Assembly (NCBI RefSeq): GCF_963975635.1
Contig: NZ_CAXBIE010000014.1
DNA length: 64,000 nt
Direction: 5' to 3' (one strand)
DNA from: an uncultured Hoeflea sp.
Lineage (GTDB): Bacteria; Pseudomonadota; Alphaproteobacteria; Rhizobiales; Rhizobiaceae
Translations under genes and position numbers: made by a program
The notes under the pieces: generated by a model
The model's input: the letters and a program-made list of their open reading frames with translations, nothing else
The model's database searches: none
Told to the model about the DNA's origin: nothing
Part shown: piece after piece, positions 1 to 64,000 of the stretch
How the letters are laid out: every line of letters starts with the position of its first letter
Position numbering within the stretch: position 1 is the first letter of the stretch

Positions 1-1
1 T

Positions 2-1330
2 CCCGGTTTCCAGATGGTGGAAGCCATCGATCTTCCCGGTTCGATGTTCTCCTATGCGATGGGCGTTGACGGCATTTCGATGCTGTTCGTCATTCTGACA
101 ACCTTCCTGATGCCGCTGTGCATTCTGGCAAGCTGGAATTCGATCGAGACCCGCGTGCGGGAATACATGATCGCCTTCCTGGTGCTCGAGACGATGATGA
201 TCGGCGTGTTCTGCGCGCTCGACATCGTGCTGTTCTATGTCTTCTTCGAGGCCGGCCTGATTCCGATGTTCATCATCATCGGCGTGTGGGGCGGCAAGCG
301 CCGCGTCTATGCCAGCTTCAAGTTCTTCCTTTACACGCTCGCCGGTTCGGTGCTGATGCTGCTGGCCATTATGGCGATGTACTGGGATGCGGGAACCACC
401 GACATAAGGGCACTGCTTGCGCATAACTTCCCCGCATCGATGCAGACCTGGCTGTGGCTGGCGTTCTTTGCCTCCTTCGCGGTGAAGATGCCGATGTGGC
501 CGGTTCACACTTGGTTGCCCGACGCCCACGTTGAGGCGCCGACCGCAGGCTCGGTGATTCTGGCCGGCATTCTGCTGAAGCTCGGTGGCTACGGCTTCCT
601 GCGTTTCTCGCTGCCGATGTTCCCGCTGGCGTCAGCCGATTTTGCCCCGTTCATTTTCGTGCTGTCAGTTGTTGCTATTGTCTACACCTCGCTGGTGGCG
701 CTGGTGCAGGAAGACATCAAGAAGCTGATCGCCTATTCGTCGGTGGCGCATATGGGTTTTGTGACCATGGGCATCTTTGCTGCCAACCAGCAGGGTGTGC
801 AGGGCGCGATCTTCCAGATGCTCAGCCACGGTCTGGTGTCGGGCGCCTTGTTCCTGTGCGTGGGCGTTGTCTATGACCGTCTGCATACGCGAGAGATCGC
901 GGCCTATGGCGGACTGGTCAACAACATGCCGAAATATGCCGTGGCGTTCATGATCTTCACCATGGCCAATGTCGGTCTTCCCGGCACATCCGGCTTTGTC
1001 GGTGAATTCCTGACGCTGATGGGTGTGTTCCAGGTCAATACCTGGGTTGCGCTGTTTGCCACCACCGGCGTGATCCTGTCGGCGGGCTATGCGCTGTGGC
1101 TCTATCGCCGCGTCGTCTTCGGCGCGCTGGAGAAAGAAAGCCTCAAGGCAATGCTAGACCTGTCGGGCCGCGAGAAGGCGATCCTGTATCCGCTGATTGC
1201 GCTGACAATCCTCTTTGGTGTCTATCCGGCGCCGATCTTTGATGTGACGGCAGCTTCGGTTGACGCACTGATCAACAACTACACGGCTTCGCTGCAGGCA
1301 GCGCGCGATCTCGCGCTGTCGGTTAACTGA
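2..1330 (+). CDS. nuoM: NADH-quinone oxidoreductase subunit M (5' end outside window)
   Basis: Hydrophobic multi-TM protein with [23 protein letters not shown] and [17 protein letters not shown] motifs; upstream of nuoN; frame open to window edge. Confidence 0.97.
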
Positions 1331-1350
1331 GCTACGGAGACTGCGGGACC

Positions 1351-2793
1351 ATGACGCCAGAAATTCTCTCTACCAGCCTACAGCTTTCCGTGCCTGAGCT
1401 CATGCTGGCCGTGGGCGCGATGGCGCTCCTGATGGTCGGCGTGTTCTCCGGCGAGAAGTCGGTGACACTGGTCAACGGATTGGCGGTTGCGCTGCTGATC
1501 ATGGCTGGTCTGGTGCTGGTGCTGGTGACAGGCAATGGCGAGGCCTATAACGGCGCATTCCTGTCCGATCCCTTTGCCCGGTTCATGAAGGTGCTGGCGC
1601 TGATCGGGGCGATTACCGCCATGGTGATGACAGTCGGTCATGCCAAGGCTGAGCGGATCGACAAGTTCGAACTTCCTGTGCTGTTCGTTCTGGCAACGCT
1701 CGGCATGATGCTGATGATCTCGGCCAACGACATGATCGCGCTCTATATGGGCCTCGAGCTGCAGTCGCTGGCGTTGTATGTGGTCGCGGCCATCAACCGT
1801 GATAGCCAGCGTTCCACCGAAGCAGGCCTTAAATATTTCGTGCTGGGCGCCTTGTCATCGGGCATGCTGCTTTACGGTGCATCGCTGGTCTATGGTTATA
1901 CCGGCCACACCGGCTTTGATGAAATTGCCACAGCCATTGCCGGCAGCGAGCGCTCGCTCGGCCTGATCTTCGGACTGGTGTTCCTGCTTGCCGGTGTTGC
2001 ATTCAAGATTTCGGCGGTTCCGTTCCACATGTGGACGCCGGACGTCTATGAAGGCGCGCCGACCCCGGTTACCGCGTTTTTTGCCGCAGCCCCCAAGGTT
2101 GCCGCCATGGCGCTGTTTGTCCGCATTGTCATTGTCGCCTTCGAGCCGGTGACGCTCGACTGGCAGCAGATCGTGGTGTTCATTTCGATCGGCTCCATGG
2201 TGCTTGGCGCTTTTGCGGCGATTGGCCAGAAGAACATCAAGCGGCTGATGGCCTATTCCTCGATTGCCCATATGGGATTTGCCTTGGTCGGTCTTGCGGC
2301 CGGGAGTCAGGCCGGTGTGCGTGGCGTCATCCTCTACATGCTGATCTACATGGTCATGACGCTGGGCACATTCGCCTGCATTCTCGCCATGCGGCGCAAG
2401 GAAGACGGCAATGTCGAACAGATCGACGATCTCGCAGGCCTGTCCTCGACCAATCCGTTCATGGCCTTGATGCTGACCATCCTGATGTTCTCGCTGGCCG
2501 GCATTCCGCCGCTGGCAGGCTTCTTCGGAAAGTATTTCGTCTTCGTCGCGGCGATCGAAGCCAAGCTTTACGGCCTTGCCATCATCGGCGTGCTGGCTTC
2601 GGTGGTGGGTGCCTATTACTACTTGCGGATCGTCAAGATCATGTGGTTTGACGAGCCCAACGGTTCGTTTGCCCCGGTGGCTGGCGAGTTGAAGCTGGTG
2701 TTCGGGATTTCCGGCCTGTTCGTGCTGTTTTATGTGCTGGTCTCCAATCCGCTGGGCCTTGCTGCAGATGTTGCCGCGAAGACGTTCTTCTAG
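1351..2793 (+). CDS. nuoN: NADH-quinone oxidoreductase subunit N
   Basis: [44 protein letters not shown] motifs; last nuo gene. Confidence 0.97.
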
Positions 2794-2810
2794 ATGCTGC
2801 GACGGGCTGC

Positions 2811-3554
2811 ATGAGAAGACCGGAATTCCGGCATATCGAGCTGGGGGATGTGTCCTCCACCAATGCGGAATGCATGGAGCGGGCGCGGGCAGGTGATGCG
2901 GGCGGTTTGTGGATCACCGCGACACGCCAGACCGGAGGGCGCGGCCGCAGGGGCCGAACCTGGGTGTCCGAGCCGGGCAACCTCTACTCCTCGTTGCTGC
3001 TGATTGATCCAGGCCCGCAGCAGGCGCTTGCCAGCCTTCCCCTGGCGGTTACCGTTGCTGTGTACGAGGCCCTGGCCTCGGTGTTGCCCGTTGAGGCGCG
3101 TGGCGCGCTCAAGATCAAATGGCCCAATGATCTGCTGATCGATGGTCACAAGACCTCCGGTATCCTGATCGAGGCTGAGCAGCTTGCTGACGGCCGCAGG
3201 GCGGTTGTCATTGGATGTGGCATCAACGTGGCCCACCGGCCCGATACCGGGCTTTATCCGTCCACATGCCTGGCAGACCAGGGCAGCGCGACAACACCGC
3301 AGGATCTGTTTGCGCGGCTTGTTGTCTCGATGGACGAAGTGCTCAATGACTGGGATCAGGGGCGCGGTCTTGCGCGTATCCGCAGTGCCTGGATCGAGCG
3401 TGCAGAGGGTATCGGAAAACCGGTGACAGTGAATTTGCCAGACCGCCAAATCCATGGTCTGTTTGATGGAATAGACGATGAAGGCAGGCTGATGCTTGCA
3501 ATGCCGGATGGCGGGACACAGATGATCGCATCGGGCGATGTGTTTTTTGCCTGA
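2811..3554 (+). CDS. birA: biotin--[acetyl-CoA-carboxylase] ligase
   Basis: STN, QTGGRGRRGRTW, IKWPND, KTSGILIE motifs; no N-terminal HTH; usual nuoN-birA-rnj synteny. Confidence 0.95.
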   Translation: MRRPEFRHIELGDVSSTNAECMERARAGDAGGLWITATRQTGGRGRRGRTWVSEPGNLYSSLLLIDPGPQQALASLPLAVTVAVYEALASVLPVEARGALKIKWPNDLLIDGHKTSGILIEAEQLADGRRAVVIGCGINVAHRPDTGLYPSTCLADQGSATTPQDLFARLVVSMDEVLNDWDQGRGLARIRSAWIERAEGIGKPVTVNLPDRQIHGLFDGIDDEGRLMLAMPDGGTQMIASGDVFFA

Positions 3555-3687
3555 AAACGCATGATTTTCACCTTGATCCGCGCGCGGCTCCAGATGAAAA
3601 CCATGCATTACCTTAAAGTCCTGCTGGGCCTTGAAGCGTTGAATCTGACGCGTGGCGCTGCAGTGAAATGATCAGACAGGATGATTG

Positions 3688-5355
3688 ATGTCAAAAGACC
3701 AGGATCTCGTATTCGTACCACTGGGCGGTGTCGGCGAAATCGGCATGAACCTCGCGCTTTACGGTTACGGGTCGCCGAAGCAGCGCGAATGGATCATGGT
3801 CGATTGCGGCGTGACGTTTCCGGGGCCTGAACTTCCCGGCGTCGATCTGATCCTGCCGGACATTGATTTCGTCAAGAGCCTGGGCAAGCAGCTCAAGGCG
3901 ATCATCATCACCCATGCGCATGAAGACCATTACGGCGGCCTGGCGCAGATCTGGCCGCGGTTGAACGTGCCGGTCTATGCCTCCGCCTTCACGGCCGGAA
4001 TGCTGGAAGCCAAGCGCGCCTATGAGCGGACCCGCGCCGAAGTGCCGATCACATTGTTCAAGGCGGGCGAGCGCTTTACCGTCGGTCCGTTCGAAGTCGA
4101 GCCGGTGGCCGTCAATCATTCCATTCCCGAGCCATTTTCGCTGGCGATCCGGACACCGCTTGGCAACCTCATTCACACAGGTGACTGGAAGATCGACGCG
4201 ACACCATCGCTCGGGCCGCTGACGGACGAACACCGGTTCCGGCAATTGGGCGAGGAGGGGGTCCTCGCGATGATGTGCGATTCCACCAACGCCATGCGCG
4301 AAGGGGTTTCGCCATCCGAGCGGGAAGTCAGCGAGGGTTTGCGTCAAGTCATCGAGAAGGCCGAGGGACGGGTGGCGATCACCACCTTCTCCTCCAATGT
4401 CGGCCGCATCCGTTCTATCGCAGAGGCTGCGCGCGACGCGGGCCGCGAAGTGCTGCTGCTTGGCAGTTCCATCAAGCGGGTGGTCAATGTCGCCACCGAT
4501 TTGGGCATGATGGACGGCATTCCGGAATTTCTGGCCGAAGACGAATATGGCTATATTCCGCGCGACAAGGTGGTTGTCATTCTGACCGGCAGCCAGGGTG
4601 AGCCGCGGGCGGCCCTGGCCAAGCTGTCGCGCGATGAAATGCGCAATGTTGCGCTGACATCCGGTGACACCGTGGTGTTTTCGTCGCGCGCCATCCCGGG
4701 CAATGAAAAGGGCATCATCGATATCAAGAACGGCCTGATCGAGCAGGGCATCAAGATCGTCACCGACAGCGAAGCGCTGGTGCATGTCTCGGGTCACCCG
4801 CGGCGCTCGGAACTGGTCCAGATGTATGAGTGGGTCAAGCCGAAGGTTCTGGTGCCGGTGCATGGCGAAGCCGCGCACCTGACCGCCCAGGCAGCGCTTG
4901 CCCAGGCCTCAGGAATCGCGATCACGCCGCGCGTTCGGAACGGCGACATTCTGCGTCTAGCGCCCGGAACGCCTGAAGTCATCGGCGAAGCCCATCACGG
5001 CCGTATCTTCAAGGATGGCCAGCTGATTGGTGATTACGACGAGATGGGCATCTCCGAACGCCGCAAATTGTCTTTCGCCGGCCATGTGGCGGTCAATGTC
5101 GTGCTGGATCACCGTCTGGAATTTCAGCGTGATCCGGTCGTCTCGGCAATCGGTCTGCCGGCGTTTGATGCCGATGGCGACGATATGGAGGACATTCTCT
5201 ATGATTCCGTGCTTGGCGCGGTCGAGAGCATTCCTCGCGGACGCCGCAAGGATGTCGATGGCGTGCGCGAGGCAATTCGCCGCTCTGTTCGCGCCGCTGC
5301 AAACGAGGTATGGGGCAAGAAGCCTGTGGTGACGGTGTTCGTCAGCAAGGTGTGA
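3688..5355 (+). CDS. rnj: ribonuclease J
   Basis: PLGGVGEIGMN, THAHEDH metallo-beta-lactamase motif, GSQGEP, HVSGH, VPVHGE. Confidence 0.95.
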   Translation: MSKDQDLVFVPLGGVGEIGMNLALYGYGSPKQREWIMVDCGVTFPGPELPGVDLILPDIDFVKSLGKQLKAIIITHAHEDHYGGLAQIWPRLNVPVYASAFTAGMLEAKRAYERTRAEVPITLFKAGERFTVGPFEVEPVAVNHSIPEPFSLAIRTPLGNLIHTGDWKIDATPSLGPLTDEHRFRQLGEEGVLAMMCDSTNAMREGVSPSEREVSEGLRQVIEKAEGRVAITTFSSNVGRIRSIAEAARDAGREVLLLGSSIKRVVNVATDLGMMDGIPEFLAEDEYGYIPRDKVVVILTGSQGEPRAALAKLSRDEMRNVALTSGDTVVFSSRAIPGNEKGIIDIKNGLIEQGIKIVTDSEALVHVSGHPRRSELVQMYEWVKPKVLVPVHGEAAHLTAQAALAQASGIAITPRVRNGDILRLAPGTPEVIGEAHHGRIFKDGQLIGDYDEMGISERRKLSFAGHVAVNVVLDHRLEFQRDPVVSAIGLPAFDADGDDMEDILYDSVLGAVESIPRGRRKDVDGVREAIRRSVRAAANEVWGKKPVVTVFVSKV

Positions 5356-5365
5356 GGAAACGATC

Positions 5366-5770
5366 ATGTTGGGACGGCTGAACCATGTCGCAATCGCGGT
5401 GCCTGATCTTGCCGCGGCAAGCGCGCAGTACCGCACCATGCTGGGCGCAGAGGTCACCGAACCCCAGGTTCTGCCGGAGCACGGGGTGACGGTCGTGTTC
5501 ATCAACCTGCCCAACACCAAGATCGAACTGCTGGAGCCGTTGAGCGAGGCGTCGCCGATTGCCGCGTTTCTTGCCAAGAACCCGTCGGGCGGCATGCATC
5601 ATGTCTGCTACGAGGTCGAGGATATTCTGGCGGCCCGTGACCGGCTCAAGGCAGAAGGTGCGCGGGTGCTCGGTGACGGAGAGCCGAAGCTCGGGGCGCA
5701 CAACAAGCCGGTGCTGTTCTTGCATCCCAAGGACTTCAACGGCACCTTGATCGAACTCGAACAGGTCTAG
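5366..5770 (+). CDS. mce: methylmalonyl-CoA epimerase
   Basis: LNHVAIAV, IELLEP, GGMHHVCYEV, FLHPKDFNGTLIELEQ (VOC fold). Confidence 0.93.
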   Translation: MLGRLNHVAIAVPDLAAASAQYRTMLGAEVTEPQVLPEHGVTVVFINLPNTKIELLEPLSEASPIAAFLAKNPSGGMHHVCYEVEDILAARDRLKAEGARVLGDGEPKLGAHNKPVLFLHPKDFNGTLIELEQV

Positions 5771-5779
5771 GAGGCAACG

Positions 5780-6061
5780 ATGGGATTTGGAACCGGGTTC
5801 GCGATTTACTTCATCATCTGGTGGGTGGTGCTGTTCACCGTGCTGCCGTTCTCGGCGCGCAGTCAGGCGGATGAGGGGGACGTGACATTGGGCACAGCGC
5901 ACAGCGCACCGGCTCATTTCCGCTTCTCCCCGATCTTCTGGCGGACCACACTCATTTCGGCTGTCGTGTTCGGGGCCTATCTTGCTGTGACCGTGTTGGG
6001 CGGGTACTCGCTTGATGACCTGATTGTGTTGTCGCCTGATTTCAAGCCGGCGGCGAACTGA
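5780..6061 (+). CDS. DUF1467 family membrane protein
   Basis: AIYFIIWWVVLFTVLPF N-terminus and position after mce. Confidence 0.8.
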   Translation: MGFGTGFAIYFIIWWVVLFTVLPFSARSQADEGDVTLGTAHSAPAHFRFSPIFWRTTLISAVVFGAYLAVTVLGGYSLDDLIVLSPDFKPAAN

Positions 6062-6137
6062 GCTGCGGTTTCCCGCCGGGTGCCTGTGATCTTGCACTGC
6101 TGCTTTACCGTCAGGCTGCTATTTAACGATACTTCGT

Positions 6138-6162
6138 GGAACTTTGCCGCTTTCGCCTCGTT
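6138..6162 (+). promoter_or_regulatory. EcfG/RpoE2-type general stress response promoter
   Basis: GGAAC-N16-CGTT at 6138-6162, upstream of RBS GGAGG (6188-6192) and ATG 6198. Confidence 0.65.
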
Positions 6163-6197
6163 GGCAAGTGACAATCAAATGATCCACGGAGGTTTTC

Positions 6198-6431
6198 ATG
6201 TCCCGCAACCTGAACAGAACCGAACCATTGTCTGAAGCCGACATTGCCCAGGACAAGATGGGCGACAACTCGCTTCAGGGCAATGACCAGAGCAATGTGC
6301 GGAACCAGCGCCATGCCGTGCCCGGCGTCAGGCAGAAGCCGGATGACGGCGTGGTCGAAAGTCTCGAAAAGATGGACAAGGATGTCCGTGCGGAACGCGA
6401 ACTCGGCAAGGGCGCGCGCAAGCCGGACTAA
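6198..6431 (+). CDS. small hydrophilic hypothetical protein (77 aa), probably stress-induced
   Basis: Good RBS, hydrophilic composition, EcfG-type promoter upstream. Confidence 0.75.
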   Translation: MSRNLNRTEPLSEADIAQDKMGDNSLQGNDQSNVRNQRHAVPGVRQKPDDGVVESLEKMDKDVRAERELGKGARKPD

Positions 6432-6531
6432 TGCATGTCGCGTTCAAATGGATTCATTTGGACGATAACGCACATGCATTATCTCGAAGTGTTACAGCGC
6501 CGCGCATCCCATTGGATGCGCGGCGCTGTAG
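6428..6531 (-). repeat. RIME-like palindromic intergenic element, copy 1
   Basis: Two hairpins (GCATGT...ACATGC; TACAGCGCCGCGCATC...GATGCGCGGCGCTGTA); reverse complement nearly identical to 37280-37387. Confidence 0.85.
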
Positions 6532-6652
6532 GGACTTGTTCGCCGAACCATGCTCCAGACAATTTTCCAGCTTACAGGCGGTCCGTTCACCAACGATGGT
6601 GGCGCGGGCCGTTTTGCATTGATCAGTGCTGCAGTAAAAGCGAAATCTGCCC

Positions 6653-6806
6653 AAAAAAAAACAAGGCATGAAGCCTTGTTATTCAGGTGTCGCGTGATCT
6701 GTTTCCCGGTTGCCCGGGGGCTGCGAACAAAGCGCGCCTGAGATCCTATCCTCCCAAGACTTTGACCGCGAATTGGGCAACTCCCGCTGGGACTTGCCTC
6801 TTTAGT
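6653..6806 (-). ncRNA. probable alpha-r9 (Smr9C-like) small RNA
   Basis: On the minus strand: GTGACA-N17-TAAATA promoter, about 150 nt, ending in hairpin AACAAGGC-TTCAT-GCCTTGTT plus U-run; position upstream of proS matches the recalled alpha-r9 context. Confidence 0.55.
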
Positions 6807-7034
6807 GGGCTTTATTTAGCTCATAGAGAACGGCTTGTCACGCGTTTTGTGACGGTCGTGTTTACTACGAAAGAATTAGTACGGCAGTGTACTGGCGAGA
6901 CCTGTAAGTCGCCGTTGTACGGGTTTTCTTTGTATGGCGAAGCGGATAAGAACGCATGAGTCCTGACCCGCGTCGGGGCAACCCTTTTTTTGCCTGAATC
7001 AGCCTTCACAGCTGAAGCCAAACCGGATCATCTC

Positions 7035-8378
7035 ATGCGTCTGTCCAAATACTTCCTGCCCATCCTCAAGGAAAATCCCAAGGATGCGGAAATCGTCTCC
7101 CACCGCCTGATGGCGCGTGCAGGCATGATCAAGCAGCAGTCCGCCGGGATCTATTCCTGGCTGCCGCTTGGCAAGCGCGTTCTCGACAAGGTTTGCAACA
7201 TTGTCCGCGAGGAGCAGAACCGGGCCGGCGCCATCGAAATCCTGATGCCTACGGTGCAGCCCGCGGATCTTTGGATCGAAAGCGGCCGCTACAATGATTA
7301 CGGCGGCGAGATGCTGCGCATCAGGGACCGGCAGGACCGGGCCATGCTGTACGGGCCGACCAACGAGGAAATGGTCACCGACATTTTCCGCTCCTACGTC
7401 AAATCCTACAAGGATCTGCCGCTTAATCTCTATCACATCCAGTGGAAATTCCGTGATGAGCGCCGCCCCCGTTTCGGCGTCATGCGCGGCCGCGAATTCC
7501 TGATGAAGGATGCCTATTCCTTCGATCTTGACTACGAAGCCTCGAAAGCCGCCTACAACCGGATGTTCGTATCCTACCTCAGGACCTTCGAACGCTGCGG
7601 GCTGAAATCGATCCCGATGCGCGCCGACACCGGGCCGATCGGCGGCGAACTCAGCCATGAGTTCATCGTGCTGGCCGAGACCGGCGAATCCCAGGTGTTC
7701 TGCCATCGCGATTTCGAAAGCTTCGCGGTGCCGTCCGCCGACACGAATTATGACGATGACGCCGCCGTGGCGGCCATTGTCGACAAGTGGACGACGCCGT
7801 TCGCCGCCACCGACGAAATCATGGAAAAGGAAGACTGGGCGCGCCAGGCCTGGGACGGACTTGCCGAAGAATCCCGTGTCTCCGCCCGCGGTATCGAGGT
7901 CGGCCACATCTTCTATTTCGGCACCAAATATTCCGAACCGATGAACGCCGTCGTTCAAGGCTCCGATGGCAAGCAGCACTATGTCTCGATGGGCTCCTAC
8001 GGCATTGGCCCGTCGCGCCTGCTTGGTGCCATTATCGAGGCCTCGCATGACGAGAACGGCATCATCTGGCCACAGGGCGTGGCGCCGTTTGATGTCGGTT
8101 TGATCAATATGAAGCCTGGTGACGCGGCCTGCGACGCGGCCTGCGAGCAGATCGAGACGGCGCTCGAGAATGCCGGTCTCGAGGTGCTGTATGATGACAC
8201 CGACGAGCGCGCCGGTGGAAAATTCGCAAAGGCCGACCTGATCGGCCTGCCTCTGCAGGTGATCGCCGGACCACGCTCGGTGGCCGAGGGCAATGTCGAG
8301 ATCAAGGTACGGGCCACCGGCGAGCGCGAAACCATGTCGATTGAAGCTGCCATCAACCGCCTCGCACAAGCCCGCTAG
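7035..8378 (+). CDS. proS: proline--tRNA ligase
   Basis: MRLSKYFLP start (ORF track extends to 6990), [45 protein letters not shown]. Confidence 0.97.
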
Positions 8379-8405
8379 GCCAAGGGTAGGCCAAAGGATG
8401 TACCT

Positions 8406-9701
8406 ATGACCGATCCGGACAGCACCGCCATCTCCGCCGCGCCCACTGCAAAGCCGTTCTCGGCATTTGAGCGGATGGTGGCCTGGCGCTATCTGCGTTC
8501 GCGCAGGAAAGAGGCCTTCATTTCGGTGATTGCCGGCTTCTCCTTCGTCGGCATCATGCTTGGCGTTGCCACCCTGATCATCGTGATGTCGGTGATGAAC
8601 GGATTTCGCGGTGAACTGATCACCCGGATCCTGGGAATCAACGGCCACATGGTGGTTCAGCCGATCGATCGTCCGCTTGATGACTATGCGGCTCTAGCCG
8701 ATCGCTTCAAGCTGGTGGATGGCGTCGTCAATGCAATCCCGCTGGTTGAGGGCCAGACGCTGGCGTCCGGTGTCGGCGGTGCGGGAACCGGTGCGCTGGT
8801 GCGCGGCATCCGGGCCGAAGACTTCCAGTCGATGAAGATCGTGTCGGAGAATATCCGCTCCGGTGATCTGGTCGGGTTTGCGGCCGGTGAGGGGGTGGCG
8901 ATCGGTTCGCGCATGGCGCAGTCTCTGGGGCTTGCCGCCGGTGACATGATCACCCTGGTGGCGCCTGAGGGCGATGTGACCCCCTTTGGTGTGACACCGC
9001 GGGTCAAGGCCTACCCGGTGTCCGCGATTTTTGAAATCGGCATGTCAGAATATGATTCCTCGATCATCTACATGCCGCTTGAAGAGGCGCAGCTCTATTT
9101 CAACGCCGAGGGTGTGGTTCAGTCGATCGAGCTCTTTGTGGCAAAGCCGGATGACATCGATATCCTGCGGCCGCTGGTTGAAGCTGCAGCCGAACGGCAG
9201 ATCTTCATCACCGACTGGCGGCAACGCAACCAGACGTTTTTCTCCGCCCTGCAGGTTGAACGCAATGTGATGTTCATGATCCTGACGCTGATCATTCTGG
9301 TGGCCGCGCTGAACATCGTCTCCGGCCTGATCATGCTGGTCAAGGACAAGGGCAGGGACATCGCGATCCTGCGCACCATGGGTGCGACCTCCGGATCGGT
9401 GATGCGGATCTTCTTCATGACCGGGGCCGCCATCGGTGTCACAGGCACGATTGCCGGCTTCTTGCTGGGCGTGCTTGTCTGCCTCAATGTCGAGAGCATC
9501 CGCCAGTTCTTCTCCTGGCTGTCGGGCACCACATTGTTCAATCCGGAACTCTATTTCCTGAGCCAGCTGCCGGCCGACATGGATACGGGTGAAACCATTG
9601 TTGTTCTGGTCGTGGCGCTGGGATTGTCCTTCATCGCGACCCTGATTCCCTCCTGGCGGGCCTCGAAACTCGATCCTGTTCAGGCGCTGCGTTATGAGTG
9701 A
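8406..9701 (+). CDS. lolC: lipoprotein-releasing ABC transporter permease LolC/E
   Basis: [58 protein letters not shown]. Confidence 0.93.
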
Positions 9702-10395
9702 TCCCATGGCCATCAATCCTCATCCTGTTCTGCAGCTGGTCAATGTCAGCCGTCACTTTGTTCAGGGTGAGAACCAGATCTCGATCCTCGATGAGGCGAA
9801 TTTCAGCTTGAAGGCCGGGGAGACCGTTGCGCTGGTGGCGCCATCAGGCAGCGGCAAATCTACGCTTCTGCATCTTGCGGGTCTGCTCGAGCATCCCGAC
9901 GAAGGCGACGTGTTTGTCGATGGCGAGGCCTGTGGAAACCTGCCCGACGACCGCCGCACCGCGATCCGCCGCTCGGAAATCGGCTTTGTCTACCAGTTCC
10001 ACCATCTGCTGCCGGAGTTTTCGGCGCTTGAAAACATCATGATGCCGCAGCTCATTTCGGGCCTGTCGAAACCCGAAGCCAGGGAGCGCGCCGAACAGTT
10101 GCTCGATTACATGCGGATCGGACACCGGGCCGAGCACCGGCCTTCCGAACTCTCCGGCGGCGAGCAGCAGCGCGTGGCGATTGCCCGCGCGGTCGCCAAT
10201 GCGCCGCTGGTGCTGCTGGCGGATGAGCCGACCGGCAATCTCGATCCGGAAACGGCCGGTTATGTGTTCGAGGCGCTCGATGCGCTGGTGCGCCAGTCCG
10301 GCCTGTCGGCCGTGATCGCCACCCACAACCACGATCTCGCCAGCCTGATGAACCGCCGGGTCACACTTGCTGAAGGCAAGGTCGTCGAGTTTTAG
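9694..10395 (+). CDS. lolD: lipoprotein-releasing ABC transporter ATP-binding protein
   Basis: APSGSGKST Walker [11 protein letters not shown] signature, [10 protein letters not shown]; overlaps lolC stop. Confidence 0.95.
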
Positions 10396-10519
10396 TGAGG
10401 TTGGGCCAGGTGATTTGACATCTCCGGACTTGGATTCTGTCCCGGTACTTTGGGGCCTTTGTTGACCTTGGTCCTGGAGGCTGCGGACGGCAGCTCTAGA
10501 GCCCAAAGTGGATGAAATG

Positions 10520-11431
10520 TCATGTCAATCGGGGCTCGACAGCGCGCCAATATCGCCGTGGGGCATCCCCGTATATGCGTTTGAACGCATGTCCAAAAGC
10601 GCTCTCCGAGGAATACCCGACCTCGGAGGCAACGGCGGCAACCGTCAATCCACGGCGCAGCGAGGCTCGCGCCAGTCGCATTCGCCAGCGGAGAAGATAG
10701 TCAAGCGGGGCGATACCGACCAAAAACTTGAAATGTTTCGAGAAAGCGGATCGTGACATTGCCACCGAACCAGCCAACACGTCCAAGCTCCATGGATAGG
10801 CGGGGTCGCCATGCATCAGCCCGATAGCCTTGCCTATACGCGCATCGGCCAGCGCACTGATCCAGCCGAAGTTCTCGCTGCTGTCTTGAGCCAAGGCTGC
10901 CCGAAGAACCTGGACAAGAAGAACATCCACAAGCCGGTCGGTGAGCACGGCTGCGCCGATCTGCGTTCCCCTGATTTCCAAGTCGAGAATATTGAGCGTG
11001 GAACGAACGACGGCTGCAGAGGCATTCCGCGACGGGATCAGCAGAAAACGGGGCAGCGAACCCAATAGCAGTTCAGCATCGGATGCCTCGAAACTGAAGG
11101 TACCGGCGATTAGAACAGTGTCATCGCCACCGTGGTGTGCGACGTCCGATTGCGCCCAGTCGAACGCGGCGATCCCGTCTTGGGGAGGGCTGTGGTCATC
11201 GTTTGCCAGAACGTAACTCGGCGCGTTGGCCAGAAGAAAGCAGTCCCCTGCTGCAAGCTGATGGCGTTGCCCGTCGCTGAAGTCTATCCAGCAATCGCCA
11301 TGCACGACCGCGCCGAACTTGAACGCAGGCTTGGCAGGGAACCGGTATGACCATCGTCCGCTCGCCTCAAACCGCGTGCAACGCGCACCTCGGATGTTGA
11401 GCAGAGAGAACACTTGTGACAGTGGGTCCAT
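10520..11431 (-). CDS. AraC-family transcriptional regulator with N-terminal cupin domain
   Basis: Likely start MDPLSQVFSLL (ORF track starts 11497); C-terminal AraC HTH (MSRSAFSKHF, VGYSSESAFGHAFKR); divergent from SDR. Confidence 0.9.
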   Translation of the reverse strand: MDPLSQVFSLLNIRGARCTRFEASGRWSYRFPAKPAFKFGAVVHGDCWIDFSDGQRHQLAAGDCFLLANAPSYVLANDDHSPPQDGIAAFDWAQSDVAHHGGDDTVLIAGTFSFEASDAELLLGSLPRFLLIPSRNASAAVVRSTLNILDLEIRGTQIGAAVLTDRLVDVLLVQVLRAALAQDSSENFGWISALADARIGKAIGLMHGDPAYPWSLDVLAGSVAMSRSAFSKHFKFLVGIAPLDYLLRWRMRLARASLRRGLTVAAVASEVGYSSESAFGHAFKRIYGDAPRRYWRAVEPRLT

Positions 11432-11528
11432 TGAATTGATCCGATCGCGATGATTTACGATGCGATCCAGCATAGATCGTCTCAAATTGACATGCAAAGA
11501 TCAATCTTCAGAACAGGAAGATCAGATC

Positions 11529-12266
11529 ATGATTGGTATCGAAGGCAAAGTCATCGCAATTACAGGGGCAAGCAGCGGAATTGGCGAGGCCACGGCTCTG
11601 CATCTGGCAGAACGGGGAGCCATCCTCGTCTTGGGTGCGCGACGTGCCGACAGGCTTGCGGCACTCTCGGAGGCTATCGTGACGAAGGGTGGGATCGCAT
11701 CTTATGTCGTCACCGATGTCACGCGTCGTGAGGACGTTGAGGGACTTGTGGCACTCGCGATCGAAAAATATGGAAAGCTGGATGTTCTGGTGAGCAATGC
11801 CGGCATAGCCCCCATCTCCCCGTTGGACGACCTGAGGGTCGAAGACTGGGAGGCCATGATCGACGTCAACGTAAAGGGGGTGCTCTATGGTATTGCCGCC
11901 GCTTTGCCGCGATTTCGTCGTCAGGGCTTCGGCCACTTCGTCAACACACTATCGACCGCTGGCATAAAGATCGTTCCGATGATGGCTGTCTACGCAGGGT
12001 CAAAGAACGCCGTGAGGACGATTACCGAAGCCCTTCGTCAGGAGGCTGGACCATTGCTGCGGGTAACCGGTATTTCGCCTGGTTATGTCGAAACCGAACT
12101 CCCATCTTCGATGACCGATCCGGCGATGCGAGCGCAGGGAGAAGCAGCCATGAAGGCCATGGCGATCCCTGCATCAGCCATAGCGGAAGCTATCGCGTTC
12201 GCAATTGGCCAGCCGTCGAATGTTGATGTCGGAGAGATCGTGCTGCGACCCACGGCGCAGGGATAA
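11529..12266 (+). CDS. short-chain dehydrogenase/reductase (YdfG-like subgroup)
   Basis: TGASSGIG, SNAG, catalytic YAGSK; start MIGIEGK chosen (ORF track starts 11460). Confidence 0.92.
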   Translation: MIGIEGKVIAITGASSGIGEATALHLAERGAILVLGARRADRLAALSEAIVTKGGIASYVVTDVTRREDVEGLVALAIEKYGKLDVLVSNAGIAPISPLDDLRVEDWEAMIDVNVKGVLYGIAAALPRFRRQGFGHFVNTLSTAGIKIVPMMAVYAGSKNAVRTITEALRQEAGPLLRVTGISPGYVETELPSSMTDPAMRAQGEAAMKAMAIPASAIAEAIAFAIGQPSNVDVGEIVLRPTAQG

Positions 12267-12428
12267 GTGGAGGAAACGCCATTCGGGTGATGGCCGGTAT
12301 TACTGCAAATTGGCGCTTGTGAAACGTTCGAATACCCGCACCAAATGACCGCTCTCCGCACAAACTCGACCCAGAGCCGCGATCAGGTCCTGTCTGAAGA
12401 CCATAGCCAGGTATCCAATTCCACAAAC

Positions 12429-12463
12429 AAAAAAGCATGGCAGATTTCTCCGCCATGCCTTTT
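12429..12463. terminator. bidirectional intrinsic terminator
   Basis: A-run, GCATGGC...GCCATGC stem, T-run between convergent SDR and hydrolase genes. Confidence 0.7.
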
Positions 12464-12486
12464 GCAGTCTGTGCTGTTGTTGCGCC

Positions 12487-13164
12487 CTAACGCAGGCGCT
12501 TGGCAGCCGTTTCGGGAACCAGTTCGCCGGCGAGGCGGCGGTCGAGATAGTCCTCGCACTCAGCCATCAGCTCATCGACCTGGCCGGTGAAGAAGTGGTT
12601 GGCGCCGGGCATGGTCTTCTGGGTGATCAGAATGCCCTTCTGCAGCTTGAGCTTTTCGACCAGCCCGTTGACGTCCTTTTCGGGCGCCACCTTGTCGGCA
12701 TCGCCGTGAATGATCAGGCCGGAGGACGGGCAGGGCGCCAGGAACGAGAAGTCATAGGTGTTGGGCTGCGGCGCGATCGAGAAGAAACCTTCGATTTCCG
12801 GACGGCGCATCAACAGCTGCATGCCGATCCAGGCGCCAAAGGAATAACCGGCCACCCAGCAGCTTTTTGAATCGGGATGCAGGCTCTGGACCCAGTCCAG
12901 CGCGCCGGCTGCATCGGAGAGTTCTCCGGCGCCGTGGTCGAAATCGCCCTGGCTGCGGCCAATGGAGCGGAAATTGAACCGGAGCGTGGTGAAGCCGCGC
13001 TGCTGGAACATGTAAAAAAGATTGTAGACGATCTGGTTGTTCATAGTGCCGCCGAACTGCGGGTGCGGGTGCAATATGATGGCGATCGGGGCGTTCTTTT
13101 CCTTGCCCGGCTGGTAACGGCCTTCGAGGCGACCGGCGGGTCCGTTGAAAATCACTTCAGGCAT
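12487..13164 (-). CDS. alpha/beta hydrolase typically adjacent to Rhizobiales suf clusters
   Basis: HPHPQFGGTMNN, nucleophile motif GYSFGA, GANHFF; start MPEVIFNG. Confidence 0.9.
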   Translation of the reverse strand: MPEVIFNGPAGRLEGRYQPGKEKNAPIAIILHPHPQFGGTMNNQIVYNLFYMFQQRGFTTLRFNFRSIGRSQGDFDHGAGELSDAAGALDWVQSLHPDSKSCWVAGYSFGAWIGMQLLMRRPEIEGFFSIAPQPNTYDFSFLAPCPSSGLIIHGDADKVAPEKDVNGLVEKLKLQKGILITQKTMPGANHFFTGQVDELMAECEDYLDRRLAGELVPETAAKRLR

Positions 13165-13251
13165 TGTTACTCCATACATGGGCTGGGTTCGCGAGGGCCT
13201 GCTGTCGGGTTTTGGTGAACCTGGCGGGCGGGTGGATATCGCCTCCGCACC

Positions 13252-13302
13252 CTTGACTGGGGCCGGGCGGCTCCCTAGAACCTAGTTTAGAATCGTTCGA
13301 AA
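13252..13302 (+). promoter_or_regulatory. suf promoter with ICE (Irr-binding) box
   Basis: CTTGAC-N17-CTAGAA (13252-13280) followed by TTTAGAA-TCG-TTCGAAA (13286-13302), one mismatch from TTTAGAA-N3-TTCTAAA. Confidence 0.8.
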
Positions 13303-13410
13303 CTGCAGCGTGATCGCTGAAAGTTTGTGTGTCTTACGGCATCGGACACTGAAAATTCAAGAAAAATGCGTTCGCCATATCGGCAAACGGCATCCGCAGG
13401 CACGAAAACA

Positions 13411-14583
13411 ATGGCCAATGGGCGTCTCTATTTCGATTACAACGCGACTGCGCCGCTGCTGCCGGCAGCGCAGAGTGCGATGGTCGATGCGATGGCGCTG
13501 CCCGGCAACCCGTCCTCGGTGCATGCGGAAGGCCGCAGGTCCCGGGCCGTGGTGAGCAAGGCGCGGGAATCGGTTGCGCGGCTTTGTGGTGTTCCCGCTG
13601 CGCAGATCGTCTTTTGCTCCGGCGCAACCGAAGCCGCCAATCATGTGCTGACGCCGGATTTCCGGATGGGCCGTTCACCGGTGCGGGTATCGCGTTTGTT
13701 TGTCTCAGCGGTTGAACACCCGGCGATCCTGGAGGGCGGACGGTTTTCCGCCGGGCAGATCACCGTGCTGCCGGTGGACAGTGATGGCCGGCTTGATCTT
13801 ACGGCGCTTGCCGAGGCGCTGGCCGGGCATGACCAGGCAAGCGGCCAGGCGATGCTCGGGCTGCAGCTGGCCAACAATGAAACAGGCGTGATCCAGCCGG
13901 TCCGGACAGCATCTGACATTGTCAAAGCCCATCATGGCCTTGTGGTTGTTGATGCCGTTCAGGGCGCGGGCCGCTTGACCTTGTCGCTTGAGGAATTCGG
14001 CGCGGATTTCATGATCGTGTCCGGCCACAAGATCGGCGGACCGAAGGGCATTGGAGCCCTTGTCTGCGCCGGTGAAATCCTGATGCCGGTGCCGCTTGTG
14101 CGCGGTGGAGGCCAGGAAAAGGGCCATCGTGGCGGAACCGAGAACCTCGTGTGCATCGCCGGCTTTGGAGCCGCGGCAGAGATTGCGCGCGAAGCCTTGA
14201 GCGATGCAAAACATATTGAAGGTTTGCGTGACCGCCTTGAAGCGGGAATGCGTGATCTGGCATCTGATGTTATCGTGCATGGTGACTCGGTCGACAGGCT
14301 CGCCAACACCAGCTTCTTCTCGCTTCCCGGCCTGAAAGCGGAAACGGCGCAGATTGCCTTTGATGTGGAAGGCGTGGCGGTGTCTGCCGGTGCTGCCTGC
14401 TCGTCGGGGAAAATCGGTCAGAGTCATGTTCTGTCCGCCATGGGAGCAGATGCTGCCTTGGGCGCAATCCGGGTCAGCCTGGGGCGCGAGCACACACAAA
14501 ATGACGTTGAGCGGTTCCTTCAGGCGTTTAATGTGATTAATACCCGGCGTCTGGCTCGCAATAAGGCCGCAGTGGCCGCTTGA
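13411..14583 (+). CDS. group I (NifS/IscS-like) cysteine desulfurase
   Basis: YFDYNATAP, ANNETG, SGHKIGGPKG, RGGTEN, SAGAACSSG; start MANGRLY (ORF track starts 13327). Confidence 0.93.
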   Translation: MANGRLYFDYNATAPLLPAAQSAMVDAMALPGNPSSVHAEGRRSRAVVSKARESVARLCGVPAAQIVFCSGATEAANHVLTPDFRMGRSPVRVSRLFVSAVEHPAILEGGRFSAGQITVLPVDSDGRLDLTALAEALAGHDQASGQAMLGLQLANNETGVIQPVRTASDIVKAHHGLVVVDAVQGAGRLTLSLEEFGADFMIVSGHKIGGPKGIGALVCAGEILMPVPLVRGGGQEKGHRGGTENLVCIAGFGAAAEIAREALSDAKHIEGLRDRLEAGMRDLASDVIVHGDSVDRLANTSFFSLPGLKAETAQIAFDVEGVAVSAGAACSSGKIGQSHVLSAMGADAALGAIRVSLGREHTQNDVERFLQAFNVINTRRLARNKAAVAA

Positions 14584-14737
14584 GACGACGACAGGAATTT
14601 GCTTTCGCGAGACACGAATTTTCGCGAATGACATAGCAGGGACAGGTGTCCCACCCTACATAGTGATGAGCCATGACCGGCTCATCACAAGACGTTAACA
14701 AGCCACCGGCCTTGACCCGGCGAGATTGGAGAGCGCC

Positions 14738-16207
<1,470 letters not shown>

Positions 16208-16257
16208 GAAAACGAGTGGCGGCTGGACGTCAGTCCAGCGCTCCTCATCAAGGGAGC

Positions 16258-16431
16258 ATGACCGTGAACATCGATGCAACAGCTATCGCCTGGTACGCCA
16301 TTATCTGTGGCGTCCTGTCAGCACTGGCGCCGAGTTTCGGCGGACGGCTGGTGCGGGTGCTGATTGGTGGAGTGGTCGGCATCATTGCCGCCACAGTGCT
16401 TCCGGTGCTCCGGGGATTGATAGGGCTTTGA
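16258..16431 (+). CDS. small two-TM hypothetical protein (57 aa) between sufB and sufC
   Basis: RBS AGGGAG before ATG 16258; two hydrophobic segments; same strand as operon. Confidence 0.7.
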   Translation: MTVNIDATAIAWYAIICGVLSALAPSFGGRLVRVLIGGVVGIIAATVLPVLRGLIGL

Positions 16432-16487
16432 AACGATCGGCCTGATCGCACAAACACACATTTGAATACGAGTTGGGAAACTACACC

Positions 16488-17243
16488 ATGTTGGAAATCA
16501 AGAACCTTCACGCCCGCATCGCCGAAGACGGCACGGAAATCATTCGCGGCCTCAACCTGACGGTCAAGGCCGGCGAAGTTGCTGCCATCATGGGGCCGAA
16601 CGGCTCGGGCAAATCGACCCTGTCCTATATTCTGGCCGGGCGCAGCGACTACGAAGTCACCGAGGGTGACATCCTTTACAACGGCGAGAGCATTCTCAAT
16701 CTGGATCCGTCCGAGCGGGCCGCCAAGGGCATCTTCCTGGCCTTCCAGTATCCGGTGGAAATTCCGGGCGTTGCGACCATGCAGTTCCTCAAGGTTGCGA
16801 TGAACGAGCAGCGCAAGGCGCGCGGCGAGGAAGAGCTCAAGACCCCGGACTTCATCAAGCTGGTGAAGGAAGCGGCTGCCAGCCTGCAGATCAATCCGGA
16901 CATGCTCAAGCGTCCGCTCAATGTCGGCTTCTCGGGTGGCGAAAAGAAGCGCGCCGAAATCCTGCAGATGAAACTGCTGGCGCCGCAGCTCTGCGTGCTC
17001 GACGAGACCGACTCCGGCCTCGACATTGATGCGTTGAAGATCGTTTCCGACGGCGTCAACGCGCTCAGATCGCCGGACCGTGCGGTCATCGTCATCACCC
17101 ACTATCAGCGCCTGCTCGAGCACATCGTGCCCGACACCGTTCACGTGCTCTACAAGGGCCAGGTGATCAAGACCGGTGACAAGGATCTGGCGCTTGATCT
17201 CGAAGCCAATGGCTACGCCGGGATCATCGAAGCCGCCGCTTGA
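16488..17243 (+). CDS. sufC: Fe-S cluster assembly ATPase SufC
   Basis: MLEIKNL, GPNGSGKST, FSGGEKKR, LDETDSGLDIDAL, ITHYQRLL. Confidence 0.97.
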   Translation: MLEIKNLHARIAEDGTEIIRGLNLTVKAGEVAAIMGPNGSGKSTLSYILAGRSDYEVTEGDILYNGESILNLDPSERAAKGIFLAFQYPVEIPGVATMQFLKVAMNEQRKARGEEELKTPDFIKLVKEAAASLQINPDMLKRPLNVGFSGGEKKRAEILQMKLLAPQLCVLDETDSGLDIDALKIVSDGVNALRSPDRAVIVITHYQRLLEHIVPDTVHVLYKGQVIKTGDKDLALDLEANGYAGIIEAAA

Positions 17244-17286
17244 GGCGACGCGGAACAGACGGGCCGCAAGGCCAGGAGAGACAGGC

Positions 17287-18558
17287 ATGAACATGCAGAC
17301 AAAGCCGCCACATACCGCTGCGGAAAAATCCATCCTCGACAGTTTCGCCGAAATGATAGGGCAATTGCCCGGCGATGGTCCGGTAACCGCTGCGCGCGAC
17401 AGGCTGCTCAGCCTCATCAGCGATGCGGGGCTTCCGACCCGGCGCATCGAAAGCTGGCATTACACGGATTTGCGCAACCTGATGCGGGACGTGCCCAAGG
17501 CCGGTGGTGGATCGGCAAGACAGGTTGATCCGCTGGTGCGCAACAGCATTCTGCTTCCCGTCATTCAGGGCCGGAGTTCCGACCTGAGCGGGCTTGAGGG
17601 CATCCAGCTTGAACCTTTCATGGATCTTCTGGCCTCCGGATCTGCCGTGAAAGGTCTGGTCGAGCGGGGCTCTGATGATCTGATCGGGCAGCTCAACGGC
17701 GCCTTCGTTGGCGACGGCTACAGTTTTTCCGTTGCTGCCGATCAGCTGGTCGAAGAGATTATCGAGGTCCAGTCGGTGCAGTCCGGTGGACAGGTGCACA
17801 ACCGTTTTGTTGCCGCCTTTGGCGCCAATGCCAAGGCGACCGTGCTGGAGCGCCATCTTGGCGACACCGCCGAGGCGGGGCTGTCGACTGCCGTCTCGTC
17901 GCTTGAACTGGCCGACGGTGCAAAGGTGACGTGGATCATCTTGCAGGGCTGTGGCGAAGCTGACCAGCATCTGGGGCAACTCAGCGCCCGGCTCGGCGCC
18001 GGCGCCACGCTGAAGGTCTATGTGATCAATGCCGGCGGCAAACTGGTGCGGCAGGAGCTGCATGTCGATGTGGCGGGCGAGGGCGCGCATTTCGATTTGC
18101 GAAGCGTCAATCTGCTGGCCGGCGACAGCCATACGGATGTCACACTGACGCTGGGTCACAATGTACCCAACACCACGTCGTCCGAGATCGTTCGCAATGT
18201 GGTTCTGAACCGTGCCCGCGGCGTGTTCCAGGGCCAGATCCGGGTGGCGCAGGTGGCGCAGAAAACCGATGCCCAGATGGCCTGCAATACGTTGCTGCTG
18301 TCTGATGACGGCGAGTTTTCCGCCAAGCCGGAACTCGAGATCTTTGCCGATGACGTGATCTGCGCGCATGGTGCCACGGTGATCGATATCGACCACAATC
18401 ACCTGTTCTACCTGATGGCGCGCGGCATCAGCGAGAAATCGGCCCGGGGTCTGCTGGTCAACGGATTTGTCGACGAGCTGATTGATGAACTCGAGAACGA
18501 GGAGCTGGTCGAGGCGCTCGAAGCGCTTATCGAACAGTGGCTTATAAGTCATGGCTAA
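17287..18558 (+). CDS. sufD: Fe-S cluster assembly protein SufD
   Basis: ESWHYTDL, VFQGQI, KPELEIFADDVICAHGAT, LFYLMARGI. Confidence 0.95.
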   Translation: MNMQTKPPHTAAEKSILDSFAEMIGQLPGDGPVTAARDRLLSLISDAGLPTRRIESWHYTDLRNLMRDVPKAGGGSARQVDPLVRNSILLPVIQGRSSDLSGLEGIQLEPFMDLLASGSAVKGLVERGSDDLIGQLNGAFVGDGYSFSVAADQLVEEIIEVQSVQSGGQVHNRFVAAFGANAKATVLERHLGDTAEAGLSTAVSSLELADGAKVTWIILQGCGEADQHLGQLSARLGAGATLKVYVINAGGKLVRQELHVDVAGEGAHFDLRSVNLLAGDSHTDVTLTLGHNVPNTTSSEIVRNVVLNRARGVFQGQIRVAQVAQKTDAQMACNTLLLSDDGEFSAKPELEIFADDVICAHGATVIDIDHNHLFYLMARGISEKSARGLLVNGFVDELIDELENEELVEALEALIEQWLISHG

Positions 18559-19789
18559 TTCAATGGATCAAGTCTACGATGTCGAGGCGGTGCGCAGGGA
18601 TTTCCCGATCCTGTCGCGCACGGTCTACGACAAGCCGCTGGTTTATCTCGACAATGGCGCTTCGGCCCAGAAACCGCAGGCTGTGATCGACGCAATCTCC
18701 CACGCCTATTCGAACGAATATGCCAATGTGCACCGGGGGCTGCATTTCCTGTCGAATGCCGCCACCGATGCCTATGAGAACGCCCGCGAGATCGTGAAGC
18801 GGTTTCTCAATGCGCCGACGGTCGACAATGTGGTGTTCACAAAGTCCACCACCGAGGCGATCAACACCGTCGCCTATGGCTATGGCATGCCGCATATCGA
18901 GGATGGCGACGAGATCGTCATCACCATCATGGAACACCACTCCAACATCGTGCCCTGGCATTTTCTGCGTGAGCGGCAGGGGGCGAAGATTGTCTGGGTT
19001 GGTGTCGACGACCAGGGCAATTTCAATCTCGATGATTTCCGCAATTCTCTGACTGACCGCACGAAGCTGGTGGCGATCACCCACATGTCCAATGTGCTTG
19101 GCACTGTGGTCGACGTGAAGGAAGTTTGCCGCATCGCCCATGAGCGTGGCGTCAAGGTTCTCATCGATGGCAGCCAGTCGGCCGTGCACATGCCGGTGGA
19201 TGTTCAGGACATCGATTGCGACTGGTACGTGATGACTGGCCACAAGCTCTACGGTCCTTCGGGCATCGGCGTGCTCTACGGCAAGACCGAGGCGCTGAAG
19301 TCAATGCAACCCTTCATGGGTGGTGGCGAGATGATCGTCGATGTCAGCGAAGACGCGGTCACCTACAATGATCCGCCGCATCGCTTTGAGGCAGGGACCC
19401 CGCCAATCGTCCAGGCGATCGGACTGGGTGCGGCGCTTGAATACATTGAAAAACTGGGCCGCGACCAGATCGCCGCGCATGAAGCTGATCTGACGGCCTA
19501 TGCGCAGGAGAAGCTCTCCGCCGTCAATGCGCTGCGTCTGATCGGCACTGCACCGGGCAAGGGCGCGATCTTCGCCTTTGAAATCGAGGGCGTTCACGCG
19601 CATGATATCTCGATGCTGATCGACCGCTCCGGCGTGGCGGTGAGGGCAGGCACGCATTGCGCCCAGCCCCTGCTCAAGCGGTTTGGCGCAACATCCACTT
19701 GCCGGGCCTCGATGGGGCTCTACAATACTCGTGCGGAGATTGATGTGCTGGTTGAGGCACTCGACAAGGCGCGGGCCTTCTTTTCCTGA
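18551..19789 (+). CDS. sufS: group II cysteine desulfurase SufS
   Basis: YLDNGASAQKP, TGHKLYGP, FEAGTP, RAGTHCAQP. Confidence 0.96.
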   Translation: MANSMDQVYDVEAVRRDFPILSRTVYDKPLVYLDNGASAQKPQAVIDAISHAYSNEYANVHRGLHFLSNAATDAYENAREIVKRFLNAPTVDNVVFTKSTTEAINTVAYGYGMPHIEDGDEIVITIMEHHSNIVPWHFLRERQGAKIVWVGVDDQGNFNLDDFRNSLTDRTKLVAITHMSNVLGTVVDVKEVCRIAHERGVKVLIDGSQSAVHMPVDVQDIDCDWYVMTGHKLYGPSGIGVLYGKTEALKSMQPFMGGGEMIVDVSEDAVTYNDPPHRFEAGTPPIVQAIGLGAALEYIEKLGRDQIAAHEADLTAYAQEKLSAVNALRLIGTAPGKGAIFAFEIEGVHAHDISMLIDRSGVAVRAGTHCAQPLLKRFGATSTCRASMGLYNTRAEIDVLVEALDKARAFFS

Positions 19790-19802
19790 TGGAGCAAAGC
19801 CT

Positions 19803-20183
19803 ATGAGCGACGCACCCGAAACTGACAATGCCGAACCGAATGTTGCGGTTGTCACCTCCGCGATTCCGCGGGACGAACTGGCGCGGCTGAGCGACGACAT
19901 CATCGCGGCCCTGAAAACGGTTTATGATCCCGAGATTCCGTCCGACATCTACGAGCTTGGCCTGATCTACAAGATCGACATCGAGGATGACCGCATGGTC
20001 AAGATCGCCATGACATTGACCGCACCGGGCTGCCCTGTGGCCGGTGAAATGCCGGGCTGGGTCGAGAACGCGGTTGGTGCGGTTGAAGGCATCTCCGGGG
20101 TCGATGTGTCGATGACCTTCGACCCGCCCTGGACGCCGGACCGGATGAGCGAAGAAGCGCAAGTGGCCGTCGGCTGGTACTGA
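19803..20183 (+). CDS. sufT: SUF system Fe-S assembly protein (DUF59/SufT)
   Basis: YDPEIPSDIYELGLIY, MTLTAPGCP, FDPPWTPDRMSEEA. Confidence 0.92.
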   Translation: MSDAPETDNAEPNVAVVTSAIPRDELARLSDDIIAALKTVYDPEIPSDIYELGLIYKIDIEDDRMVKIAMTLTAPGCPVAGEMPGWVENAVGAVEGISGVDVSMTFDPPWTPDRMSEEAQVAVGWY

Positions 20184-20291
20184 TCATCCGAAGCTGCTGC
20201 CGGTTACGCGACTTGTTAACCTGATAAACCCACACTACATTCAATGTATGAAGCAGCGGGCCTTGAACCCGTGTTGCCGAAGGAGACTGTA

Positions 20292-20681
20292 ATGGGCTTT
20301 GCCGTAATGACTTTGACCCCGGCTGCCGCCGAGCGGGTCAAGACAATCGTCAAGACCGCCGATGGTGCTGAGGGCATTCGCGTCAGCATCAAGAAGGGCG
20401 GCTGCGCCGGGATGGAATATGCCATCGACATGGCCACCGAGGTCAATCCGAAGGATGACCGGATCGAGCGCGATGGTGCGACCGTCTTCGTTGCCCCGGA
20501 AGCAGTGCTCTATCTGCTCGGAACCGAAATGGATTTCGAAGTCACCAAGCTGCGCTCGGGGTTCGTGTTCAACAATCCGAATCAGACATCGGCCTGCGGC
20601 TGTGGTGAATCGGTCGAGCTGAAGCCCGCCGATCTGGCCCGGCTGGCGGAAGCCGGCAACCCGGTGGTGCGCGCCGATTGA
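20292..20681 (+). CDS. sufA: A-type Fe-S carrier SufA
   Basis: KGGCAGMEY, FNNPNQTSACGCGES. Confidence 0.93.
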   Translation: MGFAVMTLTPAAAERVKTIVKTADGAEGIRVSIKKGGCAGMEYAIDMATEVNPKDDRIERDGATVFVAPEAVLYLLGTEMDFEVTKLRSGFVFNNPNQTSACGCGESVELKPADLARLAEAGNPVVRAD

Positions 20682-20828
20682 TCCGGTCAACACCTCCGTC
20701 AGGTTGAGTTAAGACCTTCGCAGGTTGAGTCTTGAAGTGCCCGCAAGTCTTTGGCTTTGCGAGCATTTTTGTGTCTTTGTGGTATGCTGCGGACATGGCG
20801 GAATTGGATTTTGACGAGATGTTCCGTC

Positions 20829-20968
20829 ACCGTCATGCCGGACTTGATCCGGCATCCAGCGGGCGAGCGTCCGCGAGCCGGAAAATCAAATCTGTTCGAC
20901 AAATGATAGAGTCTCTCACCGCGCCGACGCGCGGTGGCTGGACCCCGGATCAAGTCCGGGGTGACGGT
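20829..20968. repeat. REP-doublet/MITE-like element with about 30-bp palindromic inverted arms
   Basis: Left arm CGTCATGCCGGACTTGATCCGGCATCCAGC (20831-20860); right arm (20937-20966) is its reverse complement with 4 mismatches. Confidence 0.85.
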
Positions 20969-21024
20969 AAGGGGAGTCTGTCAGACGTCCGCAAAATCAT
21001 GCCTTGGTTCGAAGATGAAGCACC

Positions 21025-23580
21025 TCAACTCCGCATTTTCTCGCCCGTCGGATCGAACGGTGCTTCCAGTGCGATGCGGGCAGGGCGGCGGATGCCCATG
21101 ATTTCGATCTCGAACAGACCCGCATCGCCATTGGCCGCGAGTGCCGCAGGGATGTAGCCCTGGGCCATCGAGGAGCCGATTGTGTGGGCATAGCCGCCTG
21201 ACGTGATCCAGCCGACAACGCGCCAGTCGCCGTCGCGCAGGGTGCCGCCTTCGGGCTTTTCGATCTCGGTTCCATCGCCATTAAAGCGCGGCGCGCCATA
21301 GCCGTGTGGCGCTTCCACCGTGCCGTAGTCGGTATCGCCGACCTTCGCCCAGACCGGCTCGTCGCCCATCACGTCGGCATCGAGCGCATCGACGAGGAAC
21401 GATGTGCGCATCAATTTCGGACCGTCGGCATGCTCCCTGACCGCAGCCTCGCGGCCGATAAAGTCATTCTTCGAGAGCTTGATGAAGCGCTCCATGCCGC
21501 CCTCAAAGGGGCCGTAGATCGGCCGCAGTTCGCGGAACCAGGTCGGAAAATTCTTCTCCAGCCGCATCGACAGCAGTGCCCGCATGCCGAAATCGGCAAT
21601 GCCGAATTCTTCGCCGGCCGCCTTGATGGCGCGGTAGACGGCCAGCTCATAGGCCGGTTCCATCCAGATCTCGTAGCCGAGATCACCGGTATAGGTGACA
21701 CGGTTGACCATGCAGGGGGCGCCGCCGACATCCATCTGGCGGAAATCCATGAAGCGGAAGGCCGCATTGGAGACATCGTCATCGGTCAATTTTGCCAGCA
21801 GGTCGCGGGCGCGGGGGCCGGCGATCGACAGTCCCACCAGGCTCAGGTCATAGCGGTGGATGCGGAACGGGCTGTCAGCAGGCAGATGCTTTTCGAACCA
21901 GCGCATGTGGTAGCGCTGCGCGGCGGACGAGCCCCAGACCATGAAGTCCTCGTCGGCCACCTTGGCGATAGTGAAATCGCCGATCAGCTTGCCGAATTCG
22001 TTGAGCATCGGGGTGAGTATGATGCGGCCGGTTTTCGGCATTGTGTTGGTCATCAGATGCGACAGCCAGGCTTCCGCACCCTGACCGCTGACCCGGTATT
22101 TGGCGAAGTTGGCGATTTCGGTAACGCCGACTCGTTCGCGCACGGCGCGAACCTCGTTGCCGATGTGCTCGAAATCGTTGGACCGGTGGAAGGACAGCAC
22201 GTCATGGGCGTCTTGCCCGGACGGCGCGAACCAGAGCGGCGTCTCCAGCCCCCAGCTGTTGCCCATGACCGCGTGGTTGTCGCGGGTCATGACGTCATAG
22301 AGCGGGGTGGTCTGCTGCGGACGCGCGGCGGGCAGCTCCTCGTTCGGGAACGATATCGAGAAGCGCCGCGAATAGTTCTCACGCACCTTGGCATTGGTGT
22401 AGCGCAGGGTTGCCCATTCGCCGTAGCGCGAGACATCCATGCCCCAGATATCGGCGCCGGGGTCGCCATTGACCATCCAGTTCGACAAGGCCAGACCGAC
22501 CCCGCCGCCCTGGGAAAACCCTGCCATGACGGCGCAGGCGGTCCAGTAATTGGTCAGTCCGGGCACCGGACCCACCAGCGGATTGCCATCGGGTGCGAAG
22601 GTGAAAGGGCCGTTGATGATCTGCTTGATGCCGGCGTTTTCCAGCGCCGGGAAATGCCGGAACCCGACTTCCAGTGACGGTGCGATGCGGTCGAGGTCGG
22701 GGGCCAGAAGTTCATGGCCGAAATCCCAGGGCGTGTTGACCGGCGACCAGGGCTTGCAGGCCTTCTCGTAGGTGCCAAGCAGAATGCCGGAGCGTTCCTG
22801 GCGTGTGTAGATCTCGCCCTTGAAGTCAATGACGCCAACCAGTTCGCGTCCGGTCTTGGCGTTGAATTCTAGGACCTCCGGCATTTCGTCGGTCAGCAGA
22901 TACATGTGCTCCATGGCCAGAAGCGGCAGTTCGAGGCCGACCATGCGGCCGACTTCACGTGCCCACAGCCCGCCGGCATTGACCACGTGATCGGCCTTGA
23001 CCGTGCCCTGTTCGGTGACGACGTTCCAGGTGCCGTCCGCCTCCTGGGTCAGTTCGAGCACGCGATTGCGCAGCACGATTTCAGCACCAAGCTTCTGCGC
23101 GGCCTTGGCATAGGCGTGGGTGGTGCCGGAGGGATCCAGATGGCCCTCGACCGGGTCCCACAAAGCGCCAACGAAATTGCTTTCGTCCATCAGCGGAAAC
23201 ATGGCTTTGGCTTCGGACGGGGTGATCAACTCGGTTTCCATGCCGAGATAACGGCCCTTGGCATGGACCAGCCGCAGAAAATCCATGCGCTCGGGGCTGT
23301 CGGCCATCATCACGCCGCCGGTCAGATGCAGGCCGCAGGACTGGCCGGAAAGCTTTTCGAGTTCGTCGTAGAGGCTGACGGTGTAGGCCTGAAGTTTTGC
23401 GACGTTGGGATCGCCGTTGAGCGTGTGAAATCCGCCGGCCGCATGCCAGGACGACCCGGATGTGAGCTCCGACCGTTCGATCAGCATGACATCTGTCCAG
23501 CCGGCCTTTGCCAGATGGTAGAGCACCGAACACCCGACAACGCCGCCACCGATTACGACTGCTCTTGCATGCGATTTCAT
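21025..23580 (-). CDS. GcvT-family FAD-dependent oxidoreductase (dimethylglycine/sarcosine dehydrogenase-like)
   Basis: GGGVVG FAD motif, SGSSWHAAG, NGPFTFAPDG, GcvT domain with YTGDLGYEI. Confidence 0.92.
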   Translation of the reverse strand: MKSHARAVVIGGGVVGCSVLYHLAKAGWTDVMLIERSELTSGSSWHAAGGFHTLNGDPNVAKLQAYTVSLYDELEKLSGQSCGLHLTGGVMMADSPERMDFLRLVHAKGRYLGMETELITPSEAKAMFPLMDESNFVGALWDPVEGHLDPSGTTHAYAKAAQKLGAEIVLRNRVLELTQEADGTWNVVTEQGTVKADHVVNAGGLWAREVGRMVGLELPLLAMEHMYLLTDEMPEVLEFNAKTGRELVGVIDFKGEIYTRQERSGILLGTYEKACKPWSPVNTPWDFGHELLAPDLDRIAPSLEVGFRHFPALENAGIKQIINGPFTFAPDGNPLVGPVPGLTNYWTACAVMAGFSQGGGVGLALSNWMVNGDPGADIWGMDVSRYGEWATLRYTNAKVRENYSRRFSISFPNEELPAARPQQTTPLYDVMTRDNHAVMGNSWGLETPLWFAPSGQDAHDVLSFHRSNDFEHIGNEVRAVRERVGVTEIANFAKYRVSGQGAEAWLSHLMTNTMPKTGRIILTPMLNEFGKLIGDFTIAKVADEDFMVWGSSAAQRYHMRWFEKHLPADSPFRIHRYDLSLVGLSIAGPRARDLLAKLTDDDVSNAAFRFMDFRQMDVGGAPCMVNRVTYTGDLGYEIWMEPAYELAVYRAIKAAGEEFGIADFGMRALLSMRLEKNFPTWFRELRPIYGPFEGGMERFIKLSKNDFIGREAAVREHADGPKLMRTSFLVDALDADVMGDEPVWAKVGDTDYGTVEAPHGYGAPRFNGDGTEIEKPEGGTLRDGDWRVVGWITSGGYAHTIGSSMAQGYIPAALAANGDAGLFEIEIMGIRRPARIALEAPFDPTGEKMRS

Positions 23581-23767
23581 AGATAGTCCCCGTGTTCAAA
23601 TTTGCCGGCAGATTGCGAGATCGGCACCCGGCGCACAAGGGGTAAACGCGACATGCTCACACAAAGAAAATCCGGCCGCTGACGCCGGCGTCGCTTGTTA
23701 TCCCCAGGAGCGCATTCCACATACAGCGCAGCGGAAAATCTGTTCTGTCAGTTCAACGGAGTGATCA

Positions 23768-24274
23768 ATGTCAATTTCCATGTATTCGATGACGGTGCCT
23801 TATTATGCATCCATGCTCGGCAATTTGAGCCATGTGCTTGCAAAGGCCGAGGCCTGGGCGGCAGAGCGGAAGATCGATCCGTCCGTGCTGCTCAACGACC
23901 GGCTGGCGCCGGACATGCTGTCGCTCAGGTGGCAGGTGATGCTGGTCACCGATCATGCCAAGGGCGCGATCGCCCGGCTCGGCGGCGTCGATGTACCGTC
24001 CTTTCCCGATGTCGAGGAGACCTTCGCCGAACTGCATGCCCGAATCGCCAGGACCCGTGAATTCATCGAGAGCGTGCCGGAGGCGAATTTTGCTGGCGCC
24101 GAGGACAGGACGATCACCCTGAAGATCGGCGGCCAGGATATGAGTTTCCCCGGCCTGCGCTACTTCCAGGGCTTCTCGGTGCCCAACTTCTATTTCCATA
24201 TGACGGCTGTCTACGCGATCCTGCGCCACAATGGCGTGCCGCTGGGCAAGGGCGATTTCTTCGGCCGCGGTTAA
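23768..24274 (+). CDS. DUF1993 family protein
   Basis: RLAPDM, PNFYFHMTAVYAILRHNGVPLGKGDF. Confidence 0.9.
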   Translation: MSISMYSMTVPYYASMLGNLSHVLAKAEAWAAERKIDPSVLLNDRLAPDMLSLRWQVMLVTDHAKGAIARLGGVDVPSFPDVEETFAELHARIARTREFIESVPEANFAGAEDRTITLKIGGQDMSFPGLRYFQGFSVPNFYFHMTAVYAILRHNGVPLGKGDFFGRG

Positions 24275-24345
24275 CATAGAGAGGGGACAAACCAGCCGGG
24301 TGTTCTATATAAGGAATTGATGTGGTTAGCTGAGGATATTAAATA

Positions 24346-26337
24346 TTGGCTGCAATGTTCAGTAACCGTTCATTGCAGCTTGCTAGATTGATGAGGATGA
24401 TGACACACGCCCAGGGCATACTCTCTCCGGCGCGCGGCTCCTTGTGGCTGCGAACCCTTTCGGCTGCCCTGTGTATGAGTAGCGCCGCCTGCCTTGTCCC
24501 TGACAGGGCGGATGCCTTCGAGATTTTCGGCAAGAAGTTTTTTGAAAGCGAGAGCGTCGATGACGTGGCTGTTGTCGATCCGCTTTCCTATTCTGTGACC
24601 CTCGAAGTTACTGGCGATGATCCCGACGGCGAACTGCGTTCCAAGCTGGAAACGGCATCCCAGCTTGTGCGGGAAGCTGAACGTCCGGTGTCGGGCTCCA
24701 TCGGTCTGATCCAGCGTGCCAATGGTGACTTTGAACAGTTGATCGCGGCACTGTACGAGAACGCCCGCTATGCCGGCGAAGTTCGCATTCTGCTCGATGG
24801 CAGACGTCTGGCGGACCTGCCGCCCGATGCCAATCTCGAGGGCTCGGGGCCGGTTCCGGTTCGCATCGTTGTCGACCCCGGCAAGCAGTTCCGCTTCGGT
24901 GATGTTACGATTCGCGATGTTGACGGGCGAGCTTACGCGGCTGATGAACAGGGTTTAGCGCCCGACCAGCTTGCAAAATCAACCGTCATTCTCGATGCCG
25001 AGAAGGCGCTGGTTCGGGAACTCGAAAAAAGCGGACATCCGTTCGCGGAGGTTTCCGGACGGGATATCGTTGCAGATCATGCCCGCGGCGTTCTCGATGT
25101 GTCGCTGACGCTTGAAGCCGGGCCGATTGCGCCGTTTGGCCAGACCGCGGTTGATGGCTCCGAAAGCGTTAATTCGGACTTCATCGCCAGGATGGCCGGC
25201 ATCAAGCAGGGTGAACAGTATGATCCTGCCGAGCTGGCGGCGGCGGAAAAGCGCCTGCGGGCGCTTGAGGTGTTTTCCAGCGTTACCGTTCGCGGCAGCG
25301 AAAGCCTGTCAGCGGACGGTTCGGTTCCGGTTCAGGTCACCGTCGCCGAGCGGAAACACCGCTATCTCGGGGCGGGTGCCACTTATTCCTCCACCGATGG
25401 CGGCGGGCTGGAAGCCTATTGGGGCCACCGCAATCTGTTCGGGCAGGCGGAGAAACTCCGGATAGAAGGTTCGGTCAGCAGCCTGGGAACAACGGCCCAG
25501 GCAAAAGACCTGACCTGGCGGGGCGCCGCGCTGTTCGAAAAGCCCGGGGTTCTTGGTCCGGCTTCGAAATTCACATCCAAGCTCGAAGTCGAGCAGGAAA
25601 ATCCCGATGCCTATCGGCGGTTTTCGGTCCAGGCGTCTGCGGGCGTCTCCTATGAACTGACGCCCGAGCAAACCATCTCAGCCGGTCTCGATGTCGAATA
25701 TGCAAAGCTGACCGACAGCTTCAATGTCGATCTGGAAACGATCACGGTGGCGGTTCCGCTCGAATATGTGCGCGATACCCGTGACAGCAAGCTCAATCCG
25801 ACAACCGGCACGCGTCTGGCGCTTCTGGTCGAGCCGACCTACGAGATCAATGCCGGTGCCACCTTTGTCAAATTGCGGGCTGAAGCATCGGCCTACCGGG
25901 CACTGGATGCGGAGAAGCGGTTTGTGCTTGCCGGACGGGTTGCCGCGGGCTCCATTTACGGCGCCAATCTGGCCTCGGTGCCTGCCAACCGCCGTTTCTA
26001 TTCGGGTGGCGGAGGCTCGGTGCGTGGTTATGGATATCAGGATATCGGTCCGGTCAGTGCGGCAGGCATACCGACAGGTGGCCTCTCCATGCTGGAGACC
26101 TCTGCGGAGTTGCGGATCGGTATCACAGACACGATCGGCATCGTTCCCTTCATTGATGCTGGTCTGGTCAGCCCGAACCAGAGTTTTTCCGGCAGCGACT
26201 TCAAGGTCGGCGCCGGCGTTGGTCTGCGATATGCCACGCCGTTCGGTCCGCTGCGCATAGATGTGGCGGTACCGCTGAACAAGGGGCCGCTTGATCCCGA
26301 CTACGGCATTTATGCCGGAATAGGGCAGGCCTTCTGA
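24346..26337 (+). CDS. tamA: translocation and assembly module outer-membrane subunit (Omp85 family); start uncertain
   Basis: POTRA-like region, RFYSGGGGSVRGY, YATPFGPLRIDVAVP, terminal GQAF. Confidence 0.92.
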   Translation: MAAMFSNRSLQLARLMRMMTHAQGILSPARGSLWLRTLSAALCMSSAACLVPDRADAFEIFGKKFFESESVDDVAVVDPLSYSVTLEVTGDDPDGELRSKLETASQLVREAERPVSGSIGLIQRANGDFEQLIAALYENARYAGEVRILLDGRRLADLPPDANLEGSGPVPVRIVVDPGKQFRFGDVTIRDVDGRAYAADEQGLAPDQLAKSTVILDAEKALVRELEKSGHPFAEVSGRDIVADHARGVLDVSLTLEAGPIAPFGQTAVDGSESVNSDFIARMAGIKQGEQYDPAELAAAEKRLRALEVFSSVTVRGSESLSADGSVPVQVTVAERKHRYLGAGATYSSTDGGGLEAYWGHRNLFGQAEKLRIEGSVSSLGTTAQAKDLTWRGAALFEKPGVLGPASKFTSKLEVEQENPDAYRRFSVQASAGVSYELTPEQTISAGLDVEYAKLTDSFNVDLETITVAVPLEYVRDTRDSKLNPTTGTRLALLVEPTYEINAGATFVKLRAEASAYRALDAEKRFVLAGRVAAGSIYGANLASVPANRRFYSGGGGSVRGYGYQDIGPVSAAGIPTGGLSMLETSAELRIGITDTIGIVPFIDAGLVSPNQSFSGSDFKVGAGVGLRYATPFGPLRIDVAVPLNKGPLDPDYGIYAGIGQAF

Positions 26338-26338
26338 C

Positions 26339-29300
26339 ATGACCGAGGCGAAAAGATCCAAGTCCCGTCCGGGTTTGACCTGGCGCGTGGCGCGTTGGCT
26401 TGCCATCGCGTTGCTGGCCGTATTGGCGCTTGTGGTGCTGGTTTTCACCACGACGCCGGGCGGATGGCTGATCGCGCTGACCTTGAACCGTCTCGGCTCG
26501 AGCCCGGAGCAAAGTGTCGAGATCGACAGGATCGACGGCTTGCTGTCGGGATCCACGCGCATCGGGCATGTGTTGCTCAGTGACGCCAAGGGTGAACCCT
26601 GGCTGCTGTTGAAAGGTATCCAGATTGACTGGTCGCCGCTGGCGCTCTTGAGTGCGGGGCTGGCAATTGATGACCTGACGATTGATGCGGTGGAACTGGC
26701 ACGGCTGCCGGAAAGCTCCGGGAGCCAATCGGAAGGCGGCACGTTCGTGCTGCCGCTGGCATTTGACATCAAGCGGATTTCCATCCCCGATATCCTGTTG
26801 GGCGAGCCGGTCGCCGGCCGTCTTGCACGTTTTGAAGCCAGAGGAAGCGCGCGCGTCGATGCGTCGATGTCCACGGCGCTGGCCGACCTGGTGGTCAAGC
26901 GCATCGACGGCGTTGGCGGTGAACTGACGGTTGATGCGGATTACCTGGAAGCCGAAGACCGGTTCAATATTTCGGCGAAACTGTCCGAGCCCGCCGGCGG
27001 GGTGATGGCGCATCTGCTCAACCTTGCGCCCGACAACGCGATAAGCCTGTCTGCGACCTCGCAGGGCTCGCTGGCAGACTGGCGGCTGAATGCGGCCGGT
27101 ACGGTCAATGGCGAGATCGTGGCGGAAGCCAATTTGCAGATGGTTGCAGGTGAGGCAGGTGATGCTATTTCGCTTCAGGCCAATGGGTCTTTCGACCGGT
27201 TCCTGCCTCCATCCGTGGCGCAGATTCTGTCGGGGCGCAGCGAGCTTGTCCTGGAAGGTCTGATAGAGCCGGAGCAAGCCGGAGCGGTGATCGATGTCTT
27301 CACCTTTTCGTCGTCGCGGCTGACGGCTCGGGGCCGCGGCCGCGTGGCGCGCGAGGGCGATGTTGATCTGACGGCTTCGATAGCGCCGCAGCCCGGGGCC
27401 GCAGCGCTCGAATTCGGCGCGGATGCATCGCGCATCGTGACGACCGTCCCCACAGCCGATATCCGGGTGACCGGCAATGCAGAGGAGGCAGCGGTCAGGC
27501 TGGAATTCGCCACAGACCGGGTTTCGGGAGCGGACTTCAGCGCCGATGCACTTTCCGCGGTCGTGGATTTTGACCGGTTTGCCCTGGCAACGCGCAGCGG
27601 CACCGGCACCGTCAACATCAAGATCGACGCGGTCGGCTCGAGCAATGATATTGTTGCCCGCGCGGTTGCCGGTGGCGTGGCTTTGACCGGCGCCATTGCC
27701 GTTGATCAGGGCCAGACCGTGACCAGTGACAACCTGACGCTTGAAACAGGCGTTGCATCCCTCACGGCCGGAGCTCTTACTGTCAACGCCGTCGGCGAGC
27801 TGGATGCCAGCCTGAGCGGCAGGATCCGCACTCTGGTGCTGTCCGATCAGGCAGCCGGCATGCTGGGGCCGGAAACCAGTTTTACGGCCGACATTACACG
27901 CGACGACGCCGGCGCGGTAACGGTGCGGGACTTTGACATTGCCGCCGAATTTGCCAAGGCATCCGGCGGTGTGGCGCTAAGTGCGGATGGCGGTATTGAG
28001 GGTGATGTTGCGGCTGAAGTGTCAAGGCTTGCGGAAACAGACGAGGCTGTTTCAGGCGGGTTGAAACTCTCTGCAAATGTCTCCGGGAAGGTGTCCGCAC
28101 CGGCTTTCGAGGCAAGATTGACCGGAAACCAGCTCAAGCTGCAGGGCCGTGATCTCTCCGATCTGGTGCTTGACGCCAAGGGTGTGGCCGATGCCACATC
28201 ACCGCAGGCGGATGTAACGCTGACCGGCACGCTGGAAGGACGCCCTGTCAATGGCAGCGTGGTGGTGTCGCAGGCGGATGGTGCTGTGCGGATCAATCCA
28301 TTGCGGCTTCAGGTCGCCGACAATCTGATTTCCGGCAGCCTGGTGCTGGATGAGGCCTACCGGCCAAAGGGGCAAATCGATCTTGATCTCAAAGACATCG
28401 GCTCGCTGTCCGCGCTGGCCTTGCAAAGCATCAACGGCAGCGGCGGCGGCACGATAAAGTTTGACGTGCAAAATGGCGTGTCGGTTGCCGACATCCAGCT
28501 GGGAATTCCAGAGCTTTCCGGCGATGGCTTTGACGTGCGGGATGCGCGGTTGACCGGCAGCATTGATGATGTGTTGGGAACACCGCGGCCAACCGGCACG
28601 CTGGATGTGACCAAGGTGAGTGCGAGCGGAACCGATATTTCCGATCTGGCGGCAAGCTTTTCCCAGTCCGATGGCTGGACGGTTGTTGAAGGCAAGGCGC
28701 AGGCTGCGGGAATGCCGGTTGCGCTGAAGGCGCGTGTGCGCCCGGGTGAGGCGGCCACTGAACTGGAAATCGAGACGGCGCGAACGACTTGGAAGGGGCT
28801 TGGCATCAGCCTGAGCGAACCGGCCCGTGTGGTGGTCCGTGACGGAACTGCAGAAATCGAGCGGCTGGTGCTGTCGCCCGGTGGCGGGCAGGTGTCGATT
28901 ACCGGATCGGCGGGGCAGGAGCTGGCCGTCGACATCGCCATTACCGGCTTGCCCTTGACGTCGGTCAACGCCGTGGCCCCGGGCGCCGGCCTGTCGGGAT
29001 CACTCTCCGGCACTGTCAAAATTCGAGGCTCATCATCAGCACCGGTGGTTCAATATGATCTCAATGCAGGCGATGTCCGGGCCGCCGCGGCGTCCTCGGT
29101 GGCCGATGTGCCCTTGTCGATTGGTGCAACCGGCGGGTTCGAAGCGGGCCGGCTGCGGTTTGATGCGCGGGGCGATGGCGGCGGGCTGGCATTCAGCGCA
29201 TCCGGAGGGCTGGACACCACCGGGGCGCAGGCCATATCGGCGCGGATCAACGGCAGTATTCCATTCTCGCTTCTGTCGGGAGCAATTGCCAAACAGGGAT

Positions 29301-30529
29301 TGGCACTGACCGGTGCAGCGCAGGCCGATATCTCCATTGACGGCAGCATCGGGGCGCCGCAAATCTCCGGCACCATCACGACATCGGGCAGCCGTCTGGT
29401 TGATGGCCGGTCCGGTATCGCAATCGACAACCTCTCGGCTGAGATCGGCCTTGCGCCCAATCAGGCGATCATTCGATCCTTGTCGGGCGAGTTGTCCGCG
29501 GGCGGCCAGATCAGCGGCTCGGGAACCGTGGGTCTTGACGCAGGCTCCAATTATCCCGCCGATCTCAAGCTCAAGGTAACGCGCGGACGCTATGCGGACG
29601 GCCAGATGGTTGCGACGCGCTTTGATGCCGATCTCACCCTGTCCGGGCCTTTGACCGCGCTGCCGCAGCTTGGCGGCAGCGTGTTGCTGGACGAGACCAC
29701 CATCACCGTGCCTGATACGCTTCCAAGCTCGATCGCCCAGCTTGATGTGACGCACAAGAACGCGCCGGCAGACATACAGTCGCAAGCCGAGCGTTTGTCC
29801 GGTGGCGGCAGCGGCGGCTCGTCCGGAGGCATAGGCCTTGATGTCCGGGTTCAGGCGAGCCGGATATTTGTGCGCGGCAGAGGCATGGATGTGGAATTGG
29901 GCGGCTCGCTGCGGCTGACCGGGAGCACCGCTGCGCCGGTCGCCGCCGGCGGGTTCGAGCTGGTGCGCGGCCGGTTGAGCGTGCTTGGAAAGCGGCTTGA
30001 TTTTACCAGAGGCAGGCTGAATTTTGCCGGTTCCGTGGTTCCGATCCTCGATCTGGCAGCCTCAAGCCAATCGGGCAGCACCACGGTGACGGTGCTGATC
30101 AGAGGTCCGGCGAACGAGCCGGAATTCAGTTTTACCTCGAGCCCGGATTTGCCCGAGGATGAAGTCTTGGCGCAACTGGTGTTCGGCCGCTCGATGAGCA
30201 GCCTTTCGCCGTTGCAGATCGCCCAGCTTGCCGAAGCCGCCGGCCAGTTGACCGGTGCGGTCAAGGGTGGCGGGCTGGTCGAACAATTGCGTCGTGCGAC
30301 CGGTGTCGATGACATCGATGTGCGCACGGACGAAGAAACCGGGGACACTTCGCTGGGTGTCGGTAAATACCTCAACGACCGGACCTATCTCGGCATCGAG
30401 AGTGGATCGTCTGCCGGTTCGGGCAAGGCGCGCATCGATCTTGATATCGGTAGAGGCATCAAATTGCGCGGTGAAGCCAGCTCGGACGGCGAGACCAAGG
30501 GCGGCATCTTCTACGAGCGCGAGTATTAG
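26339..30529 (+). CDS. tamB: translocation and assembly module inner-membrane subunit
   Basis: N-terminal TM, beta-rich body, DUF490-like C-terminus (VGKYLNDRTYL...GGIFYEREY); directly after tamA. Confidence 0.92.
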   Translation: MTEAKRSKSRPGLTWRVARWLAIALLAVLALVVLVFTTTPGGWLIALTLNRLGSSPEQSVEIDRIDGLLSGSTRIGHVLLSDAKGEPWLLLKGIQIDWSPLALLSAGLAIDDLTIDAVELARLPESSGSQSEGGTFVLPLAFDIKRISIPDILLGEPVAGRLARFEARGSARVDASMSTALADLVVKRIDGVGGELTVDADYLEAEDRFNISAKLSEPAGGVMAHLLNLAPDNAISLSATSQGSLADWRLNAAGTVNGEIVAEANLQMVAGEAGDAISLQANGSFDRFLPPSVAQILSGRSELVLEGLIEPEQAGAVIDVFTFSSSRLTARGRGRVAREGDVDLTASIAPQPGAAALEFGADASRIVTTVPTADIRVTGNAEEAAVRLEFATDRVSGADFSADALSAVVDFDRFALATRSGTGTVNIKIDAVGSSNDIVARAVAGGVALTGAIAVDQGQTVTSDNLTLETGVASLTAGALTVNAVGELDASLSGRIRTLVLSDQAAGMLGPETSFTADITRDDAGAVTVRDFDIAAEFAKASGGVALSADGGIEGDVAAEVSRLAETDEAVSGGLKLSANVSGKVSAPAFEARLTGNQLKLQGRDLSDLVLDAKGVADATSPQADVTLTGTLEGRPVNGSVVVSQADGAVRINPLRLQVADNLISGSLVLDEAYRPKGQIDLDLKDIGSLSALALQSINGSGGGTIKFDVQNGVSVADIQLGIPELSGDGFDVRDARLTGSIDDVLGTPRPTGTLDVTKVSASGTDISDLAASFSQSDGWTVVEGKAQAAGMPVALKARVRPGEAATELEIETARTTWKGLGISLSEPARVVVRDGTAEIERLVLSPGGGQVSITGSAGQELAVDIAITGLPLTSVNAVAPGAGLSGSLSGTVKIRGSSSAPVVQYDLNAGDVRAAAASSVADVPLSIGATGGFEAGRLRFDARGDGGGLAFSASGGLDTTGAQAISARINGSIPFSLLSGAIAKQGLALTGAAQADISIDGSIGAPQISGTITTSGSRLVDGRSGIAIDNLSAEIGLAPNQAIIRSLSGELSAGGQISGSGTVGLDAGSNYPADLKLKVTRGRYADGQMVATRFDADLTLSGPLTALPQLGGSVLLDETTITVPDTLPSSIAQLDVTHKNAPADIQSQAERLSGGGSGGSSGGIGLDVRVQASRIFVRGRGMDVELGGSLRLTGSTAAPVAAGGFELVRGRLSVLGKRLDFTRGRLNFAGSVVPILDLAASSQSGSTTVTVLIRGPANEPEFSFTSSPDLPEDEVLAQLVFGRSMSSLSPLQIAQLAEAAGQLTGAVKGGGLVEQLRRATGVDDIDVRTDEETGDTSLGVGKYLNDRTYLGIESGSSAGSGKARIDLDIGRGIKLRGEASSDGETKGGIFYEREY

Positions 30530-30606
30530 GGCCGGGTTTGCGCCCTTCAATCACCATTAATTGACCTGCCTTGAGCCGCAGACCGGGGCCGGGACCTGTG
30601 TGGGCA

Positions 30607-30635
30607 ATTGAAAAACCGGCGGTGATGGCCCATCT
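30607..30635 (+). promoter_or_regulatory. possible RpoH (sigma32-type) promoter for msrB-msrA
   Basis: ATTGAAA-N14-GCCCATCT resembles CTTGAAA-N13/14-CCCCATNT. Confidence 0.45.
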
Positions 30636-30677
30636 CTTGTGCAAGACAAGACGAGCCGTCAAGCGAGGAGTTCCTGC

Positions 30678-31127
30678 ATGGCCAAAACCTTTTCCAAGAC
30701 TGATGACGCAATTGCAAAGCTGACGCCCGAACAGTTCCGGGTGACCCAGCAAAGCGGGACTGAACGTCCCTTTACAGGTGAGTACAACGACAACAAGGCC
30801 GCGGGCATCTATGTCGATATCGTCTCCGGAGAGCCGCTATTTGCCTCGTCAGACAAGTTCGACAGCGGTTGTGGATGGCCGAGCTTCACCAAGCCGATCG
30901 AGCCGGCACATGTGACCGAACTTCGCGACAGCACGCTCGGCATGGTGCGCACCGAGGTGCGCTCGCGCGATGGCGACAGTCATTTGGGGCACGTGTTTCC
31001 CGACGGGCCGAGCGACCGCGGCGGCTTGCGCTATTGCATCAATTCCGCATCATTGCGGTTCATTCCCAAAGCCGACATGATGGATGAAGGCTATGGTGAT
31101 TATCTTGACCAGGTGGAGGATATCTAG
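30678..31127 (+). CDS. msrB: peptide-methionine (R)-S-oxide reductase
   Basis: [31 protein letters not shown]; lacks both CxxC zinc motifs. Confidence 0.96.
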
Positions 31128-31634
31128 ATGAGCGAACGTGCAGTTCTGGCCGGTGGATGCTTCTGGGGCATGCAGGATCTGATCCGCAAGATGCCCGGCG
31201 TCGAAGACACGCGTGTGGGCTATACCGGCGGCGATGTGAAGAACGCGACCTACGGCAACCATGGCACCCATGCGGAAGGGATCGAGATCATCTTCGATCC
31301 GAACCGCATCAGCTATCGCGAATTGCTGGAATTCTTCTTCCAGATCCATGACCCCTCGACGCCCAACCAGCAGGGCAACGACCGCGGCATGTCCTACCGC
31401 TCGGCGATCTATTACACCGATGACCGGCAACGCGAGACGGCGCTCGACACCATTGCCGACGTCGACGCGTCCGGATTGTGGCCCGGCAAGGTGGTGACCG
31501 AAGTGGAGCCGGTGGGTGACTTCTGGGAAGCCGAGCCTGAGCACCAGGACTATCTGCAGCGGATCCCGCACGGCTATACCTGCCATTTCGCGCGGCCTGA
31601 CTGGGTCTTGCCAAAGCGCGATGCCGCCGAATAG
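31128..31634 (+). CDS. msrA: peptide-methionine (S)-S-oxide reductase
   Basis: [19 protein letters not shown]; abuts msrB stop. Confidence 0.96.
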
Positions 31635-31721
31635 GCGTAACCTCGCCGACCGTATACTGACACGCGACCGGCAATGGCCGGTCGCTTGCATTTGAGCCAA
31701 GTGTTTCGAAGGATGTGACCC

Positions 31722-33200
31722 ATGAGCACCGCAGGATTTCAGTTCGACAATTCCTATGCGCGCGAGCTTGAGGGGTTTTACGTGCCCTGGAAGGGGGCGG
31801 AAGTGCCGGCGCCGCGGATGATCCGTTTCAACACGCCGCTTGCCGACGAACTTGGACTGGATGGAGCAGCACTCGACAGTGATGCCGGGGCGGTCATTTT
31901 CGCCGGGCATAAGGCGCCTGACGGGGCCGAGCCTTTGGCGATGGCCTATGCCGGGCATCAGTTTGGCGGCTTCTCGCCACAGCTTGGCGATGGCCGGGCG
32001 CTGCTTCTGGGCGAAGTGATCGACATAAACGGCAAACGCCGCGACCTTCACCTCAAGGGTTCGGGCCGCACCCCGTTCTCGCGTGGCGGCGACGGCAAGG
32101 CGGTGCTCGGACCGGTGTTGCGCGAATACATAATCGGCGAAGCCATGCATGCGCTGGGCGTGCCGACGACGCGGGCGCTGGCGGCGGTTGCCACAGGCGA
32201 GCAGATCATGCGTCAGGACGGGCCGGAGCCGGGCGCTGTGCTGGCACGGGTGGCATCAAGCCATTTGCGCGTCGGCACGTTCCAGTTTTTCGCCGCCCGC
32301 GGCGAGGTCGAACGGCTGCGGCAACTGGCCGACTACGCCATTGCCCGGCATTACCCGGAGCTGTCGGGGCAGCCGGATCGGTATCTCGGGCTTCTCAAGG
32401 TGGTGCGCGACCGGCAGGCGGCGCTGATTGCCAAATGGATGCTGGTTGGCTTCGTGCACGGGGTGATGAACACCGACAACATGACCATCTCCGGCGAGAC
32501 CATCGATTACGGGCCTTGCGCCTTTATCGATGGCTACGATCCGGCCACCGTGTTCAGTTCGATCGACCGGCATGGCCGTTACGCCTATGGCAACCAGCCG
32601 AAGATTGCGCAGTGGAACCTGGCGCGGCTCGCCGAGACCCTGCTGGATCTGATCAATCCCGATGACAGCGACGATGCGGTGCGGCAGGCCGGCGAGGTGG
32701 TCAACGGCTTTCCGCTTGCCTATGAGCGGGCCTGGCTTTCGGGCATGCGGGCCAAGCTCGGTCTGGTTGACGAGGAAGCCGGCGATATGGACCTTGCAAC
32801 CGGGCTGCTTGCGGTTCTGGAAACCCAGAACGCGGATTACACCCGTGTGTTCCGCAGCCTCTCAGTGGCTGCGTCAGGGGACACGACAGCAAGCCGCTCC
32901 CTGTTTGAAAATCCCGCCGGGTTCGATGTCTGGCTGCCGCTGTGGCAGGCGCGGCTGCAACGCGACACTGCTGCTGCAGAGGCGCGTGCGGCGCATATGA
33001 ACCGGGTCAATCCGGTCTATGTGCCGCGCAACCATATGGTCGAGGCCGCGCTTTCCTCGGCGACCAAGGGCGATCTTGACTCCTTCGAACGGTTGCTTGG
33101 CGTGCTGGAGGATCCGTTTACCGAACGGCCGGGGCTTGAGGTGTTTGCGCTTGGTGCACCGTCGGATTTCGGGCCCTATACCACCTATTGCGGCACCTGA
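31722..33200 (+). CDS. selO: protein adenylyltransferase SelO (YdiU)
   Basis: YAGHQFGGFSPQLGDGRA, KGSGRTPFSRGGDG, HGVMNTDN, IDYGP, C-terminal YCGT. Confidence 0.95.
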   Translation: MSTAGFQFDNSYARELEGFYVPWKGAEVPAPRMIRFNTPLADELGLDGAALDSDAGAVIFAGHKAPDGAEPLAMAYAGHQFGGFSPQLGDGRALLLGEVIDINGKRRDLHLKGSGRTPFSRGGDGKAVLGPVLREYIIGEAMHALGVPTTRALAAVATGEQIMRQDGPEPGAVLARVASSHLRVGTFQFFAARGEVERLRQLADYAIARHYPELSGQPDRYLGLLKVVRDRQAALIAKWMLVGFVHGVMNTDNMTISGETIDYGPCAFIDGYDPATVFSSIDRHGRYAYGNQPKIAQWNLARLAETLLDLINPDDSDDAVRQAGEVVNGFPLAYERAWLSGMRAKLGLVDEEAGDMDLATGLLAVLETQNADYTRVFRSLSVAASGDTTASRSLFENPAGFDVWLPLWQARLQRDTAAAEARAAHMNRVNPVYVPRNHMVEAALSSATKGDLDSFERLLGVLEDPFTERPGLEVFALGAPSDFGPYTTYCGT

Positions 33201-33286
33201 TCGGACCGGTTGCCGCAATGGCGATGGATAAACGATCCGGCACGGGCCATACTCAGGCCTGATGGAACAGTCGTAAGGCACGCGCA

Positions 33287-34492
33287 ATGAGCCAGGACAT
33301 GCATTTTGATCTGGTTATCCTTGGTATTCTCGTTGCCTTCATTGTCTATTCGCTTCTCACCCGCGCCGTTGACAGGTCACTGCTGACGCTGCCGATCATC
33401 TTCATGTGCCTGGGCTACGGGCTGTCGGAGCCATTGCGCAACGCCGCGCCGCCCGAAATTCTGAACGAAGGCAAACGGTTGCTTGCGGAAGTCACGCTGG
33501 TGCTGGTGCTGTTTTCCGATGCCTCGCATGTACAGTTCTCGCAGCTCAAGCAAAGCTGGCGGCTGCCGGCCCGGATGCTGCTGATCGGCCTGCCATTGTC
33601 CATTGCGCTGGGCATGCTGGTGACCTGGCTGATCAGCCCGGAGGGCGGTCTTGCCATGGCGTTGCTGACCGCCGCCGTGCTGACGCCGACGGACGCGGCG
33701 CTGGGCCAGAACGTTGTTACCAGCGCAAATGTGCCCGAGAAGCTCAGTGAAACGATCAATGTCGAAAGCGGGCTCAATGACGGGCTGGTGCTGCCCTTCG
33801 TGCTGCTGGGCGCGATCCTGGCCTCTGCGGGAATGGCGGATGCCAATACCGGCGGGCTGGCACTCAAGGCGGTGCTGCAGATCGTGCTTGGGCCACTGGC
33901 AGGCATTGCCACCGGCTGGGTGGTGGCGCGGCTGATGGATGTGGCGCAGGCACGCCGGCTGATTGCCGCATCGGCGGAAGGCGTGGTGTTTCTGGCCGCC
34001 AGCTTTGCAGCCTATGTTCTGGCGGGTGCAATCGGCGGCAATGGCTTCATCGCGGCCTTCGTCGCCGGCATGATCTTCGGCAACAGCTACAAGCACAATA
34101 TCCGGTTTGTCCGCGAATTCATGGAAGGCGCCGGATTGCTTCTGACCATGTCGTCCTTCCTGGTGTTCGGCGCGTTGCTGCTGCCTGACGGGCTGGCGCA
34201 TGCCTCGATCAAGACGGTGGTGATCGCGGTGATGTTTCTCACGGTGGTGCGGGTGGGGGCGATCTGGCTGTCGCTGACCGGGTCGGGCCTCAAGACCAGC
34301 GAGAAGCTGTTTCTGGGCTGGTTCGGACCGCGCGGGCTGGCCTCGATCCTGTTCACGCTGGTGATCATCGACGAGTTCGAGTTTCCCAACGAAGCCGAAC
34401 TGCTGGCTTGCGTGTCGATGACCGTGGCGCTGTCGATCCTGGTCCACGGACTGAGCTCAACACCGCTGGCCAGATGGATCGGCAAGCGGTGA
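33287..34492 (+). CDS. cation:proton antiporter (CPA1/NhaP-like)
   Basis: About 12 TMs, LTPTDAALG, VESGLNDG, GWFGPRGLAS. Confidence 0.92.
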   Translation: MSQDMHFDLVILGILVAFIVYSLLTRAVDRSLLTLPIIFMCLGYGLSEPLRNAAPPEILNEGKRLLAEVTLVLVLFSDASHVQFSQLKQSWRLPARMLLIGLPLSIALGMLVTWLISPEGGLAMALLTAAVLTPTDAALGQNVVTSANVPEKLSETINVESGLNDGLVLPFVLLGAILASAGMADANTGGLALKAVLQIVLGPLAGIATGWVVARLMDVAQARRLIAASAEGVVFLAASFAAYVLAGAIGGNGFIAAFVAGMIFGNSYKHNIRFVREFMEGAGLLLTMSSFLVFGALLLPDGLAHASIKTVVIAVMFLTVVRVGAIWLSLTGSGLKTSEKLFLGWFGPRGLASILFTLVIIDEFEFPNEAELLACVSMTVALSILVHGLSSTPLARWIGKR

Positions 34493-34553
34493 AGCGCGGT
34501 TTGATTTACAGTCGAAATGCAAATGTGTTATTTCAAATAAAGAGGGGATCTAT

Positions 34554-35102
34554 ATGGAAGATTTTTTATGTAGTGCAAAAGCATCTATTTGTGCGCTGGA
34601 TATAGCCATTAAATATGCCGAGAAGCAGATGGGTTGGTACAGTTTTTCTGGTTTATCAAAATTTTTATTGTACAGAATATCTGGTTTGTTCGCTATATTT
34701 TCAACGCTTTTCGTCGCTTACCTTTCTGCGTCCCTATCTGAGAAGGAAGGTGAGTTTTTGGGATATAAAAGAAGTAATCTTATTTCCATATTTTCATTCT
34801 CTGCGGCAATTTCTATCTCTCTCTCCAGCTTTTTCGCTTGGGATTCATCGTGGAAAAGTCATAGAATTGCGCAGTTTGAACTTGAGTCCACTTTAAATGC
34901 TACAAAGATTGAAAGATATCGATTGCTGGAAGAGGAGAATGATGAAGAGCTCTTCAAGCTCGCGGAGAAGCTCTCCAGAGATGTTGGCGACATCGTTCTG
35001 AAGGAGAGTGAACTCTTTTTCAACGGCCTGAAATCAGCCCAAAATTCGGTAGGGTCGGGAATAAACCCGCCGTCTGGTACCGTTGGACAAGACTCAGATT
35101 GA
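34554..35102 (+). CDS. SLATT/DUF4231-like two-TM protein, low GC
   Basis: Helix, two TMs, then WDSSWKSHRIAQFELE motif and charged helical tail; AT-rich (17/60 G+C on line 34741). Confidence 0.65.
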   Translation: MEDFLCSAKASICALDIAIKYAEKQMGWYSFSGLSKFLLYRISGLFAIFSTLFVAYLSASLSEKEGEFLGYKRSNLISIFSFSAAISISLSSFFAWDSSWKSHRIAQFELESTLNATKIERYRLLEEENDEELFKLAEKLSRDVGDIVLKESELFFNGLKSAQNSVGSGINPPSGTVGQDSD

Positions 35103-35117
35103 TGAGGCGTTGAAGCC

Positions 35118-35336
35118 TCAGGCCTTTTTCAGAAACTCGGTCCTGAGCACCAGGCCCTTGATCTTTTCGACCCGGCATTCAACCTCGTCGGGATTGCCGG
35201 TCAGCCGGATGCCCTTGACCATGGTGCCGCGTTTGATGGTCGAGGAGGTGCCCTTGACCTTGAGGTCCTTGATTACGGTGACGTTGTCGCCATCGGCCAG
35301 CACCGTGCCATTGGAATCCCGGGTTTCGTCGCTCAT
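35118..35336 (-). CDS. PhnA/YjdM-family protein, C-terminal domain only
   Basis: DSNGTVLADGDNVTVIKDLKVKG...LRTEFLKKA; no zinc ribbon. Confidence 0.85.
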   Translation of the reverse strand: MSDETRDSNGTVLADGDNVTVIKDLKVKGTSSTIKRGTMVKGIRLTGNPDEVECRVEKIKGLVLRTEFLKKA

Positions 35337-35440
35337 TGCGCTTGCCTTTATGTTTGGTATGCCAGTGGTTTAGCGCGCAGAGGCGGGCAAAGGAAAGGGC
35401 TGTTGCCTCTGTGGGGTCAAAATTCCTCGGAATTCGGCTG

Positions 35441-36190
35441 CTACCGGCAATCGAGCGGGCGGATTTCGCCCACTTCTATTGTTGCTCCGTGATCATCAGT
35501 GGCCAGAAACCGCGGCTGTGCGCCGCCATCAAAAACACCGCATGTCAGATGACCCGAATGGACCGCACCGGTGTCCAGAGCGATTCGGTTGGTATGCAGC
35601 TCGGGCAGGGATGACGCGGTCATGGTGTGGCCGTGGACAATGATCTTGGGCAGCGGGGCCTTGTAGTCGAGGAAGCTGTCGCGGATCCAGCGTGTGGTTA
35701 CCGGGTCCTGCTCGCCGAGCGGCAGATGCGGATCGATGCCGCCATGGACGAAGCAGTAACGGTCCGTCTCCGCCATCCAGCCGGCATTGCGCAGGGCTGC
35801 GATGTGGCCGGGATTGTCTCTGCCCAGTTGTTCGGCAATCGCGTCAAGCTCCCCGGTGTCCGCAAATCGGTAGGAGTGCAGCGTTTCGCTGCCGCCATTG
35901 GGGAACCAGCGGCGGGCTGCTGTTTCGCGGGCTTGCGGCGAAGCAGCATCCAGGAAGGTCAGCATGAACTCCTCGTGGTTGCCGAGAATCAGACGGGAGT
36001 CCGACTGTGATTGAAGCGTGCCGATCACCAGGTCGAGGCATTGCCGGCTTTCCGGCCCGCGGTCGATGATGTCGCCAAGAAAGACGATGCGGTGTTTCTG
36101 GCCGCCGGAGTCCTTGCTGATGGCACTGAGCAAGGCAGCCAGCAGGTCGCGCCGGCCGTGAACATCGCCGATGGCATAGGTCAGTGTCAT
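35441..36190 (-). CDS. PPP-family metallophosphoesterase (Ser/Thr phosphatase-like)
   Basis: GDVHG, GDIIDRG, GNHE, FVHGG, VHGHT, DTGA. Confidence 0.92.
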   Translation of the reverse strand: MTLTYAIGDVHGRRDLLAALLSAISKDSGGQKHRIVFLGDIIDRGPESRQCLDLVIGTLQSQSDSRLILGNHEEFMLTFLDAASPQARETAARRWFPNGGSETLHSYRFADTGELDAIAEQLGRDNPGHIAALRNAGWMAETDRYCFVHGGIDPHLPLGEQDPVTTRWIRDSFLDYKAPLPKIIVHGHTMTASSLPELHTNRIALDTGAVHSGHLTCGVFDGGAQPRFLATDDHGATIEVGEIRPLDCR

Positions 36191-36499
36191 GGGGAGTCCT
36201 CATGGGTGGTATCGGATGATATGGCAGCGGCGCGAGACAATTAAGGCACAACCGGTGCGATGGCTGCAATCCCTTATGCAAAACCAAGGGCTTGGCTGCA
36301 ATGCGTTGCCCCCACAGGCGGCAAAAGGCCCGGCTGGCAGGCCGGTTCATGCTGTCAGCGGCCGGGTGCTGAGCAAAAGTCTTTGCCAAAACCGCCCATC
36401 AGGGTTGAAAAAAAGCCGTTTGAGCGGCACATAGCAGTTGGATCGCCGCATCTGGCGGCCTGCCGACCGGCATAGATCCCAAACCAGGATGAATTTCGT

Positions 36500-36877
36500 T
36501 TGAAAAAGCAAGTACGCACCGCCTTCACCGACCGCCGTCAGGATGCCATGGAAGCCAAGAAGAAGCTTCTGGAGAAAATGAAGGCGGCACCGAAGGCGGA
36601 TGACCCGGAAATGATCGCCAAGCGCGCCGAACGCGCTGCTGTGGCCAAGGCCCGCGAAGAACGCCATGCCGAACGCGCCCGGTTGAAGCTCGAAGAGCAG
36701 GAACGCAAGGCAGCGCAGGACGCCGCCGATGCGGCAGCAGCCTATGAAGCCGCCCATGCCGAGGAAATCGCCCGCGAAGCGGACGAAAAGGCCCGTGCTG
36801 ACCGTGCCGTGGCCGACATGGCCGCGATGAAGGAAAAACGCGATCAACGTTATGCGGCGCGCAAGGCACGCCGCTAG
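36500..36877 (+). CDS. DUF6481-like helical small protein
   Basis: AKKKLLEKMKAAPKADDP...RDQRYAARKARR pattern; TTG start. Confidence 0.75.
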   Translation: MKKQVRTAFTDRRQDAMEAKKKLLEKMKAAPKADDPEMIAKRAERAAVAKAREERHAERARLKLEEQERKAAQDAADAAAAYEAAHAEEIAREADEKARADRAVADMAAMKEKRDQRYAARKARR

Positions 36878-37142
36878 ATCGTTTCATCGCTGGATCAGTC
36901 CGGACTCTGTTCGGCAAGCGGCAGATGGCGCAGCTCGGTGAGCTGCGCGTCCACTCCCGGCAGGCCAAATATCCGCGCGTGACACTGTCACCGGCGGCTT
37001 GAGGCTTGTCGATTTTTCCGGCCCCGGGCCGGAATGCGGGGCGCGCGCGGCGTGCCCGAATGGATACATGGGTGTGGCTTTGGCCCGTAGTTTGGCCGCG
37101 CAGATACACAGTGCCTGCAAAGCTGGCCAAACCACTTAAGTG

Positions 37143-37190
37143 GTGCATGTACGTTTCGCCCGATTGCAAACAATCGGGTGCGACATGCAC
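37143..37190. repeat. half copy of the RIME-like element
   Basis: GTGCATGT...CCCGATTG-CAAA-CAATCGGG...ACATGCAC hairpin with the same ends as the element's GCATGT hairpin. Confidence 0.6.
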
Positions 37191-37279
37191 GCGCGGCACC
37201 CCGCCGGTGTCGGACCCGTTGCCTTCCGGGCGCCGGGGAAGTCCGGGACAGATCACGATCACGCGCTGCGGACGATTCG

Positions 37280-37387
37280 CTACAGCGCCGCGCATCCAAT
37301 TGGATGCGCAAAGGTCGCTGTAACACTTTGAAATGATGCATGTACGTTATCGTTCAAATGAATACATCTGAACGCGACATGCATTGG
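37280..37387 (+). repeat. RIME-like palindromic intergenic element, copy 2
   Basis: CTACAGCGCCGCGCATCCAATTGGATGCGCAAAGGTCGCTGTAACACTTTGAAATGATGCATGT...ACATGCAT; inverted near-identical copy at 6428-6531. Confidence 0.85.
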
Positions 37388-38104
37388 TGTTCAGCGGCCC
37401 GCGCCGCCGAACCCGTCCTGCCCGAATGCCTTCAGACCTTGCGGCCATTTGGCATGCGGGCCTGCCGGGCGCCGACACGGGTCAGCGCGTCTTCCGGCAC
37501 CGGCATGGCTGCTTCCTGCTTCGACGCGCGGTCGGAGGCAGGGCCGCGCCGGGATGTCGCTCCTCTGTCCCTCCGGCCGGCGCGGTTCGGCTCCGCGCGG
37601 ACCGGATCGACCGTCCTTCGCCGCTCCGGGGTCCGTCGTCCCGAAACATCCGATCTGGCGAAGGCGGAACCAGCCTCGCATGGATGGCTGGCATGTGGAA
37701 AAGATCGCGGCGGATTCTGCGCAAGTGCCTGGGATTGTTGGCGGCGGGGGCCGGGTTTGTGCACGGCTTGCGTCAGATTTTGGACTCGGGCCGACCCCCT
37801 CACCAACAAAATCTGCGACTTAGCTGAAGCCAAGACCGCGATTTTGTATCCTCTCCCACCAAGGGGCGAGGAGAGGGTGCCGCGGTTTCCGCGATTCGGC
37901 CTCTGCTCGTTGCGGGTGACGAAGCAATTTCAGTATCTTAGCGCAAGCCAAGTGCTTGGAATTGCAGGTGAGGGGCGGCGGCAGTTGTCCGGCACACTCT
38001 CTCTCCGTCGTCATCCCAGGCCTCCGAGCCGAGGATCCATTCCGTGATGTTATTTAAGCTCACCAGAGGAGTGCTGCCCCACCGGTTGATGGGGCAGCTT
38101 GCTG

Positions 38105-38263
38105 TTATCGGCGAGAGGGTTCTCCTTTAGTGTCGCCCCTGCCAGGCTTGGGTATTCTCTCAACCGTCGTCGTTTTCGGCCGTCTTTCTGCTTCCTTCAC
38201 GGGAATAAATTTTCCGGAACCTGAATCGCGACCAACGTCAAATGTTTTGCGTTCTTTCGGCAT
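38105..38263 (-). CDS. 52-aa basic micro-protein absent from the ORF track
   Basis: Translated by hand: MPKERKTFDVGRDSGSGKFIPVKEAERRPKTTTVERIPKPGRGDTKGEPSRR; RBS GAGGT 5 nt upstream; GRD..SGKFIPVKEA.RRP.TTTVE pattern recalled from a widespread small-protein family. Confidence 0.8.
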   Translation of the reverse strand: MPKERKTFDVGRDSGSGKFIPVKEAERRPKTTTVERIPKPGRGDTKGEPSRR

Positions 38264-38341
38264 ATCTTACCTCAGTCTTCTTGGGAGGATTTCACAATGC
38301 ATGCGGACCTTCAATTGAAGATCCGCATGTCATGTTTTATG

Positions 38342-38548
38342 TTACTGCGTGTGGCAGGGCAGGCTGCAGAATTTACAACCGTTAACTTGGCTGTAGTACT
38401 TCTTGGCCGCTGTCACTGCTGGTGCACATGTTGTGAACTCACCGAGATAGATCCTGTTCGAATCCGCCGGTATGAAATTGCACCCAGTCGTGTGCACTTC
38501 ATGATCGCCGCTGGATTGAGCATTCTTATTGACGTAGTATGAGGACAT
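38342..38548 (-). CDS. 68-aa Cys/His-rich hypothetical protein
   Basis: RBS AAGGAG; YYVNKNAQ..GDHEVH...C...NGCKFC..CHT pattern; hairpin CATGCGGACCTTC-AATT-GAAGATCCGCATG just downstream. Confidence 0.85.
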   Translation of the reverse strand: MSSYYVNKNAQSSGDHEVHTTGCNFIPADSNRIYLGEFTTCAPAVTAAKKYYSQVNGCKFCSLPCHTQ

Positions 38549-38783
38549 GATTCACGCTCCTTTCTCCCGCATCACTTTGACGCAAACCTCTCCTGAAGCT
38601 TGACATCCGTTGATCGAAAGAACAGCATGTCCATGCTTAGCAAAGCACATGAACGCAAGGGCGGCGGGTCCGCCTTGGCTGTTCCGAGGGCAGTACGATT
38701 AGCGTCGTGCTGCCCTTCTTTGTTACTGTCGTTGACCAACTAGTTTGGGTCAATGACAATCGCTCGTTTCGCCGTCTTGATGC

Positions 38784-38950
38784 TTATCCACAGGGGGCAT
38801 TGACGAATCGTCTGGTTACGTGCATTAAGAGAATTGACCACTAAATCACGGTCACTGCAAATACTCACCCACTATATGTTGTGTTATCTTGCGCGCAAAT
38901 GCTTTTTTCGCATTTGCTGTGGATAATTGTTTATCCACAGGTTATCCACT
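38784..38950. promoter_or_regulatory. DnaA-box cluster
   Basis: TTATCCACA 38784-38792, TGTGGATAA 38918-38926, TTATCCACA 38931-38939, TTATCCACT 38942-38950. Confidence 0.8.
38838..38884 (-). promoter_or_regulatory. tandem NrdR boxes over a leftward sigma70 promoter
   Basis: CCACTATATGTTGTGT (38869-38884) and weaker CCACTAAATCACGGTC (38838-38853), starts 31 bp apart; minus strand reads TTGCGC-N16-TATAGT with the -10 inside the strong box. Confidence 0.65.
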
Positions 38951-39009
38951 GTTTACAAACTGTGGTTTTACAATCCCGTTTTCGTGTTTCCGATATGTTC
39001 CGTTTATGA

Positions 39010-39033
39010 TTCTTGGGGCCGAAGCCCCAAGAA
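39010..39033 (-). terminator. nrdJ terminator hairpin
   Basis: TTCTTGGGGC-CGAA-GCCCCAAGAA perfect 10-bp stem 24 nt past the nrdJ stop. Confidence 0.8.
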
Positions 39034-39057
39034 TATTGCTTGTGTAGAAACCTATCC

Positions 39058-42000
39058 TCAGCTGCACCCACTCGTGCTTCCGCAGGTGTCGCACTTTTCG
39101 CATGTCCCATTCCGTACCATCGTAAAATTCTGGCATTCGGTGCACATGTTGCCGGTGTAGCCCTGCATGATCGACTTGACGCGGCGGTCGGCCTCGAGCC
39201 GCTTGGCGCTCGCGGCGGTGTCGGCGGCCTCGTCGGAAAACAGGGTTTCCTCGATCGCGATCTCGGCGGCCAGCTCCTCGGCGCGTTCCTCGTAGTCGCG
39301 CTTGAAGGCAACGGCCGTGTCTTCGGAGGCGATGGCTTCGGGGGCGGACTTGACCGCCAGATTGCCGGTCGACTTGCTGGTTGAGGTCTTGGACGAGAAC
39401 GAAGCGGTGATCACCGAAGAAGAGCCGGTGCCAGAGCCGGTGGTTGGGGTGGTCTTGGCAGGTGCCGGAGCGTCGGCCTGGCCTTTCGGTTCAGCCGTGC
39501 CGCTGGTGCCGGTGACTACCTTGAGCGATGCGCCGCGGGTCAGGCCCTTGGAGAAAGGCTGCGCCTTGCCCTCGGAAATGCCCTTGCCGAGCGCGGTGTT
39601 GCCGAAGTCGGAGGTGTCGACATGGGCCAGGTCATTGCGCGCCAGATAGGAGACGGCCAGCTCGCGGAAGATGTAATCCAGGATCGAGGTGGCGTTCTTG
39701 ATGGCGTCGTTGCCCTGCACCATGCCGGCAGGCTCGAACTTGGTGAAGGTGAACGCCTCGACATATTCCTCCAGCGGCACGCCATATTGCAGGCCGAGCG
39801 AGATGGCGATGGCGAAGTTGTTCATCATGGCCCGGAAGGCAGCGCCTTCCTTGTGCATGTCGATGAAGATCTCGCCGATGCGGCCGTCGTCGAATTCGCC
39901 GGTGCGCAAATACACCTTGTGACCGCCGATGACGGCTTTCTGGGTGTAGCCCTTGCGGCGGTTGGGCAGCTTTTCGCGGTCGCGGTAAAGCCGTTCGACC
40001 ACCCGCTCGACGATCTTCTCGGTGACGGTGACGGCCTGGGCGGCGGCGGGCTGAGCCACCAGCGCCTCGATGGCGTCATCCTCGTCCTCGTCATCCTCGA
40101 TCAGCGAGGCGTTGAGCGGCTGGCTGAGCTTGGAGCCGTCGCGGTAGAGCGCGTTGGCCTTCAATGCCAGCTTCCAGGACAGCATGTAGGCGTTCTTGCA
40201 ATCATCAACGGTGGCGTCGTTGGCCATGTTGATGGTTTTCGAGATCGCGCCGGAGATGAACGGCTGGGCCGCGGCCATCATGCGGATGTGGCTTTCGACC
40301 GACAGATAGCGCTTGCCGACCTTGCCGCACGGATTGGCGCAATCGAACACCGGATAGTGCTCGACCTTGAGATGCGGTGCGCCTTCCAGCGTCATGGCGC
40401 CGCAAACATGGATGTTGGCGGCTTCAATGTCCTTCTTGGAGAAGCCGATGGCCGAGAGCAGGTCGAACGAGAAATCATTCATCTGCTCGTCGGTGAAGCC
40501 GAGCACGTCCTTGCAGAAGGCTTCGCCAAGGGTCCACTTGTTGAAGACGAACTTGATGTCGAAGGCGGCCTTGGTGGCGCCGTTGATGGCGTCAATCTGG
40601 GTGTCGGTGAAGCCCTTGGCCTTGAGCGAGCCGGGGTTGACGGCCGGGGCCTGGTTGATGTTGCCGTGACCGACCGCATAGGCTTCGATCTCGGCCAGCT
40701 GGGCCTCGGAATAGCCCAGCGTGCGCAGCGCCTCGGGCACCGCGTTGTTGATGATCTTGAAGTAGCCGCCGCCGGCGAGCTTCTTGAACTTGACCAGCGC
40801 GAAATCAGGCTCGATGCCGGTGGTGTCGCAGTCCATCACCAGACCGATGGTGCCGGTGGGCGCAATCACGGTGGCCTGGGCGTTGCGGAAGCCGTGCTTC
40901 TCGCCGAGCTTCAGCGCCTTGTCCCAGGCAGCGGTTGCATGGGTGATCAGGTCGGGATCCGGGCAGTCCTCATGGATCAGCGCCACCGGGTTGACCGACA
41001 GCTCTTCGTAGCCGGTCATCTCGCCATGGGCTGCGCGGCGGTGGTTGCGGATCACCCGCAGCATGTTCTTCTTGTTGTCCTTGTAACCGGCGAATGTGCC
41101 GATCTCGCCGGCCATCTCGGCCGAAGTGGCATAGGCCACGCCGGTCATGATCGCGGTCAGCGCGCCGCAGATGGCGCGGCCTTCCTTGGAATCATAGGGA
41201 ATGCCGGTGGTCATCAGCAGGCCGCCGATATTGGCAAAGCCCAGGCCGAGCGTGCGGTACTTGTAGCTCAGTTCGGCAATCTGGTGCGAGGGGAACTGCG
41301 CCATCATCACCGAGACTTCCAGCACGATGGTCCAGAGCCGGACGGCATGCTCGTAATCGGCGATATTGATGCGCTTGGTGTCCTTGTCCTTGAAGCGCAG
41401 CAGGTTGAGCGAAGCAAGGTTGCAGGCCGTGTCGTCAAGGAACATGTATTCCGAGCACGGGTTGGACGCGCGGATCGGACCGGCGGCAGGGCAGGTGTGC
41501 CAGTCGTTCATCGTGGTGTTGTAGTGCAGGCCCGGATCGGCCGACGCCCAGGCCGCGTGGCCGATGGTTTCCCAAAGGTCGCGGGCTTTCAGCGTCTTCA
41601 TCACCTTGCCGTCCTTGCGGGCGGTCAGGTTCCAGTCGCCGTCCGCTTCAACGGCCTGCAGGAAGTCGTCCTTGATCGAGACCGAGTTGTTGGAGTTCTG
41701 GCCCGAAACCGTCAGATAGGCTTCCGAATCCCAATCGGTGTCGTAGGTCTTGAATTCGATGTCGGTGTAGCCCTGGCGGGCAAACTGAATGACGCGCTTG
41801 ACGTAGTTTTCAGGCACCTGGTCCTTCTTGGCGGCCTTGATCTCGCGCTTGAGGGCAGGGTTCTGCTTGGGGTCGAAGCAGGCGTCGTTGTCAGCCTCGC
41901 AGTTGATGCAGGACTTCATGATCGCGGAGAGGTGCATGGACACGATCTTCGAGCCGGTGACCAGGGCCGCGACCTTCTGCTCTTCCTTGACCTTCCAGTT

Positions 42001-42882
42001 GATGTATTCCTCGATATCGGGGTGATCGATGTCGACAACGACCATCTTGGCGGCACGGCGGGTGGTACCGCCCGACTTGATGGCGCCGGCAGCGCGGTCA
42101 CCGATCTTGAGGAAGCTCATCAGGCCCGACGATTTGCCGCCGCCCGAAAGCTTTTCACCTGCGCCGCGCAGATGCGAGAAGTTGGAGCCGGTGCCGGAGC
42201 CATATTTGAACAGGCGGGCTTCGCGGACCCACAGGTCCATGATGCCGTTCTCATTGACGAGATCGTCTTCAACCGACTGGATGAAGCAGGCATGCGGCTG
42301 CGGATGCTCGTAGGAGGATTTCGATTTGGTCAGCTTGCCGGTGAACGGGTCGACATAGAAGTGGCCCTGGCCGGGACCGTCGATGCCGTAGGCCCAGTGC
42401 AGACCGGTGTTGAACCACTGCGGGGAATTGGGGGCAACGCGCTGGGTGGCGAGCATGTAGGCCTGCTCGTCCATAAAGGCGCGGGCGTCTTCTTCGGTGG
42501 TGAAATAGCCACCCTTCCAGCCCCAGTAGGTCCAGGTGCCGGCGAGCCGGTCGAAGACCTGGCGGGCGTCGGTTTCCGAGCCATAGCGCTCGTCTTCGGG
42601 AAGCTCTGCAAGGGCTGCCTCGTCAGCAACCGAGCGCCACAGCCATGACGGCACGGAATTTTCTTCGACCTTTTTCAGATGCGCGGGAACGCCGGCCTTG
42701 CGGAAATATTTCTGCGCCAGAATGTCGGCTGCGACCTGGCTGAACTGCACCGGCACATCGATGTCCGCGAGGCGGAAGACGACCGAACCGTCGGGGTTCT
42801 TGATCTCGCTGGTGGCTTTGCGGAATTCGATTTCTGCATAGGCTGACTGGCCGTCTTTGGTGAACCGACGTTCGATGCGCAT
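39058..42882 (-). CDS. nrdJ: vitamin B12-dependent (class II) ribonucleotide reductase
   Basis: [47 protein letters not shown]-terminal CTEC...CDTC; no intein signature seen. Confidence 0.97.
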
Positions 42883-43013
42883 TTTAGTCCTCTTTATAAA
42901 TCAAAAGCCGATCGCATTCCTTGCGTCACGGCAAATTCTTCCCCGCAGGCTGCTCAATCATTGCGCATCCCGTTCTGATACTCGGTCACTCGGTGTGATT
43001 CCCGTTTCAGGAA

Positions 43014-43060
43014 ATCCTCTATCTTGTGGCAAGATTGGCTGCAAACACTAAATATAGTAT
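43014..43060 (-). promoter_or_regulatory. tandem NrdR boxes upstream of nrdJ
   Basis: ATCCTCTATCTTGTGG (43014-43029) and ACACTAAATATAGTAT (43045-43060), starts 31 bp apart. Confidence 0.75.
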
Positions 43061-43288
43061 TAACAAGAGATTTACGCCAGTCCCCGTTGGCAGGTCGCCG
43101 ACATTTTTTTGCATCAAAGCATGCCCCTCGAACCGCCGTGAATGTCACGGGGAAAGATGCTGTGAACCGAAAAATGTCGGGATTTGACTGGCCTCTTAAC
43201 ATCCCAGCCGCGCCGCCGCCGCAACGTGTTTCCTATAAGCATCGACTCGGGCGTATGCGTCAAGAGGTTGTCGGTGGCAGATTATTGC

Positions 43289-43321
43289 ACACCATATCTA
43301 GTGGAGGAGCACTGTGGAAAA
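43289..43321 (-). promoter_or_regulatory. distal NrdR box plus DnaA box upstream of nrdJ
   Basis: ACACCATATCTAGTGG (43289-43304) and TGTGGAAAA (43313-43321, reverse complement TTTTCCACA). Confidence 0.6.
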
Positions 43322-43599
43322 CGAGGACAAATCGCGAATTCGACATCCGCGCCATTGCCCGCAGATAAGCCAAGAACTTGCTGCCGGGCAAATGTCGGCT
43401 GTTGTGGGTCGACTCAATCCGGCCGGCCGTCATGTCTAATCAATGCTTTAAGTTTGGTACCGAAGCCATGCCTATACAGGGTGGGCAGTCAAGTATCGCG
43501 GCTGTCAGTCTCTCGGCCACGGGGAGGGGTCCGCATCGTTGTTCGGGGAGACCTGATGCCGGGCCGCGCCGAAACGGGCGTTGCTTCGCGGCGACGATG

Positions 43600-44100
43600 T
43601 CAGGCGGCCTTGAGCACCTGGAAGGCATCGCGAATGACCGTCTTCAACCCGTCTTCGGCCACAAGGCCGATTGCGGTGGCGACCGGAAACCATTTGCGCC
43701 GCCGCTCGTCCCGCTCCGGCCACAGATCACGCTGTTCGAGCAGCTTGAGGAGATACACATCGACTTCGCATTCGGCATCGTTGCGCCGTGTTCTTTGCTT
43801 GATGTAGTAATACCGGCCAATGGGGCCACCGGGCAGCGCTTCGCCGATCAAGCCTGCTTCTTCCCATGTTTCCCGCACGGCCGCTTCGGCTCCGTCTTCA
43901 CCTTCCTCGATCCAGCCCTTGGGGACGATCCAGCGTCCCGTGTCGCGGCTGGTGATCAACAACAATTCGCATTTGTCGCCCGAACCACGGAAAACAGCAG
44001 CCGCCGATTGCCGCTTGGGCTTCTTGCGTAACCGTCCTTGTGTCTCACCGGGGTGCCTGAACAGGTCCAGCAGCGTCTTGAGCCTGTCAAATGCGATCAT
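43600..44100 (-). CDS. NUDIX hydrolase
   Basis: LLITSRDTGRWIVPKG, Nudix box GWIEEGEDGAEAAVRETWEEAG; start uncertain (ORF track 44136). Confidence 0.9.
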   Translation of the reverse strand: MIAFDRLKTLLDLFRHPGETQGRLRKKPKRQSAAAVFRGSGDKCELLLITSRDTGRWIVPKGWIEEGEDGAEAAVRETWEEAGLIGEALPGGPIGRYYYIKQRTRRNDAECEVDVYLLKLLEQRDLWPERDERRRKWFPVATAIGLVAEDGLKTVIRDAFQVLKAA

Positions 44101-44372
44101 ATCCAACGATTCTCCCTGTTTTATTTTGTCACGCAATTGTGACGAATTTGATACACCGAATTTTCAAAGCACAATCGCTCAAGGTTGCAGATCCGAGAGT
44201 GCCGGTGCCGGTCGGGCGAGGGCCAACAAGAAACCTTGACCCGGTGTTGTCCGATCTGTCCGGCCGGCAAACAAAACGGGGACACAACAAATGCTGTGTC
44301 CCCACATAGTGCGTTAACCGGTCAGTCCAAGGCTTTTTCAAACCAGAGCGGTTTGAATGCCGCCATTCGGGA

Positions 44373-46076
44373 TCAGAATTCGTCCCATTCCTGCGCGACT
44401 GCGGCAGAGGCTCCACCGCCGCCACCGGCTTTCCGTACCGCTCTTTGTGCCGGTGCCACGGGTTTGGTGGCGGCAACGGCTGGTCTGGCCCTGGTGACCG
44501 AATGCGAGGCGTTTCGTTCATTGACGTTGAAGACGGCAAGTTTTGCCACCAGTCCATCTGCGTCGGCGGCGAGCCCAAGGATCGACTTTGTCGTATCCGC
44601 CACAAGTGCGGTGTTTTGCTGGGTTGTCTGATCCATGCTGACCACCGCCGCGTTGATTTCGGAAATGTCGGAGGCCTGTTCGCGCGATGTTTCGACAATC
44701 CTGGAGATGTACTCGTTGATGTTCTTGACCTGATCGCCAATCGCGCGGAGGGCTTCACCGGTCTGGTTGACCAGCGTCACACCACTGCTCACCTGGGACG
44801 ATGACGTCTCAATCAGAGCATTGATTTCCTTGGCAGCACTTGCAGAGCGTTGTGCCAGCTCACGGACTTCCTGGGCGACAACGGCGAATCCCTTGCCGGC
44901 CTCTCCGGCGCGGGCCGCTTCGACGCCGGCATTGAGCGCCAGCAGATTGGTCTGGAACGCGATTTCATCAATGACAGTGATGATCTGCCCGATTTGACGC
45001 GAAGAGTCCTCTATCTCCGTCATGGCGTTGACGGCCTTGGAGACAATGACTTCCGAGACGGATGCATTTTTTGTGGTCTCGTCGACCAGACGCCCGGCTT
45101 CGCTTGCGCGCTTGGAGGCTGTCTGGACGTTTTCGGTGATTCGTCCAATTGCGGCGGCGGTTTCTTCAAGCGAGACGGCCTGTTGTTCTGTCTGCTTGGA
45201 AATCCGCTCGGCGTCGGTGCAGACACTGTTGGAACTATCGCTCATCCCCCGCGCCGAGCCGCCGAGTTCTGCAACGAGCTGCTCAAGAGCTTCCATGGAT
45301 CCGTTGAAGTCGCCCCTGAGTACTTCCAGGGTGTCATCAAACCGGTCGTTGAGGCGGACGCGGAGATCGCCATCCGCCAGCTGGCGGAGGCCACCGCCAA
45401 GTGATGCCATGGCGAACTGCAGGCGTTCTGTGTCGGCTGCGCGTTCGGCTTCGCGCCGTTTCGCGTTGTCCAAATTCTCGCGTTGTGCCGCTTCGGCCTT
45501 GTGCGACATTTCGGTGGCCTGTTCATTGGCTATCTGGGTATTGCGCATTGCCTCATCGTTTTGGGCAAAGGCGCTGGCCAGCGAATGCACCAAGGCCAGC
45601 AAGGCGCCGGACTCCAGAATGAGGATGCCCGCATGCAAGACGACACGGCTGAAATCCGTATCGCCTGGAAATACCGCTGCTGGGATGACGAAGAAAAGCG
45701 CAAGATGGTGCACGGCGGTAAGGCCGGAGAACGCCAGAATTGGCCGCCAGTCGACCCAGGATGCGCAGATCGCAAGGCTGGCGAAGAAATACATGTGCAT
45801 GTCGATCTGAAGCGGCGATCCGGAAAAGGCGTAGACCAGCAAGGCCACGCTGGCCGCGTGTGCCAGGGCTGTCGAAATCTGCGTGGCCGTTCCGGTTCGG
45901 TCGCGCCACCAGGTCAGAGTTGCCACACCGGCGATTGCCGCGCCGCCACCCAGTACGATGACCGGGTCGGCCTCCATCCCCCACAGATATCGAAGCGCCA
46001 TCATGCCGAGGTTGATCCACAGCAGCGAGACGATCGCAATGGCTGCGCGGGTGCGGAGAGAGGTCATGTAATTCAT
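44373..46076 (-). CDS. methyl-accepting chemotaxis protein with multi-TM, His-rich sensor
   Basis: About 6 TMs, HAMP-like region, IAFQTNLLALNAGVEAARAGEAGKGFAVVAQEVR, C-terminal QEWDEF pentapeptide tail. Confidence 0.93.
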   Translation of the reverse strand: MNYMTSLRTRAAIAIVSLLWINLGMMALRYLWGMEADPVIVLGGGAAIAGVATLTWWRDRTGTATQISTALAHAASVALLVYAFSGSPLQIDMHMYFFASLAICASWVDWRPILAFSGLTAVHHLALFFVIPAAVFPGDTDFSRVVLHAGILILESGALLALVHSLASAFAQNDEAMRNTQIANEQATEMSHKAEAAQRENLDNAKRREAERAADTERLQFAMASLGGGLRQLADGDLRVRLNDRFDDTLEVLRGDFNGSMEALEQLVAELGGSARGMSDSSNSVCTDAERISKQTEQQAVSLEETAAAIGRITENVQTASKRASEAGRLVDETTKNASVSEVIVSKAVNAMTEIEDSSRQIGQIITVIDEIAFQTNLLALNAGVEAARAGEAGKGFAVVAQEVRELAQRSASAAKEINALIETSSSQVSSGVTLVNQTGEALRAIGDQVKNINEYISRIVETSREQASDISEINAAVVSMDQTTQQNTALVADTTKSILGLAADADGLVAKLAVFNVNERNASHSVTRARPAVAATKPVAPAQRAVRKAGGGGGASAAVAQEWDEF

Positions 46077-46408
46077 AGCGAAGATGTGCTCCTGCAAAAA
46101 AATGCGAGACTGCCGTCGAGAACCAGCATGGCGCCGGATTTGAACAAGCGAAGAGTAAAACCGGGTTCGTCGGAATAGGCGATTGCGGCGTTGGGTGACC
46201 CGGTTCCGTTCATCACCGATCCACCGGCGTCCGAGATGACCCTGATGACCCGTCCCGGATCACTCCAGGGTGAAACAATCACCAGCGCCTGGCCGTTGCG
46301 TGGAACAATGGCGGCTGCTGACAGCACAACAACGATCACGGCAAGGTTGATGCCGACGATACGGACCTGTCTGAGCAGGTTGTCGCGGGGTGATGTTGTT
46401 TGCTGCAT
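46073..46408 (-). CDS. membrane-anchored hypothetical protein coupled to the MCP
   Basis: N-terminal hydrophobic segment; its TGA overlaps the MCP ATG (ATGA at 46073-46076). Confidence 0.8.
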   Translation of the reverse strand: MQQTTSPRDNLLRQVRIVGINLAVIVVVLSAAAIVPRNGQALVIVSPWSDPGRVIRVISDAGGSVMNGTGSPNAAIAYSDEPGFTLRLFKSGAMLVLDGSLAFFCRSTSSL

Positions 46409-46800
46409 GAATGGGAATGATATGCCAGTAGGCCGCGTTGCATGCCCGTGTGGGGCTTTGACAAGCTGATATCATTCCAGCCGGAACTTCATTTCTTATC
46501 TGTAATACTAAGGCTAATGTATATAAAGACAGTTAATGTAGCCGCCACTGCGCCTGACGTGTTGCGTGTTGGAGATCGATTGCGCGCAGCGCCGGGCACA
46601 AATCAACCCTTCAGCAGCCAAAACCATTGGTCCATGGGCGTGATGGGGAAGGGCTTGCCGAAAATCCGGCGTGCGATAGACCCGGTACAGCGCCTCGCGC
46701 TTGATTGTATGCGCAAGGGTCGCTGCAGCTCATTCAATGTAAAAAACGCTCGGGTGAAGACCCTCAAGCAAAAAGCAATTGTGGCTCTGGTCGCAGCTTT

Positions 46801-47298
46801 CTAGCCGCGGGTATCCTTGGCGATCGGTTCGACATAGGCAAAGCCCATATCCCAGGGGAAATAGATCCAGGTATCCTGGCTCACTTCGGTGACGAAGGTA
46901 TCGACCAGCGGACGGCCCTTCGGCTTTGCATACACCGTGGCGAAATGCGCTTTCGGAAGCATTGCCCGAACAATGGCCGCTGTCTTGCCGGTATCGGTCA
47001 GGTCGTCGACAATCAGGACACCTTCGCCTTCGGTCTCCAGGATTTCCGAATTGATTTCCTTCAGGACCTGCATCTCTCCCTGGTTGACATAGTCATGGTA
47101 GGAAGCGACCGAAACCGTGTCGATGCGGCGGATATCGAGCTCACGGGAAATAATGGCCGCCGGGACAAGTCCGCCACGGGTGATACAGACGATGGAATTC
47201 CAGACCTGTCCGCTGCCGCTCAACCGCCATGCAAGCGCGCGCGCATCACGGTGAAACTGGTCCCATGAGACCGGAAAGGCTTTGTCTGGAAGAGACAT
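46801..47298 (-). CDS. gpt: xanthine phosphoribosyltransferase
   Basis: [40 protein letters not shown]. Confidence 0.93.
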
Positions 47299-47491
47299 GG
47301 CTGGCTTCCTTGAATGTGCAGGCAACCTTGATGGCTGCTGTTTGAAGAGTTAAGCGCCGCAAATAGCCGAAATCCATTGGCGAAAGCAAGCCGGTAAGCG
47401 CCGCGATGCCGCAACACGTGGCTGGAATCGGGTGGCGGCGAACTTGAGCGTGCGCCAAAATCACTAAACCGCACACAAGGAGGTTGAGGTG

Positions 47492-48088
47492 ATGGCCGTA
47501 TTTGTCGGAGCGCTTTTGGTGTTCCTGTTCCCATTGGCCTACAGTCCCGGACCCGGCAACATGTTCTTTGCCGCGATGGGTGCGCGGTCCGGTGTGGCCG
47601 CCACGCTTCCTGCCAACGTGGGCTATCATGTCGCCACACTGGTGGTGACAGGGCTTGTGGGGGCAGGGTTTGTCGCCGTGCTCGACCCCGCCTCGAGCCT
47701 GTTTCTCGTGCTCAAAACATCCGGATCAATCTATGTGCTCTGGCTGGCCTGGAAGATGGCGACTTCCGGCAGGGCCAATGCGGGTGGTGACGACAGGGGA
47801 GCAGGCTTTCTCGACGGCGTGATGCTGCTTGTCCTCAACCCCAAGGCCTATGTCATCATCCTGTTGATGTATTCGCAATTTGCAGGATTCGCATTTGCCA
47901 GCACAGGCGAGCGTGTGGCGGTGATCTCGCTCGTGTTCACGTTGAACAATCTGCTGGCATTCATGCTGTGGACGCTGGCGGGAGACGGGTTGGGGCGGAT
48001 GTTTCGCAACGAGACCAGTGCGCGCCGGTTGAACCTTTTCTTTGCCTCCATGCTTGCCGGCGTGGCCCTTTGGATGCTGCTTGGATAG
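47492..48088 (+). CDS. LysE-family translocator
   Basis: SPGPGN motif, LNPKA, about 6 TMs. Confidence 0.9.
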   Translation: MAVFVGALLVFLFPLAYSPGPGNMFFAAMGARSGVAATLPANVGYHVATLVVTGLVGAGFVAVLDPASSLFLVLKTSGSIYVLWLAWKMATSGRANAGGDDRGAGFLDGVMLLVLNPKAYVIILLMYSQFAGFAFASTGERVAVISLVFTLNNLLAFMLWTLAGDGLGRMFRNETSARRLNLFFASMLAGVALWMLLG

Positions 48089-48129
48089 GCGCACGGCAGG
48101 ATGCTGCCAAGCGCTCCTGTTGGTTGGGT

Positions 48130-48972
48130 TCAGCGTGACATCAAGACAGGCACGGGGGAGTTTTCGACGAAGGCGCGGGTCACACCGCCAAAAAGCCATT
48201 CTCTGAGCCGCTGATGTGTATAGGCACCCATCACAACCAGATCGGCATTGGTTGCGGTGACCTGTGCGGATATGGCCTCGGCGGTCGAGCCGTCGCCCTT
48301 GGAAACGGTTGTCACATTGGCGTGGATATTGTGCCGTGACAGACAGCTGGCGATGTCCGTGCCGGCAAGCGGCGCGTCGATGTCGGGCAGCTTTTCCGCG
48401 TCCACCACGACGATTTCCACCGCTTCTGCAGCCTTCAGCAAGGGCAGTGCATCATGGGTGGCGCGGGCTGCTTCACGAGAGCCGTCCCAGGCAATCAGGA
48501 TGCGTTTGATCGGCGTCGCCAGCTTGCCGTCGGACGGCAGGAACAAGACCGGACGGCCGCCCTCAAACAGCAGTGCTTCGACATTTGTTGCCATGTCCTC
48601 ATTGGCGGCACGGTCGGGTTGGCGCACGATCACGAGGTCCGCGGACCGGGCGCTGGCAAGTGCGGAAATGGCACTGTCTCCGCCGGGAGAGCGTACCGGC
48701 CGCCATTCGTGCGACAGGCCTTCCCGCTCGCACGCCTTGTCAAATGCCTCGCCGACTTCGCGCATGCGCAGATCGGCCTGTTCGTACAAGGCAGCAATGG
48801 TCGCCGCGTCGGGAACATCAATGGGGGCTGACAGCACGACAAATTGCGATGGTTCGCCGTGACAGCCGATCAGATGCATTTCCTTGCCTGCGGCAAAACC
48901 GGCGACAGCGGAGGTTACGGGTGCCACATCGGCTTCAGTTGCATAGACGGCGAGGATCGTATGAAAAGTCAT
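48130..48972 (-). CDS. universal stress protein (two USP domains)
   Basis: ARSADLVIV, GGRPVL, IAWDGSREAARA, ADLVVMGAY, FGGVTR. Confidence 0.92.
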   Translation of the reverse strand: MTFHTILAVYATEADVAPVTSAVAGFAAGKEMHLIGCHGEPSQFVVLSAPIDVPDAATIAALYEQADLRMREVGEAFDKACEREGLSHEWRPVRSPGGDSAISALASARSADLVIVRQPDRAANEDMATNVEALLFEGGRPVLFLPSDGKLATPIKRILIAWDGSREAARATHDALPLLKAAEAVEIVVVDAEKLPDIDAPLAGTDIASCLSRHNIHANVTTVSKGDGSTAEAISAQVTATNADLVVMGAYTHQRLREWLFGGVTRAFVENSPVPVLMSR

Positions 48973-49054
48973 GATGCGGTCTCCCTGGCGTGGCGCAGTT
49001 TGGATGTTGATATCCCACCATGCTGTGCGCCGCGCCCTGGCGCATTGATCCGTA

Positions 49055-49816
49055 TCAATCGGCTGTCGCGCCGAGCTTGGTTCCAACGCTCGTCAGCATC
49101 GTTTCCACATCGACCCTGGCTGCGTCGATCGCGGCCTGGTCGCGGCCGCGGATGACAATCTCGGTGGAGAATTTATCGCCGGAAAAGCGCGGGTAAGAGC
49201 CGATATTGACTGCCGGATGGGCCTTGGCGATGGCGCTCAACGGGTCGCCGATATCCCCTTCGCCATAGGGACAGCTGACTTTTCCGGAGAGGATCTTCAC
49301 GCCGGTCTTCAAGGTCGGCAACACATTGTCGAGCATTGCCTGGAACACCGATGGCACACCGGCCATGACATGGACATTGCCGATCACAAATCCGGGCGCG
49401 CGGCTGACAGGGTTGTCGATGTGACGGCTGCCCACCGGCATGCGCGCCATGCGGCGGCGTGCCTCGGTGAATTCCATGCCGCGTTCGGCGTAATGGGCGC
49501 CGAGCAGCTCGAGTGCGTCGGCGTCATGGGTACAGGCGACGCCAAAGGCCGCAGCGACCGCGTCGGCCGTGATGTCGTCATGGGTCGGGCCGATGCCGCC
49601 GGAGGTGAAGACGTAATCATAGCGGGACCTGAGCGCATTGAGGGCTTCAACGATGCGGTCCTGCTCGTCCGGCACAATGCGGACTTCCTCGAGATCGATC
49701 CCGGCGGCGGTCAGCAGTTCGGCGAGATGGCCTATGTTCTTATCCCGTGTTCGACCGGAGAGCAGTTCGTCGCCGATGGCGAGGGCTGCAGCGGTGACGG
49801 TACGAGCTTCGCTCAT
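49055..49816 (-). CDS. competence/damage-inducible protein A-like molybdopterin-binding-domain protein
   Basis: IGDELLSGRTRDKN, SGGIGPTHDDIT, MAGVP. Confidence 0.88.
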   Translation of the reverse strand: MSEARTVTAAALAIGDELLSGRTRDKNIGHLAELLTAAGIDLEEVRIVPDEQDRIVEALNALRSRYDYVFTSGGIGPTHDDITADAVAAAFGVACTHDADALELLGAHYAERGMEFTEARRRMARMPVGSRHIDNPVSRAPGFVIGNVHVMAGVPSVFQAMLDNVLPTLKTGVKILSGKVSCPYGEGDIGDPLSAIAKAHPAVNIGSYPRFSGDKFSTEIVIRGRDQAAIDAARVDVETMLTSVGTKLGATAD

Positions 49817-50005
49817 TGGTGGACTCCTTTGCCAAGCCGTCCTGCATAGACCCGTTTTTCGCGTCCGTGCAAGGGAGCAAGTCTCAACTCGTGCTGCGAA
49901 TTGTGAACAATCCGTGCTGTGTTTGCCGGGTTTTCATGAACGATAGAATGTCTATCTCTAGTGCATCAACCGCTGCGGGCGGGAACTTTTACACAGGAGT
50001 CGACG

Positions 50006-50605
50006 ATGGCTAAGGTATTGGTGCTTTATTATTCGAGCTGGGGTCACATGGAAGCCATGGCCCAGGCGGCCGCCAAGGGTGCGGCAGCGGGCGGCGCGGA
50101 TGTCACCATCAAGCGGGTGCCTGAACTGGTGCCGGAAGATGTCGCGAAAGCCGCACATTACAAGCTCGACCAGGAGGCCGCTATTGCCGACCCACTCGAG
50201 CTGGCAGACTATGACGCGATCATTTTCGGCGTGTCGACCCGCTACGGCATGATGGCGTCACAGCTCAAGAACTTCCTCGACCAGACCGGCCCGCTGTGGG
50301 CTGAAGGCAAACTCGTCAACAAGGTTGGTTCGGTGATGGTGTCGACAGCCACGCAGCATGGCGGCGCGGAAATGGCGATCATCAGCACGCAGGCGGCCCT
50401 GCAGCACCATGGCATGATCATTGTGCCATTGTCCTATGCGTACCAGGACCAGATGGGCAATGATGTCGTGCGCGGCGGTTCACCCTACGGCATGACCACC
50501 ACCAGCAATGGCGATGGCTCGCGGATGCCGTCCGATCAGGAACTCGAAGGTGCTGAATTCCAGGGCAAGCGGGTTGCCGAAATCGCAGCGAAGATCGCTG
50601 CCTGA
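50006..50605 (+). CDS. wrbA: NAD(P)H:quinone oxidoreductase, type IV
   Basis: [29 protein letters not shown]. Confidence 0.95.
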
Positions 50606-50647
50606 ACGAAACTCCTCCGGGACCAGCCCCCCGGTCTCGACACACTG

Positions 50648-50682
50648 CGCCTCGCTGTTCGCACAGCGGGGCGTTTTGTTTT
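50648..50682 (+). terminator. wrbA terminator
   Basis: CGCCTCGCTG-TTCGCA-CAGCGGGGCG followed by TTTTGTTTT. Confidence 0.7.
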
Positions 50683-50746
50683 CTTGTCCAAAAGCCGCCC
50701 GAGCCCTTGCTTGGGTGAAGAGGGTCGGATACCGACTAGGTCACGT

Positions 50747-50833
50747 GCGGACGTGGCGAAACTGGTAGACGCAAGGGACTTAAAATCCCTCGGCCGCGAG
50801 GCTGTACGGGTTCGATTCCCGTCGTCCGCACCA
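50747..50833 (+). tRNA. tRNA-Leu(UAA)
   Basis: Acceptor stem GCGGACG/CGTCCGC, anticodon arm AGGGA-CTTAAAA-TCCCT, long variable arm, ACGGG-TTCGATT-CCCGT, encoded CCA. Confidence 0.97.
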
Positions 50834-50841
50834 TTTCGCCT

Positions 50842-50990
50842 CTAAGTTATTGATTTTACATGGGGTGAGGGGCGGATTCCTGAAAGGTGAGGGGCGTCTT
50901 TGTTCTGCACCTTTTCCATTCCGCTTTTTGCCAGTCGCGTCCGGTCAGATGTACGGGTGTAGAGCGAGGCCATTCCGCCGCCTGTCAGAT
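50842..50990 (-). pseudogene. C-terminal remnant of a tyrosine integrase
   Basis: Minus strand reads TGGGMASLYTRTSDRTRLAKSGMEKVQNK... to TAG at 50842-50844, matching the GW.G..MA.LYTR.ADR.RLA tail; similarity is lost upstream. Confidence 0.75.
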
Positions 50991-51148
50991 CACATCTGAA
51001 CCACTACAGATAGAAACGGTGCTTTCTGAGAAGAGATCGCTACAGATTGATGCTCTGAACGCCGCCACTTCGTCGGATGACCTGCGATCAATTCCGAGTA
51101 ATCGGCTTGATGCTTACGAAAATTAAAGGGCTAATGCGGCGCTTTGCG

Positions 51149-52213
51149 CTATTTCGCGTTTTTCAGATATTGCCTGTAATTATTCGCGTAAACCTTGTTA
51201 GCATAGATATGAAGAAGGCAGGCTTCGACTTCCGCGAATTCACTCTCGGCTCTTGCTTCGGGCGTCGGGAACTTCTTGAAATTCTTCAAATTCATAGCCG
51301 CTGCAATCTTCTTATTCATGATGCCTCGTGCTTCTTTCTTCGCTGCCTCAAAAAGCGGGTCTTGAGGTGATTTTGCATTAGGCCCGGCCAGCAGTTGAAC
51401 GGCTGCGATAAACGAAAACTGGGTAAAATGTTTCAGTTCATCCTTGAGTCGGGTCGGGGCATTCGCCTTTGCCTCCAGAACATCCAGATAGACCTGTTTG
51501 TCGCCACCCTTCTGGATTTCTTGATCGTAGTGCAGAAAGGTGTAAACACATTCTGCAAACCGCCTGCCGTCCTTCTCCGATTTCCTACGGACTGCGGTGT
51601 TGGGACCTTTTTTCTTTTCAATCTCGGCGGCCTTGGCGTCCTCTACTGCTTTCTTCTTTGCTCGCTCCTTCTTGCGCTTTTCTTCTGCGACCATCACGCT
51701 CTGTTCGGCAGCAGAGGCAGCACTTTGGCCTGCAGCTTCATCCATGCGTTCGTAAAGCGTTTTCGATGCGTTCTCGATATCCTTTCGGATCAGGGAGAGC
51801 AGATGTGCCCTGTCCTTGACCTGAATCTCACTGAACCCGAACCGGGTTCCGTAGACCGTGATGGAAGAACCGTCATTTTCCAGTCTGAAAGCTTGAAGAT
51901 AATAGTGTGTTTCCGAGCGTTTCAGTGCGGCAATCAGAAAGTCTTCTTGGTCGCCTGGATCAATCACCGCCTTTATGCTGCCGTCTGCTTTCCGATTGTC
52001 CTTGACGTTGTATCTAGCAATTTTCACGAGCGAACCGTCGCGCTCGAGCGTGAGGACATAATCGCCATTGGAGGACTGATAAACGGCACGATCGTCAGCA
52101 AAGACGGTGCGCATGTCAACGCTTTCAAATTCGCTAATGATTTTGTCGTCGCCGACATAACAGCCTGAGATAAGGAGAAGGCAGATTACGGAAAAAAGCT
52201 TATAGATTTTCAT
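51149..52213 (-). CDS. hypothetical lipoprotein (354 aa) with charged coiled-coil linker
   Basis: Signal MKIYKLFSVICLLLISG-C; EEKRKKERAKKKAVEDAKAAEIEKKK linker. Confidence 0.8.
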   Translation of the reverse strand: MKIYKLFSVICLLLISGCYVGDDKIISEFESVDMRTVFADDRAVYQSSNGDYVLTLERDGSLVKIARYNVKDNRKADGSIKAVIDPGDQEDFLIAALKRSETHYYLQAFRLENDGSSITVYGTRFGFSEIQVKDRAHLLSLIRKDIENASKTLYERMDEAAGQSAASAAEQSVMVAEEKRKKERAKKKAVEDAKAAEIEKKKGPNTAVRRKSEKDGRRFAECVYTFLHYDQEIQKGGDKQVYLDVLEAKANAPTRLKDELKHFTQFSFIAAVQLLAGPNAKSPQDPLFEAAKKEARGIMNKKIAAAMNLKNFKKFPTPEARAESEFAEVEACLLHIYANKVYANNYRQYLKNAK

Positions 52214-52922
52214 GTTGAAATAATCAAATTTCGTCGTTGCCTTGTCAAGGGATCAGGACAAAGGACGACCGTTGATTGCTCGGAGGAAAGGTACCTCTCA
52301 TTGGCCTTGTCTGGCATGGCAATTGGCTTTTTGGCACCTAGAGCCCGTTTGCGGCCACCGCGAATGCTCTTGTGGTGCGATTTTAGGCTATGCTCGGCGA
52401 GTGAGGGCGGCATTGGTGTGGGGAATTTGGTATTCCTGTCCCAATGTGGGGGAGGGCGCAGCGGGCTTCATATTGCGGCGCGTCTGGCTTCGTGAAAGAC
52501 ATAGCTGAGCATGTTATAGATGATATCGGACACCGACTGAGCTGTGGTGTCACCGTTGACCGCGCTCAACCGCTGATACCGTTCTACCGATCCCAGAACC
52601 TAGGCTGCCCAGGCATCATCCACTTCCTGCAAATCACACCAATTGGATTGAATCACGATTTGTCGATAAGGGAGGTTTTAATCGGGCGTCCGAACGCACC
52701 TTCGCTTGGCTGGGGAGATGCTGCAGGCTGGCCAGGGGGGCAGGGAGAAATACATCCGGCTGTTCTGCAGCATTGATCCTCATGGCCGATATCCCCATGC
52801 TCTTGCGACGATTTGTAAGGCCTTGTAATAGCAGAAAAGCTTTTGAATCAGACTCTCAGGAATGCGTGCCAAGATCGTCTAAGATTCCGCGCCAAAGTAG
52901 GTTTCAAATTTGAAACGTAGAG

Positions 52923-53645
52923 CTACTGTTTGTTGATGAGCTTTTCTCTCTCAATAGCCCCAATTTCCTTGAGAAGAGATAGCCTTTTAACCCTGTCTGC
53001 TGCCTTTTTCGTAAGTATTTTTTCTTCGCGATTACGTTTTAAAAATTTCTCAGCAGCTTCTTTTGAGTTTGGATCCGAATAGTCATAAATATTATAATCC
53101 ATAGACACGGAGATTAGGTTCGTTCCGATCATTTTCTGCATGTACAAAAAAAGTTTCCTGATATTTTCTGCTTTGTCTTTCGGATCACTTAGGGTGTTTC
53201 TGTATAGCTCCGAAATCTTCAGATTACGTGGCATCTTTCCCGTGGTTGCATCAGGACTCAGTATATATCCGGTAAATTCATTTTTTGTAATTTTGGCAAG
53301 TGTTTGGTAGTATTGGGTTCCATTTCTTGGTGATGTTGATTCAACGATATAAAAATCATCGCTTAAATGAGAAAACCTAATATTGAGTTTCTCAAATTTG
53401 AGGAAACCTTCAGACATAACTGAATTTGTCGTATCAATTAGGTATTCATTGTCGAACTTACGTATGCGAATGAAATCATAATCTTTTTCTTTTTTTCCTT
53501 TTCTACTAATTTTCGATTTTGATATGGCGATCCCATCTCCGTTCAGGGGGAATTCGGACGTTTCAATTATGCTACTCTCGCCAGTCACGCAGCCGGAGAT
53601 GACAGGTAGCGTCAAAAGCAATAAAGCCAGAATAATGCGGAACAT
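52923..53645 (-). CDS. hypothetical lipoprotein (240 aa)
   Basis: Probable start MFRIILALLLLTLPVISG-C with RBS AAGGGG (ORF track extends to 53831); basic helical C-terminus. Confidence 0.8.
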   Translation of the reverse strand: MFRIILALLLLTLPVISGCVTGESSIIETSEFPLNGDGIAISKSKISRKGKKEKDYDFIRIRKFDNEYLIDTTNSVMSEGFLKFEKLNIRFSHLSDDFYIVESTSPRNGTQYYQTLAKITKNEFTGYILSPDATTGKMPRNLKISELYRNTLSDPKDKAENIRKLFLYMQKMIGTNLISVSMDYNIYDYSDPNSKEAAEKFLKRNREEKILTKKAADRVKRLSLLKEIGAIEREKLINKQ

Positions 53646-53888
53646 CTTATGCCCCTTGGGTGTGTAATGGCTAATGGTCATCGCGTACAAGGGGTTTTGT
53701 ATTGCTGTAAGCACATTCGATTTTGCCTTATCCGCATAACACCGCTCTGCCTTGAAACAGGTGCGCCGCTTTGGATGTGTGTCTTGTTCATGCAGCTTGC
53801 CATTCCGTCGTCTCTTCATAAGTTTGCCCATAATGAAACCTGTCGATCGTCATGGAATAGTTCGACTTGGATAGCCTGCACATAACAT

Positions 53889-55250
53889 TCAATTACCTTC
53901 AGCAGCGTTTCTATCCGGAGACCTGAGGAGACAATTGAAAATGTTTTCGTATTTTCCTAATGTCATCCCCGGTACAAATGAGCCGCTTTTTTCGGCTTTA
54001 TTAAACTGGGCGAATTGGACTTCGACATTTGGGAATACAACCTTGTTTCCCTTGTTAATCTCATTAAATGCAAAGCATACGGTCCCTGTTTGAGCTGATG
54101 AATCATAATCATTTATGCAAAGCTGCTGAGACTTGATGGCAAAAAATCCTTGATTGACCATCTCAGAGGACCATTTGATTAAAAGATATGGCTTGTCATC
54201 ATAGAAGTCGTAATTCATCGTCTTTGTCAGATATCGATGAAATTTTGAATTCCTTATTTTTGCTTCCTCTATCGGATGGTCAAGTTTGTCGAGCAACTGG
54301 TTTATGCCGTTGGATCCGTCCGGATTAGCGTTTCTTATGCTCTCTCGAACTTCGGTAGAGCTTGGAATCCAACTTTTTCTGTCAATGACGGTGATGATCC
54401 CAGCGCCATGACCGGATTTGTCTGGGCTGCCAAACAAAATCACCAGATTCTGCACGTCGCTATCGGGTTGGCACAAGCCGAAGACGTTCCATTCGAGGCT
54501 TTTGCTGAAAGCCTGACGCGCTTGTTCTTGTTCAGATGTGAGCTCGGATCGGATTTCTTTAAAGACATCGCTTTCATTCATGGATGAAAGTCGCTGACGT
54601 TCTAGAGCCGCCGCCGTGCGCTCTTGCTGCTCACGCTCCGCATCTAGCCGCTTTTTTTCTCTCTCGCGCCTACGGCGCTCGTTCTGACGCTTTATCTCCG
54701 CTTCTTGGGCGGCTAGCTCTTCCTTGGTCGGTTGGACGCCTACGAGCGGGAGGGCATCTTTTGGAATCTCACCTGTCAGATTCATTGTGAAGTGTGTGTT
54801 GTAGCCACCGTAGATGTTCACCGATGCCGGCACCAGGACATATCCCGCCGAGCAGGAGCGATCATTCTGCTGCCGGGCCCGGTAGCTAAAGTCGCTGAGA
54901 TCGGCCGATACACAGAACTCTGACCGAAGGCCGTATTTATAGCCCCTTTGAATGTCGATCTTTAGAGGAACAAAGCCGTTGCCTCTGCGGACCGCAACGA
55001 GAATATGCTTGGTCCAGCCCTGCGAGACCCGAGTATCGTAGCAACTTTTAAAGAGGTTTCTGGTGCCTAGGGCTGTCCATCCAGCTGTGGGATAGCCGCC
55101 CCCGGTCAAAATTCCGTCTTCCGTGCGTACAGCTATATAGAGTGTTTCGTTCGACTCATTACATAGTGAAATATCAGTCTCATAAGGAGAGGCTTTCGCG
55201 GCGAGAGGACATAAGACAAACAGAAAGCACAAAAAACGCAGCATGCCCAA
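53889..55250 (-). CDS. exported protein with DUF1036-like N-terminal domain, coiled coil and unknown C-terminal domain
   Basis: Sec signal (AKA cleavage), LCNES..TLYIAV...GWTAL...C pattern, ERRRREREKKRLDAEREQQER coil. Confidence 0.75.
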   Translation of the reverse strand: MGMLRFLCFLFVLCPLAAKASPYETDISLCNESNETLYIAVRTEDGILTGGGYPTAGWTALGTRNLFKSCYDTRVSQGWTKHILVAVRRGNGFVPLKIDIQRGYKYGLRSEFCVSADLSDFSYRARQQNDRSCSAGYVLVPASVNIYGGYNTHFTMNLTGEIPKDALPLVGVQPTKEELAAQEAEIKRQNERRRREREKKRLDAEREQQERTAAALERQRLSSMNESDVFKEIRSELTSEQEQARQAFSKSLEWNVFGLCQPDSDVQNLVILFGSPDKSGHGAGIITVIDRKSWIPSSTEVRESIRNANPDGSNGINQLLDKLDHPIEEAKIRNSKFHRYLTKTMNYDFYDDKPYLLIKWSSEMVNQGFFAIKSQQLCINDYDSSAQTGTVCFAFNEINKGNKVVFPNVEVQFAQFNKAEKSGSFVPGMTLGKYENIFNCLLRSPDRNAAEGN

Positions 55251-55784
55251 AATCCTTTGACTTAATCACCCGTTGCCGCACAAATTTCGTAAAATAGGTG
55301 GAAATTATCCCTCGGTGTTTTGTCATACAAACCGGCGCACCTCCCGGTAAGATCGCGGGCAACGCATTTCAACTCGCATGCTGACGCCAATTCAGTCAAT
55401 GCCATGTCGCGTTTGAGTTTGAAGAAATCTCGACCATATAAAGTGTAACTGATGGCCTGAGACCCGTCTCTCCTCTTGCTATTCGGAGAATTGGTTAGAT
55501 TGCTGAGTTGCTACCCGATTTTGGATCGCCCGGCTGCAAATTCTCCGGGGTTAATGTTCAGGCCGACCGAGTGACGCCAAAGCGGTTCGTCTTGGATTTA
55601 GCCTGCTCGGAGGATCAGTTTGGTAAATCGGTGAGGGGCTCGTTCCGAGTTGATCAATGAAATCAACAGGCTTTTTCAGTAGGTGAGGGGTGTCAAGTTG
55701 TTGTAATCTTTGGCTTTTGCAACACCCGTCGTCCGCACCATCCCTGTCAAGCAATGCTCAACAGGCGCGGACCTGAGCCGTGGT

Positions 55785-57287
55785 TCAGCTGTTGATCTTG
55801 AAGCCGATGCGCAGGCCGCCCCAGTGGCGTCCGTTGATGATGATCGGGGCAGAAAGATCTTTCATCAGGCTGAACTTGCCGCCGCCCATGTCGCGCCGGT
55901 AGGTTTGTAGCAGGAATGGCTTCTGGTTGCGCCCGGCGGAGAGCCCGGTGCGGTCATTGAAGATCCGCCGGTTGCGGCAATTTCCGGCATTCCAGACCGG
56001 ATCGTCACTCTGCGGCTGGGAATAGATGTGGTTGTGCGTGGGCAGATAGCCGTTGCGGTCGATCGCCGCGCAGAAGGTGACGCGCGGATCGAAATCCAGC
56101 ATGGCCTCCTGAATGGGCGGCAGCAGACGGTCGGTGTGTTTGGTGAACCGTGTCATGTGCTGCTGCGGATTGGTACCGGCGATCGGCTGATAGGCCTCGT
56201 CAAACAGATCCGACAGCGACAATGCTCCCGAGGCGACCGCCTGTTCGAATATCGCGCCGACTTCCTGCGCCTTTGCGATGCAGTGGCGGATGAGGGGGGT
56301 GTCCTCGGTTTCGATCCCGCTCTGGGCAACTTCGCCGATCACGTTTTCGGAGAAGGAGACCAGATGGTCGATCTTGGAACTGGCGGCGGTCAGCATCTCG
56401 GCGCTGGTGTGAACCTGCTTGTCGAGATCGGACACCTTGGCGAGGACTGTCGAGCAGGCTCTTGTGGTTTCCTCGACCGGATCGCTGATCCGTTCGATCT
56501 CGCTGATCATGCCGGCCACGGTCTGGCTGAAGCCGGTGAATTTCTGCAGTTCTTCGTCAATTTCTGTGGACCGCTGGTGCGCTGCGGTCGCCACCGTCTC
56601 GTTCTCGACGTTCTGCTTCTGCAGCTTGTCGACGATGGTGCGCAGAGCATCAAGCCGCGAGACGATGTCGCGCGACACGGTGCTCGTCTTGTCCGCCAAT
56701 TGCTTGACGGCATCGGCAACAACCGCAAAGCCGCGGCCGGATTCACCCGCATGGGCCGCCATGATGCCGGCATTGACGGCCAGCAGCTGGGTCTGAGTGG
56801 CAATGCCTTGAATCGATTGGGAAAACGAGTGGATATCCTTGATCTGACCAGAGACGGAATCAAGAACGCCGGTGATTTCGGTGGCGCTGGTTGCCATCGA
56901 CTTGATGTCGGAGACCGCGTTGCCGAGAATGCCGTGAACGCTCTGGGTTGTGGCGTCGAGCCCGGCCTTGGTGGATTTGGCCGATTCGATGGCCCCGCGG
57001 GAGGCATCCGCGACCGTCTGGTTGGAGCGCGCAATCATCGAAATGTCACGGGTCAGGGCGTGAAACTCTTCGGCCTGCCTTGACATTGAACTGGAGACGT
57101 CGCCGACCATCCCGCTGGTATCGGCGATGTTGACCGACAATTCGCCGACCTGCGAGCCGATGACGTTCATGGCTCTTTCGAGCCGTGCGCGGTCCTCATC
57201 GGAACCTGTCAGATCACGCAGATCGTCGGATCCGTCAGGTCGATGGTCGTCCGTTTCATCAGCAAAAGATACCTGCAAAGCGTGCAT
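55785..57287 (-). CDS. soluble methyl-accepting chemotaxis protein with C-terminal Cache-like domain
   Basis: No TM; [30 protein letters not shown] core; C-terminal [10 protein letters not shown]...NRRIFND...WGGLRIGF. Confidence 0.9.
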
Positions 57288-57326
57288 CGGCTATTCTCCC
57301 CACAGCAAGGGAGATAAGCAGGTTTT

Positions 57327-57343
57327 GGTTAATCGTTTGATAA
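57327..57343 (-). promoter_or_regulatory. possible CtrA box upstream of the soluble MCP
   Basis: Minus strand TTAT-CAAACGA-TTAACC versus consensus TTAA-N7-TTAAC. Confidence 0.45.
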
Positions 57344-57372
57344 TTTAGCGATGTTCGAATTGCCGGCTGCGG

Positions 57373-58827
57373 TTAGGCGCGCCAGAAAGCAGGCAGCAAC
57401 AAGACCAGAACCACCAATATTTCCAGACGCCCAAGCAACATCAGAAAGACAAGGATGAACTTTGCCGGATCGCCAAGCGAACTGAAGTTGCCTGCCGGCC
57501 CGATGATGGGGCCGATACCCGGTCCGACATTGGCCAGCGCAGTAATGGAGCCGGATATAGCCGTTTCGATATCAAGTCCTGTCGCGGCCAGGGCAACGGA
57601 TCCCAGAGCCCAGATGCCGATATAGGCGCAGACGAAGAGCACCACAGTGCGCTGCATGTCAGGATCAACCGCGACGGAGCCGTAACGTACCGGGCGAACG
57701 CTGTTGGGATAGATCAGCCGCATCAGGCCGGAGCGGATGGAACTGGAGATAATGACAAGACGATAGGCCTTGATGCCGCCGGAGGTCGAGCCCGAACATC
57801 CGCCAAGAAATGTCGCCATGAACAGGATGGCAACACTGAGCGGCCCCCACAACGTGTAGTCGGCGCTGGCGTAACCGGTCGTCGTGACCACAGAGACGAC
57901 GTTGAAAGCCGCGTGGGTGAGAGCCATGCCAAAGCCCTCGCCATTGGACAGACGCAGGCTCAGCGCAATCAGGATTGTGAGGATCAGCAAAATTCCGGCA
58001 TAGGCAAAGATCTGCGGGTCCCGCAATGCATCCCAGCGTCCGCGCACCACAAACAGGATGAGCACGGAAAAGGGCAGACCGGCTATGGTCATGAATACGG
58101 TCGCGGTCCAGACCAGGGCAGGGGACTGGAAAGCTCCGAAGGAGGCGTCATGGGTCGAAAATCCTCCGGTCGCCATGGTGGTCATCGCATGGTTGACGGC
58201 ATCAAAGGCGTTCATCCCCAAAACCATGTAGAGAATGGCGCAGACGGCGGTCAGACCGATATAGATGGCGAAAAAGGCGCGCACGAACAGCGCAAAGCGC
58301 TCGAATGGTTTCTCTGACGTGTCGGAGGATTCCATCTTGAAAACAGTGAAGCCGCCGACCTTGAGGTATGGCAGCACAAGAAGCCCCAGAGCGACGATGC
58401 CGATTCCGCCGATCCATTGCAGCAGCGATCGCCACAGCAGCAGTCCGGGAGGCGCCGTGTCCAGTCCCGAGATGACGGTGGCGCCGGTGGTGGTTACGGC
58501 GGATACGGACTCGAACAGGGCGTCGGCCATGTCGAGCCCGAGAGATGCGAGGTAAAACGGAATGGCGCCGGTGACAGAAAGCGTGATCCACAGCAGATTG
58601 ACGACAAGAAAGCCCAGACGTCTGGAAAACGGTGCGTTGATGCCGCGATTGGCGGCGGCTGCAGCGAGGCAGATTGCTCCGACCACAAAGGACGAGACGG
58701 CAAAAACCTGCCAGTCGGGGTTGCCGAAATAGAAATCGACAATCGCGGGCGCCAGCATGGCCACCGAGATATAGAGGCCGGCGATTGACGCGATGAACAC
58801 CGCGGAACGGATAGTATGACCGTGCAC
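57373..58827 (-). CDS. trkH: TrkH-family potassium uptake protein
   Basis: Four pore loops (SAVTTTG, MATGGF, VTTTGY, LANVGPG), LQWIGGIG, MLLGRLE; GTG start chosen (ORF track 58989). Confidence 0.95.
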   Translation of the reverse strand: MHGHTIRSAVFIASIAGLYISVAMLAPAIVDFYFGNPDWQVFAVSSFVVGAICLAAAAANRGINAPFSRRLGFLVVNLLWITLSVTGAIPFYLASLGLDMADALFESVSAVTTTGATVISGLDTAPPGLLLWRSLLQWIGGIGIVALGLLVLPYLKVGGFTVFKMESSDTSEKPFERFALFVRAFFAIYIGLTAVCAILYMVLGMNAFDAVNHAMTTMATGGFSTHDASFGAFQSPALVWTATVFMTIAGLPFSVLILFVVRGRWDALRDPQIFAYAGILLILTILIALSLRLSNGEGFGMALTHAAFNVVSVVTTTGYASADYTLWGPLSVAILFMATFLGGCSGSTSGGIKAYRLVIISSSIRSGLMRLIYPNSVRPVRYGSVAVDPDMQRTVVLFVCAYIGIWALGSVALAATGLDIETAISGSITALANVGPGIGPIIGPAGNFSSLGDPAKFILVFLMLLGRLEILVVLVLLLPAFWRA

Positions 58828-58891
58828 CCCATGCCCTCTCGAAAGCCGCATCTGGTTGGCAACCGGCAGCTTCCCGTGGCATAGACCCGTC

Positions 58892-60166
58892 ATGACCAAA
58901 AAACAATCTCCCGATGACTTTCGCCGCTCAGTCGACAGCGCCCTTGCCGAGATGCGAGAGCTGTTCCCGGCAACGCCGTTGCAGCTCAACGATCATCTGT
59001 CGGCCCGGTTTGGGGCGCGGATCTGGCTCAAGCGCGAAGATCTGTCACCGGTCCGGTCGTACAAGATCCGCGGCGCATTCAATTTCATCCGCAAGGCATT
59101 GCTGGAAAATCCGCAACAGAACCTGTTCGTGTGTGCGTCCGCCGGCAATCATGCCCAGGGTTTTGCCTATGTCTGCCGGCATTTCGGGCGCAAGGGCGTT
59201 GTTTTCATGCCGGTCACCACGCCGCAGCAGAAAATCGACAAGACGCGGGTTTTCGGTGGCGAGTTCATCGAGATCCGTTTGACGGGCGATTTTTTCGATG
59301 CCTGCTACGATGCCGCGCGGGAGTTCGCACTGACTGAAGGCGCATTGATGGCGCCGCCGTTTGACCATGACGACATCATTGAAGGGCAAGCCAGTGTTGG
59401 CGCCGAAATCGCCGCGCAGTTGCCGGAAGGCGAGGTCCCGGATCTTGTCGTTCTGCCTGTTGGCGGCGGCGGGCTGTCAGCCGGAACGGCGCGCTACTTC
59501 GAAGGCCGGATTGATTCGGACCGCTTTCTGCTGGTCGAACCGGCAGGCGCGCCGAGCCTGAAGGAGAGCCTGACCGCGGGACACAGGGTCAAGCTGCGCA
59601 AGATTGACAATTTCGTCGATGGGGCCGCGGTCGCGGAAATCGGCGAACGCAATTTCGAGATTCTGAGCCGCTTCCGGCCAGATCAGGTGTTGACTGTGCC
59701 TGAAAACGCCATCTGTCTGACCATGACCAAGATCCTCAACACCGAGGGAATCGTGCTTGAGCCGGCCGGCGCCTTGTCGATCTCGGCGCTGGAGGCGCTC
59801 GGCCCCGAGCAACTTGCCGGCAAGAGTGTCGTCGCGGTGGTCTCAGGCGGCAATTTCGATTTCGAGCGGTTGCCCGACGTCAAGGAAAGGGCGATGCGTT
59901 ATGCCGGGACCAAGAAATACTTCATCCTGCGTTTGCCGCAGCGCCCCGGGGCGCTCAAGGACCTGCTCAATCTGCTCGGTCCTGAGGATGACATCTCGCG
60001 GTTCGAATATCTCAAGAAATCGGCGCGGAACTTCGGTTCGATCCTGATCGGGATCGAGACCCGGTCACCGGAAAATTTTGCACGGCTGATTGAAGCCTTT
60101 GATCAGGCGGGCCTGAGTTACCAGGACATCACCGACAACGAGATCATCTCCAATCTGATCATCTGA
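58892..60166 (+). CDS. ilvA: threonine ammonia-lyase, short form with one ACT domain
   Basis: KREDLSPVRSYKIRGA, CASAGNHAQG, PVGGGGL, EPAGALS, SGGNFDFERL, FILRLPQRPGAL. Confidence 0.96.
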   Translation: MTKKQSPDDFRRSVDSALAEMRELFPATPLQLNDHLSARFGARIWLKREDLSPVRSYKIRGAFNFIRKALLENPQQNLFVCASAGNHAQGFAYVCRHFGRKGVVFMPVTTPQQKIDKTRVFGGEFIEIRLTGDFFDACYDAAREFALTEGALMAPPFDHDDIIEGQASVGAEIAAQLPEGEVPDLVVLPVGGGGLSAGTARYFEGRIDSDRFLLVEPAGAPSLKESLTAGHRVKLRKIDNFVDGAAVAEIGERNFEILSRFRPDQVLTVPENAICLTMTKILNTEGIVLEPAGALSISALEALGPEQLAGKSVVAVVSGGNFDFERLPDVKERAMRYAGTKKYFILRLPQRPGALKDLLNLLGPEDDISRFEYLKKSARNFGSILIGIETRSPENFARLIEAFDQAGLSYQDITDNEIISNLII

Positions 60167-60196
60167 TCGATTGGGGCCGCGCGACCGGACATCGCA

Positions 60197-61171
60197 CTAC
60201 CGACCGGCGATCCAGGTGGCTGTTTCTTTCGCCAGCCTGTCGGTGGTGGACGGCGACAGCGCGTCTCCGGCAATGACATGGTGGCTGAGGTCATCGTCAT
60301 CAGTGACTTCGATGATCCTGGTCGCCGCGCCCCATTGGGCGGCTTTGGAAGCCACCAGTTCGGGCCGGATGACCTGATCGAGCGGCGAATAGACAAACAG
60401 CGACGGGATGGTGATGCTGCCGGGGTGTGCCGCATCGGCGAGTTTGACCAGTGAGGCCATCGGCAGGAGGGCGATGCTCGGATAGTCGGATGTCCAGTAT
60501 TGGGCGTGCAACGGTGTCCGCGTCTCGAACGACCGGCGGTCGCCGATGATCAGCTGCACCATCTGCCTGGCCCATGGCATGCCAAGCAGGGTCGATCCCG
60601 TCGCTTGAAGCCCGAAATTCGGCGAGAACTGGACCAGGCCAGCAACATCGCGCATCAACTCCGGCTGGGTTGCAGCCCAGGTGGTGAGTGATGCACCTGT
60701 CGAAGTGGCGATGATGATGACGCGCTCGCCCAGCCGGCGTCCGATGGCAACAGCTTCCGCAAAGTCGTTGACCCAGCCATGAACCGAGCCGTCGAGCATG
60801 GCGTCGCCGCTGCGGCCGTGCCCCTTCAGACGGGCATAATAGAGATTTGCACCGAGGTCTTTTGCCACCAGATCGGGCAGCGGGCGCAGTTCACCGGAAC
60901 TGGCCGAGAAGCCGTGGATGTAGACAATGGCGATCGGGGTGCGGGCGCGTGATGCTGGGTAAGCCCAGACGATCTGCCGTTCATTGCCTGGGCGCAGGTC
61001 CTCGAACCGCGCTTCGGAAGCGGCCAAGTATGCGTCAATATCGTCAGGCAGGGTTGTTTCGTCAAATTCAACCGTGGTGTCGAAGGCGGGGCGTGGCCCG
61101 AGCAGGAAAGCGACAATGCCGACGACACTCAAAAAACCAATGACATAGAATGCCATGCGTATCCTCGACAT
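60197..61171 (-). CDS. membrane-anchored alpha/beta hydrolase (esterase/lysophospholipase-like)
   Basis: N-terminal TM, YIHGFSAS, RLKGHG, nucleophile motif ATSTGA. Confidence 0.85.
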   Translation of the reverse strand: MSRIRMAFYVIGFLSVVGIVAFLLGPRPAFDTTVEFDETTLPDDIDAYLAASEARFEDLRPGNERQIVWAYPASRARTPIAIVYIHGFSASSGELRPLPDLVAKDLGANLYYARLKGHGRSGDAMLDGSVHGWVNDFAEAVAIGRRLGERVIIIATSTGASLTTWAATQPELMRDVAGLVQFSPNFGLQATGSTLLGMPWARQMVQLIIGDRRSFETRTPLHAQYWTSDYPSIALLPMASLVKLADAAHPGSITIPSLFVYSPLDQVIRPELVASKAAQWGAATRIIEVTDDDDLSHHVIAGDALSPSTTDRLAKETATWIAGR

Positions 61172-61316
61172 GAATTTTCTCGTGCTCTGTTCCTGTCCGT
61201 AACATCATTGCCGGCCTGGGCAATCGTTGACGTGACAGTAGATCACGGAATGTCAGCTCGCAATCGGTCTTTGGTGTCGTTGCAGCTTTTCAATCCGGCG
61301 CAATGTATCCCGGAAA

Positions 61317-61640
61317 TCAGTCTGCTGATTTGGCGTCCTCGATCAGCTTGTAGTAACTCTTGACCTTGGCTTCGGTGTTTGAGGACAGTGCCAGCGACAC
61401 GCCGACCCTCGGGCTGCGGCTCCAGCGCACGGTTCCAGTCAGATGGCCCATTTCTTCGGTTTTGAAGTGAATTTCATCACCGAAAGTAACGGGAATATCG
61501 CGCGACAGGTAAAGGCCGGCTCCAAGCTTGGAGAGGTCAAGAACGGAACCGGGAGTCTTATTTCCCTTGCAGTCGATTTTGGCTCGCATCCGGGTTTTAT
61601 CCCTGGGATGTGCGCGGCCCACATGATTTTTCATGACCAT
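61317..61640 (-). CDS. single-domain PilZ protein
   Basis: RAHPR (RxxxR) and DLSKLG (DxSxxG) c-di-GMP motifs. Confidence 0.85.
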   Translation of the reverse strand: MVMKNHVGRAHPRDKTRMRAKIDCKGNKTPGSVLDLSKLGAGLYLSRDIPVTFGDEIHFKTEEMGHLTGTVRWSRSPRVGVSLALSSNTEAKVKSYYKLIEDAKSAD

Positions 61641-61911
61641 ACGCCCTCTGTTTCCTGTCGAAGCTCAACAGTGCCATCGACCTGTGTGGAAAGACTTAAT
61701 GCCAGCCCCGTACTTTGACACTGGAAAGAAGGATATGTTGGGGGATGGAATGACGCGTTTTGCTGCTTTGAACCCGGCATATCTATATGAATTGTTTTGT
61801 TATTTTTCATTGGGTCGTCGATGTGGCTGTTGTCCATGCCTGTGCCTGGGGCGGCCACGAGAGCGCACCGTGCCGTTATGAGACAGGTTGACCGGTTTGC
61901 GAGACGGACTT

Positions 61912-62229
61912 TTACGCCGGCTGCCGGTTGTGCAGGAACATCTTGTAGTAGCTTTCCACCTTGGCGCGGTTGTTTGAGGTCAGCACCAAAGCCGCACCGA
62001 TGCGCCCGCCTCTCATCCAGCGTATCGTGCCGATGAGAAGGCCCATTTCCTCGGTTTCGACATTGATCTTGTCGCCGCGGGCCATGGGGATGCTTGTGTC
62101 CAGTTTCAGGCAGATCCCTTGCGGGGAAAGATCGACCACCGCTCCGGTGGATTTCTGACCCATGCAGTCAATCCTGGCTTTCACGCTTGTCTTGTCCCGC
62201 TGTATCGAGCGGCCAGTTGATCCCGTCAT
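61912..62229 (-). CDS. single-domain PilZ protein
   Basis: RSIQR (RxxxR) and DLSPQG (DxSxxG); paralog of 61317-61640. Confidence 0.85.
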   Translation of the reverse strand: MTGSTGRSIQRDKTSVKARIDCMGQKSTGAVVDLSPQGICLKLDTSIPMARGDKINVETEEMGLLIGTIRWMRGGRIGAALVLTSNNRAKVESYYKMFLHNRQPA

Positions 62230-62401
62230 CGCAATTAATCCTGTGGCTTATTTGCCGGGCAGTGTCGCATTCTCGGGTAATCAAATTGCTAAGCCTTCGG
62301 CAGAAAGACAATAAACCGCTAATTGCCGCCGGCCTTCAGGCTGGTGATGCTTCTCCCCTTACAGCACACACAGGGTGCCGGAAGGGGAAGCATGCACCGG
62401 A

Positions 62402-64000
62402 CTACAACGTGATCCGGAAAAGCGCGAAGCCGTCGTTGCCTTCGCCGGCGGGTTCAATGGCGACGCCCTCGATGCCCTCGACAAACTCCGTGGCCCTGGG
62501 ACCGCTTGAAAACAGCACCGTTGCGCCTGCTACCGGAGCAAAGCGCCAGTTGCCATCGGCAGAGGGATTGATGGTGCCCTGATCGATGATGTAGCGGACG
62601 ATGACATCGCGGTTGGTGTCAGGGGCCTGGAAGACCACCTTGTCGGGTCCGATTTCCGGGAACTTGCCGCCGCCACCGCCGCGGTAGTTGTTTGTTGCGA
62701 CGACAAATTTCTGCGCCGGATCAACAGGCTGTCCGTTGAAGCCGAGATTTTGAATCCTGCTGGCGCCAGCGTTCTGCAGCTCACCTTTCGCGGTGTATTT
62801 TGCTGGTTGGCTCAAGTCGATCTCGTAGGTGACTCCGTCAATGACGTCGAAGTTGTAGGCCGGGAACTCGCCATTGATCAGTTCGGCGTCGCTGGCTCCG
62901 GGCGCGATCTGGTTGAAGATGCCGGCCGACATTTCCAGCCAGTCCTTGACCTGTGCCCCGTTGATCACCACAGCCTGCACGGTGTTGGGGTAAAGATAGA
63001 GATCGGCAACATTCTTGATGGCGATGTCGCCGGCGGGAACATCGGTGTAGTAGTCCGCGCCGCCGCGACCGCCGGCCTTGAAAGGCGCGGCTGCCGAAAG
63101 CACCGGCAGATCCTTCCACTCGGTGTCCTTGAGCATGTCGGTGACATACCAGGTCTGGGCCTGGCTGACGATCTGCACGGAGGGATCATCGGCAACGAGA
63201 GCGAAGTAGGAGTGCAGCGGCGCCGATGTCTTGCCGACCGCGGTGCGGACATAGGCAAGGGTCGACTCGTGATCTGCTTTGGCGGCCGCCAGAACCTCCG
63301 GCTTGTCGGCAACCAGAGCGGCGATCTTCCTGTCGACGCGCTCATAGATCGGCCGGGCTTCGGAGCTGTGGCTGACGATCTTCCAGGCGCTGCCGTCGCG
63401 CTCGAGCATCAGGTCGATGAGCCCGAGATGCGATCCCCAGAAGCCGCCCATGACGCCGGGCTTGCCGGATATGGTGCCCTTAGCGTTGTCGACGCCAGCG
63501 ACGCCGTCAAACTTCGGCCCCGGGAAATCGAGATGGCTGTGGCCGGTGACGATGGCATCGATGCCGGGCACGGCGGCCAGCGGCACAGAGGCGTTTTCGA
63601 GGTTCTCCGCCCAGTCCTGCTGGCCGATGCCGGAATGCGACAGCGCGATGACGATGTCGGCACCTTCTTCGCGCATTTGCGGCACCCATGCCTCAGCCGC
63701 CTTGACAATGTCGCGGGTGGCGGCGTTGCCGGCCAGGTGCCGGGCGTCCCAGGTCATGATCTGCGGCGGGACAAAGCCGATCAGGCCGATCCTGATCTGA
63801 TGTTGTGCGCCCGCGCCATCTTTTATGGTGCGATCAAGGATCGTGTAGGGCTTGAGGAACAGATCATCATCGCGCGGGTTTTCAGCAAGCGCGCCCTTGG
63901 CAAGGTTGGCGCAGACCATCGGGAAATTCGCGCCGGAGATGACCTTGAACATGAAGTCCAGGCCGTAGTTGAACTCGTGGTTGCCCAAGGTTCCGCCATC
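62402..64000 (-). CDS. cpdB: 2',3'-cyclic-nucleotide 2'-phosphodiesterase/3'-nucleotidase (5' end outside window)
   Basis: GNHEFNYG, SHSG, TGHSH, SAAAPFKAGGRGG, LYLYPNT, YNFDVIDGV, ATNNYR. Confidence 0.95.
   Translation of the reverse strand, partial: DGGTLGNHEFNYGLDFMFKVISGANFPMVCANLAKGALAENPRDDDLFLKPYTILDRTIKDGAGAQHQIRIGLIGFVPPQIMTWDARHLAGNAATRDIVKAAEAWVPQMREEGADIVIALSHSGIGQQDWAENLENASVPLAAVPGIDAIVTGHSHLDFPGPKFDGVAGVDNAKGTISGKPGVMGGFWGSHLGLIDLMLERDGSAWKIVSHSSEARPIYERVDRKIAALVADKPEVLAAAKADHESTLAYVRTAVGKTSAPLHSYFALVADDPSVQIVSQAQTWYVTDMLKDTEWKDLPVLSAAAPFKAGGRGGADYYTDVPAGDIAIKNVADLYLYPNTVQAVVINGAQVKDWLEMSAGIFNQIAPGASDAELINGEFPAYNFDVIDGVTYEIDLSQPAKYTAKGELQNAGASRIQNLGFNGQPVDPAQKFVVATNNYRGGGGGKFPEIGPDKVVFQAPDTNRDVIVRYIIDQGTINPSADGNWRFAPVAGATVLFSSGPRATEFVEGIEGVAIEPAGEGNDGFALFRITL

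Follow-up and report, generated by a model that had tools for sequence, protein, structure and literature searches.

NrdR has been treated as a repressor specific to ribonucleotide reductase (RNR) genes, and it has been visualised by cryo-EM as a tetramer on the DNA of the S. coelicolor nrdRJ operator (PMC9110341). In both that operator and the one described here, about three helical turns separate two partially palindromic boxes that retain C4/G13 and the central AT; the former, however, belongs to an RNR operon, and for the Hoeflea site there are no binding data. An NrdR operator is defined here as two partially palindromic 16-bp boxes separated by a linker of 15-16 bp, with C4, A6, A8, T9, T11 and G13 as the highly conserved positions (PMC13584703). 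Validation of an NrdR target outside the RNR genes is limited to topA of P. aeruginosa, where NrdR acts as an activator and only one box is present (PMC4409342). Both topA and the Hoeflea unit place NrdR boxes at genes outside nrd operons, but the latter has a canonical tandem pair placed as for a repressor, and the gene products are unrelated. No report on NrdR together with small proteins or phage was found in the literature.

The E. coli nrdAB promoter is similar in layout, with DnaA 9-mers upstream of the -35 and two 16-bp NrdR boxes, 15 bp apart, over the -10 and start (both only predicted in the Hoeflea unit), and the expected logic is the same (high dATP represses, and DnaA tunes). Unlike nrdAB, the Hoeflea unit has no RNR gene, its cargo is a leader followed by micro-proteins that vary between relatives, and it has an extra DnaA box in the predicted transcribed leader.

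The unit lies in a 64-kb stretch of DNA from an uncultured marine Hoeflea sp. of the Rhizobiales (the window), and related loci are cited by number (among them L001, from a Hoeflea MAG, L003, from a Rhizobiaceae MAG, and L083, from Oricola indica). The reading preferred here, which is likely without being secured, is that an autonomous sigma-70-type promoter with an RNR-style operator transcribes a structured leader and a two-gene operon, p68-p52; binding, start site, direction of regulation and protein function are all inferred.

Predicted promoter, operator and DnaA boxes

The features upstream of the leader, together with a further DnaA box inside it, are as follows.

39058-42882, minus strand: nrdJ, encoding a class II (B12-dependent) RNR of 1274 aa (Pfam Ribonuc_red_2_N, Ribonuc_red_lgC, TSCPD)
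39009-39034, minus strand: terminator-like hairpin 3' of the nrdJ stop codon, without a U-tract on the minus strand, kept in L001
38918-38950, no strand assigned: upstream cluster of three DnaA boxes, exact or near-exact 9-mers
38942-38950: DnaA box TTATCCACT, 8/9 match
38931-38939: DnaA box of the upstream cluster, exact to TTATCCACA
38918-38926, opposite orientation: DnaA box of the upstream cluster, exact to TTATCCACA
38871-38898, minus strand: promoter predicted from sequence, with TTGC-N16-TATnGT conserved in seven loci and a predicted start near 38864 (unmapped)
38893-38898, minus strand: -35 element TTGCGC, then a 16-nt spacer
38871-38876, minus strand: -10 element TATAGT, inside NrdR box 1
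38838-38884, no strand assigned: tandem NrdR operator (box 1, 15-bp linker, box 2)
38869-38884: NrdR box 1, ACACAACATATAGTGG, with 2 mismatches to the 16-mer consensus and 6/6 key positions, overlapping the predicted -10
38838-38853: NrdR box 2, GACCGTGATTTAGTGG, with 5/6 key positions (A6 to T), at about +12 to +27
38784-38792, no strand assigned: fourth DnaA box, exact to TTATCCACA, within the leader at about +75

The whole unit, from the DnaA and NrdR sites through the leader to p68 and p52, reads leftward on the minus strand, and nrdJ is its upstream neighbour and not a member of it.

On sequence alone, the site at 38838-38884 satisfies the operator definition for the two boxes, the linker and the conserved positions. 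Box 2 begins 31 nt beyond box 1, which gives the same 15-bp linker as in both nrdJ operators of the window, and the pair has 11/12 key positions, equal to the two pairs before nrdJ. These three are the only tandem pairs in the window with at least 11/12 key positions, while the mean expected by chance is 0.18 per 64-kb window (dinucleotide-preserving shuffles). A regex search found no nrdR gene in the 64-kb window; an active NrdR is nevertheless implied, because two good operators precede nrdJ in the same window.

An earlier sequence-only reading had proposed TTGCGC-N16-TATAGT with a near-consensus NrdR box over the -10, a second and weaker box 31 bp on, three DnaA boxes upstream and a fourth downstream. 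The promoter motif and box 1 are present as described, with the -10 kept as TATnGT across the seven loci, and the fourth DnaA box is an exact match. Box 2 is where it had been placed, but calling it weaker undersells a box with 5/6 key positions, and only two of the three upstream DnaA boxes are exact, the third matching at 8/9. A generic E. coli-type promoter scan did not flag the promoter, because its -35 matches at just 3/6 positions.

Beyond the three exact DnaA boxes listed above, no other exact one was found in the 64 kb. The upstream boxes lie at about -66, -55 and -42 from NrdR box 1 and are kept in L001, L003, L083, L371, L373 and L375, and the leader box is likewise conserved in position, lying +92 to +101 from NrdR box 1 among relatives. 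With 9-mer matches to TTATCCACA near the promoter and conserved positions, the locus qualifies by sequence as a DnaA-type promoter, for which there are no binding data.

The leader and the genes behind it

The leader and the remainder of the unit comprise the following.

38549-38864, minus strand: 5' leader of ~315 nt (fold z-score; alignment A7)
38686-38717, minus strand: hairpin H0, ahead of the conserved core, with a variable sequence and a covarying stem
38620-38684, minus strand: near-invariant three-way-junction core, GAACAGCCAAGGCGGACCCGCCGCCCUUGCG...GCUGUUC, from comparison of related leaders
38557-38604, minus strand: invariant GUCAAGC (38598-38604), a variable covarying hairpin and the invariant AGUGAUGCGGGAGAAAGGAG tract, from alignments
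38342-38548, minus strand: p68, 68 aa, Cys/His-rich, with Shine-Dalgarno GGAG 9 nt upstream
38300-38329, minus strand: hairpin between p68 and p52, with stems kept and a different loop between the window and L001
38105-38263, minus strand: p52, 52 aa, basic, with Shine-Dalgarno GAGG 6 nt upstream
38073-38098, no strand assigned: hairpin closing the unit, terminator-like on either strand

The leader had been anticipated as roughly 300 nt and hairpin-rich, which agrees with its length and with a minimum free energy of -110 kcal/mol (z = -3.2 against shuffles). It has no match in Rfam 15 (4227 families, E <= 1, positions 36000-44500, either strand) or, by blastn, in the PLSDB plasmids. Leaders that sequester the Shine-Dalgarno sequence, such as riboswitches and RNA thermometers, are likewise long, conserved and structured 5' UTRs, but the Hoeflea leader lacks an Rfam match and has no known ligand or signal.

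Compensatory changes occur in 12/13 pairs of H0 (RNAalifold, 9 sequences). The fold of the Rhizobiales core cannot be tested in this way, because the core is invariant, and since the Rhizobiales loci were gathered by an exact 25-nt core pattern, the apparent invariance of that stretch is inflated. A conserved upstream ORF in the core was considered and rejected, as its variable positions track RNA pairing (G-U changes) and not codon positions.

In Rhodobacterales, the leaders of p68 show covariation in favour of anti-SD/SD and anti-anti-SD helices that exclude each other. A covariance model built from those leaders (R1) retrieves L013, L030, L173, L018, L182, L205, L070 and L240 but does not match the window leader at 38549-38864, so that membership of the two leader types in a single RNA family is not established; the only sequence that they have in common consists of the short motifs GCCAAGGYGG and GUCAAGC. 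A contig scan with the pattern GACGCCGCCAAGG-N85-115-GTCAAGC gave GC-rich chance matches, and none of the matches listed encodes p68.

A rival account takes an RNA as the main product. In it the promoter serves a regulatory small RNA, consisting either of the leader or of a 5' portion that stops at H0, with the micro-protein genes as interchangeable passengers. Conservation is higher in the leader core than in the coding sequences, and the core persists while the cargo changes, the fold has the z-score given above, each leader has 3-5 copies of a GTCAA motif, and in L081, L372 and L371 H0 is followed by a U-run, where termination is possible. In the window, however, H0 is not followed by a U-run on the leader strand, there is no terminator between core and ORF, and the invariant AGUGAUGCGGGAGAAAGGAG tract holds the Shine-Dalgarno GGAG (38557-38560), thus entering a consensus ribosome-binding sequence whose spacing to the next start codon is constant whatever the cargo, which is the signature of a 5' UTR. 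With purifying selection on p68 and p52 as well, an RNA product is an unlikely, if still arguable, account of the locus.

By comparison of their sequences, p68 and p52 are real genes belonging to conserved families under purifying selection, which bears out the proposal of two small ORFs of 68 and 52 aa with a good ribosome-binding site each; they cannot be called hidden, since both families are already annotated as hypothetical proteins in public data. The p68 family comprises 267 close homologues and 1876 representatives at 50% identity, with H16, H19, C23, C41, C58, C61, C65 and H66 invariant (alignment A2). The protein p68 is a full-length match to phrog_4298, a phage family of unknown function (E = 5.3e-24, residues 1-67 against profile positions 1-69 of 70), and tblastn matches occur in 13 phage records. 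The AF2 model of p68 has a pLDDT of 94, and a fold search with it in PDB and BFVD gave no match (best E = 0.8-1.7). For p52, with 121 homologues, the family motif is RD-x3-G-x-F-x-P/T-V-x-EA-x-RRP-x-TTTVER, and the changes between the window and L001 are mostly synonymous, at third positions. Homologues of p52 in Rhizobium, Neorhizobium and Sinorhizobium were considered as further carriers of the operator and rejected; they are located after nrdJ, but without operator and leader core.

Searches of p68, p52 and neighbouring ORFs with Pfam, NCBIfam and PADLOC gave no match, and with RNR, NrdH, NrdI and ferredoxin domains absent from p68 and p52 (Pfam/NCBIfam), the two do not count as the usual cargo of an nrd operon. 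In the E. coli nrdAB-yfaE operon, yfaE encodes a small 2Fe-2S ferredoxin serving NrdB. The resemblance is that of a small gene for a Cys-rich metalloprotein (a probable one in the case of p68) placed after an RNR gene, as p68 follows nrdJ in Rhizobiales and nrdAB in five Sphingomonadales loci. Unlike yfaE, p68 matches no ferredoxin model of Pfam or NCBIfam, gave no match by fold, has its own predicted promoter, and is also widespread in prophages and islands without an RNR gene. It probably binds a metal (Zn or Fe-S) and acts in the physiology of dNTP or replication stress, or in the biology of mobile elements timed to such stress, although its function has not been shown.

Conservation across loci and lineages

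The window, L001, L003, L083, L371, L373 and L375 can be aligned over the -35 and -10, the two NrdR boxes and the positions of the DnaA boxes. Behind the same promoter and leader the cargo varies, being p68 with p52, p68 alone, p52 alone, a zinc-ribbon protein or an 'MPPY' protein. Promoter and leader can be uncoupled, for L081 and L372 lack the DnaA/NrdR promoter, and their leader core comes after an upstream gene and a hairpin with a U-tail. As far as these alignments go, the portable conserved unit is the promoter, operator and leader and not a particular protein pair, the cargo being exchangeable between relatives.

Of 184 distinct p68 loci, 11 have tandem NrdR sites (at least 11/12 key positions) no more than 800 nt upstream of the gene, while the rest of those p68 loci holds 8 tandem sites in 1.34 Mb, two of which are nrdJ promoters. 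Single boxes give 8 matches across all p68 upstream regions against 0.15 in shuffles, and DnaA boxes with at most 1 mismatch beside tandem NrdR operators number 30 in 16 loci against 1.35 in shuffles. The tandem sites before p68 occur in Rhodobacterales (including Roseovarius), Hyphobacterium, a gammaproteobacterium, a Vallitaleaceae MAG (Clostridia) and a viral contig, and the loci from unrelated lineages have no nrd gene nearby. About 94% of p68 loci are without an NrdR site, so NrdR control is not general to the family.

Another possibility is that the motifs are real but have no role as promoter and operator, for instance in a DnaA-titrating or replication locus, with the NrdR-like palindromes serving another factor or the 3' end and termination of nrdJ. 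The dense DnaA cluster, with an inverted pair 4 bp apart, the weak -35 and the absence of experimental data are compatible with this. It is nonetheless improbable, given that the boxes stand at fixed spacing to a conserved -35/-10 in seven loci, that the DnaA, NrdR and micro-protein layout occurs without nrdJ nearby in L013, L043 and L129, that HicAB lies between the promoter and nrdJ in L373 and L007, and that the cumulative GC skew climbs steadily over 30-45 kb, which indicates that no origin lies here.

The sequence-only reading had offered a relic promoter as its alternative, in which the operator once drove an nrd gene (e.g. nrdHIEF or nrdAB) that has since been replaced, with the sites now decaying, and had suggested looking at what lies downstream of nrdJ in relatives. 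The architecture is indeed of the RNR promoter type, and the region after nrdJ is variable, with island-like genes in relatives. That comparison has been made, and none of nine related loci has an nrd gene at this position; the seven that keep the promoter all have micro-protein genes downstream of it. Box key positions, linker length and DnaA positions are moreover shared by genera whose NrdJ proteins have only 70-78% identity, the same operator type precedes p68 in unrelated lineages, and an origin by duplication of the nrdJ promoter is rejected (local alignment of promoter and leader with the nrdJ upstream region is no better than with shuffles). A decaying relic is very hard to reconcile with these results, whereas an RNR-type DnaA/NrdR promoter without an nrd target, driving micro-proteins or an RNA, as the same reading had proposed, is supported by the comparison across genera and lineages, with binding and regulation inferred.

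Chance co-occurrence of motifs beside two unrelated small genes can practically be discarded. The AT-richer intergenic region (48-53% GC against ~61% in the flanks) would favour AT-rich palindromes, but the shuffle means given above are only 0.18 per window for tandem sites, 0.15 for single boxes and 1.35 for DnaA boxes (30 seen), and the motif positions are conserved.

Proposed mechanism and significance

Under the promoter-operon reading, with three DnaA boxes upstream and a further one in the leader, the tandem NrdR site would extend over the -10 and roughly the initial 25 bases of the transcript. As dATP falls, ATP-only NrdR would come off the DNA and the operon would be expressed, following the mechanism described for NrdR (PMC9110341), and DnaA would tune the promoter according to the state of replication initiation, as it does for nrdAB in E. 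coli. The predicted leftward transcript would consist of the ~315-nt leader, p68 and p52, ending at the hairpin at 38073-38098, and the leader, through its nearly invariant core and Shine-Dalgarno tract, may add a post-transcriptional checkpoint, the signal for which is unknown.

A canonical tandem operator before non-RNR genes, conserved across genera and recurring independently in several phyla and on a prophage-like contig, would widen the NrdR regulon. The leader, near-invariant, without an Rfam match and reused for different cargo, is a candidate for a new cis-regulatory RNA, and p68, as a large, very conserved and structurally orphan family, would offer an experimental handle if induced by dNTP or replication stress. 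A broader reading remains tentative and rather doubtful, namely that operator and leader form a portable dNTP- and replication-sensing expression platform that swaps cargo (p68, p52, p57, Zn-ribbon, MPPY) and has spread across phyla and prophages, that p68 is a new metal-binding factor acting on ribonucleotide reductase, dNTP supply, replication or phage-host conflict timed by dNTP depletion, that the leader represents a new riboregulator class, and that NrdR is not RNR-specific.

Two minor observations concern the surroundings of the unit and of its first gene. The variable region after nrdJ carries, in relatives, island-like genes such as HicAB, an IS element, CBASS and Lamassu, and adjacency to variable defence islands hints at dNTP status as a signal for accessory genes. 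In a profile search for domain fusions the p68 family was nearly always stand-alone; one sub-threshold GIY-YIG domain was seen adjoining p68.

A predicted tandem NrdR operator behind nrdJ

Downstream of nrdJ, the gene for class II RNR, a minus-strand unit had been described from the sequence alone, with DnaA boxes, a promoter, tandem NrdR boxes, a leader and two small ORFs (encoding the micro-proteins p68 and p52, of 68 and 52 aa), and these observations are confirmed from the sequence:

39058-42882, minus strand: nrdJ, with Pfam class II RNR domains
39009-39034, minus strand: hairpin at the end of nrdJ
38942-38950: DnaA box, 8/9 match
38931-38939: DnaA box, exact
38918-38926: DnaA box, exact
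38893-38898, minus strand: -35 element TTGCGC, followed by a 16-nt spacer
38871-38876, minus strand: -10 element TATAGT
38869-38884: NrdR box 1 (ACACAACATATAGTGG), overlapping the -10 element
38838-38853: NrdR box 2 (GACCGTGATTTAGTGG), with a 15-bp linker to box 1
38864 (near; predicted start) to the p68 start codon at 38548, minus strand: leader, ~315 nt
38784-38792: DnaA box, exact, within the leader
38342-38548, minus strand: p68, with a good Shine-Dalgarno sequence
38300-38329: hairpin between p68 and p52
38105-38263, minus strand: p52, with a good Shine-Dalgarno sequence
38073-38098: hairpin closing the unit

Beyond these DnaA boxes, the 64 kb contain no further exact match to TTATCCACA. 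NrdR operators consist of two 16-bp boxes with a 15-16 bp linker, each box having six highly conserved positions (C4, A6, A8, T9, T11 and G13) (PMC13584703). Scored by these rules, box 1 keeps 6/6 and box 2 5/6 key positions. The tandem pair stands (11/12 over both boxes), except that box 2, earlier described as the weaker, is not a poor site. Because only three tandem pairs of at least 11/12 occur in the window, namely this one and two ahead of nrdJ (43014-43060 and 43258-43304), while 100 dinucleotide-preserving shuffles average 0.18, the p68/p52 operator is, as far as sequence can tell, equal in quality to the genuine operators of nrdJ in this genome. The promoter and leader were also compared with the region upstream of nrdJ itself, and the idea that they are a copy of it was rejected.

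The two nrdJ operators are separate (11/12 each, 15-bp linkers, ~245 bp apart), and a DnaA box with one mismatch (TTTTCCACA, 43313-43321) lies beside the distal one. This arrangement suggests two putative NrdR-controlled promoters for nrdJ.

Related loci, recurrence and proposed control

Among genomes, the closest relative is that of a Hoeflea MAG (L001), with a 93% identical NrdJ. Over the 850 nt compared, which span the promoter, leader, p68 and the beginning of p52, the window is identical to a 1990-nt TARA Oceans scaffold (L374); this puts the organism in the open-ocean metagenome. Relatives collected by a search with a 25-nt piece of the leader include L003 (a Rhizobiaceae MAG), L083 (Oricola indica), L081 (a Devosia MAG) and four further distinct contigs from metagenomes (L371-L373 and L375). 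Four features are in register in seven loci (the window, L001, L003, L083, L371, L373 and L375): DnaA boxes at about -66, -55 and -42 relative to box 1, with one more at +92 to +101; TTGC-N16-TATnGT; both NrdR boxes (12/12 in L003 and L083, 11/12 in L373 and L375, 10/12 in L371); and the leader. The cargo behind the leader is p68 with p52 (window, L001, L373), p68 alone (L003), p52 alone (L081, L371, L372), a 52-aa zinc-ribbon protein (L083) or a 53-aa 'MPPY' protein (L375).

The sequence-only reading had also allowed for a relic promoter whose nrd target was replaced, to be recognized by an nrd gene at this position in relatives. This check speaks against the relic, as an nrd gene follows the promoter in none of the loci compared. 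A working NrdR/DnaA-controlled promoter for the p68/p52 operon is the likely reading, in the absence of transcript, start-site or binding data. DnaA couples E. coli nrdAB to replication initiation, and by analogy it would add such a coupling to this operon. NrdR loaded with ATP only forms oligomers unable to bind DNA, and tetramers loaded with dATP/ATP repress by binding to two boxes separated by three helical turns (PMC9110341); by this published mechanism, the operon would be shut at high dATP and open along with nrdJ at low dNTPs.

The control logic is of a known kind, that of RNR promoters. What differs from RNR promoters, and is new, is (i) a cargo of non-RNR, exchangeable micro-proteins; also new are (ii) the recurrence of the design across phyla and on a prophage-like contig and (iii) an unclassified leader RNA. 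In a literature search, topA of P. aeruginosa was the only validated NrdR target found outside the RNR genes; it has a single NrdR box and is activated by NrdR (PMC4409342).

Of 184 distinct p68 loci, 11 have tandem sites scoring at least 11/12 in the 800 nt upstream of p68. The remaining 1.34 Mb of those loci contain 8 such sites; two are nrdJ promoters, and without these two the number is about the chance rate. An older 16-mer NrdR consensus gives 8 matches (0.15 in shuffles). Tandem-site loci include Roseovarius (L013, L173), a Rhodobacteraceae MAG (L018), Hyphobacterium (L240), an AT-rich alphaproteobacterium (L027), a gammaproteobacterium (L032), a viral contig (L129: exact DnaA box, tandem site, GUCAA leader, 84-aa micro-protein, p68) and a Vallitaleaceae (Clostridia) MAG (L043: DnaA box, two near-perfect boxes, leader, p57 micro-protein, p68), the last adjoining an ORF judged integrase-like by eye. 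Linkers of 14 bp occur in Sinisalibacter (L080, 12/12), L030 and L172. DnaA boxes at these operators are far more numerous than chance would give: 30 with at most one mismatch in 16 loci (1.35 in shuffles), 10 of them exact (0.06 in shuffles).

In L373 (HicA 52-255, HicB 257-463; locus flipped, cassette forward) and L007, an inserted HicAB-like toxin-antitoxin pair, recognized by eye, separates the DnaA/NrdR promoter from nrdJ or from the contig start, which shows that promoter and nrdJ can be uncoupled. The MPPY protein (...APIAKGN.MPPY.G..VTWKLIQ.A) is encoded behind a Rhizobiales leader at L375:2048-2212 (flipped likewise), and its family also stands directly ahead of p68 in a Bacteroidota genome (L052), which points to a common pool of co-occurring micro-proteins.

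Two types of leader RNA

The fold of the window's leader beats 100/100 shuffles (z = -3.2), and no Rfam match at E <= 1 was found. From 5' to 3', it consists of a covarying hairpin (H0), a near-invariant three-way-junction core, an invariant GUCAAGC followed by a covarying hairpin of variable sequence, and the invariant AGUGAUGCGGGAGAAAGGAG tract. Since this 3' end includes the Shine-Dalgarno sequence, the leader would probably gate translation. The invariance of 25 nt of the core is partly ascertainment, as the same 25 nt were the search pattern. The commonest 5-mer is GTCAA (GUCAA), with 19 copies in six leaders; the window (38549-38864) and related leaders have 3-5 copies each in kept positions, one being the invariant GAUGUCAAGC ~45 nt ahead of the start codon. 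The operator is missing in L081 and L372, where the core comes after another gene and an H0 hairpin with a U-tail; the leader can therefore work without this promoter.

The p68 genes of Rhodobacterales and Hyphobacterium have a different leader of their own, of ~165 nt, represented here by an alignment (A6) and covariance model (R1) from L013:5841-6006, L030, L173, L205, L070, L182, L018 and L240. In its helices 86% of cells are paired and 13 pairs have double changes, which 0/500 shuffles reach. The helices include mutually exclusive anti-SD/SD and anti-anti-SD pairings; covariation backs the GACGCCGCC hairpin, a second hairpin and the GAAGGUCGC/GCGGCCUUC helix that competes with the anti-SD/SD helix. 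This leader has no Rfam match and is a candidate new translational riboregulator. The R1 model does not retrieve the window's leader, and the two types have only short motifs in common.

The micro-proteins and their settings

Both small ORFs are real genes but not hidden: p68 is a full-length match to phrog_4298 (E = 5e-24) with 267 close homologues in databases, and p52 has 121 homologues, chiefly in Rhizobiaceae, its differences from the Hoeflea MAG copy being mainly synonymous. For neither was a Pfam, NCBIfam or PADLOC family found. Relatives of p68 with 60-85% identity occur in >300 species genomes of many phyla, and 1876 of 1.84 billion representatives match at E <= 1e-3 in a profile search, nearly all of them stand-alone proteins of 66-72 residues. 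Its AlphaFold model is confident (pLDDT 94), without a significant fold match in PDB or BFVD. The 25 invariant alignment columns include H16, H19, C23, C41, C58, C61, C65 and H66, a pattern that fits metal binding. The gene also follows nrdAB, at a distance of 0.5-2.2 kb, in five Sphingomonadales loci. Given the Cys/His pattern and the linkage to RNR genes in two orders, our working guess is that p68 may be a Zn or Fe-S protein with a role in the physiology of dNTPs or of replication stress.

An NrdR site is absent at ~94% of p68 loci. The gene is also found in Streptococcus, Staphylococcus, Erysipelothrix and Vibrio phage records, and on prophage-like contigs it follows lysis genes (by eye) and adjoins another small protein. 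For these reasons p68 is, on genomic evidence alone, a widespread mobile micro-protein, under putative NrdR/DnaA control only in some lineages.

Among the viral contigs L085-L164, on 27 prophage-like ones, endolysin-, spanin- and holin-like genes (by eye) precede p68 and a conserved protein of ~65-79 aa follows on the same strand, a typical moron position. Another recurrent partner, without a Pfam family, is a basic 57-aa family (MATNPPSGDGHR.G.V..RSQT...G.YVKRD..TGRFMDVK..PFKGVRKE; L002, L005, L013, L018, L030, L040, L043, L065, L080), which has the motif RD-x-x-TG-x-F in common with p52.

Homologues of p52 also follow nrdJ in Rhizobium bangladeshense (L244), Neorhizobium galegae (L245) and Sinorhizobium alkalisoli (L246), where p68, the leader core and the NrdR site are all absent. 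There, p52 is directly ahead of an HTH_31 and Peptidase_M78 pair, followed by CBASS (DncV-like NTase, ThiF) or Lamassu (LmuB_C) genes, and the post-nrdJ region looks like a putative defence-island hotspot with p52 at its border. In the window, 34400-35000 and 36525-38047 comprise a sharp AT-rich patch (GC 0.43) and two ORFs (235 aa, plus strand; 256 aa, minus strand) for which no Pfam, NCBIfam, PHROG or PADLOC match was found; the stretch from p52 to the Metallophos gene looks like accessory DNA.

Follow-up and report, generated by a model that had tools for sequence, protein, structure and literature searches.

A 4.9 kb islet found at the 3′ end of a tRNA-Leu(UAA) gene in a population of marine Hoeflea (Tara Oceans) appears to be what decay has left of a temperate phage; we assign this reading a probability of roughly 0.8. 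The islet was analyzed within a window of 64,000 nt. It carries, in order, attL with two arm sites, an integrase fragment, a higB fragment, the gene for lipoprotein A, IS5 debris, the gene for lipoprotein B, the gene for an exported DUF1036-like protein C, two further arm sites and attR (Table 1). A tyrosine integrase would have inserted the ancestor at the tRNA 3′ end by recombination across a 17-bp core, and later deletions together with IS5-family insertions would have stripped it of all phage functions.

Table 1. Features of the islet at tRNA-Leu(UAA) and the basis for each assignment
Feature	Position	Strand	Basis
tRNA-Leu(UAA), integration target	50747-50833	+	ARAGORN (taa); Rfam tRNA, 61 bits
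attL core, 17-nt exact direct repeat CCCGTCGTCCGCACCAT	50818-50834	+	repeat finder
Tyrosine integrase C-terminal remnant, ~45 codons (...GGGMASLYTRTSDRTRLAKSGMEKV...APHLSGIRPSPHVKSIT, stop)	50842-50990	-	similarity to G002:C12 integrase
Two GGTGAGGGG(C) motifs in attL, candidate arm-type recombinase-binding sites	50864 and 50886 (span 50864-50894)	+	position, conservation
HigB/RelE-type toxin gene, probable internal fragment (...LQIDALNAATSSDDLRSIPSNRLDAYEN, stop), truncated at both ends	51007-51126	+	weak profile matches
ORF A, 354 aa, predicted lipoprotein	51149-52213	-	signal peptide, lipobox ISG|C
IS debris, two different IS5-family elements	52375-52860	.	blastn, NCBIfam
ORF B, 240 aa from Met at 53645, predicted lipoprotein	52923-53645	-	ISG|C lipobox, same as ORF A
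ORF C, 451-453 aa, predicted exported three-part protein	53889-55250	-	signal peptide, domain layout
Two GGTGAGGGG motifs in the conserved attR arm (GGTGAGGGGCTCGTTCC...CAATGnAATCAA...), candidate arm sites	55630 and 55682 (span 55630-55690)	+	position, conservation
attR core, second copy of CCCGTCGTCCGCACCAT	55725-55741	+	repeat finder

The tRNA-Leu gene is the sole tRNA that ARAGORN predicts in the window, and the Rfam scan shows nothing besides it. The attL core consists of the last 16 nt of the gene plus 1 nt. The initial annotation described an exact 17-bp repeat of the tRNA 3′ end at both borders and an AT-richer interior, and both are borne out. The two copies of CCCGTCGTCCGCACCAT match at 17/17 nt and are the only ones in the whole 5.1-Mb assembly. 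With two mismatches allowed there are still just two copies in the window, with 0 found in 100 shuffles, and with four mismatches allowed no extra copies appear in positions 49000-58000. The G+C fraction is 0.475 in the islet vs 0.595-0.60 in the flanks, and that of ORF B is 0.372. The islet sequence is identical across independent Tara assemblies.

Comparison of the same tRNA site in relatives, as originally suggested, shows an empty site in congeners that are other species (G019, G014, G007, G016, G013 and others), where the same MCP gene comes next, within 150 bp of the tRNA gene. When joined, the flanks of the islet align with these empty sites. The opposite pattern, with the same three genes in the same place in relatives and no att duplication, is not found, as the islet interior is absent from all 24 congeners searched and a homologue of neither ORF A nor ORF B exists among 5.8 billion protein clusters. 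These data bear on the possibility that no mobile element is involved and that a chance repeat lies beside a native region of unusual composition. Such a coincidence, for which only the lack of an intact integrase speaks, is extremely improbable and is rejected on three grounds: by the shuffles, the expected number of copies of an exact 17-nt tRNA-end repeat is 0; a prophage has homologous arms and a homologous integrase tail (see below); and the site is empty in congeners.

Inserts of 0.9-27 kb follow tRNA-Leu(UAA) in several congeners. Those of 8-12 kb in G010, G015, G004 and G012 were considered as sister islands and rejected, as they display no direct-orientation second core; G012 shows an inverted partial core copy only. 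Apart from an IS5 piece in G012, these four inserts have nothing in common with the islet. A prophage at the same tRNA in G008 was also rejected as the cognate element, since its integrase is different (396 aa, 26% identity) and is situated at the far end.

The integrase remnant reads towards the tRNA gene, and 7 nt separate its stop codon from the attL core. It retains the catalytic-Tyr motif LYTR and shares a 67% identity (E-value = 2e-16) with the C-terminus of an intact 359 aa integrase in G002, the Hoeflea genome described below. Its upstream limit, near 50990, is a deletion junction. Relatives of the tail form the C-terminal part of integrase-sized open reading frames (350-420 aa) convergent with a tRNA gene, as seen in 10 of 11 further relatives. 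The ancestor would have belonged to an alphaproteobacterial family whose int gene faces the targeted tRNA gene and stops a few nt short of it. Targets across this phage-integrase family are tRNA-Leu, tRNA-Tyr, tRNA-Met and tRNA-Arg genes.

No match to the tyrosine recombinase profile PF00589 is found in the islet, and a search of the remnant translations against NCBIfam gave no match. Thus the initial statement that intact integrase, replication and structural genes are lacking holds for intact genes, but a remnant of ~45 integrase codons had been missed; the proposal that mobility genes were lost while both att sites were kept is supported. The recommended search for an intact cognate integrase found none across this assembly, which is that of a metagenome-assembled population, whose bin might lack a cognate phage or plasmid. 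Neither an integrase with tRNA-Leu(UAA) specificity nor an intact element with a Leu(UAA) core was found in other genomes.

The intact relative of the integrase tail is part of a 55 kb tailed prophage in Hoeflea sp. MAG HK-STAS-PROT-46 (G002:C12:29958-84924, contig JACKJT010000002.1). The prophage is bounded by a 17-nt repeat. As in the islet, int is convergent with the tRNA gene and ends 7-8 nt from it, 8 nt in the case of the prophage, the 17-nt core ends in ...CCGCACCAT, and the attL and attR arms are homologous. The attL regions of the two align without gaps over ~173 nt with ~70% identity, and the attR arms share 78-86% identity. The arm motifs of the islet and the prophage are in register, with four placed alike. 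The proposal that a tyrosine-integrase element had integrated here is therefore supported: this prophage is homologous in its integrase tail, its core length and its two att arms. The likeness is confined to the two ends, and no interior gene common to both was found. Unlike the islet, the G002 prophage is complete, with portal, head protease, tape measure, primase and integrase genes; it is situated at tRNA-Leu(GAG), and the 5′ half of its core differs (CTTCTCGA vs CCCGTCGT). Two points count against the prophage origin, namely that this nearest intact relative uses another tRNA-Leu isoacceptor and that the search for an intact element with the Leu(UAA) core found none.

There are 51 copies of the GGTGAGGGG sequence in the 5.1-Mb genome, 4 of them in the islet, where all four are on the plus strand and no more than 100 bp from an end. 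The two attL copies fall inside the integrase-tail coding sequence, at the same positions as in attL of the G002 prophage. Position and conservation suggest that these motifs are arm-type integrase sites flanking the core on both sides. A scan of 596 Gb of genomes for the tRNA end plus two arm motifs gave 9 matches, all in unrelated phyla and none at the expected tRNA, which is about the chance level. The same scan with a 17-mer of the attR arm gave 102 matches vs ~70 expected by chance, the sole true one being G002. A pattern scan of viral contigs gave 3 matches.

The islet interior contains debris of two kinds. The fragment adjoining the integrase remnant matches the Pfam HigB-like_toxin profile (E-value = 0.21, profile positions 21-56) and a PHROG family annotated as toxin of TA system (E-value = 0.028, positions 21-55), both below threshold. 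Searches with tblastn gave matches at E-values of about 1, and all five annotated records among these are RelE/ParE toxins. Each match is weak, but the matches are mutually consistent and cover the same 35 profile residues, and the segment is thus probably a higB-like fragment. The junction near 50990 would have trimmed int to its last ~45 codons and fused it to this piece of a toxin gene.

The second kind consists of IS pieces. One preserves the start and end of a minus-strand transposase gene of the NF033581 type, and the other, on the plus strand, the final ~55 codons of an NF033580-type transposase (ERTFAWLGRC...). Both transposase frames are broken. The pieces share 72-84% nt identity (blastn) with intact copies in G002, whose open reading frames are assigned to the IS5 family by NCBIfam; plasmid matches are annotated as IS5 family transposase as well, and the pieces match multiple copies in congeners.

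Three long open reading frames are found in the islet, all on the minus strand and all intact, in agreement with the three retained cargo genes of the initial annotation. ORF A has a predicted layout of signal peptide, beta-rich N-terminal part, K/E-rich helix and helical C-terminus, and is preceded by a promoter-like sequence, TTGACA-17-GATTAT, at 52248-52220. It shows no match in Pfam, NCBIfam, PADLOC or PHROG, and a search of 5.8 billion protein clusters returned only itself. A single-sequence AF2 model of ORF A is poor (pLDDT 44) and unfit for a fold search. The reading frame of ORF B is open back to 53831 and has a G+C content of 37%; no homologue was found for it among the 5.8 billion clusters, and Pfam, NCBIfam and PADLOC likewise gave no match. 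A paralogous relation between A and B finds no support, as BLASTP (E-value = 1.1) gives nothing significant beyond the lipobox neighbourhood. The complete orphan status of the two lipoprotein genes, together with the perfect att sites, is mildly surprising.

ORF C displays a 4-Cys beta domain similar to DUF1036 (about amino acid positions 20-160), a long charged helix (positions 174-250) and an alpha/beta C-terminal domain. It has one full-length homologue (34% identity) and about 15 relatives with the N-terminal domain only. ORF C itself gives no Pfam match, DUF1036 (PF06282) included; 7 of 17 members of its small family match DUF1036 weakly (best E-value = 0.037). A CN...GW...C...C...C pattern is conserved in the family. 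The AF2 model of ORF C has a pLDDT of 78, and a comparison with PDB folds gave none at E<0.01, with TM <0.4.

NCBIfam yields no match to any of the three proteins. Their low-G+C genes may be accessory (‘moron’) genes of the ancestral phage, and the proteins may act at the cell envelope, e.g. in superinfection exclusion or surface modification. Selection may have kept the cargo, as three open reading frames are intact amid the debris.

Descent of the cargo from a prophage can only be proposed, as the interior has no phage-gene homologue by PHROG or by comparison with the G002 prophage; the genes may instead have arrived later by IS-mediated or tandem-accretion events. Furthermore, phages exchange integrase modules with other integrative elements, and a prophage is for this reason the most likely but unproven ancestor. 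The islet could then be the remnant of an ICE, IME or genomic island sharing the integrase/att module, with island cargo in place of morons. That none of the interior genes is phage-like fits such an origin, as do the toxin-antitoxin toxin fragments and IS5 debris, which are common in islands, and the inserts that follow tRNA-Leu(UAA) in several congeners. We consider a non-phage origin quite unlikely, however, as a tailed prophage is the sole intact relative in which tail, core length and both arms all match, and no relaxase, T4SS or other conjugation remnant is seen in the islet.

Decay of a temperate phage, the preferred reading, leaves an islet that is unable to move by itself. With its two cores and four arm motifs all intact, however, the islet is still a formal excision substrate. 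With no cognate integrase in the assembly, excision would need an integrase supplied from outside. It is possible in principle in trans, and a phage of the same att specificity would have to provide Int and probably an excisionase too.

The intact ends allow a different view, in which the islet would be a mini-element that hitch-hikes on phages, much like a CIME or satellite. Its att cores and arm sites would be kept by selection, as helper phages with an integrase of this family would regularly excise, and perhaps transfer, the three envelope genes. In favour of this view, the 17-nt cores are identical and the four arm motifs perfect amid the decay of all other mobile functions, intact phages of this integrase family occur in the genus, and independent Tara assemblies contain an identical islet. 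Yet the integrase tail abutting a toxin fragment and IS debris resembles accidental deletion and not streamlining, and perfect short repeats are equally expected under recent decay. The genomes and metagenomes searched yielded neither a second copy nor a relative of the islet, searches of Pfam, NCBIfam, PADLOC and PHROG revealed no packaging, regulatory or excisionase gene, and no helper with a Leu(UAA) core was found. A mini-element is thus unlikely. A more specific form, a phage-dependent cis-mobilizable cassette by which superinfecting ‘LYTR-tail’ phages spread the three orphan envelope proteins, e.g. as exclusion factors, is slightly less probable still. If true, the CIME concept, tied to conjugative elements in Firmicutes, would come to cover prophages in marine Alphaproteobacteria as well.

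Two other known classes were considered and rejected. The islet is not a phage satellite of the PICI or P4-like type, as it has no integrase and none of its open reading frames has a Pfam, NCBIfam or PHROG function. It is not an anti-phage defence island, as the PADLOC models give no match to A, B or C at E<=0.1.

As an eroded prophage, the islet belongs to a known kind, that of the ordinary stranded element, and raises no new question. It serves as an example of how far prophage erosion can go, from 55 kb to 4.9 kb with a formal recombination substrate still present, and it defines the 17-bp core and a putative GGTGAGGGG arm motif for an alphaproteobacterial phage-integrase family. Its practical value lies chiefly in annotation: the remnant integrase, the IS5 debris, the att map and three exported ORFan proteins.

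Structurally the islet has what defines a CIME, with attL and attR kept and the recombination module lost, and like a CIME it would be remobilized only if an incoming element with the same att gave the recombinase or integrated adjacent to it. However, the CIME definition rests on decayed ICEs and IMEs from Firmicutes, and such elements move through accretion with conjugative ones, whereas the nearest intact relative of the islet is an alphaproteobacterial tailed prophage. By this analogy the islet appears comparable to a CIME but not a member in the strict sense, which calls for ICE/IME descent, and it shows no conjugation remnants.

Cryptic or defective prophages at tRNA genes are well known, e.g. 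the grounded prophages of E. coli K-12. In these, as in the islet, a tyrosine integrase acted at a tRNA 3′ end and duplicated the core, lytic and mobility genes were lost via deletion and IS activity, and a few accessory genes of low G+C content were kept. The islet differs in its extreme reduction, with ~45 int codons left in 4.9 kb and yet both cores and all arm motifs intact, and in the complete orphan status of the genes it has kept, two of which lack a homologue in 5.8 billion clusters.

The 4.9-kb islet is bounded by two exact direct copies of a 17-nt sequence, the first of which consists of the final 16 nt of the tRNA-Leu(UAA) gene plus one base. With up to 2 mismatches the repeat occurs twice in the window and in none of 100 shuffles, and these are its only two copies in the entire 5.1-Mb, 184-contig assembly. 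No further degenerate core copies were found nearby with 4 mismatches allowed. G+C falls from 0.595–0.60 in the flanks to 0.475 in the islet and 0.372 in ORF B. The initial annotation had described a tRNA-end repeat at both borders, an AT-richer interior and no intact integrase, replication or structural genes; all three descriptions hold, the integrase being present as a tail of about 45 codons. The islet is single-copy in its own genome, which is that of a Tara Oceans population. A Tara Oceans scaffold is 99.96% identical to the window over 13.4 kb, with zero differences within the islet, and ORF C is present identically in a third assembly.

Features of the islet and its tRNA gene
Feature	Position	Strand	Basis or description
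tRNA-Leu(UAA)	50747–50833	+	ARAGORN, single tRNA of the window; Rfam concurs
17-nt exact direct repeat CCCGTCGTCCGCACCAT	50818–50834 and 55725–55741		repeat finder
Integrase C-terminal remnant	50842–50990	-	53-aa translation WFRCDLTGGGMASLYTRTSDRTRLAKSGMEKVQNKDAPHLSGIRPSPHVKSIT, then stop
HigB/RelE-type toxin gene, probable internal fragment	51007–51126	+	weak profile and tblastn matches
ORF A	51149–52213	-	354 aa
IS5-family debris, two different elements	52375–52860		match to intact transposase genes of G002
First element	52375–52532 and 52558–52679		3′ end and 5′ end of a 375-aa transposase gene (NF033581), intact in G002
Second element	52691–52859		last ~55 codons of a 289-aa transposase (NF033580; ...ERTFAWLGRSRRLAKDWE...)
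ORF B	52923–53645/53831	-	240 aa counted from Met at 53645
ORF C	53889–55250	-	451–453 aa

The left flank carries a gene with a CinA-like MoCF/FAD-synthase domain and a WrbA-type flavodoxin gene, and the right flank a methyl-accepting chemotaxis protein (MCP) gene ending at 55785. Both flanks are kept at 72–85% DNA identity in 24 further Hoeflea species. The MCP gene lies within about 150 bp after the tRNA in G019, G014, G016, G007, G013, G001, G021, G006, G023, G022 and G009, and the joined flanks of the window align to G019, G014 and G007, which likewise show the tRNA, a short spacer and then the 3′ end of the MCP gene. The comparison of this tRNA site suggested in the initial annotation, made here across species, gives empty sites in many congeners, and the islet interior, IS fragments excepted, is absent from all 24.

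Other congeners carry inserts of 0.9–27 kb at the same tRNA site. Only the one in G008 shows a second direct-orientation copy of the tRNA end. It is a prophage of about 17 kb (G008:C7:~54200–71670) with a terminase large subunit gene, bounded by a 37–67-nt tRNA repeat, and an unrelated 396-aa integrase is encoded at its far end. In Hoeflea this tRNA is therefore the target of two or more integrase families. In G012 (G012:C1:1040900–1049700, positions 606–638) an inverted partial copy (33 nt) of the 3′ end of tRNA-Leu(UAA) is separated from the tRNA by about 7.4 kb that include an IS5 fragment; this copy may be the trace of an inversion or of a rearranged island.

The 53-aa integrase tail was searched in 150 family genomes. 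The three best-placed matches form the extreme C-terminus of 346–414-aa open reading frames with HG(L/V)RK...Y integrase motifs, and a convergent tRNA gene comes directly after each frame. In a genus search the tail shows 67% identity (E-value = 2e-16) to the end of an intact 359-aa open reading frame in G002, the Hoeflea sp. MAG HK-STAS-PROT-46. This frame is an integrase by PHROGs (E-value = 1e-33), terminates in ...HGIRKLAATR...GGTMASLYTKTVDRTRLARQGMERLRNTNAPHLAGSRPSPSIKSDG and has its stop 8 nt from tRNA-Leu(GAG). A back-translation scan of GTDB alphaproteobacterial genomes gave 11 further relatives, ten of which are convergent with a tRNA gene 60–200 nt downstream (Leu-GAG six, Tyr three, Met one). 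The islet thus retains the last ~45 codons of this integrase family in its typical geometry, and the end of similarity near 50990 places a deletion junction there.

Relatives of the tail (loci L162–L171, L035, L039 and L041) adjoin tRNA-Leu(GAG), tRNA-Tyr, tRNA-Met and tRNA-Arg(TCT), most of the targets being long-variable-arm (class II) tRNAs. A second truncated integrase of the family, with an open frame of only 160 aa and 47% identity to the islet tail, adjoins tRNA-Leu(GAG) in another Hoeflea species (G016:C11:~417584–417724, L045/L050) and may represent another decayed element.

The G002 integrase belongs to a tailed prophage of 55 kb (C12:29958–84924) that is bounded by the 17-nt repeat CTTCTCGACCGCACCAT and also encodes a portal, a head maturation protease, a tape measure protein and a primase. 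Matches between this prophage and the islet (blastn, tblastx) are confined to both ends: the attL side aligns gap-free over ~173 nt at ~70% identity, and the attR arm, which includes GGTGAGGGGCTCGTTCC...CAATGnAATCAA, at 78–86%. The nonamer GGTGAGGGG has 51 copies in the 5.1-Mb genome with both strands counted (0.01 per kb). The islet contains four, each of them on the + strand: two begin 30 and 52 nt past the attL core, the other two 95 and 43 nt ahead of the attR core, and all are in register with the prophage motifs. By position and conservation these are candidate arm-type binding sites. The initial annotation had proposed an integrated element at a tRNA 3′ end that lost almost all its mobility genes, and the integrase tail and homologous prophage ends bear this out in large part. 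A decayed prophage remnant is the main explanation (probability about 0.8).

Elsewhere in the window's genome, GGTG(A/C)GGGG clusters occur only as two inverted pairs (G000:C33:10187–10225 and 10968–11008), with motifs ~40 nt apart and 780 bp between pairs. In G002 the ~55 nt after tRNA-Leu(UAA), CCATATTCCCCGGCAACCATCTGATTTCATGCATGGCGAGGGA, resemble the attL arm of the phage family (L019, G002:C12:535300–537300; alignment A2). No second core copy was found for this stretch, apparently an older scar in a more eroded state, and it suggests earlier use of that site.

The islet cannot move by itself. The search for an intact cognate integrase, recommended in the initial annotation, was negative: tblastn of the genome with the closest intact integrase matched the remnant alone. 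Besides the remnant, the assembly has XerC/XerD-like tyrosine recombinases and three unrelated ones, with at most 31% identity over short stretches. The G002 integrase has arm motifs in common with the islet, but the 5′ halves of the two cores differ, and action of this integrase on the islet site would therefore not be expected. Neither the family genomes nor the tail relatives from the GTDB scan included a family member at tRNA-Leu(UAA). Excision in trans would be possible in principle, but no helper is known.

The islet interior yielded no remnants of replication, structural, excisionase or conjugation genes. The segment next to the integrase tail gives weak matches to Pfam (E-value = 0.21), to the PHROG "toxin of TA system" (E-value = 0.028) and in tblastn (E-value ~1), where all 5 annotated records are RelE/ParE toxins. 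The three matches are independent and all fall on the same ~35 positions of the profile, and the segment is quite likely a HigB/RelE-type toxin fragment. The IS5 debris has no intact frame; plasmid matches to it are concordantly annotated as "IS5 family transposase".

Three open reading frames are intact. ORFs A and B each have a signal peptide with a terminal lipobox, ISG↓C, as seen in the sequence itself, and a promoter-like site of good quality lies immediately upstream of ORF A. Neither ORF has homologues among 5.8 billion protein clusters or significant matches in Pfam, NCBIfam, PADLOC or PHROGs, and comparison did not demonstrate that they are paralogues. ORF C also carries a signal peptide. 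Its one full-length homologue (34% identity) is on a short metagenome contig beside an acyl-CoA-synthetase-type gene, a context unlike that of the islet. About 15 more proteins match in the N-terminal domain only, which has four invariant Cys and is DUF1036-like below threshold (7 of 17 members match DUF1036, best E-value = 0.037). The family, 17 representatives among 1.84 billion, consists of exported proteins in which variable charged coiled coils come after a 4-Cys beta domain of the pattern CN...GW...C...C...C (alignment A1). The AF2 model of ORF C (pLDDT 78) has three parts, a beta domain, a charged helical stretch of ~75 residues and a C-terminal alpha/beta domain, and matches no fold in the PDB. 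The three are thus predicted exported or envelope proteins. They might be accessory genes of the lysogenic-conversion type, e.g. for exclusion or surface modification, a tentative assignment. Selection on the cargo would have a single argument in its favour: three long frames stay intact in AT-rich DNA while all surrounding mobility genes are broken.

A recognised defence island was rejected, as ORFs A, B and C have no PADLOC match. The islet belongs to a well-known kind, grounded integrative elements at tRNA genes. To the earlier picture are added the integrase tail, the homologous prophage and the arm motif, together with two kinds of IS5 debris, the higB-like fragment and orphan exported cargo. 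Lacking an integrase, a regulator and a hijacking gene, the islet is not a phage satellite. It would behave like a cis-mobilizable element (CIME), yet a prophage is a likelier ancestor than an ICE or IME, and the islet is therefore not a CIME in the strict sense.
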